This document shows, one piece after another, positions 1 to 64,000 of a stretch of 64,000 nt of DNA. The stretch is from Nitrosopumilaceae archaeon (GTDB taxonomy: Archaea > Thermoproteota > Nitrososphaeria > Nitrososphaerales > Nitrosopumilaceae). Where the stretch lies: positions 1,856,001 through 1,920,000 of the forward strand of contig CBDCCK010000002.1 in assembly GCA_965214835.1 (NCBI GenBank), given 5' to 3'. A program made the translations under genes and the position numbers. Numbering within the stretch: position 1 is the first letter of the stretch; each line of letters begins with the position of its first letter. The notes below the pieces were generated by a model. It was not told where the DNA came from. It did no database searches and saw only the letters and a list, made by a program, of their open reading frames with translations.

Positions 1-422
1 ACGGGCGGTACCGCGACAGGATACTGGAGGTGATGGCCGGATACGACAACTTTGAGTGGCTGGGCCCGTTGGAAGATCCCGACAGGGTCAGGGAATACCT
101 TGCCTCGATCGACATCTACGGCCTGGTCAGCGGCATTGACATGTCGCCGTACTCACTGAAACAGGCCATGTCCATGGAGCGGCCCGTCATTGCAACGGAC
201 ACCGGCGGCGTCTCAGAGACGATGCAGGATGGAGTGACGGGGTTCCTGGTAGGACGGGGAGACCACAGGGGGTGGATAGAGAGGATCACGCTGCTGCTGG
301 ACGACACAGAAAAGGCGCGTGATATGGGAAGGCTGGGACGAAGGTTCGTACGGGACAACTGGGACAACAGAGTGGCCACTGAGAGGTTCATCAACATAGC
401 CAATGACGTCATGTCAAGATGA
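1..422 (+). CDS. Glycosyltransferase family 4, C-terminal part (5' end outside window)
   Basis: GT-B motif 'LKQAMSMERPVIATDTGGVSETMQDGVTGFLV'. Confidence 0.85.
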   Translation, partial: GRYRDRILEVMAGYDNFEWLGPLEDPDRVREYLASIDIYGLVSGIDMSPYSLKQAMSMERPVIATDTGGVSETMQDGVTGFLVGRGDHRGWIERITLLLDDTEKARDMGRLGRRFVRDNWDNRVATERFINIANDVMSR

Positions 423-429
423 CCATACT

Positions 430-812
430 TGACCTTATACGTAATCGACCGTAGTGCGTGCAGTTGAAAATGGAATATTTTTTTGGTGAAATAGGCACGA
501 TGTGTCAAAATCGCATTCCATTTTTTTATGTATTGACTACGGATCGAAAAATTCCGACGGCGGGCCGGCCATACATGCAAGGCTGACGGCATCACATGAC
601 ATGCATAAGGGCAGTAGTGCGCACATCAAAAAATGGATCATGATTTTGCCACATCGTGCCTGTTTTGACACAAAAGTGTTTGATTTTCAACTGTGCGCAC
701 TAAGGTTTGATCAAATATCTTAGACGTTGTGAGGCGCCGTCATGCGCGTGCCGGCCCTTTGCAGAAGAGGTACCGGGGGCATCGCCGATAATTTCGTTTA
801 CGCATAAGGTCT
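430..812. mobile_element. Non-autonomous derivative of the IS5-family element at 49776-51493, containing two nested ~88-bp MITEs
   Basis: Ends GACCTTATACGTAATCGACC / TTTACGCATAAGGTCT. Segments 541-602 and 775-812 match the two ends of the 49776-51493 element. Confidence 0.75.
452..539. repeat. ~88-bp MITE family (TAGTGCG...CACTA); other copies at 615-702 and 2218-2305
   Basis: Three similar copies with short terminal inverted repeats (TIRs) and 2-3 bp flanking duplications (CG, AG, CTG). Confidence 0.7.
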
Positions 813-1027
813 GTTGATATATGCGCGGACTGTTCTCAAGATCGCTGCACTGTTTGGACTTTTGTTTGTGCAGTGAAACCACGGGAACGCGCCGCAGTTG
901 ATCCGTCTGCGTCTGCCAGTTTCACCAAGACGGTCTGGATTCCCTAGCTTTCTGCATGGCTGGGGTACTTTTTACTTATCTGGCGGCGGAAGAAAAGATA
1001 TTATGCCAAGATCTACCCTGAAACGTC

Positions 1028-2137
1028 ATGAGGGTGTGTATCTTTGGCTCCTACATCAGATCCACCAACGACATTCCGTCAGGAAGCACCGGCGATCTGA
1101 TAAAAGAGATCTGCAGGTCGCAGGGCTTTAAAACGGTAGAGTGCTATGAAGATTATCACTCCTTCGGCTCGGCCATAAAGGCATACATCCGGCTGTTTCT
1201 AAAGCACAGGAAGATCGATTATGATGTAATGATAATCCCGTTTAAGGGTGGGGCGCGCCCATTCATGATTCCCTTTGCCAGACTGATTTCCAAAGGACCA
1301 GTAGTATGTTTTTGTCCGTTGTCGATCTACGACACGCTGGTGAACGTCCGCAAAAAGATCCCCAAAAACTCGCTTAGAGCTAGGTTCGTCCACTTTGCGG
1401 AAAAGACCGCCTGCAGGTGGTCGGATCTTGTAATAACGGAAAGCACCTTTCAGATCGAGTGCCTTGTCAGGGAATACGGCCTGCCGAGGGAGAAGTTCCG
1501 TCGGCTCTGGCCTGCCGCATACGAGCCGCTCTTCAGACCCCTGCCGTTCAAGAAGCGGACGGACGAGTTCGTTGTGCTGTATTTCGGAGGGTTCATTCCC
1601 ACGTACGGCACCCGGGTCATAGCGGAGGCGGCCGACTGCCTGCGCGGCGAAAAGGGAATAACGTTCGTCTTCTGCGGCGGCGGCCAGGACGAATCCGAGG
1701 TAAGGCGGTACGCCGAGGATGCCGGCCTTTCCAACGTAAGATTCCTGGGAACGCTTCCTGCCCTGTCACTTGTACGGAAGATAAATGACAGCGACGTGTG
1801 TGTGGGGTTGTTTGGCACAAGTGACAAGTGCAAGGGATCCATGTCCAACAGGATCAACCAGATCCTAGCGTCGGCCAAACCACTGGTCACCATAAGCACG
1901 CCTACTACACGCGAGGCCGGCCTGGCCGACAGGGAGAACTGCATGCTGGTACAGTCCGACTCGCCCGGAGAGCTGGCCCAGTGCATCTTGCAGCTGCGGG
2001 ACGACTGCGACCTCCGGAGGCGCGTGGCCATGCAGGGGCGGCGGCACTACGCTGAAAGGCTGTCGATTGATCGGTCGGGCAGGCAGCTGGGCCGGTACAT
2101 AAGGGATGCATGCGGTAAGGAAGGACGTCCGGACTAA
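1028..2137 (+). CDS. Glycosyltransferase family 4
   Basis: 369 aa GT-B pattern 'VVLYFGGFIPTYG...NVRFLG...SDVCVGLF...ILASAKPLVT'. Confidence 0.85.
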   Translation: MRVCIFGSYIRSTNDIPSGSTGDLIKEICRSQGFKTVECYEDYHSFGSAIKAYIRLFLKHRKIDYDVMIIPFKGGARPFMIPFARLISKGPVVCFCPLSIYDTLVNVRKKIPKNSLRARFVHFAEKTACRWSDLVITESTFQIECLVREYGLPREKFRRLWPAAYEPLFRPLPFKKRTDEFVVLYFGGFIPTYGTRVIAEAADCLRGEKGITFVFCGGGQDESEVRRYAEDAGLSNVRFLGTLPALSLVRKINDSDVCVGLFGTSDKCKGSMSNRINQILASAKPLVTISTPTTREAGLADRENCMLVQSDSPGELAQCILQLRDDCDLRRRVAMQGRRHYAERLSIDRSGRQLGRYIRDACGKEGRPD

Positions 2138-2341
2138 ACGGTGATCCAAAATCAGAGACCGCGCAAATGTATGAGACGTTATTGTAATATATGAAAAGTC
2201 GGTCCGCTAGTCATCTGTAGTGCCAACATCAAAAAATGGAATATAATTTTGACATGTCATGCCTATTTCGCCAAAAAAATATTCGATTTTCAACTGCATG
2301 CACTGCTGTGGACTGCAGAGCCAAAAAAAAAACAGGCAGAC

Positions 2342-3324
2342 TCAGATCAGCTCCCGCATCAGGTTTACAAGCGACTCCGCGGCCCTGTCGTTTGTGAGGT
2401 TCTCCATGGTGTGCCTTTTGCCGCGAGACGCTATCTGCGCCCACCTAGGATTATCGGGATCTGCCAGGTATTCCTCGAACCTTTTTTTGTAGTTTTTAGA
2501 GTCGATAAACACTGCGCTCTCCCCGTCCCGGAATCCGAGGTACCCGCCGTGGCTTTCCTCTGAGAACTCCATGAACGTCAGGCATCCGGCAGCCGTGGAC
2601 TCGTAGTATTTGATGGTGGGAAAGTACCTCGTTGCGGTTATGGTTGCCCTGTACCCTGACAGGTGTGTTATAAAGTCCGGATGCCCGGCGTGCACGTACT
2701 GGATGGTGCCCGGCACGACCCCGGCATAGTCGACGTACGGCAGATCCCTGCATGTCCTCCTCAGCGTATAGGGGTTTTGGACAGGGTCGTTTGCGTTCCC
2801 CTTCCAGAGCGTCCCGGTGAGCAGAATGCGATCCCTTATCCGGTCTGCGAATGCGGGCAGGTATGGAAGGTCTGGCTCGACGCCATAGGTTATCATCCTG
2901 TACCCAAAGTCCCTTGGAAGGTACTTGTAAAAATAACTGGCAGGTATGAAGTTAAAGTAATAGTCCACCCGTATTTTTCATGGAACCCGATTAGATCAAA
3001 CGTTTTGATGTGGTGTGGGTCGTGCGTGTGGGCAATTACCGGGATGCCAAGATTCCGGGCGCCGTTTAGCTGCGGCGTGCTGATCTCGCTGTTCGTACAC
3101 AGTATGACGTCGTACTTTCCCCTGATCTTTGCCGTATCAAACACATGCTCTGCGGGAAAATAGCTCATCTGAAGGTCCCTGTTTCTCCGCAGCGCCTCAA
3201 AGAAGAAATAGTACCTGTTGTTGATGGAGTTGCTTTTGCTATAGTACCTCCACGACGGCTTGTAGATAAAGGCCACCCTGATCTGGTTTTCTTGCTTCAT
3301 ACGGAAACCAGTTCCGCGCCTCAT
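2342..3324 (-). pseudogene. Putative GT-B glycosyltransferase, frameshifted; near-identical paralog of 61732-62907
   Basis: Two ORFs join into the paralog's sequence if one G is added at ~2969 (TACGGGTG here versus TACGGGGTG in the paralog). Confidence 0.75.
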
Positions 3325-3346
3325 TAGTATCCTTCTGCATCCTCAG

Positions 3347-3480
3347 AGAGGTGATCCGAAATTAGACCGTACGGATTTTCTAGGCGGTTTTGCAGATAGT
3401 TTTGTTCTGCTGGCAGTGTCTTGAGATGTCTTGTGCAATCATCGACAAACAATCCGAACTGCTGATTTCAAATCATCTCT
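3347..3480. repeat. ~137-bp MITE family inserting at CWG; other copies at 33278-33414, 35339-35475 and 62937-63212
   Basis: AGAGG...CTCT ends, shared internal sequence, and 3-bp CAG/CTG duplications at three of the copies. Confidence 0.75.
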
Positions 3481-3481
3481 C

Positions 3482-3640
3482 ATAGCCTGAGATGTTCTCC
3501 TCAAAGCCCTGTGGCTGGCAGATCTCCTTTATCACCTCTCTGTGCTGCCCGACGGAGTGCCGTTAATCGTTCTGGCATAGGAGCCAAGGGGACACACCCT
3601 CATTACGTTCAGAGCGGATCTTGGGATGGTATCTTTTCTA
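3482..3640 (-). pseudogene. Degenerate inverted copy of the 5' end and upstream region of the GT4 gene at 1028
   Basis: Reverse strand reads MRVCPLGSYARTINGTPSGST versus MRVCIFGSYIRSTNDIPSGST at 1028; the upstream DNA is also similar. Confidence 0.7.
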
Positions 3641-4013
3641 CGACCCGTGAAAACATAGTCAATTCATAAAAAACGAACAATTTTGACAGCTGCTTTTGAT
3701 CCAAACATTAAGATCATGCAAACCATCGCACACGCATGGGAAAACAGACAGAATTCGTGGCGTCAAGGGACAAATTCGTGGCAAGCAAAGCACTCACGCC
3801 TTTGCAGTACAACTTCAGGTCCTTTTTATACTGACGGTCAAACATTTTTGGGTAGCATCTTATGATCAGATGCCCCTGCGAACATGGCTGAACATCAGAC
3901 ATTTGTGATCAGACATTGCAGGTTTGGAATTTACGGGAGCGACATAATATCGGCATCTTGGTCAAAGAATTTCGATGGAAATCTTTTTTGATCTTGCCTG
4001 TTTGATGTAACAC

Positions 4014-5724
4014 ATGGACTCCAAATCTACGCCTGCACACCATATGGATCCTGCAAAGGCACTTGTCATGATCAAGGAGCGGGATGAGAAGATCTCCGAG
4101 CTGGAAAAAGAACTCTCTATTGTCAAGAAGGAGAATGCTGATGTCAAGAAGGAGAACTCCGAGCTCCGGGCAAAGCTTGCCCTGTATGAGAGTCCCAACA
4201 TGCCCACGTCCACGCCGTCATTATATAGTGACGATTAAAAGTTCTTGAGCACATACGGGTGTGAATTACGCAGGAAGACGCCTTTTGATGATCAAAGACT
4301 TTCAATCGTCACCATACAATAAGGCCAGAAGAAAGTTCAGGGAGAAAAGGGGCGAGGATCCCGGCGGCAGTCCCGGCGATGCGGCCAGGGGCAAGAAACG
4401 CGGCCCTCCGTGCGGACACCATGGCATATCGCACGGCAACCGGCCATCCATGACATTAAGGTACGATCTTGATTTCAAAATATGCCCAAAGTGCAACGTC
4501 CAGTTACGGATGCTCAAGCCGATCCACAAGCTTGTCAACGACCTGGATGACTCCATGCGCATGCTCACTGCCAATGCCATCATCCAAAACGCGGTGTGTC
4601 CACAGTGCAATACCGTGTATGTAGCGGCCACCCCGTTTCTAAGCGGCACGTCACTTGGGCCCGTCTCACTCTCTCTAATCATGATGTTCTTTGAGAAGGG
4701 AAACACCGACGAGGACATTGCAGAATACTTTCAGTGTATGTTTGGATTCAAGATGGCCCCAAACACGGTGACTGCCGCCCGGCACGCAGTGGCAGAGGCA
4801 CTCCGGCAAAACATGATACAACGCATACAGTCATTCATTGCGAGTCGGCCGTGGATACAGATGGACGAGACCGGCTTTAAGCGCGGCGATGGACATACGG
4901 GATACGTCTGGGTGCTCAACTGTGCGGGGGCGTGCTTTGTGGTCTTTGCAGATTCCCGATCCTCTGAGGTCCTGCGCACGTACTTTGGATGGCTGGATCC
5001 TAGGATTCCCATAGTCGTAGACGGGCTGGCCCAGTACAAGCTGTTCTTTGTGATAATCCAGAGGTGTTGGAGGCACCTTCTGGCGTATGCAGAAAAGCTT
5101 GCAGTAAAGACGCCCGAAGGCGATGACGAGAAAAGGTACGACTTGCTGCTTGAATTTTACAGGAAGATAAATGAAATCAAGACGCTTGCGCCGCTTACAT
5201 ACATGGAGCTTTCCAGGGAGGCATACAAAATAATCATTACATATGAGGACGATCACGTGCGCACACACCTGCTAAACGCCATATCTGACATGTTTACGTG
5301 TCTAGCGCATCCGGGAATGCCGCCGCACAACAACGATACGGAGCGGTGCATACGCGACGGGATCATACCCCAGCGCAATGCGCGCCACAAGATCGTAACT
5401 GACGGTGGAAGAAAGACGGCTTCTGCACTGCTGACGTTCTCGATGACATGTCGCAAGCAAAACATACATCCTGCCGGTGGACTCTTGGAATACCTGCGGA
5501 ATCCTGACTGGGATGTCTTTGCAGAAGCAGGCGATAATAATGATGATATGCGCCTGTCCTCGTTTGTCAATACGGACGGTACAAGATACAGCGTCTTTGA
5601 GTGTCCCGGGCCGCCGCCGGCGTGGCGGCCTGTCGCCGATGATGACGCAGGCAGCAGAGGAGGAGCGGTACGCCGGGACCGGACGGCCGTCGTATCAGCA
5701 GCAGCAGCTCCTATAACAACATGA
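4014..5724 (+). pseudogene. IS66 transposase split by the MITE at 4226-4314
   Basis: Removing the insertion makes it colinear with the intact copy at 22038-23618. Confidence 0.85.
4226..4314. repeat. 89-bp MITE with TA duplication; second copy at 25646-25731 in reverse orientation
   Basis: TIR TAGTGACGATT / AATCGTCACCA. The empty site is visible in the IS66 paralog. Confidence 0.75.
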
Positions 5725-5924
5725 TCCGTCTGGCGCCTACGGGACGGCGTAACCCGTAGCTTCATATCCGAAGATCTGACCGTGTAGGCAAGTCTGCCAA
5801 TTGACAACGCCTTGCAAGTGTAACAATTTCTGACTGCATGGCAAGTGCCGTATGCCAATCTGTTGTATGCACGGCGTCAGTCAGTCTTGCATGTACAAAG
5901 GATGTGTCAGTAACAGTGTATCTA

Positions 5925-7018
5925 TACTGATGGTCATTGAAAATTTCGCCTGATCACACATCTTGTAAAGGTTTATAGCTCCCCACCATGTCACTCCCGG
6001 CATGAACAAGACGAAAACCCTCACGGATGCCATGCGTGTCGAAAAGGATCTCAAGATTCACACCAGAATCCTGGCGGTGCGCTCCGTGCTGCTTGGCAAC
6101 ACCACCGCACAGACCGCAGAGATTGCCAACGTGACACAGCGTACAGTACAGATGTGGGTTGAAAGGTTCGAGCTTGACGGCATTGACGGCCTCCGTGACT
6201 CCCCTGACAGGGGCAAAAAGCCAAAGGTTCCGGTCGGCAGGATAAAAAAGATCGCCACGAGGCTGCGCAGGATGGAAAAGCTCACCCCGAAGAAGCTGTG
6301 CAACTGGGTACGCCACAGGCTGCATGTCACATACAGCGTGGGAAGCATCAGGAGGATCCTGCGCGCGATGGGGTTTTCGCTAAAGACATCAACTACCAAG
6401 CTGGCAGATGCTGCCGACGCAAAAGCTGTAAGACGGTGGCAAAGAGAGGCAAAAACTGCGATAAAGCTTGCAAAAAGGCGCGGATTTAGGATAACCGTAC
6501 AGGACGAATCGATATTCGTCAGTACGGGAAGGGACGGCAAAAAGTTCTGGTCGCCCGTGGGGGACAGGATCGAGGTGGAACGATCCGGCAGAAGGGAGCG
6601 CGTCGTGGTATACGGGACGATTGCAGACGACGGAACCAGGCTGATGCGCACGTACGACAGGTTCAACAGCGCAAACTTTGTGCATTATCTTAAACAGGCG
6701 CACAAAAAGTGGGGAAAGGTCCTGATGGTGATGGACAACGCAGCACAGCACAAGACCAAAAAGGTCCGCAGATACCTAAAGAAAAATCCCGACGTTGTCT
6801 TGCTGTACCTGCCGGTAGCTAGGCCGGAGCTGAGCGCCATAGAGGCAGTCTGGAAGGATGCCAAGTACAGGCTGGTCACGTCTGCCTTTTACGACACGGT
6901 GGATCACCTCAAAAAGGCCGTCTCGGAATACTTTAGGACGTGTTCCATCAGGGTTGACATCTACAAGTATCTTGAGCGCAGCTTGTAAGGGAGGCGAAAT
7001 TTTCAATGGTCATCAGTA
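5925..7018 (+). mobile_element. IS630-family element, apparently intact (transposase 6002-6988)
   Basis: TIR TACTGATGGTCATTGAAAATTTCGCCT, TA duplication, motifs 'QDES', 'MDNAAQH' and 'PELSAIEAVW'. Confidence 0.92.
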
Positions 7019-7140
7019 TAGTCTGTCACAACAAATGATGCGAAATGATCAAAAAGTTCTTGGAAAAAAGTTGGCTTGTCAGTATAAAAAGAACCTGATG
7101 TTGTACACTGCCGTGAGTCGGTTACTTTTGGGAAGACTGA

Positions 7141-7167
7141 GGATACGGATAAGATTTCATATAGCGT
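7141..7167 (-). mobile_element. IS110 subfamily-B left-end remnant
   Basis: Near-identical (one mismatch) to the first 27 nt of the left ends at 53554 and 61668. Confidence 0.65.
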
Positions 7168-7206
7168 CTACTGACTGTTGAAACCGGATATGCCAATTTA
7201 GGCAGA

Positions 7207-7695
7207 TCATGTACCTTGCTGTGGTTTATTGTCTTTTATTGATATGGCCAGACCGTTTGGAACACTATAGAACGGACTACCGTTTTGATCATAGGCATTA
7301 TCAAATCTAATTATTTCATCGATGGTTAGTTTAACTTTTACTTCTTGCCCTGTTCGTAAAATTCTATAGATGTTCCAAGGTTCGTGATTCTTATCTATGT
7401 GTACCTTGTATTTATTGTGAGATTTTTGTTTTTCTACATCATTAAGTAATTCTAGGCTAGGGGTTCCTCGTAAATGAGGTGGAGCATAAACAGACCATTT
7501 CGGCGAAGTTATGTCAAAACTCACTTTTTTAGGATTGTTAGGATCTCGCATTATTTTTGCCAGAAAAATTCTACCTTTGACTCGCACACCATCATCTAGA
7601 TCATACTCATTCCAGTCCTCCTCTTCAACTTTGAACTCCATTTCTTCATAATCACTTGGCAATGGGGAAGAGTTGTCAGGATTAGATTGCGACAT
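7207..7695 (-). CDS. Hypothetical protein with an internally duplicated small domain
   Basis: Low-GC 162-aa ORF with two similar units: 'EEDWNEYDLDDGVRVK' and 'HEPWNIYRILRTGQEVK'. Confidence 0.7.
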   Translation of the reverse strand: MSQSNPDNSSPLPSDYEEMEFKVEEEDWNEYDLDDGVRVKGRIFLAKIMRDPNNPKKVSFDITSPKWSVYAPPHLRGTPSLELLNDVEKQKSHNKYKVHIDKNHEPWNIYRILRTGQEVKVKLTIDEIIRFDNAYDQNGSPFYSVPNGLAISIKDNKPQQGT

Positions 7696-7705
7696 TAAAA
7701 ATAAC

Positions 7706-7906
7706 CTAAGTAGTATTAATCGAGTTTAGCATTAAAATGTTTCCGTTGCTTGTAGATGCAGATGTATCTGATTCTGTAACTATCGATACTGTTGAGGATT
7801 CTATTTGCGTAGTTTCTTCAGAAGTTTGTTTTTGAGTTTTGTCTATTATGTGCGTTTTTACATCATACGTCTGATCATTTGATCTACTTACGCTAATTTT
7901 TTGCAT
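7706..7906 (-). CDS. Small Ser/Thr-rich hypothetical protein, probably co-transcribed with 7207-7695
   Basis: Low-GC ORF ending 10 bp upstream of the next gene, with an AT-rich TATA-like region upstream. Confidence 0.45.
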   Translation of the reverse strand: MQKISVSRSNDQTYDVKTHIIDKTQKQTSEETTQIESSTVSIVTESDTSASTSNGNILMLNSINTT

Positions 7907-7951
7907 GTATAATGTACATGAAAATTTAATTAAAAACCTATCGGTCTATCC

Positions 7952-9042
7952 GGGGTTGTCCAATTTTTTTCCGCAGGCTGCCAATTTGCCCCCGATGTAG
8001 GCAGTCTCAGACGGCAATATAGAGCACTTGGCGGCCCCGGACAGCCAGAACGGCGCATACAGCAACGCAAATATCCATGCAGGCCATACCTTACGGTAGT
8101 GTTGCGGTCCAACAGTACGGATTCTGATAAAAATTATACCGTAAGGTTGTAGCACAACACGCGAGCGAACAGCTCTACAGTGATGGTTCCGTCCAGCTTT
8201 GCACGCAGGACGGATCCAGCCCTTTCCTTCATTACCGAGAACAGGGACTCTGCCTGACTCCTCTTGTGATAGGCCTGCCAGAACTCGTCTGGCCTGTCAC
8301 GCAGCCACCGCAGCATCTTGGCCCGGGCGCTGAACCCGCGTGGCTTCTCATGCCCCTTTGCCGGCTTTATGACAGGTCCGCGGCCGCTCTTTGCAATCAA
8401 CTCGCAGTTTTTGTACGAGTCGTATGCCGAATCCAGCGCCACGATTCCGTATCCGCCCTTTGGGATGCGGCTCATCATGCGGGCAAACTCCGGCGAGTCC
8501 CCCGACGTGCCCGGCGTGGCCTCAAATGACAGTATCTTGCCCCCGATTGCAGCAATTGCGTGCAGTTTTGCAAAGTCGTGTCCGGTCACCTCCCCATGTT
8601 TTGCGTGGCTCCAGCTCTTGTACTTGCGGAGGCCGAATCCCGTCGAGTCGCCGTGCAGGTCCGCTATGCGCTCGCCTTCGGACATGGCCAGTACGACCTC
8701 GTCCATAAAGTCCTTGCCCATTCTCCAGAGCATGGTCATCCTGTTGTGCAGCGTCGACTTGGAGAGCGTACGACTCAGGCCGCATCTCCTGAGATCGTCC
8801 GGGTTTGACTCCAGGTGCGTGACCATCCTCCTGTAGGACAAGCGATTCTCGATTCTGAGGATCGCAATGCGTATGGCAGACCACGCAAGGCCGGCATCGA
8901 TTCCCGTTTCGGCGGCCATCTTCTTGGCCACCCTGCGTACGATCTTTCCCAGGTTCCTCCTTGTCCTCTTCTTGCGGGAGCTCTCCTGCCTGCGCTTTTG
9001 CTCGTAAAGGCGGTTATAGTCCGTGTCCTTCCTGAGAAGCAA
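7952..9042 (-). mobile_element. IS4/IS5-like (DDE_Tnp_1) element: right end plus a 5'-truncated transposase (8134-9042)
   Basis: Motifs 'GDSTGF', 'AKLH', 'LDSAYDS' and 'YHKRSQAESLFS'. TIR GGGGTTGTCC is shared with 25810 and 26383. Confidence 0.8.
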
Positions 9043-9093
9043 TCCGTAATTAAATTACGAGTGGCAGGTTGCAGTTGTTTTCTGCCGTGTTTT

Positions 9094-10029
9094 TCAGGCC
9101 ACAGCGGCTATCCGTTCCAGTATCCTCAGGTTGACCAGCCCGCACACGATACTGTTGGCCAGATCGTACTTTCTGAGCCTGTTTCTGTACTTGTAGCTCA
9201 TTATCTTGAATGTCTTGACCCTGCGTATGCCATTCTCCACGTACACCCGTATCTTTGAGTGTGTTCTGTTGTACTCTTTTTCATCGTCGGTCAGCTTGCC
9301 GCCAGGACTCTTCTTGATTGGAAGTATAACCTTCGTCCCTGCATCGATGTGCTGCGCACCCTGGTATCCGCGATCCATATAGTGCCGCAGCTCCTCGCCG
9401 TCCTCCTCACCGCTCCAGAACGTGGGATGCTTCATCTGGTATATCTTGACGTCGTTTACGCGCCCCGGCGAGTGCGGGGTCTTGTGCACTATGGCACCGT
9501 GTATGTTGACCGTATACTGGACCTTGGCCGTGTGCGTGCCTGCCTTGCCCGAATAGTGCGACTTTTCCATGTCCTTTCTCTTGGGCCTGTTTGTGGGCTG
9601 CTCGGAGGCGTCAGTCAGGCACACCATCCCCGGGAAGATCTCGGCCAGCTCCTCGACTGAGGAGATCCTCTTGGAGTCCTTGTAAATCTTCTCGGGGATC
9701 GGCAGGCATTGTTTTAGCAGGGGCTCAGTCAGGCTTATGGAGCGCGAGACCGACGCCTGTCCTATACCGAACATGGCGCCAGCCACGTCCTGGGAGACGT
9801 ACGTCCTGTAGTAGAACAAGACCAGCAGTACGCGGTTCCTCAGATCCAGGGCAAAGGGCCTGCCTGCGCCTATATCCCGCACACGGTCGGGCCTTGAGAG
9901 CCTCTTCTTCTCGGTATCTGGAAATTTCTTTTGCACCTCGGTACACAGCTGGTCAAACTCTGCCTCGGTCATTCCTGCAAACATCCGGAACGTCCGTGGG
10001 TTTTTTGTCAGTCTATCGATCAAACACAT
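9094..10029 (-). CDS. IS5-family (DDE_Tnp_4 / HTH_Tnp_4) transposase
   Basis: Motifs 'TDASEQ', 'HYSGK', 'DRGYQG' and 'RVYVENGIRRVK'. Confidence 0.88.
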   Translation of the reverse strand: MCLIDRLTKNPRTFRMFAGMTEAEFDQLCTEVQKKFPDTEKKRLSRPDRVRDIGAGRPFALDLRNRVLLVLFYYRTYVSQDVAGAMFGIGQASVSRSISLTEPLLKQCLPIPEKIYKDSKRISSVEELAEIFPGMVCLTDASEQPTNRPKRKDMEKSHYSGKAGTHTAKVQYTVNIHGAIVHKTPHSPGRVNDVKIYQMKHPTFWSGEEDGEELRHYMDRGYQGAQHIDAGTKVILPIKKSPGGKLTDDEKEYNRTHSKIRVYVENGIRRVKTFKIMSYKYRNRLRKYDLANSIVCGLVNLRILERIAAVA

Positions 10030-10100
10030 GATTTGTACATGGTTTTACAGGTATTTTGATCCGTCAGGCATAGATTAGTGCCCAAGTGGGTCAAAATCTG

Positions 10101-11138
10101 CTAATTAAGAATCGCTTCTCTTGCTCGCAAGTCTGCCCTATCAAGTGTCCCCTTTGTCTCAGCCACAAGATACAGTGTGTTGTCTGATTCATCCGAACCC
10201 TCCTTGACTATTGCCCAATCTGGGTGGTATTCCCCTATAGGCGTGTCTACTGCGAACCACCTTGGTATCTTTATGAACAACCTGAGTCCGGTAATGCTCT
10301 TTAGAACCGTCGCAAACTTTTTTTCTACTTCCGACTCACATATGACCTCCCCGTATATCGTGTTGTCTGCCTTTATGGTCATGTCATCATACGCCTCAAT
10401 TTCGTCCTCGAAAAGTTTCATGTCGTAACTATCGCCGGTTTTGGTATATTGTATCCCGTTTACAAGAAAGTCTGCCATGCTCTCCCGGATTATTATGGTG
10501 CAGGATGTCAGGAACCCATGTGGATTCTTAAATACCAGATTCAGCTTGTCTATTCCTGATAGAATCCTTACCACAGTCCTTCTTGTGAGATTGGTTTCTT
10601 CTGCAATGCGTTCTACCATATTTGGCACCGGAAACACGTTGTTGATTGGTTCCAGTTTTGAATTTGTAAACTTGGTAACCACCCCACGTCCATTCTCAAT
10701 ATCAAGATCCACCTTGTCTACCCTGATCCCTATTTTTTTCTCTGACATGCCACAGTTGATTTCTTCAACACATTTCTTTATGAGATCATCGGTGTCCACC
10801 CTGACCGAGTATAGTGTACGCGTTGATACCCTGTCCCATAATGCCTTGAACGCCGGACACAACTCGTGCCGGTCGGCCAGATGGAACGTCTTTCTTCTTC
10901 TCCCATCATCCGGCTTTGGTGCTACCATCAGGTCTCCATACTCATCAACATATTCCTGCTGTAATTTTGAGACGTACTCCATAGCTTTCGTTTGCAATGA
11001 TCGTCAGCCGGTGTTGCTGGTCGGTAACCCTTCCGCCTGACTGATCCACCGGAAGCCTCATTCCCCTTCCTATCTCCTGCCTCTTTTTTATCATGGAGGC
11101 AGTCCTGTTGAGCGTGCATATGTTGAACACGTTTGGAT
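10101..11138 (-). pseudogene. res: Type III restriction enzyme Res subunit, C-terminal remnant (frameshifted and IS-truncated)
   Basis: Helicase motif 'RQEIGRGMRLPVDQ' and endonuclease motif 'GEYHPDWAIV...LYLVAETKG'. Confidence 0.8.
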
Positions 11139-12831
11139 GTATGAGGTCACCTACCCCCTAGATTATTTTGGCTACCTCAGCCACAATGGACTTGCCCTGC
11201 AGCTTCCACGTCGACGTGCATGTGTTGAACCATCCATACCTGTTCATCCAGACCAGGCCGCCCTTGATCTGACCGCTTATCTTGTCCTGCAGTACGACGG
11301 GGCGCAGCACCCGCTCTGCGTTATTGTTGGTGGGCTCTACGCCCTCGTATTCCAGGAACGCAAACAGGCCCGGCAGGGCATTGTACATCCTCTTGACAAG
11401 AGATTTCAGCGATTCGTCCTGCGTATCCCTGTATCCGAACAGAACGTTGCGCATCATGGTCTCAAACAGCGGGGCGCAGCTCCGACGAGTGCCTGCCCAT
11501 CAGCCCGTCGGCCGCCCTTATCCCCGTCCTCTCCTCAAGATCCAAGAGCTTCTCCCTAGACAGCTCGTCCCGTCCTTTGAGGCACGCCTTGGCGTCCTTG
11601 AACAGCTGCTGTCCCTGCCGGTATAGGACTCCTGCAAACAGGGGGGCGTCCTTTTTCTGCCAGCCATACAGGAGGGCTCGCAGCTCGTGCGCCCAGCACC
11701 TCTGGTGCCTTCCCCCCGGATCGAACCTCTTGTATGCAGGATATCCGTCCGATGTGACGACGCCCTCGTACCCGTTCATGTACTGGTCCAGGACCCGGGC
11801 CGCCCTTGTATCACTGTATGTCATGAATATGCCCGCTGCCGATAGTGTGGTCCACACCCATCCCAGCCTGCCTGCCAGGTTGATCCCCGTCTCGTCTATG
11901 CAGGCGGTCTTTGAGCTTTTTACCTCCTCTGCGATGGCCTCGGCAGGCGCCTTTGCGGCGTCGCAGACGCGTCCTATGCTGTTGATTGCAGTTGATTTTG
12001 ACATGTCCACGCCCAGGATATCTGACATTATGCCCGGGATCCTGCCGTATGGGACGCCCTCGCTGCGCAGCTTGGTGACGGCTGTGACTATACTCGTGTC
12101 GTAGTTGCCGCATCTGGGCAGGTCGCTGGGGGCAGTGTGACATGTGCCGCATCTCGGGCATACTGCCCTCTGTATCTCGTGGCGCGTTTCGGTGGCCTCG
12201 ATCTTAAACCCCATCATGTCGCGCACCTGAGGCTTTTTCATGATCTCTGTGGTGGTGCCGCACTTGCACTCCGGCGCCCGTCCACCCGGAAAGTCGTGCC
12301 TTTGCACCCTGGTGGGCCGGTGGATGTGTGATACGCCCTTGTGGCCCTTCTGGCCGCCGGGCTTTTTCCTGTCCTTGGCTCCGTCCTCCCCGGCTGCAGC
12401 ATCGGACCTGGCCCTCTCCTTTCTCCTCTGCGCCTTTTGCTCCTTGCACGCCAGCGAGTCCGCCGACGGGGGCGAGTTCTCGTAGTATCGGAGCCTGTTG
12501 CCCTGCTCCTTGATGGTCTTGTTTAGCTTTTCAATGGTCTTGTTTAGCTTTTCAATGGCCTTGTTTAGCTTTTCAATGGTCCTGCCCTGCTCCTTGTTGA
12601 TCCTGCTTAGTTCCTTGTTGATCCTGCCCTGCTCTTCAATGATATTGTCACGCTCCTTGAGGTCCTTTTTTTAGATTCCTTAGCGTCTCCGTGGGTGATA
12701 CTGTAGATGCCTCGATCTTGCAGCATGTGAGGAGCTGACCTTTCATAATACCTAGTCTACACGATCATAGTATATGGATCGGTGTCGTCAGGAATATTTA
12801 ACATAATGTGGGGGGTTAGGTGACCTCATAC
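11139..12831 (-). mobile_element. IS66-family element of a second type, with a frameshifted transposase
   Basis: TIRs GTATGAGGTCACCTA / TAGGTGACCTCATAC. Motifs 'IDETG', 'SDGYPAY', 'HQRCWAH' and 'PTNNNAERVLR'. Confidence 0.85.
12520..12582 (-). repeat. 21-bp tandem repeat (three copies) encoding heptads in the IS66 N-terminal coiled coil
   Basis: TTGTTTAGCTTTTCAATGGYC repeated. Confidence 0.8.
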
Positions 12832-12839
12832 GTTTTTTT

Positions 12840-12932
12840 GTATGTGGTCACGTCCCCCCGTTGGCCAGGCGTGAAAATCATAACCATACATGCCAATTCG
12901 TGCCTGATTGGTAGGGGTAGGTGACCTCGTAC
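12840..12932. repeat. 93-bp IS66-type MITE; second copy at 21088-21180 and a related element at 60994-61085
   Basis: GTATGTGGTCAC...GTGACCTCGTAC ends. 8-bp target-site duplications GTTTTTTT here and GTTCATCA at 21080/21181. Confidence 0.85.
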
Positions 12933-12940
12933 GTTTTTTT

Positions 12941-13274
12941 TAATACCGCATTGGCCACGGCGTACTCTTCGACTATCTTCTTGAGCGATTCGATCTCCTT
13001 TTGCTGCCGCTCCTCGGTTGACTTGTGGCCCCTGCCCGACAGTGAGGCGCGTCCTGCCTGCAAAAAGCGCTCCCTCCACTGATAAAACGTCCTAGGGGAG
13101 AGGTTGTGACGGCGGCACAGCTCCGCCGTCTCGATGTTGGTGCTCAGGTGCCCCCATGACTATCCCTATCTTGTCCTGTGCACTCCATGTTTTCTTGCCC
13201 ATGTCTGTGATTCGACCTCCTGACTCAAAAAGTGTGCGAAAAAAAGCGTTCCTATTCTAGCGGGGTTCGCACCA
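12941..13274 (-). mobile_element. IS3-family left end plus orfA remnant
   Basis: TIR TGGTGCGAACCCC resembles the end at 55211. OrfA 'ETAELCRRHNLSP' is homologous to 54852-55139. Confidence 0.75.
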
Positions 13275-13516
13275 AAGCACATGCATAACGAGGGGTTGAT
13301 CCATCGCCCTGACTACGGTGGGGGTGTTTTTATCATGTGTTTAACAAACTACTCTTCACTACACCGGAAGTACCGCATCAAATTATCCCAGGCTCGAAAC
13401 AATTCAGATGAGGACGTCTGCAGATCCGCATGTCGCCTCCACCTCCACGAGTCGGTTGCTTCTGGGAAGACTGATGGAACCACCTAATTTAAGTACCCAT
13501 TCGGTATCGCATAGAC

Positions 13517-13912
13517 ATGGATAGCACTGTCAGAGAAACATCAATCAAGATATTAGAATCATTGAAAAAAACTTTGGAAAAAGGCAATTTGAGTAATGCT
13601 CATAATTTTGGCACTATTCTCACTGAAATTTCGGTTATGCTGGATTCGAAGGTGGGAGTCTTTATTGGCGAAATCGTCGAGTCTTCTTTCCTACAGTTAT
13701 TTAGAGAAGCATCCACGTATGAGATTAACAGTGAGGAACATACCAAAGAAATACAAGCGTTGAATTCATGTGTGAATGATTTGATAAGTGCGATCAGATC
13801 CGGTGAAAACAACAATATTTATTCTGCTCTGCTTGAACTCAGGTTTTATGCAACAAAAAGTCAATATGATATGCCTAGTAAATACAAGCGTCGTCCTACT
13901 CGGTTTAGGTGA
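13517..13912 (+). CDS. Hypothetical helical protein, first gene of a three-gene operon
   Basis: Low-GC 131-aa ORF, TTTAAGTA box upstream, overlaps the next gene. Confidence 0.7.
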   Translation: MDSTVRETSIKILESLKKTLEKGNLSNAHNFGTILTEISVMLDSKVGVFIGEIVESSFLQLFREASTYEINSEEHTKEIQALNSCVNDLISAIRSGENNNIYSALLELRFYATKSQYDMPSKYKRRPTRFR

Positions 13913-14385
13913 AAATGGTGGTTTCTAAGAACTGGGATAAAAAAGAGCAAGAAATTGAGCAAGAACAACATGAACTCCATTCGATATTAAAACGCGATCA
14001 GAAAAACATGTTAGATACAACAGGATATGAGAACTTTAGCAGTTATGATGTTGAACGTTCTTCAATACTGAGGAAACAATACACCGATGAGACAGAGCAG
14101 GCACGACTTGTTGCATACGTACAATTCTTACTAGAGCGGGAAGAAAGCCAAGCAGAAGAAATTTCGAAAATGCAAAAAGAAATCTCGGAGCTGCAGAAGA
14201 GTCATAGGCGTATGCATCTTGATGACCTGCTTGAACAAAACGAGATCAGCAGAAAAGCGTTGGAATCCATTCTTGGCAACGAATCCGATGATGTGGACAC
14301 AACATCCCTTGATGGGCTACTGAAGGATTATGTAGATCCAGAACAAAATTCACAAGAGTTGGTAAGATCTGTCAGGGATAACTGA
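13909..14385 (+). CDS. Coiled-coil protein, putative antitoxin
   Basis: Acidic and coiled-coil. C-terminus 'SLDGLLK...SQELVRSVRD' resembles archaeal VapB tails. Lies directly upstream of the PIN gene. Confidence 0.55.
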   Translation: MKMVVSKNWDKKEQEIEQEQHELHSILKRDQKNMLDTTGYENFSSYDVERSSILRKQYTDETEQARLVAYVQFLLEREESQAEEISKMQKEISELQKSHRRMHLDDLLEQNEISRKALESILGNESDDVDTTSLDGLLKDYVDPEQNSQELVRSVRDN

Positions 14386-14392
14386 TAACAGG

Positions 14393-15046
14393 TTGGTTTA
14401 CTACGATACCAATGTTTGGGTATCCTACATGCTAGGTGACAAAGACGCCTATTATGCCCACTGCAAGCCTTTGGTTGAGAATGTAGAAAACAGGAAAAAA
14501 ATCGCCGTCGTTTCATATTTGGTAATCATTGAAGTCATACATGTATTGAGACAAAGAATCACTGAGAAAAGCAAGTTTGTCGGTGATGGGAGAATAGAGC
14601 GCGATGGAATCATTGCCAGAGCAAATGCCCTTGTAGTCGAGTTTATATCCATTATAGACACATTGTCCAAAGAACAGAAAATAATAATAGCAAGATCAGG
14701 CCAAAAAATCCACGAACATCACCACACAGTCATGAAAAAAATGGTGGGTTATTTTGGACATGTCAGAACTGTAAGCGTGTGCCCTAATTGTAAAAAAAGG
14801 TGGGTTGGCAGAGAAAGCCAGAACAATTGCCCGTCATGCAAAAGCGGCCACAGGTTGCTAAGCAAATATCAGTACAAGGCATTGGGCCACGCAGACATGG
14901 AACATGCATATCTTGCCAGATGCAGCTCCGTTCCATTATTCTACTCCACGGACAAGTCATTTGGTGATTTGAGAAACGATTCTGACTTTGGCCAAACAAT
15001 TTTTAAAATAATTCCAAATCCCTCAATACGTGGTCATTTCTCATGA
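14393..15046 (+). CDS. PIN-domain (VapC-like) nuclease with an inserted CxxC...CxxC zinc ribbon
   Basis: PIN motifs 'YYDTNVW', 'VIIEV', 'ADMEH' and 'STDKSF'; zinc ribbon CPNC...CPSC. Confidence 0.8.
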   Translation: MVYYDTNVWVSYMLGDKDAYYAHCKPLVENVENRKKIAVVSYLVIIEVIHVLRQRITEKSKFVGDGRIERDGIIARANALVVEFISIIDTLSKEQKIIIARSGQKIHEHHHTVMKKMVGYFGHVRTVSVCPNCKKRWVGRESQNNCPSCKSGHRLLSKYQYKALGHADMEHAYLARCSSVPLFYSTDKSFGDLRNDSDFGQTIFKIIPNPSIRGHFS

Positions 15047-15057
15047 TTATCCTCAGT

Positions 15058-16531
15058 AGACTTTATGCGTAATCGACCGGGATTGAAAACTCCGCGGGGT
15101 TTTCCGGGCGTGGATGCATCGATCAGATCAAGCTACCGCATGCGGATATATCATGACGCGCGCAAGAATCGGCCCGTGCCAAAAAGACGTGCGCAACCTT
15201 GCAGCACGGTGATGTGCCCCGCTGACAAGTCAGAAAAAAGGCGGCCCGTACCGCCGCACGTCATATGTCAAGCAGATGGCGGTACTTTTTCTTTTCTAGT
15301 ATCGTCTTGAGGTTCTCAAGACCCGTAATTACCCGCATGAAATAGTTTAGATCCTTGGCAGTTCCGCCAAACGGTACCGTCAGGATGGCATATTTCTTGA
15401 ACTTCCCTATGTGGTGCTCCACCTTGACGCGGACCCTGCTGATCTGCTTGCGGCGCCTCTTCTGCGTTTTGGTGAGCTCCCCGTCTCTGGGCTTCTTGGG
15501 AGGCTGCCTGTGTATGGCGCCCGGAAGCATCTTTTGGATGCCCTCAAAGCCCAGGTCACTGTAAACTGTAAATGCACTTTCAGGATCGTCGGCGTTTTCT
15601 GCCTTCATTGCTTTTGTGTGCCTTCAAGTCCGGGACACCTCCTGCGTTCATCAGGCCCTTGTCGTTGACGCTGCCGTCTGCAGTCTCGCTGCAGTCCAGC
15701 GCAAGGCTGTCCAGGTTCGTGGTGACCAGCGTGTTGTACATGTGCCTCTTTTTCCTTCCCGTGTACCGTGTCTTTCTTGCGGTCTTGTCCCCGGGCCTGA
15801 CTACGGGAGTCAGGGTTCCGTCAGTCAGGATCGTCATTTTTGGGATCAGCTCCTCTATCCTGCCTGCCGGGGTCTTGCGGATGACGCCCGCTATCTTTTC
15901 GGCAGTAGGCAGTATCTTGCGCAGTATCACGATACAGTACTGGAGGTACCTGGATATGGTGGACTGGTCGACGTCAAATGTTGCGGCCAGGTGGTGCTGC
16001 GTCGCACTGGTCCTCAGGCTCATGAGCTCTGCAAGCAGCGCGTGCCTGATGTGCAGCTTGCACCGGTTTCCGGCATCGCCGCTCCTTGCGTCATCCTCCC
16101 AGGACAGGGGCCTGTCCTTATCGGCCATGACCGCCTCTGTAAAGCGCTCCAGTATTATCTTAAATGACTTCTTTGTGCATCCAGTGACGCTGCCAAGGCG
16201 CACCGGGTCGTCGACTATGCCGTCTGCAAGCTCGATTGCGTGCATCCGCAGTGCCCGGCCGCCGCGCACGATTCTTTCTGTCTTGTTTTCCTCGGACTGC
16301 CACAGCGAGTCCTCAAACGCAAGCCTGTTCCTTGGATGCTCGTTTTGCTTGGAGAACGGGCATGTTTTGTTCTACCAGACTCTTGTTTTGCTCTTGCAGT
16401 GTTTGGACAAGCTCGACATCTGAACCCATACCATCAGAGAACCATTGCTGATCTTTATGGTTGTAGGTATGCAAACCATGATCTGTTGTGTTGTATTTTT
16501 AGATCAGATTTGCCAATTACGCATAAAGTCT
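15058..16531 (-). mobile_element. IS5-family (DDE_Tnp_4) element with the transposase in overlapping frames
   Basis: TIR AGACTTTATGCGTAAT at both ends. Motifs 'TDGT', 'YTGRKKRH', 'DLGFEG' and 'RVKVEHHIG'. Confidence 0.85.
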
Positions 16532-16707
16532 AATAGTCTGCAGTTATGTTATCGAATTTGAGCCACATCTCATCGACGGCCTCCCGGGTTGGTATGTCCA
16601 TATTCTTGTACATCTAGGTAACCGGTTGTTTTTTTATAAGTTCCGGTTTTCACAGCTAAGTTGTATTATAGCAACGAGCAGAAATAATTGAGGTTTTTTA
16701 CGTGTAG

Positions 16708-17564
16708 TTATGACCTATTTTGACTCAAAGACTTCTGCCCGTTGCTATATTGACCGTCCCTGTCGGTCTGCCACAGGACGCCGTTTACCCATCCGTCAAA
16801 ATCACCCATCAGCGCAGCAGACGCCGGCCATGCTGCCGCAATCAGGATTACGGGCACAAGCCACAACAGCATCCGCCCCGGCCTCCTGCCTGCAGACCAG
16901 ACCAAGACGAGGATCAGCGGGATCATCACAAGCGAGGGGATCTTGACAAGCAAGGCGCATCCCATGCAGACGCCCGACAGGAGGACCAGCATGCTGGTCT
17001 TGTCCGGGGCTTGCGGCGGCGGCACTCCCTTGGACGGGCCGCGTGCATACATGGCAAGCAGAACAGAGGACAGGACGAACGGGAGAAGGATCGAGTCCAG
17101 CAGAACCAGCCTGAGCGTCAGCGATACGGGCATTGCCGCAAACAGAACCGCCGCAATCGGTGCGGCTCTGCGCCCGAACCACCCCTCCGTTATCTTGTAT
17201 ACCAGAAAGGTGTCCAGGACCGCAAGCAGGCCCATGAGGATGCGCGGGCCCCATAAAGCATCCCGAGCAAGGACGCATCCTCCGGCGTTGCAACAGAGTC
17301 GGGGTATCCGATGACATGAAAGAATCCGGCCAGTATCGTCCAGCCAAGGAACGGGTGGTCGTGCTTGTCTGACAATATCTTATGATCCATGGCATCCAAG
17401 GCACGATCTATGTAGATCGGCTCATCTCCGTGCCACGGCGGAAATCCCGCCGGGTTCCACAGGTGCGTATATGCAGAAAGCACCAGTATTGCAACAAGCA
17501 GGAGGAGCGGCCCGTGCCCTGACAGGCGCCCCGTGTGAAGAGCGAGGTATCCGAGGCCAAGCAT
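16708..17564 (-). pseudogene. GT-C (PMT_2/ArnT-like) membrane glycosyltransferase, frameshifted and truncated
   Basis: Motifs 'GDEPIY', 'DHPFLGW', multiple TM helices and 'LLVKIP'. Confidence 0.7.
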
Positions 17565-17714
17565 GTGTTATCCTTACCCGCCAGTCAAATAACGGTTTAG
17601 CCAGCTTCGGAGTTAGGACACTGCATTCAGTCTTCCCAGTAGCCCACAAAACGGCTTCAAACGATGTTTCACATGGAAATTAGTTCCGCCCCTCATTAGT
17701 AATCCTTCTCCATC

Positions 17715-17961
17715 CAGTCTTCCCAGAAGTACGTGATTCATGACTGTGCAGATGGTGGCGGGCGAATCTGCAGGCATCATAATTTGATTTGTTTTAAATC
17801 CGAGGCCGTTTTCCGGGTTACTTCTGGGAAGACTGATACACAGTCTTCCCAAAAGTACCACATCAAATTATCCCAGGCTCGAAGCAATTCAAACGAGGCT
17901 GCCTGCATACCCGCTTGCCACCTCCTGCGCCGCCACGAGTCGGTTGCTTCTGGGAAGACTG
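17715..17961. repeat. Two tandem ~121-bp MITEs; further copies at 42243-42363 and 49577-49697, partials at 7107-7139 and 13364-13473
   Basis: TIR CAGTCTTCCCA(G/A)AAG ... CTTCTGGGAAGACTG. Confidence 0.85.
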
Positions 17962-18032
17962 GTAAATGAGGAGATGATTATGTCAGAATCAGCAAAATCC
18001 TTAATGAAAGTTTTAAAAAAGACCCGATCCGT

Positions 18033-18737
18033 ATGATGTGTGAGAAGATGGCAGAGGAAATAGTATACCTATCCATTGACTTGAAAAATTTGTTAGGTCG
18101 CTCTTTGAACGACATCGAAGAGAAATTCGCACCGCCAACAATATACTTCCAAGGAGCAATAGATATTCCATTGCCATGTCCAAGAGTTTCAGTTATTGGT
18201 ACAAGAGAACCAACAGAAGAAGGGCTTAATGCAGCAGAGCACGTTGTTGAAACTCTTGTAAAAAATAACGTCATCATTGTAAGTGGACTTGCAAAAGGAA
18301 TTGATTCGGCAGCACACAAAGCTGCCATCAAGAATGGGGGCAGAACAATTGCAGTTATTGGAACGCCATTAAACAAAGTATATCCAAAAGAAAATGCAGA
18401 ACTGCAAGAAGAACTTATGGAGAACCATCTAGTAATATCACAATATCCTGTAGGTTACAAAACTACTCCCAAAGACTTTGTATTTAGAAATCGTACAATG
18501 GCATTAATCTCTGATGCTTCTGTAATTGTGGAAGCAGGGGATGGGAGTGGAACATTATACCAAGGATGGGAGACATTGAGATTGGGAAGACCATTGTTCA
18601 TTTGTAAATCTGCGGTTCACAACTCAAAATTAGAATGGCCAAAGGAGATGATAAAACATGGTGCCGTAGAGCTTGATGAGACTACAGACATCTTAGAAAT
18701 TCTTCCGTCAAATGTTAAAATGCCAGAATTGTTTTAG
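18033..18737 (+). CDS. DprA/Smf-like Rossmann-fold protein
   Basis: Motifs 'VIGTR', 'IVSGLAKGIDSAAH', 'FVFRNR' and 'IVEAGDGSGT'. Confidence 0.9.
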   Translation: MMCEKMAEEIVYLSIDLKNLLGRSLNDIEEKFAPPTIYFQGAIDIPLPCPRVSVIGTREPTEEGLNAAEHVVETLVKNNVIIVSGLAKGIDSAAHKAAIKNGGRTIAVIGTPLNKVYPKENAELQEELMENHLVISQYPVGYKTTPKDFVFRNRTMALISDASVIVEAGDGSGTLYQGWETLRLGRPLFICKSAVHNSKLEWPKEMIKHGAVELDETTDILEILPSNVKMPELF

Positions 18738-18748
18738 TAATAGTCACA

Positions 18749-19396
18749 ATGGACATATCTGAGATAGACTTTGGTTCCTTACTGAGTTATTCTGTCCGTG
18801 GTACATCAAAAAAAGCTGAGGAGTCCAAATCAGCTATGAGGAATCTTAAACGAGATAATGTTTTGAGTTCAGATATCCTAACATCAGAATATGTTGTACA
18901 AGCAATGAGAAAAGAAATTGATGGTTGCCCATTTGTGGATTTTTTCAATTCTAATACAATTCTTGTACCCATTCCAAAAAGTTCATTGCCAGTAGCAGGA
19001 ATGCTTTGGGTACCAGAACGCATTACAACAGCACTTGTCAACAATGGATTAGGCAGATCATCTGAATCATGTTTGGAACGAGTTACTGAAGTGGCAAGAT
19101 CATCGGGTCAAAGGATTGGTTCTAGAAGGCCAAGTCCGTCAGAGCATTATGAATCGATGAGGGTTAGAGAATTGTTATTTGAACCTGAAGAAATAGTTGT
19201 AGTTGATGATGTTGTTACTAGGGGTGCTACATTTCTTGGTGCAGTAAATAGACTTGCGGAAGCATTTCCAGATACAAAAATCCGGGCATTTGCTGTAATG
19301 AGATCAATATATGATGATGACAGTTTTGTAGATATTGTTGATCCACGCGTAGGAAAAATTACTATGTCTAACGATACTCCACACAGAGAACCATAA
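18749..19396 (+). CDS. ComF-like type I phosphoribosyltransferase
   Basis: 'ILVPIPKS' and the PRPP-binding loop 'VVVDDVVTRGATF'. Confidence 0.85.
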   Translation: MDISEIDFGSLLSYSVRGTSKKAEESKSAMRNLKRDNVLSSDILTSEYVVQAMRKEIDGCPFVDFFNSNTILVPIPKSSLPVAGMLWVPERITTALVNNGLGRSSESCLERVTEVARSSGQRIGSRRPSPSEHYESMRVRELLFEPEEIVVVDDVVTRGATFLGAVNRLAEAFPDTKIRAFAVMRSIYDDDSFVDIVDPRVGKITMSNDTPHREP

Positions 19397-19715
19397 TTTT
19401 GAAAAAAAGATTCACAGATCCATCACCATTCATGCAATATCACCAAGCTTTACGCGTAATCGGTTCAGATCTAGGATCATGACGAACAAATTCATCTCAT
19501 TCAGGCCAATTACGCATAAAGTCTATAGGGGCAAAGGTCAACATAAATTACGAGTACTCTAACAAGAAAAAACACCTGATTATGGAAATCAGAAGTGATG
19601 ACTTTAAGATATGTACCCCAAAAAAAGTACCAGACAAGCCACACTTTTGGAGCAGGAAGCAGATATGGTTGGTTCACTACAAGAAAGAGGGAGAGCCCGA
19701 CATTAGGAAGCTGAA

Positions 19716-20144
19716 ATGAAGCACGAGTTAGTAGAATTCAACACCATAAGGCAGGAATACAGCGAGTATGAAACTGAGAACGGTCTGAGGATGAAGGTGA
19801 TGCCAACAGTTATCCGCATAGTCAACGAGGATGGTGCAAATGGGGTAGGGAAAAGCAAGGTAACGGCTGTTACTGTAGCAGTGGTAGTAGCACCTCAGGG
19901 TTTTAACAGGTCCGGCCTAAAAGAGCGCACGGGCCCCACAACCAATGCAGACGAAACATGCGAGCTTTCCTTTAAACTTGTCAAGAAGGCCTTCAACATA
20001 TATGAGACAAAAAAGTTCATCATCGTGGTAGGAATCAAGCTAACCAAAGTGTATGGCACAGACAAAGTAAACAATATTGGCGAGCCAATACTACACTATG
20101 AGCATAAGAATTTGCTCAATATGATAGAAAAGCCTGATCTGTAA
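19716..20144 (+). CDS. Hypothetical protein, probable distant homolog of 7207-7695
   Basis: 'EYSEYETENG' and 'FNIYET...NNIGEPI' follow the same two-unit pattern. Confidence 0.55.
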   Translation: MKHELVEFNTIRQEYSEYETENGLRMKVMPTVIRIVNEDGANGVGKSKVTAVTVAVVVAPQGFNRSGLKERTGPTTNADETCELSFKLVKKAFNIYETKKFIIVVGIKLTKVYGTDKVNNIGEPILHYEHKNLLNMIEKPDL

Positions 20145-20154
20145 AACGTAAGAG

Positions 20155-20245
20155 ACGTTATATCAAATCTTATCTGTGGCGGACGCCATATTATCCGTGT
20201 TGGGCCCAAGAGCCGAAATAACTTTGCCACATACGAGGGCGTGTA
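20155..20245 (+). mobile_element. IS110 subfamily-A left-end remnant
   Basis: Near-identical to 53048-53138 and preceded by GTAAGAG. Confidence 0.75.
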
Positions 20246-20255
20246 TGATCTGGAC

Positions 20256-21487
20256 TAGTAACTATGCGTAGTAACCAATCACAAAAAGGACAAGAAATTT
20301 TCACCAAAGGATCTAAGATCCGGTACAACGTAACAATACGCATGAAACCAGACGACTCAATGATTCCAATAGGGGGCAAGTTTCTTCCCAACGTCTCGGC
20401 CCCGTCCCTCCTTAAGAGGTACAAAAATGAGACCGACTCCAAGGCCGCAGCCAGGCTGATGGCCTACATACGGCGCAAAAAAGGCGACTCGATACGCCAG
20501 ATAGCCGAGCATCTCGGCCGGGGATACTCTACGATACGCGACTGGCTGATACGGGCCATGCAGCTTGGCATACAGGGCAGGTACGACATCAAGAGGCCCG
20601 GCACCAAGATGTGGCTGGATGCAGGGCAGCTCAAGCAGGTGCGCGCCGACCTGATTGCGGGCCCGCGCAGCTGCGGATTAGAGTCGGAGGTGTGGACCGC
20701 ACCGCTGCTTGCAGTGCACATCAAAAAGAAATACAAGGTAGACTATGCCGTCTCCAGCGTATACAAGATACTGCACATGCCTGGGCTTTTCATGCAGGAG
20801 GCCGCGCCCAAAACACCCAAAATCAGCCTCAGAATCCGAGAAAGAGGAGTTCAAAAAAAAGCTAGGTGGTACGTGAGGTACCATTCAAAGAGGGGGTACA
20901 CTAATGATAGGGGACGAGTCCTCGTTCATCCAGGGATGGAACGTCAAGAACAGCTGGTATATCGCGGGAAGGCCGGTCTACGCGCCGTCCAACCTGTCAA
21001 AGGAGAGGTTCTATTCGATCGGGGCCCTGTCGGCAAACGGACTTGACTGCCGCTTTTACAAAAAGGCCAACAAGTACACGTTCATCAGTATGTGGTCACG
21101 TCCCCCTACTAGCTAGGCATGAAGATCACAATCATTCATGCTAATTCGTGCCTGATTGATAGAGATAGGTGACCACATACGTTCATCAGGTTTCTCAAGG
21201 TGCTGCGCCGCAAGTACGGCAAGGTGCTGCTGTTTGTCGACAACGCATCGTATCACAAGTCAGCAGAACTCAGTAGAAAGATGGCCAAGTGGAACGGGGA
21301 CGTGGTGCTAAAGTACCTGCCGCCGTACATGCCGGAGCTTAACAACTCGGAGGGGCAGTGGCGCGAGTTCAAAAAGGCGACTTCAAACTGCCTTTACAAG
21401 ACCGTCAAGGAGATGCAGAGATCACTGCGCAGTATGACGCGCAGGGGCGAGATAAAGGTGGTAAAGATGAACAAATGGCTGACGTAG
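20256..21487 (+). pseudogene. IS630-family transposase, frameshifted and interrupted by the MITE at 21088-21180
   Basis: Motifs 'GDESSF', 'VDNASYH' and 'LPPYMPELNNSE'; A8 slippery run at ~20853. Confidence 0.85.
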
Positions 21488-21682
21488 ATACTACGTACAG
21501 AGCGCATTGCAACGCCACACGATGCCGCACGACATTGTAGTTTTTACCAGCTGGAATGATCCGTAGATATACGATATACGGACTCTGCCGCCCATGTACA
21601 CGTCATGTGATGCCGTCAGCCTTGCATGTGTGGCCGACCACCGTCGGAATGTTTCGATCCGGTCGATTACGCATAAGGTCTA
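21487..21682 (+). mobile_element. 3' tail and TIR of the 49776-type IS5 element
   Basis: Reverse-complement match to 49776-49971. Confidence 0.8.
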
Positions 21683-21774
21683 CTATTTCAGTCCGGAGAA
21701 GATCCAGGTTTCATGTCCCGAAGATTGCATAGAACCGCGGAATGAAATATTCATATGAAACATGTTTATTATAC

Positions 21775-23825
21775 GTACAACTTCAGGTCCTATTTAAAGC
21801 GCCTAGGGAACTTTTTGCCCGGAACTTTTTGATCCTTCCGCATCCGTTGTGACAGACCCGTTGCATCACTACACATCCTTTGTACATGCCAGGACCGACG
21901 CCATGCAGGCAACACATTGACGAGTGGCATCTGCAGGCAGTCAGGAGCCGTTGCACTCGATGCCGTTGACTGGCAGATTCAGTCGGATCCTTCGATATGA
22001 GGCTACGGGTTACGCCGTCCCGTAGGCGCCAGACGGATCATGATATCATCGGGGCTACGGGTACGACGGCCGTCTGGTTCCGGCGTACCGCCCCCTTGCC
22101 TGCACCCGGCCACACCGGCGGCGGCCCGGGACACTCAAAGACGCTGTATCTTGTACCGTCCGGATCTACAAGCGAGGACAGGCGTGGTGCGTCATCCTTG
22201 GCCCTGGCAAAGATGTCCCACTCCGGATCCCGCAGGTACTCCAGGAGCGCCCTGGCAGGATGTATGCCCTGCTTGCGGCACGTCATCGAAAACGTCGACA
22301 TCACGGAAAATGTCTCCCTTCCCCCGTCGGTCACGATCTTGTGGCGCGCATTGCGCTGTGGTATGATCCCGTCGCGTATGCACCGCTCGGTGTCGTTGTT
22401 GTGCGGCGGCATTCCCGGATGCGCCGCAGACGTAAGCATGTACGGTATGGCGTTTAGCAGGTGCGTGCGCACGCGCTTGTCCACGTATGTGCTGATTATT
22501 TCGTAGGCCTGCCTGGAAAGCTCCATGCATGTAAACGGTGCAAGCGTCCTGATTTCTTTTATCGTCCTGTAAAGTTCAAGCAGCAAATTATACCGTACCT
22601 CATCATCCCCACCCATCCTGACTGCAAGCTGCTCGGCATATGCCAGAAGGTGCCTCCAGCACCTCTGGATTATCTCAAAGTACACCTTGTACTGGGCCAG
22701 CCCGTCGACGACTATTGGAACCCTGGGATCCAGCCATCCAAAGTATGTATGCAGGACATCGGAGGACCGGGACGGTGCAAAGACCACAAAGCACGCCCCC
22801 GTACAGTTGAGCACCCAGACGTACCCCGTGTGCCCGTCGCCGCGCTTAAAGCCGGTCTCGTCCATCTGTATCCACGGCCGGGCAGCAATGAACGACTGTA
22901 TGCGCTGTATCATGTTTTGCTGGAGCGCATTTGCCATTGCGCGCCGCGCACCTGTCACGGTATTTGGGGCCATCCTGAACCCGAACAGGACCCGAAAGTA
23001 CTCTGCAATGTCCTCGTCGGTGTTTCCCTTCTCGGAGAACGTCGTGATTATGGAAAGCGAGAAGGGCCCGAGCGACGTTCCGCCCAGGAACGGGGTGGCC
23101 GCAACTACCTCGCCGTTGCATTTGGGACACACGGCATTCTGGATGATGGCATTGGCAGCACGCATGCGCATGGAGTCGTCCAGGTCGTTTACAAGCTTGT
23201 TGAGCGGCTTGAGCATCCTCAGCTGGACGTCGCACTTTGGGCACGCCTTGGAGTCAAGATCGTACCTCAATGTCCTAGACGGCCGGTTGCAGTGCGATAC
23301 GCCCCGGTGTCCGCACGGGGGGCCGCGCTTTTTGCCCCTGGCCGTGTCACCCGGACTGCCCCCCGGATCCTCGCCCCTTCGCTCCCTGAACTTCTTTCTG
23401 GCGCCATTATATAATGACGGCGTGGATGTGGGCATGTTGGGACTCTCGTACAGGGCAAGCCTTGCCTGAAGCCTGGTGCTCTCCTTTTTGGTGTCGGAGT
23501 TCTCCTTTTTGATGTCGGAGAGTTCCTTTTCCAGCCCGGAGATCTCATCCCGCTCCATGATCATGACAAGTGCCTTTCCAGGATCCGTACAGCGTGCAGG
23601 CGCGGCTTTGGAGTCCATGTGTACACCAAGCAGGCAAGATCAAAAAAGATTCCCGTTGAAATTCTTTGACCCGGATACTAATACTGGCACCCTTTCAGAA
23701 ATTTCATGCCTGCGATGTCTGGTCACAGATGTTTTATGCCCAGCCATGACTGCAAGGACATCTGATCATAAGATGCTGCCCAGGAAATGCCTGCCTGTCA
23801 GTATAAAAAGGACCTGAAGTTGTAC
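21775..23825 (-). mobile_element. IS66-family element with an intact 526-aa transposase (22038-23618)
   Basis: TIR GTACAACTTCAGGTCCT at both ends; DDE motifs as in 3807-7106. Confidence 0.9.
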
Positions 23826-24928
23826 ATTTAAGATAATACTGGAGCGCTTTACAGAGGCAGTCATGGCCGACGGGGACAGGCCCCTGTTCTGGGAGGATGA
23901 CGCAAGCCGCAGTGATGCCGGAAACTGGTGCAAGCTGCACATCAGGCACGCGCTGCTTGCAGAGCTCATGAGCCTGATGACCAGTGCGACGCAGCACCAC
24001 CTGGCCGCAACATTTGACGTCGACCAGTCCACGATATCTAGGTACCTCCAGTACTGTATCATGATACTGCGCAAGATACTACCTACTGCCGAAAAGATGG
24101 CAGACGTCATCCGCAAGACCCCTGCAGACAGGATAGAGGAGCTGATCCCAAAGACAATCCTGGTTGACGGGATCCTGACTCCCGTAGTCAGGTCCGGGGA
24201 CAAGACCGCAAGAAAGACCCGGTACACGGGAAGAAAAGAGGCACATGTACAACACGCTGGTCACCACTAACCTGGACGGCATCGCGCTAGACTGCAGCGA
24301 GACTGCAGACGGCAGCGTCAACGACAAGGGCCTGATGAATGCGGGATGTGGCCCGGACTTGAAGGCACACAAGAGCAATGAAGGCAGAAAACGCAGACGA
24401 TCCTGAAAGTGCGTTTACAGTTTACAGCGACCTGGCCTTTGAGGGCATCCAAAAGATGCTTCCGGGCGCCATACACAGGCAGCCTCCCAAGAAGCCCAGA
24501 GACGGGGAGCTTGCCGCGACGCAGAAGAGGCGCCGCAAGCAGATCAGCAGGGTCCGCGTCAAGGTGGAGCACCACATAGGGAAGTTCAAGAAATATGCCA
24601 TCCTGACCACGCCGTTTGGCGGAACCGCCAGGGATCTAAACTATTTCATGCAGGTAATTACGGGTCTTGAGAACCTCAAAACGGTATTGAAAATGAAAAA
24701 GTATCGCCATCTGCTTAACATATGACGTGCGGCGGTACGGGCCGCCTTTCTTATGACTTGACAACAGGGCACATCACCGTGCTATATCGTTGCACACGTC
24801 TTTTTGGCACGGGCCAATTCTTGCGCGCGTCATGACATATTTGTATGCGATAACTTGATCTGATCAACACATCAACTCTTGGAAAATCCTGCGGAACTTT
24901 TAGTCACGATCGATTACGCATAAAGTCT
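23826..24928 (+). mobile_element. 5'-truncated, frameshifted copy of the IS5 element at 15058-16531
   Basis: High identity to 15058-16165; TIR at the 24928 end. Confidence 0.85.
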
Positions 24929-24966
24929 AATAGACTTAAAAAGGATTCACACGTACATTCAATAAT

Positions 24967-25665
24967 TTGTCTTCTGATAGGGGCAAGCCCCAACCAATAG
25001 AATCTCAGTTAATGACAATAAGCGGTCCTTCAAGAATTTTCACTGTAATTCCACTTGATGATGATTTTACGACAATTCAATTTGATGGCGATATGACAAA
25101 CTGGTTTAAGAACAATGAACCAAGAAGTATTGAAAAACCTTCAATTAGATTAGCTCAAAATGCAATTCGTTATTTCTGTGATGATGGTGAGCTCAAACCC
25201 AATGGCATAGTTAGCAATCTGGCCCACATCTCCTTTGTGGCGAGCATATGCCCTGAGTCAGTATTTGTGAAGAATAACTTGGACTGCCATTCAAAAAGAA
25301 GGATGATGGCTATCGAGGTAGAATCCTTATTCCTAGCTGGCATGATAAAATACATCAGATCTGTATTTGATAAAATTGGATATAGTGGAAAGATAAATGT
25401 TGAGTATTCTTATCACAATGTTCAAGACTATAATTTTATTTCTAACAATTCTCTGAATCCAGGTTCTATGAGGACCCGCACTATTCAAACATCAGACTTT
25501 ACAATTAAACGTAAAATATCCCTGCCTTCACTAAACGAACAATCACTGATCACTTCAATTTTACAAGAAATAACTACTAAATGTGCTCGGCCTGAAGAAC
25601 AGGTCTATTTTAACAATTATGTGAGGACGGCAATAGACAGCGTAATGGAGATTGAAAATCTTTGA
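24967..25665 (+). CDS. Hypothetical low-GC protein, likely a remnant truncated by the IS, with its stop codon supplied by a MITE
   Basis: 232-aa ORF with no clear motif; its last codons lie inside the MITE at 25646-25731. Confidence 0.5.
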   Translation: MSSDRGKPQPIESQLMTISGPSRIFTVIPLDDDFTTIQFDGDMTNWFKNNEPRSIEKPSIRLAQNAIRYFCDDGELKPNGIVSNLAHISFVASICPESVFVKNNLDCHSKRRMMAIEVESLFLAGMIKYIRSVFDKIGYSGKINVEYSYHNVQDYNFISNNSLNPGSMRTRTIQTSDFTIKRKISLPSLNEQSLITSILQEITTKCARPEEQVYFNNYVRTAIDSVMEIENL

Positions 25666-25809
25666 TCACCAAAAAATCCCTTCTTGCGTAGTTCATACTC
25701 ACACGAGCTCAAGAACTCTTAATCGTCACTATGGGTTCCTCAATAGTAGACGAAAATGTGCCCCATCCCCAACCCCCTGCAGGCAGCATAAAAGAATCCC
25801 GTCCGAAGA

Positions 25810-26383
25810 GGGGTTGTCCAAAAAATTTCCGCAAAATGACCGCCAAGATTATAGATCATGGGCACACGGCACCGAAAACGATCTTGATCAGCCGGGCCCG
25901 GACATCATGATGAGCAACGACATGAAGAACACGGACTACTGCCGGCCCTGCGAGCAGAAGCGCAGGTAGGAGAGCAGGATGGCCACGCACCTGGATGCAA
26001 ACCCGGACGATCTCAAGCGGTGCGGCCTGAGATCGTCCGGGTTTGCATCCAGGTGCGTGGCCATGGTCCTGTAGGACAGGCGATTCTCGATCCTGAGGAT
26101 CGCAATGCGTATGGCAGACCACGCAAGTCGGGCGTCGATTCCCGTCTCGGCCGCCATCTTCCCGGCCGTCCTGCGTACGATCTTTCTCAGATTCTTCATC
26201 ATCCTCTTCTTGCGGGAGCTCTCCTGCCTGCGCTTTTGCTCGTAGAGGCGGTTGTAGTCTGTGTTCTTTCTGTCGTTGCTCATTGGAATATCCAGGATCG
26301 GCTGATCAAGATCGCTTTCGGTGCCGTGCGCCCATGATCCATAAGCCTAGCAGTCATTTTGCGGAAATTTTTTGGACAACCCC
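25810..26383. mobile_element. Fold-back element made of two inverted left ends of the 7952-type IS
   Basis: TIR GGGGTTGTCCAAAAAATTTCCGCAAAATGAC on both sides, the transposase N-terminus on both strands, and a 37-bp perfect hairpin. Confidence 0.8.
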
Positions 26384-26630
26384 TGCAAATCCGCTATTTT
26401 TAATAATCTGACTCGATTTAACCATGATATCAGAATGAACGTCTTATGCGTCTCCATGCGGCAGGGCATCCATGCCAGAGCCTTGGTGATCATTGGGGGG
26501 GGGGGTTCCCGACGGCGGGGCAGGGATCGAGGCGGAACGGCTCGGGTCTTGGCGGCTGTGATGGATTTGTATGCGGTCATGACCCTGGCGGCACAGGGGC
26601 CTGTCCGTACGGAATCTGTACCCGTACGGC

Positions 26631-29600
26631 ATGCGGCCGGACATTCTTGCTGGATGCAGGCAACTACGGACGGTACGGCGGGGGATGCATATGCACATGA
26701 GGCACCGCGCCCGTACTGAATCCGTGGCATGCGGCCTGCCGCATCTGCGGCACACGCCATGCCGGGCCTCTGCAGGGCCCCTCCTCCCGTACCTGGTGCT
26801 CATCGCAGCTGCCGTCTCATGCTTGGCCGTCGCTGGTGGCCTGCAGGAGGCATATGCACAGAGCTCGGTCGAGGTGTCCCCGGTTGGGGATTTGGAAAAC
26901 AATAACTCCAGGCTGCTTGACGGCGCCACCGGCGTGGACGTCTTTACGATAGGCGACAGGACCTACGCCGTAGTGGCCGCCCGCGACGACGACGGCATCC
27001 AGATTGTAGATATCACCAACCCTGCCAGTCCGACTGCCGCCGGGAATCTGGGTGATGATAACTCCAGGCTGCTTGACGGCGCCCACGGCGTGGCCGTCTT
27101 TACGATAGGCGACAGGACCTACGCCGTAGTGGCCGCCCGCTTCAGCGACGGCATCCAGATTGTAGATATCACCAACCCTGCCAGTCCGGCTGCCGCCGGG
27201 AATCTGGCAGACACTGAGGGCGACAACGAGCTGCTGCTTGACGGCGCCCGCGGCGTGGACACCTTCACGATAGGCGGCAAGACCTATGCCGCAGTGGCCT
27301 CCTTCATCGACGACGGCATCCAGATTGTAGACGTCTCCAACCCTGCCAGTCCGGCTGCCGCCGGGAATCTGGGGAATACCGGCTCCCTGGAGCTTGACGG
27401 CGCCACCGGCGTGGACGTCTTTACGAAAGGCGGCAAGACCTATGCTGCAGTGGCCTCATGGCTTGATGACGGCATCCAGATTGTAGATGTCTCCAACCCT
27501 GCCAGTCCGACTGCCGCCGGGAATCTGGGAGACCGGGGTATCCGGGAGCTTGACGGCGCCATCGGCGTGGCCGCCTTCCAGAGGGGCAGCAAGGCATTTC
27601 TGGCAGTCGCCTCCGTTGATGACGACGGCCTTGAGATTGTAGACGTCACCAGTCCTCACGGTCCGACTGCCGCCGGAAGGCTGGATGATGATGGTTCCCG
27701 CCTGCTTGACGGCGCCTACGGCGTGGACGTCTTTACGATAGGCAGCAGGACCTATGCTGCAGCGGCCTCCTCCGTCGACGACGGCATCCAGATCATACAC
27801 GTCTCCGATCCTACCGCTGCCCACACCGTTGGCAAGCTGGGAGATAATAACTCCCTGGAGCTTGACGGCGCCACCGACGTGGACGTCTTCACGATAGGCG
27901 GCGGCACCTACGCGGCAGTAGTGTCCCAAAACGACGACGGCCTCCAGATGGTAATTATCGGCAAGCAGGGAGCTCCGGAGTTTGCATCGGCTACACTAGA
28001 CGACAACACGGGCACCATGACGATCACCTTCAGCGAGGTCATAGACGTCTCGGATACGGACCTCTCAAAGATATACGTCAGTGATGCAGGCCAGACCAAC
28101 GGGGTGTCTATGAGCGGGGCCACCTTTGATGATGCGGTGCCGGACTCGGAGACGATATCGATTACCCTTACACGGGCACAGCTGGACGGCATAGCCGCAA
28201 TGAGGGTCCCGCAGCTTGACATCGCGGCGGGAGCGGTGGAGGATCATGCCGGACATCACATAGGCACCGCACGCGACAAAACAGTCACGACGGCCAGCCC
28301 GGACAGCCCGATCCCCGCCGGAAGGCTGCCTGATGGTGCGGGGTTGTATCTTGAAAAGTCACGCGGCGTGGATACCTTTACAATAGGAAGCAACGCCTAC
28401 GCCGTCGCCGTCTCCAGCACCGAGGACGGCCTCCAGATCGTGGATATCACCAATCCCGCCCGCCTGACTCCCGCCGGAAATATGAGGGATGCACACAACA
28501 GCCTGCTTGACGGCGCCCGCGCCGTGGACACCTTCACGAAAGGCAGCAAGACCTACGCCACAGTGGCCTCGCATGCCGAGGACGGCATCCAGATTGTCGA
28601 CGTCTCCAATCCGGCCAGCCCGAAGCCCACCGGCAATATGGGCGTTTATGCCTCTTCCCGCCTGCTTGACGGCGCCAACGGCGTGAGCAACTTTAAGATC
28701 GACGGCGGCACCTACGCGGCAGTCACCTCCCAGTACGACGGCGGCCTCCAGATCATAGATGTCACCAAGCCCAACAATCCGGCAGAGTCCGGGAGGCTGG
28801 AGGATAGCACCTCGCGGCTGCTTGAGGATACCTCCTCTGTGGACACCTTCAGGAGGGGCGGCTCCACATATGCAGTAGTGGCCTCGTGGGGGGATGACGG
28901 CCTTGAGATCATAGACGTCAGCAACCCGTCCAGTCCTGCAGAGACGGGACGGCTGGCAGACGACAATGACGTGCTGCTCAGGGGAATCCGCGCCGTGGAT
29001 GCATTCGAGGCGGGAGGCTCTGCATACGTGGCAGTGGCGTCACATCCTGAAAACGGCCTCCAGATCGTGGACGTCTCGGATCCCGCCAGTCCGTCACCTG
29101 CCGGAAAGCTGGCAGACGGCGGCGACCGGCTGCTTGGCGGGGCCAGCGGCGTGGAGATATTCGTGGTGGACCAGGCAATCTACGCCGCAGTGGCCTCCCA
29201 GTCTGACGACGGCCTCCAGATCGTGGACGTCTCGGATCCGGACAATCCCGCAGAGGCCGGATCCCTGAGGGACGGCCCGGGACTCTCGCTTGACGCGGCC
29301 CGAGATCTGTCCGTGTTCACCCGCAACGGGGATACGTACGCCGTGGTGGCCTCTGACACGGAGGGCCTCCAGACAGTAAAGCTTGCAGAGGCCCCCAACA
29401 GCCCGCCGGTGGCGCCTGACGAGACGGCTTCCACTGCAGAGGACACGCCTGTAACCATAACGCCTGCCATATCGGATCCCGACACATCGGACACCCCGGT
29501 GATATCAGCAGTGGTGGATCCGCCCAACGGGACTGCAACCCATGACGATGATACGATAACCTACACGCCAGATCAGGACTATGAGGGTACGGACACGTTC

Positions 29601-32600
29601 GAATATACCGTAAGTGACGGCACCGGCACCACACAGGGCACGGTAACGGTAACAGTCACGCGCGACAACAACGATCCCGTTCTGGGTACCATAGGAGACC
29701 AGACGGCTACTCCGGATGTTCAATTAACCATAACGCCGACTGTAACTGACGCCGATCCTACCGATACGCACACGTATTCCATAACGCGCGGCACGCTGCC
29801 GGCAGCCGCCGCATTCACTGCATCTGACGGCACCCTCGTCTGGACGCCCGTATCGGCTGATGCCGGGCAGACTCACGAGGTTACAATAACGGTAAATGAT
29901 GGCCGCAGCGGTACCGACTCGGAGACATTTGACATAGTTGTGCCCGCCGCAATCACGCTCACCCCGGTCGGGAGTCTGGACGACAGCCCGCAACTGCTAC
30001 TTCACGGCGCCTTTGGCGTGGACGTATTCACGATAGGCAGCAACACCTACGCGGTCGTCGCCTCCGAATACGATGACGGCATCCAGCTAGTTGACATCAC
30101 CAACCCTGCCAGTCCTGCAGCCGCCGGCAGTCTGAACGATACGGGTTCCACGGTGCTTGACGGCCCCCAGGGCGTGGACGTCTTTACGATAGGCAGCAAC
30201 ACCTATGCGGCAGTGGCCTCCTTCGTCGATGGCGGCATCCAGATCATAGACATCACCAACCCTGCCAGTCCTGCAGCCGCCGGCAATCTGACCGATACGG
30301 GTTCCAGTGTGCTTGACGGCGCCCGCGATGTGGACGTCTTTACGATAGGCAGCAACACCTACGCGGCCGTCGTCTCCCTCGACGAAGACGGCATCCAGCT
30401 AGTGGACATCACCAATCCTGCCAGTCCTGCAGCCGCCGGCAGCCTGGACGATACGGGTTCCACGGTGCTTGGCGGCGCCCGCGGTGTGGATGTATTCACG
30501 ATAGGCAGCAACACCTATGCGGCAGTGGCCGCCGAATACGAAGACGGCATACAACTAGTGGATGTCACCAACCCTGCCAGTCCTGTAGCCGCCGGCAGCC
30601 TGAAAGAAGGTCAAGGTGGCTCTCAGGACCTTGACGGTTCATATGCTGTGGACACCTTCACGATAGGCAGCAACACCTACGCAGCAGTGGTTGGCGAAGC
30701 AGATAACGGCCTCCAGATTGTAGACATCACCAATCCTGCCAGTCTCACGGCCACGGGAAGTATAGGGGATACCGGCACCACGCGGCTTAAAAGTCCACGC
30801 GGCGTGGATGTATTCACGATAGACAGCAGTACTTATGCAATCGTTGCATCCGCCCATAACAACGGCATCCAGCTAGTTGACATCACCAATCCTGCCAGTC
30901 CTATCCAAGCCGGGAATCTGGGGGATACGGGCTCCTTGGAGCTCCTCAGTCCACGCGGCGTGGCCGTCTTTACAATTGGACAAGACGTCTACGCGGCAGT
31001 TGCCGCCTTTGGCGACCACGGCCTCCAGCTGGTGAGGCTGGGCGGGGAGGCAGAGACGCCCAACAGTCTGCCGGTGGCACCTGACGAGACGGCAACCACC
31101 GCAGAGGATACGCCCATTACCATAACGCCTACAATATCGGATCCGGACACATCGGATACCCCGATGATATCGGCAGTAGAGAACCCGCCAAACGGGTCTG
31201 TTATACATGATGATACCACCATAACTTATACGCCTGATCAGGGCTATACGGGCACCGATACGTTCGGATATACGGTAACTGATGGCACCGACTCTGTACA
31301 AGGCACGGTAACGGTAACCGTCACACGCGACAACAACACCTCAAAGGCAATATCTGACCTGCTAAGCATCTACCACGCAAGGCCAGACCTGCAGGCAGCA
31401 TACCCGGAGGCCGGCTCCGGCGACGATATGACGAGACTACTCAGATGGGCATGGCAGTACGGAATTGTTGACTATCCTGCAGACCCCAACGGCCCACACG
31501 CAGTCCTGGGTCCGCACGCGCACACCTATGCACTGCTCTCCATATACGACGCAAGGCCCGACCTGCAGGCAGCATACCCGGAGGTCGTGGCAGGCGATCG
31601 TGACGCACTGACTGTCTGGGCGCGCGACTGGGGAATCAACGACTATCCGGATGATCCCGTGGGTCCTGCCGCAGTCCTGGGTCCGCACGCGCACACCTAT
31701 GCACTGCTCTCCATATACGACGCAAGGCCCGACCTGCAGGCAGCATACCCGGAGGTCGTGGCAGGCGATCGTGACGCACTGACTGTCTGGGCGCGCGACT
31801 GGGGAATCAACGACTATCCGGATGATCCCGTGGGTCCTGCCGCAGTCCTGGGTCCGCACGCGCACACCTATGCACTGCTCTCCATATACGACGCAAGGCC
31901 CGACCTGCAGGCAGCATACCCGGAGGTCGTGGCAGGCGATCGTGACGCACTGACTGTCTGGGCGCGCGACTGGGGAATCAACGACTATCCGGATGATCCC
32001 GTGGGTCCTGCCGCAGTCCTGGGTCCGCACGCGCACACCTATGCACTGCTCTCCATATACGACGCAAGGCCCGACCTGCAGGCAGCATACCCGGAGGTCG
32101 TGGCAGGCGATCGTGACGCACTGACTGTCTGGGCGCGCGACTGGGGAATCAACGACTATCCGGATGATCCCGTGGGTCCTGCCGCAGTCCTGGGTCCGCA
32201 CGCGCACACCTATGCACTGCTCTCCATATACGACGCAAGGCCCGACCTGCAGGCAGCATACCCGGAGGTCGTGGCAGGCGATCGTGACGCACTGACTGTC
32301 TGGGCGCGCGACTGGGGAATCAACGACTATCCGGATGATCCCGTGGGTCCTGCCGCAGTCCTGGGTCCGCACGCGCACACCTATGCACTGCTCTCCATAT
32401 ACGACGCAAGGCCCGACCTGCAGGCAGCATACCCGGAGGTCGTGGCAGGCGATCGTGACGCACTGACTGTCTGGGCGCGCGACTGGGGAATCAACGACTA
32501 TCCGGATGATCCCGTGGGTCCTGCCGCAGTCCTGGGTTCGCACGCGCACACCTATGCACTGCTCTCCATATACGACGCAAGGCCCGACCTGCAGGCAGCA

Positions 32601-32717
32601 TACCCGGAGGTCGTGGCAGGCGATCGTGACGCACTGATCAAGTGGATACGGGATTACGGGATAACTGAATATCCGTCTGTCCTAGGCCCATATGCACACA
32701 TCTATGGTAGAGACTAA
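26631..32717 (+). CDS. Giant secreted LVIVD-repeat (beta-propeller) surface protein with Ig/cadherin-like domains and C-terminal 57-aa repeats; the true start is probably later than 26631
   Basis: Signal-like 'YLVLIAAAVSCLAVAGGLQEAYAQ', many 'DDGIQIVDITNP' repeats, and Ig-like 'TAEDTPVTI...YTP...GTDTF.YTVSDG' units. Confidence 0.9.
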   Translation: MRPDILAGCRQLRTVRRGMHMHMRHRARTESVACGLPHLRHTPCRASAGPLLPYLVLIAAAVSCLAVAGGLQEAYAQSSVEVSPVGDLENNNSRLLDGATGVDVFTIGDRTYAVVAARDDDGIQIVDITNPASPTAAGNLGDDNSRLLDGAHGVAVFTIGDRTYAVVAARFSDGIQIVDITNPASPAAAGNLADTEGDNELLLDGARGVDTFTIGGKTYAAVASFIDDGIQIVDVSNPASPAAAGNLGNTGSLELDGATGVDVFTKGGKTYAAVASWLDDGIQIVDVSNPASPTAAGNLGDRGIRELDGAIGVAAFQRGSKAFLAVASVDDDGLEIVDVTSPHGPTAAGRLDDDGSRLLDGAYGVDVFTIGSRTYAAAASSVDDGIQIIHVSDPTAAHTVGKLGDNNSLELDGATDVDVFTIGGGTYAAVVSQNDDGLQMVIIGKQGAPEFASATLDDNTGTMTITFSEVIDVSDTDLSKIYVSDAGQTNGVSMSGATFDDAVPDSETISITLTRAQLDGIAAMRVPQLDIAAGAVEDHAGHHIGTARDKTVTTASPDSPIPAGRLPDGAGLYLEKSRGVDTFTIGSNAYAVAVSSTEDGLQIVDITNPARLTPAGNMRDAHNSLLDGARAVDTFTKGSKTYATVASHAEDGIQIVDVSNPASPKPTGNMGVYASSRLLDGANGVSNFKIDGGTYAAVTSQYDGGLQIIDVTKPNNPAESGRLEDSTSRLLEDTSSVDTFRRGGSTYAVVASWGDDGLEIIDVSNPSSPAETGRLADDNDVLLRGIRAVDAFEAGGSAYVAVASHPENGLQIVDVSDPASPSPAGKLADGGDRLLGGASGVEIFVVDQAIYAAVASQSDDGLQIVDVSDPDNPAEAGSLRDGPGLSLDAARDLSVFTRNGDTYAVVASDTEGLQTVKLAEAPNSPPVAPDETASTAEDTPVTITPAISDPDTSDTPVISAVVDPPNGTATHDDDTITYTPDQDYEGTDTFEYTVSDGTGTTQGTVTVTVTRDNNDPVLGTIGDQTATPDVQLTITPTVTDADPTDTHTYSITRGTLPAAAAFTASDGTLVWTPVSADAGQTHEVTITVNDGRSGTDSETFDIVVPAAITLTPVGSLDDSPQLLLHGAFGVDVFTIGSNTYAVVASEYDDGIQLVDITNPASPAAAGSLNDTGSTVLDGPQGVDVFTIGSNTYAAVASFVDGGIQIIDITNPASPAAAGNLTDTGSSVLDGARDVDVFTIGSNTYAAVVSLDEDGIQLVDITNPASPAAAGSLDDTGSTVLGGARGVDVFTIGSNTYAAVAAEYEDGIQLVDVTNPASPVAAGSLKEGQGGSQDLDGSYAVDTFTIGSNTYAAVVGEADNGLQIVDITNPASLTATGSIGDTGTTRLKSPRGVDVFTIDSSTYAIVASAHNNGIQLVDITNPASPIQAGNLGDTGSLELLSPRGVAVFTIGQDVYAAVAAFGDHGLQLVRLGGEAETPNSLPVAPDETATTAEDTPITITPTISDPDTSDTPMISAVENPPNGSVIHDDTTITYTPDQGYTGTDTFGYTVTDGTDSVQGTVTVTVTRDNNTSKAISDLLSIYHARPDLQAAYPEAGSGDDMTRLLRWAWQYGIVDYPADPNGPHAVLGPHAHTYALLSIYDARPDLQAAYPEVVAGDRDALTVWARDWGINDYPDDPVGPAAVLGPHAHTYALLSIYDARPDLQAAYPEVVAGDRDALTVWARDWGINDYPDDPVGPAAVLGPHAHTYALLSIYDARPDLQAAYPEVVAGDRDALTVWARDWGINDYPDDPVGPAAVLGPHAHTYALLSIYDARPDLQAAYPEVVAGDRDALTVWARDWGINDYPDDPVGPAAVLGPHAHTYALLSIYDARPDLQAAYPEVVAGDRDALTVWARDWGINDYPDDPVGPAAVLGPHAHTYALLSIYDARPDLQAAYPEVVAGDRDALTVWARDWGINDYPDDPVGPAAVLGSHAHTYALLSIYDARPDLQAAYPEVVAGDRDALIKWIRDYGITEYPSVLGPYAHIYGRD
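31356..32714 (+). repeat. 171-bp (57-aa) tandem array, eight units
   Basis: Units start at 31530, 31701, 31872, 32043, 32214, 32385 and 32556, plus a divergent first unit. Confidence 0.95.
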
Positions 32718-32730
32718 ATGTCTTAAAACG

Positions 32731-32860
32731 GGGGTTGTCGCCTAATTCCACCTGCCGGACTCAATCCGCACATTTTTCTGAATCTCCACCATTTTTGCAC
32801 GCCTAGTCCGGATAACATCATATGATTTTCAGAAATTCTGATGAATTAGGCGACAACCCC
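32731..32860. repeat. 130-bp MITE with 9-bp target-site duplication; second copy at 63014-63143
   Basis: TIR GGGGTTGTCGCCTAATT. Duplications CTTAAAACG here and GATGTTTTG at the second copy. Confidence 0.9.
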
Positions 32861-33419
32861 CTTAAAACGTAACAGGCTCATGTATGAACACGATATCGCG
32901 TATCTGACACCGGCCGCATCCAGCTCGGAGATGACTGCTGCCGAAAAGAACTCGCGGTCTAGCATCACGGTAATAGCTCGGGCTCTGGAAGCTGCTCCTA
33001 ATTTCAGGCACGAGTCTGCCCGGGAGGCCTCTCCGAGGTGGCAAAACCCATGCCTGAACTTCCAGAACCCGAGCTGCTACGCATCGCGACTCCGAGATCG
33101 GCCCCGCGCGGCGTGCAGAATCGATGATTTTACGCACGAAATCGGCCGTATCCTCAAGGGGTCGGCATGTGCAGTGTTCCCAGCACAAGGCGGCAGTGGC
33201 TCACTATACACTGTGTGGTGATGTACTGCTAAAAGACTATCGTCCCACTCTTCTTCTTGGAGCGGATCAGCTCCCTGAGAGGTGATCCAAAATTAGAAAC
33301 AATGTAAATTTTTCATGTAATTTCACAGATAGTTTGTATATTGTTGATGTTTTGAGCCGTTCTATGCAAATTCGTTCACAAATAATCAGAGTTTGCTAAT
33401 TTCGAATCAACTCTCTGAG

Positions 33420-33625
33420 ATCGTCGGCAGCGAGCCCGAACGGCCAGTCCCACACAGAGGAGGACTCCATGACGTATTTGGCGTCCTCCGAAATCCCTGC
33501 AAACGCCCTTCTTATCTCGCCGTCCTTGTTGCTGATTTTTGTGTTCCTCAGCACCTTGCCGCTCTTGTCCATCACCGCAACTTGGATGAACTCCTTGTAC
33601 ACGTCTAGGCCTACGTACTGCTGCT
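33420..33625 (-). pseudogene. IS110 transposase N-terminal fragment
   Basis: 'YVGLDVYKEFIQVAVMD...YVMESS' (DEDD RuvC start). Confidence 0.7.
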
Positions 33626-33735
33626 ACACCGCCTTTGGTTTCACGCGTGTCCTCTTTTTTGCGGTAATCTGCATGTTTGCATTGCCTCTTATCTTGGCAC
33701 CGCCTGAATTTCGTCTTTGAGGCACATATGGTTAC

Positions 33736-34821
33736 TCACTTGTTCTTTAAAATCATAAACACAAAGTCACTATCGATTACTTTTTCTTTAATTAACAACT
33801 GCTCTGTGTTGTATAGCAGTTTTAGAATCAACGAGTCTTTTTCGTTGCTAGGATCAAAATTTCCTACAATACAGTCCATCGCAAATTGCAACAGCGTCCC
33901 GCCATACTTTCGTTCGTAAACTACTTTGAAATTTTCTTTTAGCAATCTTGTTATTTCTCCTGATCTGATGGACTCTGAAGGATCATCTTTTTCAATCACT
34001 GCCGGTTTTTCTCTGTACGTGCTTTTTCTAATTCTTCCATCAACCACGCTTGTTTTGTAATTATCCGTCAAGTTACTCAAAACCCAATTCATTAATTCGA
34101 CTTGTTTGTCGGTAAACTGATATCGTGACGGCCCAACATACTCATTTATTATGAACAGCCCCTCTGGCTTGAGGGCCCGTCTTACCTCCCCGAACAGCTC
34201 TTCTAATCTCTCTACGTGATGTATCGAATGCCATCCAAAAATTGCATCAAACGACCCTTTTTCTAATTTTATATTGTTAAGATTCGCCTCTTCATACTCT
34301 ATGCTTTGAGCCAGTCCGTCTCTTGCAGCTTCCTTTTTTGCGACTTTGATTGCATCTGCTGATATGTCGACTCCCTTACACCGTTTTGCGGTACCGTTGG
34401 CCGTGATTATTCTTTCTAAACGGCCGCTGCCTGAACCTAGGACTAGGGCACTGTCAAACTCCCCGAATTCTTTCAAAAATGCAAATATGTCTACTGCCTC
34501 ATTGCCTGTTATGGCTTTGTTGATACACTGAATTAGGGTGGGATGTGCACTCCAATGTTTTCGGGGCATGTCTGTTAGCGACTCGTTTGCGCATTTTCCC
34601 CAAACGTCGTTGACTTTTTCCTTGTACGAGGTCAGTCCATCTCCCCCCCCGGCAAGCGTGAAAATAGCCGGCGTGCAAATTCGTGTCGAGTTGCAAGGAA
34701 CGCGACCCGTACTTTTGACGTGCTGTCCATTTGAATCATTGCCTGATCTCAGTAGATGAAAATGTACCCCCCTTTTTAAATGTCTGATTGTTTTGACAGT
34801 AGATGAAAATGTACCCCGCAA
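33736..34821 (-). CDS. Class I SAM-dependent methyltransferase (real start probably ~34635)
   Basis: Motifs 'ALVLGSGSG', 'GVDIS', 'SFDAI' and 'LKPEGLFII'; low-GC core. Confidence 0.85.
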   Translation of the reverse strand: MRGTFSSTVKTIRHLKRGVHFHLLRSGNDSNGQHVKSTGRVPCNSTRICTPAIFTLAGGGDGLTSYKEKVNDVWGKCANESLTDMPRKHWSAHPTLIQCINKAITGNEAVDIFAFLKEFGEFDSALVLGSGSGRLERIITANGTAKRCKGVDISADAIKVAKKEAARDGLAQSIEYEEANLNNIKLEKGSFDAIFGWHSIHHVERLEELFGEVRRALKPEGLFIINEYVGPSRYQFTDKQVELMNWVLSNLTDNYKTSVVDGRIRKSTYREKPAVIEKDDPSESIRSGEITRLLKENFKVVYERKYGGTLLQFAMDCIVGNFDPSNEKDSLILKLLYNTEQLLIKEKVIDSDFVFMILKNK

Positions 34822-34879
34822 ATCCGTCTAACCGGGATCGTGCAGCCGCCGCCCAGCCCCGATCCTGCCTGCATCTGGC

Positions 34880-35610
34880 ACAGAGGCAGCACGAATACAG
34901 GATCACAACATACATGAGTCAGCAGTGTCATGACGCGGGTCTTTGGATCGGCCGAGTCCCTCATTGTCAGCCATATGTTGCATACTGCAAGCTACACGTA
35001 AAACAAAAGCATCCGCATGACAGGATTCCTGCTGACGGTCTGTGGCCTGACGCTCTTGGCACAGCGATATCCCGTCTCGATACCCCACCTATTTTGATAC
35101 TCTTTTGTCACATAGTGAAACAACTGCCGGTAGCCGTGGCAGTGTACCGTGGTCGCAAACACGGGCATCTGTCAAAGATGTTATTTGCCGTGGACTTTGG
35201 GATCTTCCTGATGACCAGAGTGAACGTGAATCTCCTGCCGTCTGATAGCTTTATGGTATACCTTGATACTGCCTTTCTCTTGTCGCAGGCACGCTGTACG
35301 ATGGCCTGCTTTATTTATCCCCGGCGTCTTGACTGCAGAGAGGTGATCCGAAATTAGAAACCGTGCGAATTTTTCAAGTAATTTCACAGATAATCTGTAT
35401 TTTGTTGGTGTTTTGAGCCGTTTTATGCAAATTCGTTCACAAATAATCAGAGTTTGCTAATTTCGAATCAACTCTCAGGCATGATGAATGCAAACCCGGC
35501 GCCGTATATGACATCCATTACGTCTACTGAAAAGAACCCCCTGTCAAGCAGGGTGACGCTTTGCCTTGACCCAGGCCTGGACGTAATGCCCAGATCGGCG
35601 CATTTTTGGA
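34880..35610 (-). pseudogene. ISH3-like transposase remnant interrupted by the MITE at 35339-35475
   Basis: 'LLDRGFFSVDVM' and 'YQNRWGIETGYR'. Confidence 0.7.
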
Positions 35611-35810
35611 GTACAACATCAGGTCCTTTTTATACTGACAAGCCAACTTTTCTGGGCAGCGTCTTATGATCAGATGCCCTTGCAGACATGGCTGAGCATC
35701 AGACATTTGTGACCAGTCATTGCAGGATTGGAATTTGCTGGGGTGATCCATTATCGGCATCCTAGTCAAAGAATTCCGATGGAAATCTTTTTTGATCTTG
35801 CCTGTTTGAT
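35611..35810 (+). mobile_element. Isolated left end of the 3807-type IS66
   Basis: Matches 3807-4006. Confidence 0.8.
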
Positions 35811-35890
35811 CTATTGTACGAAAATTAGGTCGCACTAATTTGAAGAGGATTGCAAAGGATTACTTTAGGCTTTACCGATCAAGAAAACCG

Positions 35891-36120
35891 ATGGTTACAA
35901 GGCTCGAGGCAAAGCAGATCAGATACGCAGTGACGCAGTGTGCAGGGGGACGAAAGCCCTCGGAGGTGGCCCCGGAGATAGGCGTCACGACAAGGCACGT
36001 CCAGCGGATGCATGCCCGGTTCAAGAAGACAGGCGACACGCACCACGTGCCGCTCAAGCCGGGAAGGAAAAGGAGCGCTCTGGTTCCCGACGGGGGCGTT
36101 TTTATCATGTGTTCAACAAC
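35891..36120 (+). pseudogene. HTH transposase N-terminal remnant (possibly IS481-like)
   Basis: 'KPSEVAPEIGVTTRHVQR...PGRKR'; its 3' DNA resembles 13318-13350. Confidence 0.45.
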
Positions 36121-36457
36121 AGTCTAACCCCGAATACATCTTTATTAATTACGCCGGGTTTAATGATAATATCAGAATGAGCGCGTTATACACTACCACA
36201 CTGTCGGTCACCGTTATCAAAACCCCACATGATCACTGGGGGGGGGGGTAGTTGACCCGGGCCCTGCCGTCGGGGCTGGGAAGGGGCCCTCGTTCCGGCG
36301 GCTATGAAAGGCTGGCCTGCGGTTCGGATCCTGACGGCACAGGGGCCGCCATGCATGGGGGTCTTGCCCGTGCGGACTGCTGCAGGTGGCTTGTACAGGA
36401 CAACAAATCAGGCTACGACATGGGAGGCAACACTACAGAGTCCGGAGGTAATCTGCC

Positions 36458-39400
36458 ATGGCCGTAAAACGGCAACGCCCGCCCCGTCGATCTCCTGCAG
36501 GAACCCCCGCACTGTACTTGGCATTTATTGCAGCCGCCGTCTCCGGCCTGGCCGTAGCGGGATCTCTGCAGGAGGTGCACGCGCAGAACCGGATCGAGGT
36601 GATCCCTGCCGGGATGCTAAGTGATCACTCATCATGGCTGCTTGATGGTGCCACCGGCGTAGAAGTCTTTACAATAGGCAGCAAGACATATGCGGCGGTG
36701 ATTGCCTATCAGGACGACGGCCTCCAAATTGTAGACATCTCCAATCCATCTGACCCCTATAACCTTGCAAAGCTGGAAAACAACGGATCTCGGCTACTTG
36801 ATGCCCCCTATGGTGTGGATATATTCAAGATAGGCAGCAAGACCTACGCGGCAATCGCCTCCAGATTCAGCGACGGCCTCCAAATTGTAGACATCTCCAA
36901 TCCCTCCAGCCCGGCTGCCGTCGGAAAGCTGGGAGATAACAACTCCCGACTGCTTGACGGCGCCCATGACGTGGATGTCTTTACGATAGGCAGCAAGACC
37001 TACGCGGCAGTGGCCTCCCTTGAGGATGACGGCCTCCAGATTGTAGACGTCTCCAATCCCTCCAGCCCTACTGCCGTCGGAAAGCTGGGAGATAACAACT
37101 CTAGGGAGCTTGACGGCGCCCGTGGCGTAGACGTCTTTACGATAGGCAGCAAGACCTACGCGGCAGTAGCTGCCAATTATGATGACGGTCTCCAGATTGT
37201 AGACGTCTCCAATCCCTCCAGCCCTACTGCCGTCGGAAAGCTGGGAGATAACAACTCTAGGGAGCTTGACGGCGCCATAGGGGTGGCCGTCTTTACGATA
37301 GGCAGCAAGACCTACGCGGCAGTGGCCTCGTTTGAGGATCGAGGCCTCCAAATTGTAGACGTCTCCGATCCCTCCAGCCCGGCTGCCGTCGGAAAGCTGG
37401 AGAACAGCAACACAAACCTGCTTGACGGCGCCACCGGCGTGGATGTCTTCGTGATGGCTGGCAGGACATACGCGGCGGTGGCATCTGCCTTCGATAATGG
37501 TCTCCAGATTGTAGATGTCTCCAATCCCTCCAGCCCAACTGCCGACGGAAAGCTGAAAGACAACAACTCTAGGGTACTTGGCGGCGCCGTCGCCGTGGAC
37601 ATCTTCATGATGGGCGACAGGACCTACGCGGCAGTCGCCTCGGATAGCGATGATGGCCTCCAGCTGATACAGCTTCGCGATCGTATAAAGCCCGGGTTTG
37701 TCTCGGCCGCACTAGACGAGAACACGGGCCTCATGATGATTACCCTCGATGAACCCATAGACACATCGGATACTGATCTCTCCAAGCTGTACGTCAGCGA
37801 TGCGGGCAGGACAAACGAGGTGGTTCTGACGGGGGCTACCTTTGATGATACGGTGCCGGACTTAGACACGATAACATTTACGCTTACCAACACCCAGCTT
37901 GACGACATAATCCCGATGGCAACGCCGCAGCTTGACATTGCCGCAGGCGCAGTGGAGGATCTTGCCGCAAACGCCATAGACGCGGCGCCTGACAATGCAA
38001 TCACGACGGCAAGCCCGGACAGCCCGATCCCGTCCGGAAGGCTGACCGACAGCCCGCAGGTGCATCTTGACAAGTCCCGCAGCGTGGACGTCTTCACGCT
38101 AGGCGGCAAGATCTACGCCGTCGCCGTATCCAGCACCGAGGATGCCATCCAGATTGTTGACATCAGCAGTCCCGACAGGCCTCGGGCCCGCGGCAGTCTT
38201 GATACGACTGACTCACCTACGCTGTTGCTTGACGGCGCCCGCGCAGTGGATACATTCACGACGGGCGGCAAGACCTACGCCGTCGTGGCCTCGCATGCCG
38301 ATGACGGCATCCAGATAGTCCGCGTCTCGGATCTTACGCATCCGCAGCCTGCCGGGAGGCTGGATGACAACAAATCCCGGCTGCTTGACGGTGCCAACGG
38401 CGTCAACGTCTTTAGGATAGGCACGGGCATCTATGCTGCAGTCACCTCCCAGTACGACGGCGGTCTTCAGATCATAGACGTCACCAATCCCGACAGTCCG
38501 ACAGAGGCCGGAAAGCTGGAGGACGGTACCTTCCGGCTGCTTGATGACACCACCGACGTGGACACCTTCAGAGTGGGCGGCTCCACCTATGCAGTCGTAT
38601 CCTCTTGGGTTGACAAAGGCATCCAGATTGTGGATGTAAGCAATCCGGACAGTCCGAGAGAGTCCGAGGTTCTGAAAGACAACAATGACCTGCTACTCGA
38701 CGGAATACGTGCAGTGGACGCCTTTGAGGTGGGGGGCACCGCATATGCTGCAGTGGCATCGCACACCGACGGAGGTCTTCAGATCATAGACGTCTCCAAT
38801 CCTGCCAGCCCTGCAGCGGCCGGAAAGCTTGCAGACACCGACGACCTGTTGCTTGGTGGTGCCAGCGGCGTGGAGATCTTCAGGGTGGGCAAGGCCGTCT
38901 ATGCCGCAGTGGCCTCCCAGTACGACGGCGGCCTCCAGATTGTGGATGTCTCCGATCCCGACAATCCGACAGCGGCCGGATCCCTGGAGGACGGCCCGGA
39001 ACTGTCGCTTGCAGCGGCCCGGAATCTGTCCGTGTTCACCCACGGAGGGGATCTGTACGCCGCAGTGGTCTCCGACACGGAGGGACTCCAGATAGTAAAG
39101 CTTGCCGAGGACGATCTCGAGTTTGTATCGGCGACGCTTGACGCGGCCACGGGCAAGATGACGGTTACCTTCACTAAGACCATAGATGTATCAGATACGA
39201 AACTGTCAAAGATGTATGTCAGCGATGCCGGCAAGACAAACGAGGTGGTCCTAAGCGGGGCGACCTTTGACAAAACGACACGTGACTCGGAGACCATATC
39301 ACTTACGCTTGTCCCGGCCCAGCTAGACGACATAACACGGATGGCGGCCCCGCAGCTTGACATAGCAGCCGGCGCCGTGTCAGACGTATCGGGTAATGAC

Positions 39401-42226
39401 ATAGCCGCGGCGTCTGACAACCCGGTCACGGTGGCCATCGTGATGACCCCGGTCGGGAATATAAGTGACGACCACTCGTTACTGCTTGATTCTGCCCGCG
39501 CAGTGGATACGTTTACGATAGGCAGCAGGATCTACGCGGCAGTGGCGGCCTCATCTGACGACGGTCTCCAGCTGGTCGATATCTCCGATCCCTCCAGTCC
39601 CATCGCCGCCGGGCATCTTGAGGATACCGAGGGCAGCAACGAGCTGCTGCTTGATGGTTCCAACGACGTGAACGTCTTTGTAATCGGCAGCAGGACATAT
39701 GCCGCAGTGACCACCGCATCTGACCACGGCCTCCAGATTGTAGACGTCTCCAATCCCTCCAGCCCGACTGCCGCCGGAAAACTGGCAGACAACAGCTCTA
39801 GGGAGCTTAAAGGCGCCACAGGGGTGGCCGTCTTTACGATAGGCGGCAAGACCTACGCGGCAGTGGCGGCCTCATCTGACGACGGTCTCCAGCTGGTCGA
39901 TATCTCCGATCCCACCAACCCGACTGCCGCCGGAAATCTGGGGGATACCAACTCTAGGCTGCTTGACGGTGCCTCTGACGTGGCCGTCTTTACGATAGGC
40001 GGCAAGACCTACGCGGCAGTGGCCTCATCTGCCTCTGACGACGGTCTCCAGCTGGTCGATATCTCCGATCCCACCAACCCGACTGCCGCCGGGCAGCTGG
40101 CAGCTACCAAATCTAGGCTGCTTGACGGCGTCGAGGGCCTAGACATCTTTACAACGGGTGGCAAGACCTACGCCGTCGTGACAGCCAGATTTGACGACGC
40201 CCTCCAGATTATAGACATCACCGATCCCGACAAACCTGTAGCTGCAGGGAACCTGGTGGACGGCGGCAACCTGCGGCTTGGCTCTCCCTTTGACGTGGAT
40301 GTCTTCACGCTAGACGGCAAGACCTACGCCGCAGTCACGTCGTTTGCTGATGACACACTCCAGATCATAGATGTCACCAATCCTGCCGGTCCGGCCGCCG
40401 CCGGCAGTCTGAGAGACGGAGGTTCTCTGAATCTTAACGGCATCGATGCCGTGAACGTTTTTACAGTCGGAGCGGACACCTACGCTGCAGTCGCCGCCCA
40501 ACTGGATGACGGTCTCCAGATGGTGAGGCTGAGCTCATGGGGGACATCCAACACCCCACCGGTGGCACCATCCGCGACGGCAACCACTGCAGAGGACACG
40601 TCTGTAACCATAACTCCGAACATATCGGATCCGGACACATCAGATACCCCGAGGATATCGGCAGTAGAGAACCCGCCCAACGGGACTGTTATACATGATG
40701 ATACCACCATAACTTATACGCCCGATCAGGGCTATACGGGCACCGATACGTTCGGATATACGGTAACTGATGGCACCGACTCTGTACAAGGCACGGTAAC
40801 GGTAACCGTCACACGCGACAACAACACCTCAAAGGCAATATCTGACCTGCTGAGCATCTACCACGCAAGGCCGGATCTGCAGGCAGCATACCCGGAGGCC
40901 GGCTCCAACAACGATATGACGGGACTACTTAGGTGGGCATGGCAGTACGGAATTGTTGACTATCCTGCAGACCCCAACGGCCCGCATGCAGTCCTGGGCC
41001 CGCACGCGCACACCTATGCACTGCTCTCCATATACGACGCAAGGCCCGACCTGCAGGCAGCATACCCGGAGGTCGTGGCAGGCGATCGTGACGCACTGAC
41101 TGTCTGGGCGCGCGACTGGGGAATCAACGACTATCCAAATGATCCGGTGGGTCCTGCCGCAGTCCTGGGCCCGCACGCGCACACCTATGCACTGCTCTCC
41201 ATATACGACGCAAGGCCCGACCTGCAGGCAGCATACCCGGAGGTCGTGGCAGGCGATCGTGACGCACTGACTGTCTGGGCGCGCGACTGGGGAATCAACG
41301 ACTATCCAAATGATCCGGTGGGTCCTGCCGCAGTCCTGGGCCCGCACGCGCACACCTATGCACTGCTCTCCATATACGACGCAAGGCCCGACCTGCAGGC
41401 AGCATACCCGGAGGTCGTGGCAGGCGACCACACAGCACTGACTGTCTGGGCGCGCGACTGGGGAATCAACGACTATCCAAATGATCCGGTGGGTCCTGCC
41501 GCAGTCCTGGGCCCGCACGCGCACACCTATGCACTGCTCTCCATATACGACGCAAGGCCCGACCTGCAGGCAGCATACCCGGAGGTCGTGGCAGGCGACC
41601 ACACAGCACTGACTGTCTGGGCGCGCGACTGGGGAATCAACGACTATCCAAATGATCCGGTGGGTCCTGCCGCAGTCCTGGGCCCGCACGCGCACACCTA
41701 TGCACTGCTCTCCATATACGACGCAAGGCCCGACCTGCAGGCAGCATACCCGGAGGTCGTGGCAGGCGACCACACAGCACTGACTGTCTGGGCGCGCGAC
41801 TGGGGAATCAACGACTATCCGGATGATCCGGTGGGTCCTGCAGCGGTTCTGGGCCCGCACGCGCACACCTACGCACTGCTCTCCATATACGACGCAAGGC
41901 CGGATCTGCAGGCCGCATATCCTGAGGCTGCCTCCGGCGACATGGCCGGGCTGACTGTCTGGGCGCGCGACTGGGGAATCAACGACTATCCGGATGATCC
42001 GGTGGGTCCTGCCGCAGTCCTGGGCCCGCACGCGCACACCTACGCACTGCTCTCCATATACGACGCAAGGCCCGACCTGCAGGCAGCATATCCTGAGGCT
42101 GCCTCCGGCGACATGGCCGGGCTGACTGTCTGGGCGCGCGACTGGGGAATCAACGACTATCCGGATGATCCGGTGGGTCCTGCAGCGGTTCTGGGCCCGT
42201 ACGCACACGACTATGGTGATGATTAA
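36458..42226 (+). CDS. Second giant secreted LVIVD-repeat surface protein (paralog of 26631-32717)
   Basis: Signal 'YLAFIAAAVSGLAVAGSLQEVHAQ', LVIVD repeats, an Ig-like domain and 57-aa repeats. Confidence 0.92.
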   Translation: MAVKRQRPPRRSPAGTPALYLAFIAAAVSGLAVAGSLQEVHAQNRIEVIPAGMLSDHSSWLLDGATGVEVFTIGSKTYAAVIAYQDDGLQIVDISNPSDPYNLAKLENNGSRLLDAPYGVDIFKIGSKTYAAIASRFSDGLQIVDISNPSSPAAVGKLGDNNSRLLDGAHDVDVFTIGSKTYAAVASLEDDGLQIVDVSNPSSPTAVGKLGDNNSRELDGARGVDVFTIGSKTYAAVAANYDDGLQIVDVSNPSSPTAVGKLGDNNSRELDGAIGVAVFTIGSKTYAAVASFEDRGLQIVDVSDPSSPAAVGKLENSNTNLLDGATGVDVFVMAGRTYAAVASAFDNGLQIVDVSNPSSPTADGKLKDNNSRVLGGAVAVDIFMMGDRTYAAVASDSDDGLQLIQLRDRIKPGFVSAALDENTGLMMITLDEPIDTSDTDLSKLYVSDAGRTNEVVLTGATFDDTVPDLDTITFTLTNTQLDDIIPMATPQLDIAAGAVEDLAANAIDAAPDNAITTASPDSPIPSGRLTDSPQVHLDKSRSVDVFTLGGKIYAVAVSSTEDAIQIVDISSPDRPRARGSLDTTDSPTLLLDGARAVDTFTTGGKTYAVVASHADDGIQIVRVSDLTHPQPAGRLDDNKSRLLDGANGVNVFRIGTGIYAAVTSQYDGGLQIIDVTNPDSPTEAGKLEDGTFRLLDDTTDVDTFRVGGSTYAVVSSWVDKGIQIVDVSNPDSPRESEVLKDNNDLLLDGIRAVDAFEVGGTAYAAVASHTDGGLQIIDVSNPASPAAAGKLADTDDLLLGGASGVEIFRVGKAVYAAVASQYDGGLQIVDVSDPDNPTAAGSLEDGPELSLAAARNLSVFTHGGDLYAAVVSDTEGLQIVKLAEDDLEFVSATLDAATGKMTVTFTKTIDVSDTKLSKMYVSDAGKTNEVVLSGATFDKTTRDSETISLTLVPAQLDDITRMAAPQLDIAAGAVSDVSGNDIAAASDNPVTVAIVMTPVGNISDDHSLLLDSARAVDTFTIGSRIYAAVAASSDDGLQLVDISDPSSPIAAGHLEDTEGSNELLLDGSNDVNVFVIGSRTYAAVTTASDHGLQIVDVSNPSSPTAAGKLADNSSRELKGATGVAVFTIGGKTYAAVAASSDDGLQLVDISDPTNPTAAGNLGDTNSRLLDGASDVAVFTIGGKTYAAVASSASDDGLQLVDISDPTNPTAAGQLAATKSRLLDGVEGLDIFTTGGKTYAVVTARFDDALQIIDITDPDKPVAAGNLVDGGNLRLGSPFDVDVFTLDGKTYAAVTSFADDTLQIIDVTNPAGPAAAGSLRDGGSLNLNGIDAVNVFTVGADTYAAVAAQLDDGLQMVRLSSWGTSNTPPVAPSATATTAEDTSVTITPNISDPDTSDTPRISAVENPPNGTVIHDDTTITYTPDQGYTGTDTFGYTVTDGTDSVQGTVTVTVTRDNNTSKAISDLLSIYHARPDLQAAYPEAGSNNDMTGLLRWAWQYGIVDYPADPNGPHAVLGPHAHTYALLSIYDARPDLQAAYPEVVAGDRDALTVWARDWGINDYPNDPVGPAAVLGPHAHTYALLSIYDARPDLQAAYPEVVAGDRDALTVWARDWGINDYPNDPVGPAAVLGPHAHTYALLSIYDARPDLQAAYPEVVAGDHTALTVWARDWGINDYPNDPVGPAAVLGPHAHTYALLSIYDARPDLQAAYPEVVAGDHTALTVWARDWGINDYPNDPVGPAAVLGPHAHTYALLSIYDARPDLQAAYPEVVAGDHTALTVWARDWGINDYPDDPVGPAAVLGPHAHTYALLSIYDARPDLQAAYPEAASGDMAGLTVWARDWGINDYPDDPVGPAAVLGPHAHTYALLSIYDARPDLQAAYPEAASGDMAGLTVWARDWGINDYPDDPVGPAAVLGPYAHDYGDD
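40844..42214 (+). repeat. 171-bp (57-aa) tandem array, eight units; the seven after the first fall into three variants
   Basis: Units start at 41018, 41189, 41360, 41531, 41702, 41873 and 42044, plus the first unit. Confidence 0.95.
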
Positions 42227-42344
42227 GAGGCACATGTTATGTCAGTCTTCCCAGAAGTGCCACATCGAATCATCCTAGGCTCGAAACAATTCAAATGAGA
42301 ATGCCTGCAGATCCGCATGTCGTCTACTGCACCACCACAGTCGG

Positions 42345-45300
42345 TTACTTTTGGGAATGCTGGTCTGCGTCCCGTTGCACCTTGGCAGTTTCTAGTGCTG
42401 CCGACGGAATGCTGGCTTCTTTTGTCAGTATCTGCGTCAGGGTATCGCGAACTAGTTCCGGGGAATAGTGGGAATTGGCAAAGGCAAGGGAGTTTTTTGA
42501 GAGCGTATTCCACAAGGATTCATCAGTGTATGCTGAGATCGCCCTGTCTACAAATTCGGCAGGGTCGTCTCCAACCAACAGGATCTTGTCGTCATCTGAC
42601 ATACCCTCTGCCCCTATCGACGTCGTAACAACAGGCAACCCATACGCAAAGCTACTAGTGATCTTTCCCTTAATCCCGGCCCCATATGTCAGAGGAACCA
42701 GCATGATCCTGCAGCGGTTGAGGTGTCCCTCTATGTCCGGTAGGTATCCGAGAAAGGCGACGTTTTTGGTACCGGTGCACAGATCCCTGATCTTTTTGGA
42801 CGCATTGCTTCCTATAACGTACAGCCTGACATCGGGCAGGCGCTCTCTGATCTGTGGGAATATGCGACTTGTCAGATATTCAAGGGAATCTACATTTGGT
42901 GGGTGTGTAAACCCTCCCACAAACAGGAAATCCTTTCGTTTTTCAAACGGTACGGGACTCTTTTGTGGAATCTGCAGCGGCGGAATTACGGCGACCGACA
43001 GGCCGGGATCCTCGTTTAGCAGGAATCTTGCCTCCTTGAGGCTACGGACTATGACCATATCTGACTTGCCGATAAGAGACAATTCGCCTTTGCTGTTCCT
43101 GCTTGCAGCAGTTATCTGTGATGGGTCTTGGGACAGTACGGCCATCCTGTACTCGCGGACAAAGTGAAGATCCGTAGTGTCGTAGACTATCTTGCATCCT
43201 GGCGCGTGTCTTTTGAGACGGTCAAAATATCTTGCGGTGATATGAGGCCTTGAGGCAAAACAGACGTGAAAGGTCTCCTTGCGTCCTTTCAAAAACTCCT
43301 CAAAGTCGCGGTTTCCGTAGACGACCTCGATTCCCTTCTGCTGCAGCTCCGTAGCATATGGCTCTGTTCTGGCCAAGTTATCTGGCCAGAAGGTGACGTT
43401 GTGGTTCATGGATGCCAAGATTGAGATCACATAGTACGCAGTAAGCGAGCCCGCGTCGCGATCGTACTCTGGGACGAAGTGATCTATGTAGAGTATGTTG
43501 AGGCCGGCAGTGCGGTTCCTCTCAAAGAATACATTCTCCGGCGAGTCCGGATGCCTGCTTTGTATGATCCCTTCCCATTTTTTCATGTATCTATCCTTGT
43601 TTGTGACTTGGAATGACTTTATTCCCTGTGAGGTGTCGGTGCCTTGGGTCCTGCCTTCGTGGTGGATGAAACAGGCCATGGGCTGGTACAGGATGCTGTA
43701 TCCCTTTTGCCTGATGGCCTGGCAGAGGTCATTGTCCTCCCAGTAGGCAACGTCGTATCCGGAGTCGAACCCTCCGTTCTCCTCGAAGATCTCCCGCCTG
43801 ACCATCAGACATGCTCCAGAACAGTAGTCGACCTCCCTGACAAAGTTATACTCGGCCTTGTCCGGGTCGTCGCCTCTCCCGTAGTTCCATACGTTTCCGT
43901 TCCCCCAGACGATGCATCCGGCTTCCTGCAGGGTTCCGTCGGCAGACAGCAGCTTGCCTCCCACGGCACCCGTCCCCTCATTCAGGGCCAGCTTCAGCAT
44001 GGCCTCCAGCCAGTTCGGCGAGGCCACCTCCATATCGTCGTTTAGAAAAACCAGATATTCGCCCCGGGCACTCTTGGATGCATGGTTGTTGATTTTTGCA
44101 AAGGAGTATTCGCCATCATAAATCAGAACCTTGTGCCTGATCCCGTCAAGGTATCGCCGCATCTCCGAATCTCCATCTTTGTTGTTTGTGACAATGATGA
44201 TCTCATAGTTTTTGTATGTCGTCTTTGACTCTATAGACTCTAGGTTCTTTCTGAGATAATCGGTTTGGTTGAGGGTGGGGATGATTATGCTGACCTTTGG
44301 ATTTCTTGGAAGCGTGAGGATTTCTGCCGATCCTATCTGAATGTGCTCTCTCAGATCTTCGTCAGGCTCGGCGGGGTACTCGTTGCAGAATATCCTTGAG
44401 TTCAATTTGGGATCATCAAGTTTGATCGTCTCCGAGTATCGCCTGACTCTTTCGGACAGGATGTTGGTGGCAACATCCAAGGAGGGGGGGGGGGGAAGGC
44501 TGCTCCAAAGTGGCAAAACCCATGTCTGAGCTTCTAGAGCCTGAGCTGTTGCAACTAAGAGACTGAAGGAAACCGTTGAGAATTTTCTCACCTACCTTAA
44601 GAGAATGGTATCTATCAAAATACGTTTTTCCATTTTGGCTGAGCCTTAACCAAAGATTCTCATCATCAAGAAGAGTGAAGACTGCATCGGCAAACTCTTC
44701 TTCATTGCTTGCGACAAGAACATCTTTTTTGCTTTTTAATTCAGTGCCGGCAAGTCCTAGAGGCGTCGTAATGACTGGAACGTTGAAGTTTAAAGACTCT
44801 AAGATTTTACCTTTTATTCCACCTGCCACCATCATATATGCAATGGTGGCAACAGCTCCGTCGTAATAAGGGAAAAGATCCTTTACAAAACCGGAAAAAT
44901 GGATGTTAGAATTTTCCATTTTTGTTAGTTCTTTAGGCGGGTCATTGCCTACAAAATACATCTCTATTGCAGGCATTTTTTTGAGAATAAGTGGAAATAC
45001 GTCATCGATGATTTTTTTCGCGGACACCACGTTTGGGGTGTGAGAAAACCCACCCACAAAAAGAAGATACTTTCTCTCATTGAATTTTTTTACTGGCCTG
45101 GTATTTAAATGGCGAATGTCAGGAAGCAGTAAAAGTTTTTCGGAGGGAACAATTTTTTGTAACAGATTTATTTCTCGCTGGGTAATCACCATTAGGTGAT
45201 CAGAGATATTGGTGAAATCTCTACCAAATTTAGTTAGTGTGTCTAGTGCTTTTTGATCATCGTCAACTTGTATGTTTTTATCTTGACTAACCAACCTGCA

Positions 45301-48300
45301 AAATCCGTAGAGATCATCAATATGGAGTAGAATTTTTGTTTGGGGGGAAGTAGTTTTAGACTGATGAAGATATTGTTTGCATTGAACAGAAGACATTCTG
45401 TTTGTATTGATAACTATCAAATCATAGTAATTTTTTCGATCTTCAAGCAAGACGGACACATCAAAATTTTGTGCGGGGATTATTTCAATCCCCAAACGTC
45501 GTAATCCGTCATTATATTCTGAGGCGCCATAGTGGCTTACAAAAAGTGTAATTTTTGAATTTAGCTGAGAAAGCAATTTTAGAATATTATGCACGCGAAG
45601 ATCTCCTCCGCTCTTATCGTGTTCTGCTATCCGCCCATCAATTACAAGAATTCTAACCGAATCGCGCATGTCCCGGGCAAGTAAAACGTTAGAGTCCGAA
45701 GGGATGTGCTTTGTAGAAAGGGCTTCCTTCCAAGTTTTCTGGAATTTGGGGCGGTTGATTATCTCGAATCGCTTTGTACCGGAGGGATTTTGCGGATCCC
45801 TGGTTGAAGAAATTCCCTCATAGTGAACTATCGAAGAGAACGGAGTATACATGACACGTAGTGAGTTTTTGTGTGCGTTGAAACAAAGATCAACATCTTC
45901 ATAATATGCAGGAATGTATTTTTCGCTAAATTTGCCCAATTTCTCAAAAATACTTTTCTTTACTAGTAAACATGCGCCAGAAACATAATCGACATCTCTA
46001 ACAAAATTATATTCCGGTTTTAAATGATCATCATTTCTGCCATATGCTCGTGCTGATCCGTCATTCCAAATTATTGAACCTGCTTCCTGCAGACTGCCGT
46101 CAGGGTACAAGAACTTGGGTCCGACAATTCCAACTTTCTCATAATGTTCAAAAATATCAAGTAAAGACTCTAACCAATTTTTTAACACAAGAGTGTCGTT
46201 GTTTAAAAACAACAGGTATTTTCCAACCGCATGGCATGATGCAAAATTATTTCCGGCAATAAACCCCAAATTAGATTTTAAATCAAACGATTTTGTATTT
46301 TTAATTTGTTTTAAAAGAAGCTTACTTGCGTTTTCAGTACAGCCGTTGTTGATTAGTATTATCTCATAAGGGATTTTGGTGTTATGTAAAACAGACGCAA
46401 GGCAATTAAATGTATATGCGGCTTTGTTATGATTTAGTATAATTATAGAAACAATAGGCGAATCATGTTTTGGAAATGTTAGGACAGAGTTAGTGTTTGC
46501 GTATTCTAATTCTTCTCTAAATTGTTCAGCTACATTACTGCCTTCTATTTTGGGAATAAGAACCGGTTTGAATGTAAGTACTGAAGTTAAGCTAGATTTG
46601 TTCTTTTTAGCTATGAATTCCTCAATTAATTTTTTTAGACCATGGGTTTTGGTGATGTACAAGCTAGATTTCATCACGCGTAAAAACTCGCCACTCCTAG
46701 TATTTGGCTTGAAAGTTCTATCTAGACTATTTGTAAATCCATTAAGAAATGAGAAAATCAGTGAGCTGTTGATTTGTTCTAATTCATATGCCAACGAATT
46801 ATATTTTGATTGTAATTCTGCCAACTCGGAGTTTTTGTAAGTAATCTGCTCTTTTAGAGAAGGTACACGCAAGTTTTTCGCGTCAACCTCTGCCTGTAGC
46901 CTCTTGACCATAGTGCCCAGCTCGGCCTTGTCGCCCTCCAGCGTGTCGACCTGCCTGCCCAGCTCGGCCTTGTCGCCCTCCAGCGTGTCGACCTGCCTGC
47001 CCAGCTCGGCCTTGTCGCCCTCCAGCGTGTCGACCTGCCTGCCCAGCTCGGCCTTGTCGCCCTCCAGCGTGTCGACCTGCCTGCCCAGCTCGGCCTTGTC
47101 GCCCTCCAGCGTGTCGACCTGCCTGCCCAGCTCGGCCTTGTCGCCCTCCAGCGTGTCGACCTGCCTGCCCAGCTCGGCCTTGTCGCCCTCCAGCGTGTCG
47201 ACCTGCCTGCCCAGCTCGGCCTCGACCTGCCTGTCTTGTCGCCCTCCAGCGTGTCGACCTGCCTGCCCAGCTCGGCCTTGTCGCCCTCCAGCGTGTCGAC
47301 CTGCCTGCCCAGCTCGGCCTTGTGCCTGCCCAGCTCGGCCTCCCTGTCTTGCAGCTTGGATGCCAGTGAGGAAGATTCTTCCGCTAGCCGAAATGAAGAA
47401 AGCAGTGATTCGTAATAGTGCTTGTATTTTCTTAGTTTCACCTTGTGAGAATCCGTGGAATCATCTGAAATTGCCCATTCGAGGAGGCGTGTGTAATCTC
47501 CGTTCTTGACTTCCGGAAAGGCCTTCCGCAGATCCGGTCTCAAGCGGTATATTTTCAATAGTTCGTCTAGCTCGATCTTGTAGCTCTCCAGATCGATCCG
47601 GCTTGGCTGTTGATCAGATATACTGGCCTCTTCAACTCGCATTTTCTGCATCTGTGATCTGATAAATTCACTTGAATTTTCTTCATGTGTGTTTTTATAG
47701 CAAATTTGCAACAGATCAAGAGCAGCTGCGTCGGTTGTGATAATCAGCGAGAGCTCTAACCACACCATTGCATTTTCAAATTTGCCACTGTCCATCAACA
47801 CATTGCCCTGCAACAGGTATCTTGCGTGATCGCTTTTATCGTGTTCAATCATTCGATCTAAGATCTTGGAACACTCGTGGTATTCCTGCAAGTTATACAG
47901 GCAGTTTGCACATCCCTCCAAGGCTGGAATGTATCCCCAATCTGTTTCAAGTATGCCCCTGTAAATTCTTAGTGCATCTGTCCACTTTGATGACTCTGCC
48001 AGCTTGTCTGCGTTGTAAAGATCTAGCAACACTTGGTTCTTTGTTAGACAATACTTTGTAGTTATATGTTTATAGACAAAGTCCTTGTTTTTCTCCATCA
48101 GTATGCTGGAGTTGCGCGTCGAGCCCTGCGTGTTGATCCAGTATTCTCCAGTGGCTTTTGGAACTCGCACAAAATAGGCGTGCTTGGAAAACCTCCTTAG
48201 AACGTCCCAGTCCTCCCAAAAATCTAGTGCCTCATCATACCTCTCAACCTTGGACAGCTCCTTTCTGTGCACCACCGCAAAATTGGGTATGAAGTTGTCC

Positions 48301-49553
48301 TGATCTACTGGATCATATCTCGCATTCTTCAGCTTCTTCAGCTTCTTTTCGATCGGAATCTGCACCCCGTCCTCATTCACCATACAGTTGACTTGGACGT
48401 AATCCGCATATACGAGCATCCTAGACTCAAATCTGACAAGCTCCCCCACGGTAACCTCCAGATGATCCGGATACAGCCTGTCATCGTCATCTAGATACGC
48501 AATGAGCTCGCCTCCAGCTGCTGTATCTATTGCATAGTTGTTGGCATAGGACTTGCCCCTGTGTTCTTCTAGCCTGATATACCTGATCCTAGGATCCTCA
48601 AACCCGTCAATTATACCCTTGATGTCCCTTCCCCCATCATTGACTATAATCAACTCGAAATTCTCATACGTCTGCGACAATACCGACCTTATCGCAAGTG
48701 GGATTATGGATTCCCTGTCTCGTGTGGCCATTATTACAGAAACAAGCGGGCTTTTGGGCGGCTTGGACGGGACTTGGCCTCCGCCTCGTGGCACCCACTT
48801 TCGCAGGAAATAGTCCTTGTTCTTCTGATCCACAAACGGTGATCTCAAGTCCGGATCCCCGGCGTGCGTAGGATCACCGGTATCGGTGCGGTAGACAAAG
48901 ACGTCCCTAGCAACCAGGATCGTCCCCCCAGCCTCCCGTATCCGCCTGCAATAGTCGTCATCATACAGCGGCCCGAAGCTGAATCCCTCGTCCAAGGGCC
49001 CTATGTCGGCTACAATCTTTGATCTTGCCACCATACAAAAGCCCCCGACCCGGTGGTATTTGGCCGTCAGACCCTCATACTTGGCGTGAAAGTCCCTGCC
49101 GTATTCGGCAATATGCACGGGATCGGATCCCACGCCGCACGAATAGTCGCACTGCATGACACCTGCCGAGTTGCTCATGGGCCCGACCGCCCCCGCATCC
49201 GGGTTGCCCTCAAGGTGTCCCACGAGCGTGTCCAGCCAGCCCGGGGTCACGATGACGCTGCTGTCCAGCCAGACGGCATACCTAGCGCGAATCTTTTCCA
49301 GTCCCTGATTCATGGCCCTTACGAACCCGGCGTCTTTTTTGTTTCTGATCAGTACCGAGCCGTCAAACCTTTTGAGGTACTGCAAGGTTCCGTCCGTCGA
49401 GCCGTTGTCTACGAATATGTACCTGTAGGATATGGCGCCTTTGCTTGCCTCTACGCTCTCGATACACCTTTTTGTGCCATCCAGATCGTTACGGGTCACG
49501 ATGATGATGTCGCACGTAGACGGTGTGCTCATATCAATGAAAAAAGGCTCCAC
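42345..49553 (-). CDS. Giant multi-domain glycosyltransferase (GT2-GT2-TPR-RPDL domain-coiled coil-GT2-GT4-GT2-GT4), split into three ORFs by two frameshifts
   Basis: GT2 motifs 'DIIIVT', 'VSVIMAT..YLDDDD', 'LFLNND' and 'VFLNDD'; GT4 motif 'FVGGF.H.PN'. The frames join at 47221-47235 and at the G12 run 44484-44495. Confidence 0.85.
46918..47340 (-). repeat. 42-bp tandem array encoding (AELGRQVDTLEGDK)n, a coiled coil
   Basis: Seven perfect units, one unit with 14 extra nt, one more perfect unit and two half-units. Confidence 0.95.
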
Positions 49554-49741
49554 GTATTAATAACATACTGCATGCCCAGTCTTCCCAGAAGTACCGCATA
49601 AAATCATCCCGGGCCAGAAACAATTCAGATGAGGATGCCTGCAGATCTGCATGTCACCTACTGCACTGCCGTGAGTCGGTTACTTCTGGGAAGACTGACT
49701 ATTACAGTCTAATATATATTGATATTTTTGGAAGCTCTGTT

Positions 49742-52239
49742 GTGCCCAACCTATTTTCAGATCTAATTCGTCAACAGACCTTATGCGTAATCGACCGGAT
49801 CGAAATATTCCGACGGTGGCCGGCCATACATGCAAGGCTGACGGCATCACATGACGTGTATGAGGGCGGCAGAGTCCGTATATAGTGCAGCTACGAGCCA
49901 TTACAGCTGGTAAAAACTACAGTATAGTGCGGCATCGTGTGGCGCCGCAATGCGCTCCGTATCGTGGTATCAGAACCCATGCATGAGCTTCTTGTTCCGC
50001 TTGTCCCACAGCAGCCTAAAGTTGGCAAGCCCGGCCGTCACCTGGAACTCCCTGTCGAACTCCTCGGCGGTCCCGTCGTACGGATCACGCATCCGCTTGT
50101 ACTGCTTTATCCGTCCTATGGCGTGCTCTACTGTCACCCTCTTGCTGCTTATCCTCCTGTTCTGCGCTTTCTGTTTCTTTGTAAGCTTGCCTTTCCTTGG
50201 CTTCTTGTCGGGCTGCACGGATGTGGCCCCGGGATACACCTCCTCGATTCCCATGTATCCCAGATCAGAGAACATCTTTACCTTCTCGTCCTCGGGGTGC
50301 TTTCTGTTGCTGCGCATCCTGGCAGTCAGGATTCCCAGATCCGGTGGGTTGTTCTTTATCATGGTGAGGTCGTGCGTGCTTCCGGGCGCCGACTTGCTTG
50401 CATACATCGCCAGTCCCTTCTTGTCGGCAATCACCTGGGTGTTGCGCGTAAAGCTCTTCTTCTTGCCAGAGTATGCCTCCTTTCTTGGCTCCTTGTCTGT
50501 GGGGCGCTGTATGTCGATGTGCGTGCCGTCTACAATCACGGTCAGATCCGGGACGATCTTCTTGACTTCCTTGATCGTGCGGGCGTTTCGTATCTTTCGC
50601 GATACGGCGTCCGGCGTGGGCAGTATCTTGGTGAATATCATGTCGCAATACCTGAGGTACCTGCATACGGTGCTCTGGTCTATGCCAAAGAATGCCGCAA
50701 GCTGCTCCTGTGTCGGGTTTCCGTACTTGCGCATCAGCGACATCAGCAGGGCGTGGCGGTAGGACAGCTTGCACCGGTTTCCGGGCAAGTTGTCCTCGTC
50801 TTCTGAGAACAGGGGGCCTTCTGTGTGCTTTTTGGCAAGCTTCGTAAACCGGTCATATATGTAGTCAAACTGGCGGAGGTTCATCGACGTGGTGGGCTGC
50901 AGGGACCCGCCACCGATTATGTCATCGAGCACCTCGAGCCTGTGCATGAGGGCGGCGTTGTCCGCGGAGCGCCTGTCGTCATCCCAGGTTGCGGGCCACA
51001 TCCGGCGCTCGGCGTCCAGCTGCTGTTCCAGCTGCCCTATCCTCTCCTGATCCCGCTCCTGCCTCCTGCCGTCCTGCCTGCTCTTCTTCTCGTACTCTCT
51101 GATCTCCTTCCTGTACTGCATCCTCTCCGTCCTGTCCCGCGCCTTCTCCTTCCTGTCCTGCCTGCTCTTCTTCTCGTGCCTCTTGATCCTCTTCTCATAC
51201 TTCTTGATCTTCTTTTTGTCCCGCGCCTTCTCCTTCCTGTCCTGTACCTTCTCCTTCTCGTACTGCTCGATTCTCTTCTTCAGCAGTCGTATCTGCTCGG
51301 TCTCGGACTTTGCCATTACTCTTATGCGAGAATGGATCCCGGATCTAAATCAATCGTCTGAAAATAGTTGTGGTTTTGATCAAATATTTTCAACGTTGTA
51401 AGGTACAGTCGCGCGTGCGCCGGCCCTGACTTGCCTCATTTGTAGCCCGTGCGCCGGGGGCATCGCCGCTAATTTCGTTTACGCATAAGGTCTAACGAAC
51501 AATCGTATTTTCATTGGCTATTACTGATGTAAAATTGCGATACAAAAATTCGGCTCTGGGGTTTTTCTGGACATTTCTAGAACCTGTATTGATGCTAGGA
51601 ATACTCTATGTTGTATTTAGCAATATTTTGCGAAGTGAGATTGAACACTACCCGATGTACTTGCTGATCGGGCTGGTATTTTGGTATATGTTTTCAAGAG
51701 CTACAACTGCTGGAATGACAAGCTTGCAAGACAAATCGTTTATAATCCAAAAAACATCTTTACGTCGTGAAATTATTGTTATTAGTTCTACGCTTACCGC
51801 TTTCATAATGATGATGTTTGAACTGTTGGCGTTTGGTGTATTTGTAATAATTTTTCAATTTGTTCCGCCATTAACAATATCGTTCTTGCCTATTTTACTA
51901 CTGGAGATACTCGTTTTATCTCTAGGCATAGCGTTCATCCTCTCTATTCTTAATGTTTATTTTAGAGATATTCGCTTTATTTGGCAAGTGATTCTTCAGG
52001 CGTCTTTCTTTCTTTCTCCCATAATCTATACACTTGACATGTTTCCTGAAACCATTCGTGGTATATTGGAAATTAACCCCTTCGTCCACATGTTAAACAT
52101 AACTCATAGTTTAGTACTGTATGGAACAACGCCCGAATTAAATTCCTTGTTTTACCTGATATCCACCACTGGAGCTCTGCTGGTGTTTGGATACTATTTA
52201 TTTAAATCAAAAGGGAAAAAAATTGCGGAGAAAATATAA
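49742..52239 (+). pseudogene. wzm: Polysaccharide ABC exporter permease, interrupted in codon 12 by the IS5 element
   Basis: 'KLRYKNSALGFFWTFLEP' and 'FRDI..IW'. Removing the IS gives MPNLFSDLIRQRTIVFSLAITD. Confidence 0.85.
49776..51493 (-). mobile_element. IS5-family (DDE_Tnp_4) element with an intact 448-aa transposase (49970-51316) carrying a charged N-terminal extension
   Basis: TIR AGACCTTATGCGTAA, AAC duplication, motifs 'VDGTH', 'YSGKKK', 'DLGYMG' and 'RVTVEHAIGRIK'. Confidence 0.92.
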
Positions 52240-52985
52240 TGTCTGAAAGCATTGCTTTAAGATTAGAAAATGTTTCAAAAACATTTCGTATTCGATCAAA
52301 TAAAGACAGTACACTGTTTGAATTTTTAACCTCTTTTTGGAAAAATAATGTTGATGAAGAATTGAAAGTTTTACAAAATATCAACCTAACTATTCACAAG
52401 GGTGAGACATTAGGAATATTGGGTCTTAACGGAGCTGGAAAAAGCACACTATTAAAAATTTTAGCACAAATCTACGCTCCTGACTCTGGAACATTGCACG
52501 TTAATGGGAAATTAACCCCTTTCTTGGATCTAGGTACTGGATTTAATGGAGAGCTTTCTGCACGAGAAAATGTTTATGTTTATGGCATATTGTTAGGATT
52601 ATCAAAGAAACAAATTACTGATAAAATAGGTGACATTTTTGAGTATGCAGAACTTGAAAAATTCAAAAACACAAAATTGAAGAATTTTTCTTCTGGCATG
52701 GTGGCAAGATTGGCATTTTCGACAGCTATTACCGTTGATCCTGATGTCCTGTTGGTTGACGAAGTTCTGGCAGTCGGCGATGCACTATTTCGCCAAAAAA
52801 GCTACAAAGCATTTTTAGACTTTAAACAGAAAAACAAAACAATAATTATTGTCTCTCACTCAGTAACCCAAATTCAAGATCTGTGTGACCGAGCAATACT
52901 ACTTTTCAACGGAAAAATTATTTCTGACGGTGTTCCTGATGTTGTTGCTAAAGAATATGCAAAACTAATTGACACTAAATCGTAA
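52239..52985 (+). CDS. wzt: Polysaccharide ABC exporter ATPase without a C-terminal carbohydrate-binding domain
   Basis: GLNGAGKST, FSSGM and VDEVLAVGD; 248 aa. Confidence 0.92.
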   Translation: MSESIALRLENVSKTFRIRSNKDSTLFEFLTSFWKNNVDEELKVLQNINLTIHKGETLGILGLNGAGKSTLLKILAQIYAPDSGTLHVNGKLTPFLDLGTGFNGELSARENVYVYGILLGLSKKQITDKIGDIFEYAELEKFKNTKLKNFSSGMVARLAFSTAITVDPDVLLVDEVLAVGDALFRQKSYKAFLDFKQKNKTIIIVSHSVTQIQDLCDRAILLFNGKIISDGVPDVVAKEYAKLIDTKS

Positions 52986-53047
52986 TTACGTTGTTGCGTT
53001 TTAACCACGGGTGTGAGGTCACGTAGTATTCACGGCTACCGTATGAG

Positions 53048-53303
53048 ACGTTATATCAAACCTTATCTGTAGCGGACGCCATATTATCCGTGTTGGGCCC
53101 AAGAGCCCAAGTAAACTTGCCACATATGAGGGCGTGTAAGAGACTGGCTCAGAGTAGGCGGACAACGAAATGCCACATCATCGAGGGCGAATGGGAGTTT
53201 TCCGTTCAGTTGGGCACACACACTTTGATCAACATGGAGGTGATATCATGATCAACATAGGAATAGACGTTCATAAGAAGACATGTATGGTAACCATCAA
53301 AGA
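53048..53303 (+). mobile_element. IS110 subfamily-A left end with a ~200-nt non-coding region and the transposase start
   Basis: GGAGGTG RBS followed by 'MINIGIDVHKKTCMVTIKE'. A second A-type left end starts at 53311. Confidence 0.8.
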
Positions 53304-53569
53304 GTAAGAGACGTTATATCAAACCTTATCTGTAGCTAGTTTGTTGCATAACCCTTCCTAAAATTTGAAATCTGACCGAAAATCACCAAAATGATCAACT
53401 AATCCTTACCGAAAAAGTAATGGATCATGAGGATGCCTCGTATGGTATACATTGACACAAACAGACAATGCAAAGTACGTAAAGAGGGGGGCAGGCCTAT
53501 ACTGACGATCATTGAAAATTTCGCCTGATTACACGTCTTGTGAAGGTTTATAGACGCTATATGAAATCT

Positions 53570-53735
53570 TATCTGTATCCTGTGATATACAATTACCGTT
53601 GGGCCTGAGAGTCGATGTGATCTTACCATGTACAAGGGTGTTTTATAGACTGACTCGTAACAGCAGGCGGAAAGCAATATACCGCGCAGACGGTGAATGG
53701 GAGATTCCGCCCGGATCAGGCATTTTGATCAAAAA
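53570..53735 (+). ncRNA. Putative bridge/seek RNA region (homologs at ~53065-53235 and ~61485-61650, the latter on the - strand); boundaries approximate
   Basis: Conserved non-coding leader containing TTTATAG (equal to the target flank plus core) and ATGGGAG (equal to the right end plus core). Confidence 0.6.
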
Positions 53736-53958
53736 GGAGGTGATAACATGATCAACTCGGCCACAGCAGTACGAAACGACTCAAGACTTGGTTCTATATA
53801 TGAAAGGATAAGAAAGAGACGAGGATGGCAAAAGGCAAAGATTGTAGTTGCAAGGCACATGCTGGAGATAATCTGGCACATGCTGACCACCGGGGAGGAG
53901 TACCGCACTCAGAGCAAGACTCTCACGCAGAGAAAGTATAAGAGAATGCATCGCATAG

Positions 53959-55211
53959 TGATCTGGACCCCGTATTTTCGAACCACTTTTTGGGCGTTTT
54001 TGCGTAGCTCTGGCATCATCATTTGCCTGCCTCCCTTTGGTGCCGTACGACGAACTCCATCGGAGTGAGATATCCAAGTGAGGAGTGTATTCTGTCATGG
54101 TTATAGTCCCTAAATGCCTCCCTTATGACGTCTGAGGCGTCCTGGAAGGAGTCAAATTCATGGGGCCACAGGTATTCCCTCTTGATGCTTCCGTGAAACG
54201 ACTCTATGTGGCCGTTTTGTTCTGGCGTCCTGTATGCTATGAGCTCGTGTCTTATTCCCAGCTGTTTCAGGGACTCCCTGAACATGCGCGACGTATACTG
54301 AGAACCGTTGTCTGTCCGCAGGGTCAGCATGCTGCAGTCCGGATCTGCTGCCGATACCGCATCGAGTACGGCCTGAACCGCATTCTCCTTTTGCGCCGTG
54401 GTATCAAAGGAGTATGCAAGCCACCTGCGCGAAAAGGCATCAAGTACGTTGAAACAGTAGCACCAGCCGTCCCCGCCGCAGTCCACGTATGTGATGTCTG
54501 CCTGCCACAGCCGGTTGGGGGCATCTGGCCTTGTAAGCTTGCGCGAGGCCCGTATTATGTCGTTTTTGGTCTTTTTGGGCTCGATCCAGCCTATCTGGCG
54601 GTAGATTCGCTGTATCTTTTTGCGGTTTACGCGCACGCCAGTCTCGCGCAATATCTGGTTTGCCATCCTCCGGGTTCCGTACGTCGGCCTTTTCTTGCCT
54701 ATGGTACGTATGATTGAGACCGTCCCGGGGTCGGCTTTTCTGGCTCGTCTGTCGGCGTCCTTCCTGGCGTAATACCAGGTGCCCTTTGAGACGCCGCAGT
54801 ATTCCAGGGCTGTATTGAGGCTCATCTTCTGGTGGCAGATCTGTACGGCATTCATCCTTTGCTCAGCTCCATTGTTTTTTTTAAAGCGTCACAGGCCACT
54901 GCATACTCGCCTATGATGCGTTTGAGATTCTGGTTCTCCTTTTGCAGGGCAGCCGCTGCCTTGTCATTCCGGCCCAGGATGGATGCCTTGCCGCCCTCGA
55001 CGAACCTGTCCATCCACCTGCCAAACGTGGTGGGCGCGATGTTGTGCTTGCGGCACAGCTCGGCAGTGCTGATGCTGGTCTTGATGGACTCCATCACTAT
55101 GTCTGTTTTTTCGGCCAATGTGAACTTTTGTTTTTTCATGCCCCGTATGCCCTCCTGTCACATACAAATTCTACGCATTTGGGTGGTTCGAATTTTATGG
55201 GGTCCTCACCA
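53959..55211 (-). mobile_element. IS3-family element, intact (orfA 54852-55139, orfB 54019-54855)
   Basis: TG...CA TIRs, ATAG duplication, A8 slippery site, motifs 'WQADIT', 'TDNGSQY' and 'NGHIESF'. Confidence 0.92.
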
Positions 55212-57497
55212 ATAGCAACATTGTCCTGATTCGGAACATCACGCTGGCAAGGGTCCACGGTAGGATTAGGTACGATTTCATATGGGAGATCTCCGCCATG
55301 GCCATTCTGACATGAACAAGACGAAAATCCTCACGGATGCCATGCGTGTGGAAAAGGATACCAGGATTCACACCAGAATTCTGGCGGTGCGCTCCGTACT
55401 GCTTGGCAACACCACTGCACAGACCGCAGAGATTGCCGACGTGACACAGCGTACCATACAGATGTGGGTCGAGAGGTTTGAGCTTGACGGCGTTGACGGT
55501 CTCCGTGACTCCCCCAACAGGGGCAAAAAGCCAAAGGTTCCAATCAACAGAATAAAAAAGATCGCCATGAGGCTGCGCAGGATGGAAAAGCTCACCCCAA
55601 AGAAGATGCGCAACTGGGTGCGCCGCAAACTGCATGTAACATACAGCGTTGGAAGCATCAGAAGAATCCTGCGCACGATGGGATTCTCGCTAAAGACGTC
55701 AACTACCAAGCTGGCAAATGCTGCCGACGCAAAGGAGGTAAGACGGTGGCAAAGGGAGGCAAAAGACACGATTAGGCTTGCAAAAAGGCGCGGATTCAGG
55801 ATAACCGTACAGGACGAGTCGATATTCGTCAGTACGGGAAGGGACGGCAAAAAGTTCTGGTCGCCAGTGGGGGACAGAATCGAGGTGCAACGATCCGGCA
55901 GAAGGGAGCGCGTCGTGGTATACGGAACGGTTGCAGACGACGGAACCAGGCTGATGCGTACATACGACAAGTTCAACAGCATAAACTTTGTGCGTTATCT
56001 CAAGCAGGCGCGCAAAAAGTGGGGAAAGGTTCTGATTGTGATGGACAACGCAGCACAGCATAGGACCGGAAGGGTCCGCATGTACCTGGAGAAAAATCCC
56101 GACGTTATCCTGCTGTACCTGCCAGTAGCCAGGCCGGAGCTGAGCGCCATAGAGCCAATCTGGAAGGATGCCAAGTACATACTGGTCACATCTGCCTTTT
56201 ACGATTCGGCAGATCACCTCAAAAGGGATGTCTCGGAATACTTTAGGACGTGTTCCATCAAGGTTGACATCTACAAATATCTTGAGCGCCGCGTGTAATC
56301 AGGCGAAATTTTCAATGATCGTCAGTATAGTCGTCAAGTACAACCCGGAATGGGAGAAGGATCTCAAGGATGCCAACCGTCACAAGGAGGGCGCCCCGTT
56401 CCTGTATGCAGAAGGCATGATAATGGCCGCAGCAGCCCTTAGGACTGCATTAATGATGAAGTACAGACAGCTGTCAGGCATGCTCGGGGAGATGCTAAAG
56501 GGCGCGGACTCGCCGTGTTACACCACGATATTCAGGAGAATACAAAAGCTTGACGTCGACATTGCAGAGCACGTAATCACGGTGCGCGACAAGACCCGTA
56601 ACCTGGTCATGATAGCCGATGCCACTGGCCTCAAGCAGCACAACCGAGGCGAGTGGATATGCAAAAAATGGAAGGTAAGGCGCAGATTTGTCAAGATGCA
56701 CCTGATGGTCGACGCAGACACCAAGCAGGTGCTGGCAGTATCTGTCACAAGTGATGCAGTCGGCGACAGCACGGAACTGCCTATACTGCTTGAGGAGGTG
56801 ACCAAGAACACCAAGGAAGAGGAGCAGCAGCAGGAACGCACCGACGACGCAGATGCAGTCAAGATTCCCAACATGCTTGCAGACGGGATCTCACCGATGA
56901 CCCTGCTTGACACCGGCGCGAATCCTGATACGCCGGGAAAGATCCTGCTTGCAGATGGCGCATACGGCTCAAGGAAGAACGTAGCCGAGTGCCACAAGCG
57001 CGGCATAAAACCACTCATACGGCTCTTGACAAGCTGTACTGCAAAGGGCAAGGGCACCGGCGACAAGTGGGGCATGCTTGTACGGTGGCAGCTTGGGGGC
57101 GGCCCCGAGGTGCCGGTGGGTGATCTCTCAAAGGAGGAAAGACAGGAGAACCTGCGGTACTGGAAGAGCACGGTCGGCTTCGGCAGCAGGTGGATAGTCG
57201 AGATCGTGATATCGTCCATAAAGCGCATGTTCGGCGAGGGCGTAATGGCCCTCAAGTGGTCCAATGTGGTGCAGGAGGTAAAGCTGAGGATATGGCTGTA
57301 CAACAAGTGGATCGCAGAGGCGGTGGCTGCCATGTAGGAACCTGGTGCCTGTAGTGATCCGGACGGAACGACTTGGCTCTAGTCGGAGTTATGCAACAAA
57401 CTAGATGTTGTACCATATTCCGGCCAGTATTGTGCAGGTAGCGGGATTAGCACCTAGGTGTGTCAATTACGCATAAAGTCTAATATAATTATCGTCC

Positions 57498-58541
57498 TTG
57501 ATACCGTATGTGGAAATAATCCGAAGTCGTGCCCCGCTGCGTATTAGCTTTGCAGGAGGCGGAACAGACGTGTCCCCGTATCCTGAATTAAAGGGAGGCG
57601 CAGTAATCAGTACCACCATAGACAGATACGCCTACGTATCATTACAGGCAAATCAAGAAAACCGAGTGCAGGTCAAATCCCACGACTATAATCTTTTGGA
57701 AACATTTGAGAACATCTCTGATATGACATACGACGGAAGATTAGACTTGGCCAAAGCCGCAATAAAGATATTGAATCTGGAAAAAACATATTTTGACGCA
57801 CTGATACATGTCGATTCCCCGCCAGGATCCGGCCTAGGATCATCTTCTGCTGTGGCCGTAAGCCTGATCGGTTCGCTATCTTATCTCCTGAGGAAAGATC
57901 TCTCTACTTACGAGATAGCAGAAAAGGCCTATGACGTGGAAAGAGTCGAATTGGGAATCAAGGGCGGCAAACAGGATCAATACGCATCATCTTTTGGCGG
58001 GTTCAACCTTCTGGAGTTTAAAAAATCATCCGTTGACGTTACCCCGCTTCGAATAAGACACGAAATTTTAAACGAATTACTGGCCTCTATTGTGATCTGT
58101 GACACGCAGGTTACTCGACTGTCTGCTAACATCCTTGAAAGACAGTCAAAGAGCTACTCAAAGGGAAGCAATACCATTGATTCTAACCTAGATTTCATAA
58201 AAAAATCTGCCTATGACATGAAAGCCTCTCTAATCAAAGGCGACATGACAAGTATGGGCGAACTGCTACACGAGGGCTGGATGTATAAAAAGAGACTTGA
58301 CAGCGAGATTAGCAATTCGTCAATTGATAAAATTTATGACACTGCCTTGGAAAATGGCGCATCCGGAGGAAAACTGCTGGGGGCCGGCGGAGGCGGGCAT
58401 TTTCTGTTCATTTGTGATCCGGACAAACGCAATGAAGTCTCGCGTGTTGTAGAAAAGCTAGGCTGCAAACAAATCAAGATAAATTTTGATACTGAGGGAC
58501 TGCAGGTGTGGAAAAAAAACAACGATCACATCACATATTGA
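57498..58541 (+). CDS. hddA: D-glycero-alpha-D-manno-heptose-7-phosphate kinase (GHMP family)
   Basis: 'RAPLRISFAGGGTDV', 'PPGSGLGSSS', 'GGKQDQY' and 'KLLGAGGGG'. Confidence 0.85.
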   Translation: MIPYVEIIRSRAPLRISFAGGGTDVSPYPELKGGAVISTTIDRYAYVSLQANQENRVQVKSHDYNLLETFENISDMTYDGRLDLAKAAIKILNLEKTYFDALIHVDSPPGSGLGSSSAVAVSLIGSLSYLLRKDLSTYEIAEKAYDVERVELGIKGGKQDQYASSFGGFNLLEFKKSSVDVTPLRIRHEILNELLASIVICDTQVTRLSANILERQSKSYSKGSNTIDSNLDFIKKSAYDMKASLIKGDMTSMGELLHEGWMYKKRLDSEISNSSIDKIYDTALENGASGGKLLGAGGGGHFLFICDPDKRNEVSRVVEKLGCKQIKINFDTEGLQVWKKNNDHITY

Positions 58542-58588
58542 CGACAACATCAAACAGTTTAATACCGTACGCTGATGATGCCTAAAGC

Positions 58589-59197
58589 ATGAAATACACT
58601 CATTTTATAGAACGCGAACTACAAAGCAGCATAGACATAAAAAAATCACTTTTGGCAGACATCCAGACAATTCAAAAAATCGGAAAAATTATGATCAAAT
58701 CCATCAACTCAAACCACGGCATATTCTTTCTTGGAAATGGCGGCAGTGCTGCCGATGCGCAACACATGGCAGCCGAATTGGTGGGGCTGTTTGGCCACAA
58801 CGTAAAGCGAGCTGCACTTCCTGCAGTTGCCCTGACTACTAACTCGTCCATTCTTACTGCAGTATCCAACGACATTTCCTTTGATATGGTATTCTCAAGA
58901 CAGGTTGAAGCTTTTGTTAAAAAGGGCGATGTGGTGGTGGGGATAAGTACCTCTGGACGCTCAAAAAACATTATTGAGGCAATAAGGCTTGCCAAGAAAA
59001 AGGGCGCCATCACAATTGCTCTTACCGGAAAAAACAAGAGTCCCCTCTCAAAAATTGCCGATGTTTCCATGCATGCTCCCTCAAACAATACCCAAAGAAT
59101 TCAGGAATGCCACATTACACTGGGCCACATCTTCTGTGGAATGATTGAGAATTCCCTCAAGCCTGATTTCATTCTGACTGCAGGAAAGAAGGCTTAA
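58589..59197 (+). CDS. gmhA: Sedoheptulose-7-phosphate isomerase
   Basis: 'GNGGSAADAQH', 'GISTSGRS' and 'RIQECH'. Confidence 0.95.
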   Translation: MKYTHFIERELQSSIDIKKSLLADIQTIQKIGKIMIKSINSNHGIFFLGNGGSAADAQHMAAELVGLFGHNVKRAALPAVALTTNSSILTAVSNDISFDMVFSRQVEAFVKKGDVVVGISTSGRSKNIIEAIRLAKKKGAITIALTGKNKSPLSKIADVSMHAPSNNTQRIQECHITLGHIFCGMIENSLKPDFILTAGKKA

Positions 59198-59221
59198 TAT
59201 TGAATCGTACTTTGCCCAATA

Positions 59222-60184
59222 ATGTTGAGGGTATTTGTTACTGGAATTACCGGCTTTGTGGGAAGCCACCTGGCAGAATACATCCTGGACAAGCACCCCG
59301 AATACGAGGTTCACGGTGGTTCCAGATGGAGAAGTGATCTGCAAAACGTCAGACACCTAGATGGAAAGATCTCCATGCATGACTTTGAGCTGCGTGACGG
59401 AAAATCCGTAGAGAACGTAATTAAAAACGTTCGGCCGGAAAAAATATTCCACCTTGCGGCCCAATCCTATGTGATGTCAAGCTACGAGCATCCGCGCGAT
59501 ACCATCGAAACAAACGTTATTGGAACGCTGAACCTTTTTGAGGCCATTAGAAAGTCAGACATCGATCCGGTCGTGCATGTCTGCAGTTCTTCAGAGGTGT
59601 ACGGCAGGGTTAACCCTGATGAGATACCCATCAAGGAAACCAACGAATTAAGGCCTGCCAGTCCGTATGCCCTGAGCAAAGTGGGCGAAGATCGGCTTGG
59701 ATTTCAGTATTTTAATTCCTACGGGATCAAAAACATCATGACTAGGGCATTTACCCACACCGGCCCGCGCAGAGGCAGCGTATTTGCAGAATCCAGTTTT
59801 GCCAAGCAAATAGCCGAAGCTGAAAACGGAAAACGCGAGCCTGTTGTCAGTACAGGCAATCTGGACTCTGTTCGAACTTTTCTTGATGTAAGGGACATTG
59901 TTCACGCATACTGGCTGCTGACTGAAAAATGCGTTCCCGGCGAGGCATACAATGTAGGCGGAAAAACCACAATGAAGGTCGGAGAGATGCTTGACCTGAT
60001 GATTGGCATGAGCGACAAAGAAATCACGACAAGGCAGGATCCAAGGCGCATGAGGCCCTCAGACGTCACATTACAAATTCCTGATACCTCCAAGTTTGCA
60101 GAAAAAACCGGCTGGAAACCCACAATTCCGGTTGAAAAGACGTTCAGGGATCTTTTGGATTACTGGCGTGATCTAACAAAATAA
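59222..60184 (+). CDS. GDP-mannose/GDP-heptose 4,6-dehydratase-like SDR enzyme
   Basis: 'VTGITGFVGSHL', 'HLAAQSYV', 'SSSEVYG', 'SPYALSK' and 'RAFTHTGPR'. Confidence 0.85.
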   Translation: MLRVFVTGITGFVGSHLAEYILDKHPEYEVHGGSRWRSDLQNVRHLDGKISMHDFELRDGKSVENVIKNVRPEKIFHLAAQSYVMSSYEHPRDTIETNVIGTLNLFEAIRKSDIDPVVHVCSSSEVYGRVNPDEIPIKETNELRPASPYALSKVGEDRLGFQYFNSYGIKNIMTRAFTHTGPRRGSVFAESSFAKQIAEAENGKREPVVSTGNLDSVRTFLDVRDIVHAYWLLTEKCVPGEAYNVGGKTTMKVGEMLDLMIGMSDKEITTRQDPRRMRPSDVTLQIPDTSKFAEKTGWKPTIPVEKTFRDLLDYWRDLTK

Positions 60185-60416
60185 AAGGCCTAAAAATTAT
60201 GGGACATGACGACAGAGAGTTGATTTGAACTTTACAGACAGACAATTCACCATTTGCAGGCATCATTTTGATCGATTTGATGCAAATCTGCTTATGTGTG
60301 ATCCGAGTCTGCTGATTTCGAGCCAACCCTCCGGCAAACGTGATTTTCATATAAAACGTGTCACGTGACCGGGGTTGTAATGACAAATTTTTATTGAATA
60401 CAAACTACAAGACGAC

Positions 60417-60902
60417 ATGAAGCGCGGATTGTTCCTGGATCGTGACGGCGTACTAAATTTCAAGGCTGAATCCTATGTGACTACAGCAGATGAACTGGTG
60501 CTGCTTCCAGACGTCGGAAAACATCTGAGGAAGTTTCAGGAATGCGGTTTTCAGCTGTTTGTGGTTACTAACCAGTCTGCAATAAACCGTGGACTGCTAA
60601 GTCATGAAACCCTGAATAAAATCCACCAGAAGCTGTTACATCAATTATCCGCAGATGGCGTTACCGTAAAAAAAATCTATTACTGCCCGCACAAACCAGA
60701 AGAGAGGTGTGCATGCCGCAAACCAAAAAACGCATTGTTTGAAAAAGCCCTAAGGGACAACCGTCTTGATCCCTCACAATCCTGGATGATAGGAGATTCA
60801 AACTCCGATGTTGAGGCTGCAATCGCTTCCGGCATAAACCCATTTAAAATAAGAACCAATTCCTCCTTGCTGGCCTGCATTGAGAAGATCTTAGACGGCT
60901 GA
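60417..60902 (+). CDS. gmhB: D,D-heptose-1,7-bisphosphate phosphatase (HAD family)
   Basis: 'FLDRDGV', 'VTNQS', 'CPH...CACRKP' and 'MIGDS'. Confidence 0.9.
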   Translation: MKRGLFLDRDGVLNFKAESYVTTADELVLLPDVGKHLRKFQECGFQLFVVTNQSAINRGLLSHETLNKIHQKLLHQLSADGVTVKKIYYCPHKPEERCACRKPKNALFEKALRDNRLDPSQSWMIGDSNSDVEAAIASGINPFKIRTNSSLLACIEKILDG

Positions 60903-61089
60903 AACCCATCTGTTTTTTAGAACTTTACGAAATAGATGCCTGTTATTTTTTCCTTGATCAAAGAATCGGGAGACTGCAGATGCGTCTGTGATCGTATGAG
61001 TTTACCCCGTCTCGAGGAATACGGCGCGGTAGGCACGATCATAAAGATCCCGGCCAGTCCTGTCGCCTGAGGGGTAAACTCGTACAGAC

Positions 61090-61668
61090 GTATCTACTAG
61101 ACATTCCATCATTTTATACTTTCTTTGCATGAGTTCATTGTTCTGCGTGTGGTATTCTGTTTCATAGGTCAACATGTGCCAGATCACCTTTGCAGGCGTT
61201 CTGGCCACGACTACCTTGGTCTTGACATGATGCGCCAGATGCACGTCTATTTGCACATCCTTAAGCATGTCATGCAGCAGAATCCAGTTCCCCGTAGCCT
61301 CGCAGACTGCACAAATCTTGCGTTCTGCATATCCCTAGCTGATCTGTCCTGCAAATTTTTTATCCCGTAGGTTGTGTTGGAAAACTCCGCCTGGTCCAGA
61401 ATCCCTGCAGTCTGGTCCTTGATGACTGCTACGTACGTCCTTTTATGGGCGTCTATTCCTACGTTGATCATGTTATCACCTCCTTTCTGATCAAAATGCC
61501 TGATCCGGGCGGAATCTCCCATTCACCGTCTTCTGCGCGGTACATTGCTTTCCGCCTGCTGTTACGAGTCAGTCTATAAAACACCCTTGTACATGGTAAG
61601 TTCCGATCGACTCTCAGGCCCAACAGTAATGGCATATCACAGGATACAGATAAGATTTCATATAGCGT
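61090..61668 (-). mobile_element. Degenerate IS110 subfamily-B element (left end intact, transposase internally deleted)
   Basis: 'MINVGIDAHKRT'; the leader is highly similar to 53554-53750. Confidence 0.8.
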
Positions 61669-61731
61669 CTACTGAGAATAGGAACACTTTTTTTTCGCAC
61701 ACTTTTTGAGTCAGGAGGCCGAGTCACAAAT

Positions 61732-62907
61732 ATGACCAAGAAAGCATGGAGTACGCAGGACAAGATAGAGATAGTCATGGAGCACATCAACACCAATAAG
61801 GACGCGCACACGAGTCACCTCATGGATCCCGGCGGGGCAGACGGGCAGCAAAAGGCAAGGCCGGCAAGGCGCCTGTCTGGATTCGGGGCAGCTGCCAGGT
61901 ACTGCGGCTCTAAGATGTCCAAGTTCGGTGGGGCCCTATACGCATCTTGCACGGCAAAGGACAGGATCAGGGTCGCCTTTATCTACAAGCCGTCTTGGAG
62001 ATACTATGACCGAAACAACTCCATCAACAACAGGTACTATTTCTTTTTTCAGGCGCTACGGAGAAACAGGAACCTCCAGATGGGCTATTTTCCCGCAGAG
62101 CATACGTTTGATACGGCAAAGCTCAGGGGAAAGTACGATGTCATACTGTGTACGAACAGCGAGATCAGCACGCCGCAGCTAAACGGCGCCCGGGATCTGG
62201 GCATCCCGGTGATTGCCCACACGCACGACCCACACCACATCAAAACGTTTGATCTAGTCGGCTTTCATGAAAAGTACGGGGTGGACTATTACTTTAACTT
62301 CATACCTGCCAGTTATTTTTACAAGTACCTTCCAAGGGACTTTGGGTACAGGATGATAACTTATGGTGTCGAGCCAGATCTGCCACATCTGCCCGCATTC
62401 GCAGACCGGATAAGGGATCGCATTCTGCTTACGGGGACGCTCTGGAAGGGGAACGCAAACGACCCTGTCCAAAACCCCTATACGCTGAGGAGGACGTGCA
62501 GGGATCTGCCGTACGTCGACTATGCCGGGGTCGTGCCAGGCACCATCCAGTACGTGCACGCAGGACATCCGGACTTTATAACACACCTGTCACGGTACAG
62601 GGCAACCATAACCGCAACGAGGTACTTTCCTACCATCAAGTACTACGAGTCCACGGCTGCCGGATGCCTGACGTTCATGGAGTTCTCAGAGGAAAGCCAC
62701 GGCGGGTACCTAGGATTCCGGGACGGGGAGAGCGCAGTGTTTATCGACTCTAAAAACTACAAAAAAAGGTTCGAGGAATACTTGGCCTCTCCAGATGATC
62801 CAAAGTGGGCGCAAATAGCGGCGCGCGGAAAAAGACACACCATGGAGAACCTCACAAACGACAAGGCGGCCGAGTCCCTTGTGGACCTGATGCGGGAGCT
62901 GATCTGA
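61732..62907 (+). CDS. Putative GT-B glycosyltransferase fused in frame to an IS3 orfA N-terminus
   Basis: The first 22 aa and upstream DNA match the IS3 left end at 12941-13274; the rest is near-identical to 2342-3290. Confidence 0.75.
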   Translation: MTKKAWSTQDKIEIVMEHINTNKDAHTSHLMDPGGADGQQKARPARRLSGFGAAARYCGSKMSKFGGALYASCTAKDRIRVAFIYKPSWRYYDRNNSINNRYYFFFQALRRNRNLQMGYFPAEHTFDTAKLRGKYDVILCTNSEISTPQLNGARDLGIPVIAHTHDPHHIKTFDLVGFHEKYGVDYYFNFIPASYFYKYLPRDFGYRMITYGVEPDLPHLPAFADRIRDRILLTGTLWKGNANDPVQNPYTLRRTCRDLPYVDYAGVVPGTIQYVHAGHPDFITHLSRYRATITATRYFPTIKYYESTAAGCLTFMEFSEESHGGYLGFRDGESAVFIDSKNYKKRFEEYLASPDDPKWAQIAARGKRHTMENLTNDKAAESLVDLMRELI

Positions 62908-63261
62908 GTCTTTGCATGTTTTTTGCCTCTTCCCAGAGAAGCGATTCGAAATTAGAGACCGTACGAATTTTTCAAATAATTTCACAGATAATCTGTATTT
63001 TGTTGATGTTTTGGGGGTTGTCGCCTAATTCCACTTGTTTGACTCAATCTGCACGTTTTTCTGAATTTCTGCCCCTTTGCATGCCTGATCCATGTGGCAT
63101 CTCAGCGGTTCTCAGGAATTCTGGCGAATTAGGCGACAACCCCGATGTTTTGAGCTGATTTACGCAAATTCGTCCACAAATAATCAGAATCTGCCAATTT
63201 CGAACCAACTCTCAGGGGCGAGATAAGGATGGCAGAAATGAGCGGCTGGTTGATGTAGATG

Positions 63262-64000
63262 TTACGTATACTTGACGTCCCCGTGTGCCGTACCACCGTT
63301 TCCTCCGCCCGAAGAGTCCGACAGATCGCCCTCGAACTCAAGGTGCATCAGGAGCGCACCATCATAGTCTCCCATACACGCATGATCACCGGTAAGCGCG
63401 TCGACGGTGCCGGTGCCTTTGGTGTCTGACACGGTAGCCATCTCCACATGGCATTTGTGTACGTCCGATATGTAGTCGGCAGGCAACCGTGCCGAGTATA
63501 TCATGATATCATCCAGCACGGTATCCTGTGCAGGATTTCTGCCGATGCTACTAGCACCTATCGCAAGCCGGTGATCATTTGCAACGGATCCTGCCAGCGA
63601 CGTGTTGTACCAGCGCAGATTGTCGATCTGTCCGTCCACGTACACGTCGAGTCCGCCCCTGTCTCCTGAGCCATCATAGGTAAACACGATGTGGTGCCAG
63701 CGGCCGTCGGTCATGCCGGAGAACGTGCCGACGGTGATCTGGCTTTGCGCATCGTCTGCCATCCGGAATGAAATCCCGCCATATGGGTTGCCCCATACGG
63801 TGATGCCCTGCTGCCTGGCCGCGTCAGCCTTTGAGATGATCAACGAGTCAGGGTTGCCGGGTTCGAGCATCTTGATCCAGAAGGCTATGCTGAACGGATC
63901 GGCCCCACCGAGATCGAGTCCGGGTGCGGCGGCAAGCGTGACGTATGCAGTGCCGTCAAGGTGGAGGGCCCGGCCGGCGGGGCCGTATGCAGGCAGGGAC
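63262..64000 (-). CDS. LamG/concanavalin-like domain protein (partial, 5' end outside window)
   Basis: 'FSIAFWIK', 'DGRWHHIVFTYDG', 'YVDG' and 'LDDIMIY'. Confidence 0.85.
   Translation of the reverse strand, partial: SLPAYGPAGRALHLDGTAYVTLAAAPGLDLGGADPFSIAFWIKMLEPGNPDSLIISKADAARQQGITVWGNPYGGISFRMADDAQSQITVGTFSGMTDGRWHHIVFTYDGSGDRGGLDVYVDGQIDNLRWYNTSLAGSVANDHRLAIGASSIGRNPAQDTVLDDIMIYSARLPADYISDVHKCHVEMATVSDTKGTGTVDALTGDHACMGDYDGALLMHLEFEGDLSDSSGGGNGGTAHGDVKYT

Follow-up and report, generated by a model that had tools for sequence, protein, structure and literature searches.

Element copies in the window and the genome

The window, by which we mean the whole 64,000-nt stretch that was analyzed, came from a Nitrosopumilaceae archaeon and contained copies of an IS110-family insertion element that fell into two subfamilies, A and B. 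The archaeal origin of the DNA, which had been predicted from the sequence, was borne out by the SSU locus (1452.6 bits with the archaeal model vs 1089.2 with the bacterial model), and the nearest named relative was a Nitrosopumilus MAG. The copies and their putative bridge RNAs were as follows.

53048 to 53303, + strand: truncated subfamily A element that retained the left end, the putative bridge RNA, and the first ~18 transposase codons; preceded by GTATGAG (53041 to 53047)
53090 to 53215, + strand: putative bridge RNA of the A copy (model R1, 134.9 bits, E 3e-32)
53311 to 53336, + strand: second A-type left-end fragment (26 bp); preceded by GTAAGAG (53304 to 53310)
20155 to 20248, + strand: A-type left-end fragment (~95 bp); preceded by GTAAGAG
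53554 to 55288, + strand: subfamily B element within an IS630-family element; the final 2 nt are the AG core
53559 to 53568 and 55274 to 55283, + strand: left and right arms of the 10-bp subterminal inverted repeat of B
53596 to 53721, + strand: putative bridge RNA of the B copy (model R1, 113.1 bits, E 1.1e-26)
53964 to 55206 (approximate boundaries), - strand: IS3-family element within B, with an rve integrase ORF (54019 to 54855) and an HTH ORF (54852 to 55139)
61085 to 61668, - strand: second B-type copy, with an internal deletion, a missing right end, and an adjoining MITE; preceded by TCAGTAG
61498 to 61626, - strand: RNA of the second B-type copy, with a different 5' target guide (ATCGGAACT)
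7130 to 7167, - strand: B-type left-end fragment, preceded by TCAGTAG and interrupted by another repeat

Genome-wide, 23 left ends were counted, and these sorted into 14 of A type and 9 of B type. Together with the co-variation of guides and DNA partners described below, this agreed with the two co-varying subfamilies of the original prediction. The genome-wide listing also confirmed the flanks that had been given for three A-type insertions in the window, namely, GTAAGAG before the left ends at 20155 and 53311 and GTATGAG before the left end at 53048. The B-type left ends at 61668 and 7167 were both preceded by TCAGTAG.

The B element at 53554 to 55288 carried, as had been predicted, a 10-bp subterminal inverted repeat (9 bp in A) and an AG dinucleotide at both junctions; these features were read directly in the sequence. 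The empty sites, which were found in MITE ends and IS630-family copies, had one AG. Thus, the insertions showed the sequence specificity, the common core dinucleotide, and the absence of target duplication that mark the IS110 family. Because this B copy was internally deleted and interrupted by the IS3-family element, it is non-autonomous.

None of the copies in the window had an intact transposase gene, as originally predicted, and the only one found in this genome was located at C2:311701-313050. This copy had both ends, perfect guide/target agreement on the left and the right, and an uninterrupted frame for a 365-aa protein (P0001; L001:357-1454, minus strand). The protein consisted of an N-terminal DEDD/RuvC-like domain (PF01548, 1.5e-25) and a C-terminal Transposase_20 domain (PF02371, 8.7e-25) with the SG motif, and it scored 243.9 bits against NCBIfam NF033542, "IS110 family RNA-guided transposase" (cut-off, 140). 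It matched IS621 in the PDB, and the alignment brought together the SG motif and the acidic residues of the two proteins; the likeness was weak (E 4e-14) and chiefly in the C-terminal domain. The matches to plasmid-borne homologues were all labeled only "IS110 family transposase," with no subgroup named, and the search for related loci yielded one close relative only.

Model R1 gave 14 RNA matches against the 1 intact transposase gene in this genome, and RNA-only mini-elements of ~300 bp were present in two other genomes. These counts upheld the proposal that non-autonomous copies retain the RNA. No sign of recent movement of the family was seen in this genome, with its 1 intact transposase gene.

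A predicted structured RNA in the left end

The predicted leader RNA was ~125 nt long, lay on the transposase strand, and began ~43 nt inside the left end. A T/A-rich box at left-end nt ~15 to 22, some 25 nt 5' of the RNA, is a candidate promoter. It was located upstream of the gene, with a strong Shine-Dalgarno-like GGAGGTGA just 3' of the structure; the right end was ~55 to 100 nt beyond the stop codon.

RNA structure prediction yielded a two-loop fold supported by covariation. A long-range closing stem (P1) was combined with two modules, each composed of a stem, an internal loop, and a hairpin; the putative target-binding module came before the putative donor-binding module. In an alignment of 16 sequences, 95.9% of the cells were paired and 8 pairs were compensatory (slid controls, 25 to 48%). 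In the case of 41 distinct sequences, which were drawn from 17 genome assemblies, 94.1% were paired (slid controls, 31 to 47%), compensatory changes were found in 17 of the 26 pairs, and the score was reached in 0 of 500 shuffles. Helix 5, which is in the donor module, had a compensatory change in three of its four pairs. The end of the element therefore appeared to hold a structured non-coding RNA with covarying helices around two internal loops. Three of the helix pairs were mainly G-U or U-G, which is compatible with the transposase strand only.

It was comparison alone that supported the predicted structure. The single-sequence folding energies were no better than those of shuffles (z of -0.38, 0.00, and -0.15). 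The single-sequence MFE fold of the B copy had the same architecture as the comparative structure, and that of the window A copy was a different fold.

A scan of positions 52500 to 56500 with Rfam 15 (E<=1) produced no match, and model R1 had no match at the locus of an Allorhizobium plasmid-borne homologue. A weak R1 match upstream of a plasmid-borne haloarchaeal gene was rejected as the same RNA, since 11.7 bits and an E of 0.033 are no evidence of identity. Among the sequencing runs listed as holding the intact element, no RNA-type runs were on record.

Loop strands and their DNA partners

The strands of the two internal loops in the A and B copies were as follows.

53109 to 53117, + strand: A target loop, 5' strand; GTAAACT (53111 to 53117) is the reverse complement of AG plus TTTAC of the MITE target
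53136 to 53144, + strand: A target loop, 3' strand; GTAAGAG (53136 to 53142) equals left flank plus core and runs on into AC, the dinucleotide with which the element begins
53163 to 53167, + strand: A donor loop, 5' strand; CAACG complements left-end nt 2 to 6 at 4 of 5 positions
53191 to 53197, + strand: A donor loop, 3' strand; ATGGGAG equals right end plus core
53615 to 53623, + strand: B target loop, 5' strand; GATCT (53619 to 53623) is the reverse complement of AG plus ATC, with 6 of 7 positions agreeing in the fixed register
53642 to 53650, + strand: B target loop, 3' strand; TTTATAG equals left flank plus core and is followed by AC
53672 to 53676, + strand: B donor loop, 5' strand; AAGCA complements left-end nt 2 to 6 at 3 of 5 positions
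53697 to 53703, + strand: B donor loop, 3' strand; ATGGGAG equals right end plus core (55282 to 55288)

In general, the 3' strand of the target loop matched the left flank and the AG core (plus the opening dinucleotide of the element), and the 5' strand matched the reverse complement of the core and the right flank. The 3' strand of the donor loop matched the right end and the core, and the 5' strand complemented left-end nt 2 to 6. Several of these correspondences had been proposed and were read directly in the sequence: GTAAGAG in the A leader, TTTATAG in the B leader and in its left flank and core (53547 to 53553), ATGGGAG in the B leader and at its right end and core, and the conserved donor-like ATGGGAG in A. 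No right-hand guides had been recognized in the original prediction; such a guide does exist, 18 nt 5' of its left-hand counterpart, at 53111 to 53117 in A and 53619 to 53623 in B.

The target of subfamily A was the terminal repeat of a ~95-bp MITE (50 BLAST hits). Copies with the guides GTAAACT and GTAAGAG were located in sites that read GTAAGAG followed by TTTAC, and two copies with the guides GTAACCT and GTATGAG were located in sites of the type GTATGAG followed by GTTAC. The target of subfamily B was a fixed site inside an IS630-family element. An empty B site had been proposed in an IS630 paralog at 5990 to 6000; the paralog was indeed uninterrupted and contained TTTATAG, but at 5972 to 5978, and the right half was CTCCCC rather than ATCTCC. 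The reconstructed empty B site had 0 matches in the 64-kb window with up to 3 mismatches, and exact empty sites (TTTATAG and then ATCTCC) were present at two other places in the genome, C2:962946 and 958793.

The agreement between guide and target was far beyond chance, which was excluded as an explanation. Of 41 elements, 23 contained their own 7-nt guide within their own upstream region (110 nt), compared to 26 of 1582 mismatched guide/element pairs. When one element per distinct guide was used (n = 25), the left target guide was identical to the flank at 102 of 125 non-core positions (0 of 200,000 shuffles); among all 41 elements, 22 matched at 5 of 5 positions and 13 at 4 of 5, and the cross-genome mean was 1.63 of 5. 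The 16 distinct right target guides were identical at 53 of 80 positions (0 of 200,000 shuffles). Thus, both strands of the target loop co-varied with their targets, with the proviso that all such shuffle counts overstate independence because the sequences are related. For the right guide, the junction-based test was the test of record and was chosen over a search for the 7-mer anywhere downstream (8 of 36 own vs 121 of 1216 cross pairs); many right ends were outside the loci, and there were register shifts of 1 to 2 nt. Left-end boundaries were set by one MAFFT column, and right ends were called by an automated motif and inverted-repeat rule, some calls of which may be wrong.

Many copies were imperfect relative to their own guides. 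The left guide agreed at only 6 of 7 positions in four A copies, and guide fit was poor on one side or both in L024, L046, L067, and L003. The TCAGTAG insertions had been flagged as an exception, and their left guide did agree at only 4 of 7 positions; this lineage had a different right guide, however, which matched the complement of AG plus TTCCGAT, the sequence after TCAGTAG at 3 genomic sites, and the exception was thereby explained in part.

In the donor loop, ATGGGAG was invariant and was equal to the right end in every element in which a right end was found. The donor 5' guide was ~5 nt long, did not pair across the core, and had a mean agreement of 3.38 of 5. Nevertheless, the 16 guides agreed with left-end nt 2 to 6 at 57 of 80 positions (0 of 200,000 shuffles) in the fixed-register test, which was the statistic of record and was preferred to a longest-common-substring test (weak, 3.39 vs 2.62). 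A second handshake between the nucleotide after ATGGGAG and the first right-flank nucleotide was not supported (10 of 21 vs 131 of 396 cross pairs).

RNA-guided insertion, its alternatives, and known systems

The analysis itself showed the RNA structure, the agreement of four guides with their DNA partners, the family of the protein, and the repeated use of targets that are sequence specific. The covarying two-loop structure, the co-variation of guides with flanks and ends, and the match to an IS110-family "RNA-guided transposase" supported the bridge-RNA reading in the original prediction, and these elements very probably choose their insertion sites via a self-encoded bridge (seek) RNA. By analogy with IS621, ISEc11, and ISEc21, the RNA would be made, bound by the protein, and used to direct a circle-mediated reaction. 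The recombinase-RNA complex would synapse the target with the joined ends of the excised circle, and strand exchange at the AG core would leave no duplication.

A very different role for the leader would be that of a mere 5' UTR or translational control region, with the protein picking the target (e.g., via the subterminal repeats) and the 7-mers being coincidental or copied flank DNA. The strong Shine-Dalgarno-like sequence just downstream of the structure, the unexceptional folding energy, and the lack of an RNA run among the listed runs holding the element are in keeping with this idea. We regard it as highly improbable because variable loop positions in a conserved scaffold tracked both flanks (25 and 16 guides) and the element's own left end, which is unexpected of a UTR, and because homologous proteins are RNA-guided by experiment (PMC11208160, PMC11187229). 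A less radical alternative is that the first module alone acts as a short seekRNA, that the second module is structural, and that the protein recognizes the ends mainly via the 9- to 10-bp subterminal inverted repeats. IS1111-type elements with long subterminal repeats are described as making abundant short seekRNAs that have target matches only (PMC11187229), the right-end guide ATGGGAG cannot covary since it is invariant, and the left-end guide is short and imperfect. The co-variation of the 5-nt donor guide with left-end nt 2 to 6 and the compensatory changes in donor-module stems such as helix 5 make this alternative unlikely.

The remaining question is whether the family is extinct here, such that every copy is a relic, including the one with the open frame, and the guide/flank matches record past events. 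In line with this possibility, 13 of the 14 RNA-bearing copies were without an intact gene, many copies were nested in or interrupted by other ISs, and the Logan contigs at the intact locus (4 DNA runs, one study) were fragmented repeat contigs with ambiguous joints. The intact copy, with its ends, frame, and perfect guides, and the open transposase frames in relatives from other genomes argue the other way, and extinction is possible but somewhat doubtful.

The RNA-guided elements proposed here resembled the IS110-group element IS621 (Durrant et al. 2024, PMC11208160; Hiraizumi et al. 2024, PMC11208158) in many respects. IS621 also has a DEDD and Tnp_20 recombinase, an RNA encoded upstream of the gene within the left end, a target-binding loop that precedes a donor-binding loop, one strand per loop that is read on either side of a 2-nt core, insertion without duplication, natural targets that are repeats, and a handshake guide resembling the 2-nt extension of the target guide that matches the donor here. 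The loop polarity was reversed, however. In all lineages of our elements, it is the top strand (right target or left end) that pairs with the 5' strand of a loop and the bottom strand that pairs with the 3' strand, whereas the 5' strand of IS621 pairs with the bottom strand (PMC11208160). In addition, the handshake-like extension was on the bottom-strand guide, the core was AG rather than CT, the subterminal repeat was 9 to 10 bp rather than 2 to 3 bp, and the host was archaeal.

The order of the guides was instead that of the IS1111-group seekRNAs (ISEc11, ISPa11, and ISKpn4; Siddiquee et al. 2024, PMC11187229), in which the top-strand match is 5' of the bottom-strand match and insertion is into the termini of other mobile elements or repeats. 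The subterminal repeats also fell within the 7- to 17-bp range quoted for IS1111 in PMC11208160. Unlike our elements, IS1111 elements have the non-coding region downstream of the gene, a rule with rare exceptions, and their transposases are quoted as 330 to 350 aa (PMC11187229), compared to 365 aa here. ISEc21, an IS110-type element, shares the upstream non-coding region and a conserved target site inside another IS, but has its top-strand match 3' of the bottom-strand one; natural redirection has been seen in its relative ISMch6 (PMC11187229).

Judged from its sequence, the archaeal system appears to be a genuine bridge/seekRNA system of the same kind as the bacterial one described in 2024, with a presumably unchanged mechanism. 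A further, tentative reading is that it represents a third bridge-RNA architecture not yet set apart in the literature, with a left-end RNA as in the IS110 group but, as in IS1111, long subterminal repeats and guides of mirrored polarity, that it is confined to one ammonia-oxidizing archaeal family among the genomes searched, and that a probable archaeal promoter inside the element, not one formed at the circle junction, drives the RNA. This joint reading is the less likely outcome, and the architecture or archaeal elements may already be cataloged in the orthologue and covariance-model tables of Durrant et al. or the full tree of Siddiquee et al. If it is true, the three TCAGTAG insertions with a 4-of-7 left guide would suggest retargeting by the right-hand guide alone, and the ~300-bp RNA-only mini-elements would be mobilized in trans, each with its own address.

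The elements provide a natural set of reprogrammed guides from archaea (25 variants of the left guide, 16 of the right guide, and 16 of the donor guide), and the bridge- and seekRNA papers that we read contained no experimental study of archaeal bridge recombinases. With its compact 365-aa enzyme and an RNA of ~125 nt, the system of this mesophilic marine archaeon is a candidate orthologue for such work. For annotation, RNA-guided insertion would account for the way these elements accumulate at the termini of MITEs and of other ISs in Nitrosopumilaceae genomes that are rich in ISs. Finally, our results show that the left-end position of the RNA gene and the polarity of its guides are separable, a point relevant to the evolutionary split between the IS110 and IS1111 groups.

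Genomic copies and the intact transposase

The original prediction described two subfamilies of IS110-family elements, A and B, and the motifs that it listed were all read in the sequence exactly where it had placed them. Element B extended from 53554 to 55286 and was followed by an AG core at 55287-55288, with TTTATAG as the left flank, ATCTCC as the right flank, and a 10-bp subterminal inverted repeat (53559-53568 and 55274-55283). Element B is non-autonomous; the last ~70 codons are all that remained of its IS110-type gene. Inside it, positions ~53964-55206 were taken up by an IS3-family element with rve and HTH ORFs. Its host element carried a 338-aa ORF with DDE_3 and HTH domains, which was consistent with the earlier IS630 call. 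The A copy at 53048 was truncated and ended after ~255 bp.

Further loci named in the text (bare coordinates, window; C2, contig CBDCCK010000002.1)
53311, 20155, 7167 and 61668: further left-end fragments
60991-61081, minus strand: MITE copy, adjoining a truncated B element at 61085
7130-7167, C2:1764916 and C2:2303910: sites of the repeat with the end CAGTCTTCCC(A/G)GAAGTA
C2:513404-514453, C2:1472973-1473941, C2:1547904-1548872, C2:2027711-2028538 and C2:2873121-2873948: other IS110-family genes
Loci L055 and L069 (assembly G035) and L056 (assembly G118): ~300-bp mini-elements

The host genome (3.22 Mb, G+C 52.6%) scored 1452.6 bits with the archaeal and 1089.2 bits with the bacterial SSU model on one locus, and its only close relative in the species collection was a Nitrosopumilus MAG (protein identity, 83%). 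A left-end pattern search identified 23 left ends genome-wide, 14 A-type and 9 B-type. The A ends were preceded by GTATGAG (7), GTAAGAG (5), ACTAGAG (1) or GCATGAG (1), and the B ends by TCAGTAG (4, two of which represent one segmental duplicate), TTTATAG (2), ATTATAG (1), TCTATAG (1) or GCAGTGG (1). The duplicate was the B copy in the 61668 region, which occurred twice with its flanks in identical sequence, the second time ~45.5 kb away at C2:1963219. Another repeat, with the end CAGTCTTCCC(A/G)GAAGTA, cut two B left ends ~28 bp in, at one shared position despite their different flanks, and also cut one A copy elsewhere.

An intact transposase gene, which the window lacks, was located in the one complete A copy, at C2:311701-313050 on the minus strand; all other copies were frameshifted, deleted or truncated. 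Its 365-aa product (P0001) contained PF01548 and PF02371 domains, scored 243.9 bits (cut-off, 140) on the NCBIfam model 'IS110 family RNA-guided transposase', and aligned with the solved IS621 recombinase at an E value of 4e-14. The five other IS110-family genes, some with open frames of 329-379 aa, were only 30-34% identical to P0001 and had no match to the leader RNA model R1 described below, so they presumably use different RNAs. A third set of right ends was B-like and continued with TGGCGA(G/T)… (C2:218637, C2:412449 and C2:1502154). No left ends or RNAs for this set were matched by R1, and the set may represent an additional subfamily that inserts into a different repeat.

Structure and distribution of the predicted leader RNA

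The alignment comprised 16 leaders, drawn from this genome, the Nitrosopumilus MAG and three related genomes whose transposases were 46-60% identical to P0001. RNAalifold returned two modules, each capped by a hairpin, enclosed by a long-range stem; a fifth stem (GCGGA/UCCGC) was added by eye. With this stem, 95.9% of the cells were paired and 8 pairs were compensatory, compared to 25-48% of cells in slid controls. R1, a covariance model of the predicted ~125-nt leader RNA, identified 14 copies in this genome. Within the same family, it matched 19 of 151 genomes and 8 of 27 genera; the 19 include the unpublished genome G102, which is counted nowhere else. Outside the family, R1 was run on 131 genomes that represent 33 families in the phylum, and it matched none of them.

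Structure prediction had been proposed earlier as a check, and the two-module fold was supported on the wider set. In 43 model-aligned hits (41 distinct sequences), which were fitted to R1 and are biased towards it, 94.1% of cells were paired (slid controls, 31-47%), 17 of 26 pairs showed compensatory changes, and the covariation score was reached by none of 500 shuffles; the independent MAFFT alignment agreed with this result. At three pairs, G-U or U-G was nearly always present, which the other strand would read as A-C, and thus the predicted RNA has the same orientation as the transposase gene. Single-sequence folding energy added no signal (z-scores of -0.38, 0.00 and -0.15), and the minimum-energy fold of the window A copy differed from the comparative structure.

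All lineages had a T/A-rich box at left-end nucleotides ~15-22 (e.g., CTTATCT, GTTATAA or GATATAA); conservation of the RNA started ~25 nt downstream of this box, and in most lineages the closing stem was followed by a short T-run. Judged by sequence, the box may act as an archaeal promoter inside the element, and the T-run as its terminator. Each mini-element had a left end and a full predicted bridge RNA, with just ~115 nt between the RNA and the right end. In all three, the guides were matched by both flanks at 6-7 of 7 positions, and G035 had no transposase match to P0001 at E<=1e-30. The closest plasmid-borne homologue (38% identity), on a Halanaeroarchaeum plasmid (locus L077), had a ~300-nt upstream non-coding region, to which R1 was weakly matched (L077:542-660; 11.7 bits, E 0.033).

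Guides, natural targets and poorly fitting copies

The variable columns of the model-aligned hits were both strands of loop 1 (target loop) and the first five positions of loop 2 (donor loop). For the guide analysis, two of the 43 hits (L058 and a partial copy in L006) were dropped for gapped guide columns, left-end boundaries were all set at a single column after the upstream sequences had been aligned with MAFFT, and right ends were called by the invariant right-end motif and a subterminal repeat check.

Guide and target covaried, as the original prediction implied, and none of 200,000 shuffles reached the agreement observed for any of the left target, right target or donor guides. Among 41 elements, the 3' strand of loop 1, the left target guide, agreed with the flank outside the core at all five positions in 22, at four in 13 and at fewer in 6, compared to a mean of 1.63 for cross-genome pairs; with one element per distinct guide (n=25), 102 of 125 positions agreed. 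Right-hand guides had not been found previously, and we now identify the 5' strand of loop 1 as the right target guide: in the 24 elements with a right-end call, the mean was 3.29 of 5 for an element's own flank and 1.66 for cross pairs (53 of 80 positions for 16 distinct guides). In the donor loop, the 5' strand complemented left-end nucleotides 2-6 (57/80, n=16 distinct), and the 3' strand, ATGGGAG, equalled the right end plus core and hardly varied among R1 hits. By a boundary-free measure, 23 of 41 elements contained their own 7-mer within their 110-nt upstream region, compared to 26 of 1582 cross pairs.

In 17 of 25 guide classes, the left target guide continued past the core with the same two nucleotides that begin the element; AC, AT and CC changed together, and AA was paired with AT in one lineage. 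An analogous extension after ATGGGAG was unsupported (10/21 vs 131/396).

The natural target of subfamily A is a ~95-bp MITE (50 BLAST hits in the genome) with the terminal inverted repeats GTAAGAGTTTACCCC and GGGGTAAACTCTTAC. The MITE continued past the right end of the complete A copy, which lay inside the terminal inverted repeat, between GTAAGAG and TTTACCCC. The B target was one fixed site in a subgroup of IS630-family elements. Another copy of this subgroup had a second B right end at that site, and unfilled copies, with TTTATAG followed by ATCTCC, were present at C2:962946 and C2:958793. The empty site placed earlier at 5990-6000 was incorrect: TTTATAG is actually at 5972-5978 in that paralog, which is a member of another subgroup and differs in its right half. 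At L006:1200-1498 (G003), a full element had inserted into a partial copy of itself, and the junction lay directly behind the left target guide of the partial copy (…CCGGCAG|AC), so the guide-encoding DNA was itself a half-target.

Some copies fitted less well. Four A copies carried a GTAAGAG guide, yet followed GTATGAG. MITE ends vary at the position that differs between the two, and other copies do have GTATGAG as their guide; these insertions could reflect tolerance of one mismatch or guides acting in trans. At C2:1650576, the right end of the copy was mutated and its right flank did not match, and L024, L046 and L067 showed a poor guide fit. The B-type ends at 61668, 7167 and C2:2921329 all followed TCAGTAG, and the mismatch to the B guide noted earlier for the first two persists in the left half: the only full RNA among these copies had the left guide TTTATAG (4/7 match). 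The right half appears retargeted and fits. Its guide differed from that of the 53554 copy, with AG+TTCCGAT as the complement, and TTCCGAT followed TCAGTAG at 3 of 196 genomic occurrences (~0.01 expected), a fit read from genomic TCAGTAG sites, the right ends of these copies being lost. TTCC followed at 28 more occurrences, apparently the end of another repeat. For IS621, half-matched insertion is reported in a preprint (10.64898/2026.08.31.748434).

Comparison with known systems

Passages of Durrant et al. (PMC11208160) assign the RNA to the left end for the IS110 group and to the right end for IS1111, and give IS1111 subterminal repeats as 7-17 bp. According to passages of Siddiquee et al. 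(PMC11187229), IS1111 seekRNAs have the top-strand match 5' of the bottom-strand match, ISEc21 has the reverse order, and a few elements have unusual non-coding region positions. The elements studied here had the upstream RNA of the IS110 group, but their guide polarity and repeats were IS1111-like. Their two-nucleotide left guide extension resembled the handshake guides of IS621, as described in part of PMC11208158. Archaeal IS110 recombinases have already been catalogued (n=662; passage of 10.1101/2024.06.21.599552), and large bridge-RNA mining efforts included archaeal genomes, according to the literature passages. The literature searches and the passages covered mentioned neither bridge RNAs in Nitrosopumilaceae nor the combination of an upstream RNA with IS1111-like polarity and repeats. 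The sequence evidence strongly supports the prediction that these elements are a genuine bridge/seekRNA system, whose architecture departs modestly from that of the known ones.
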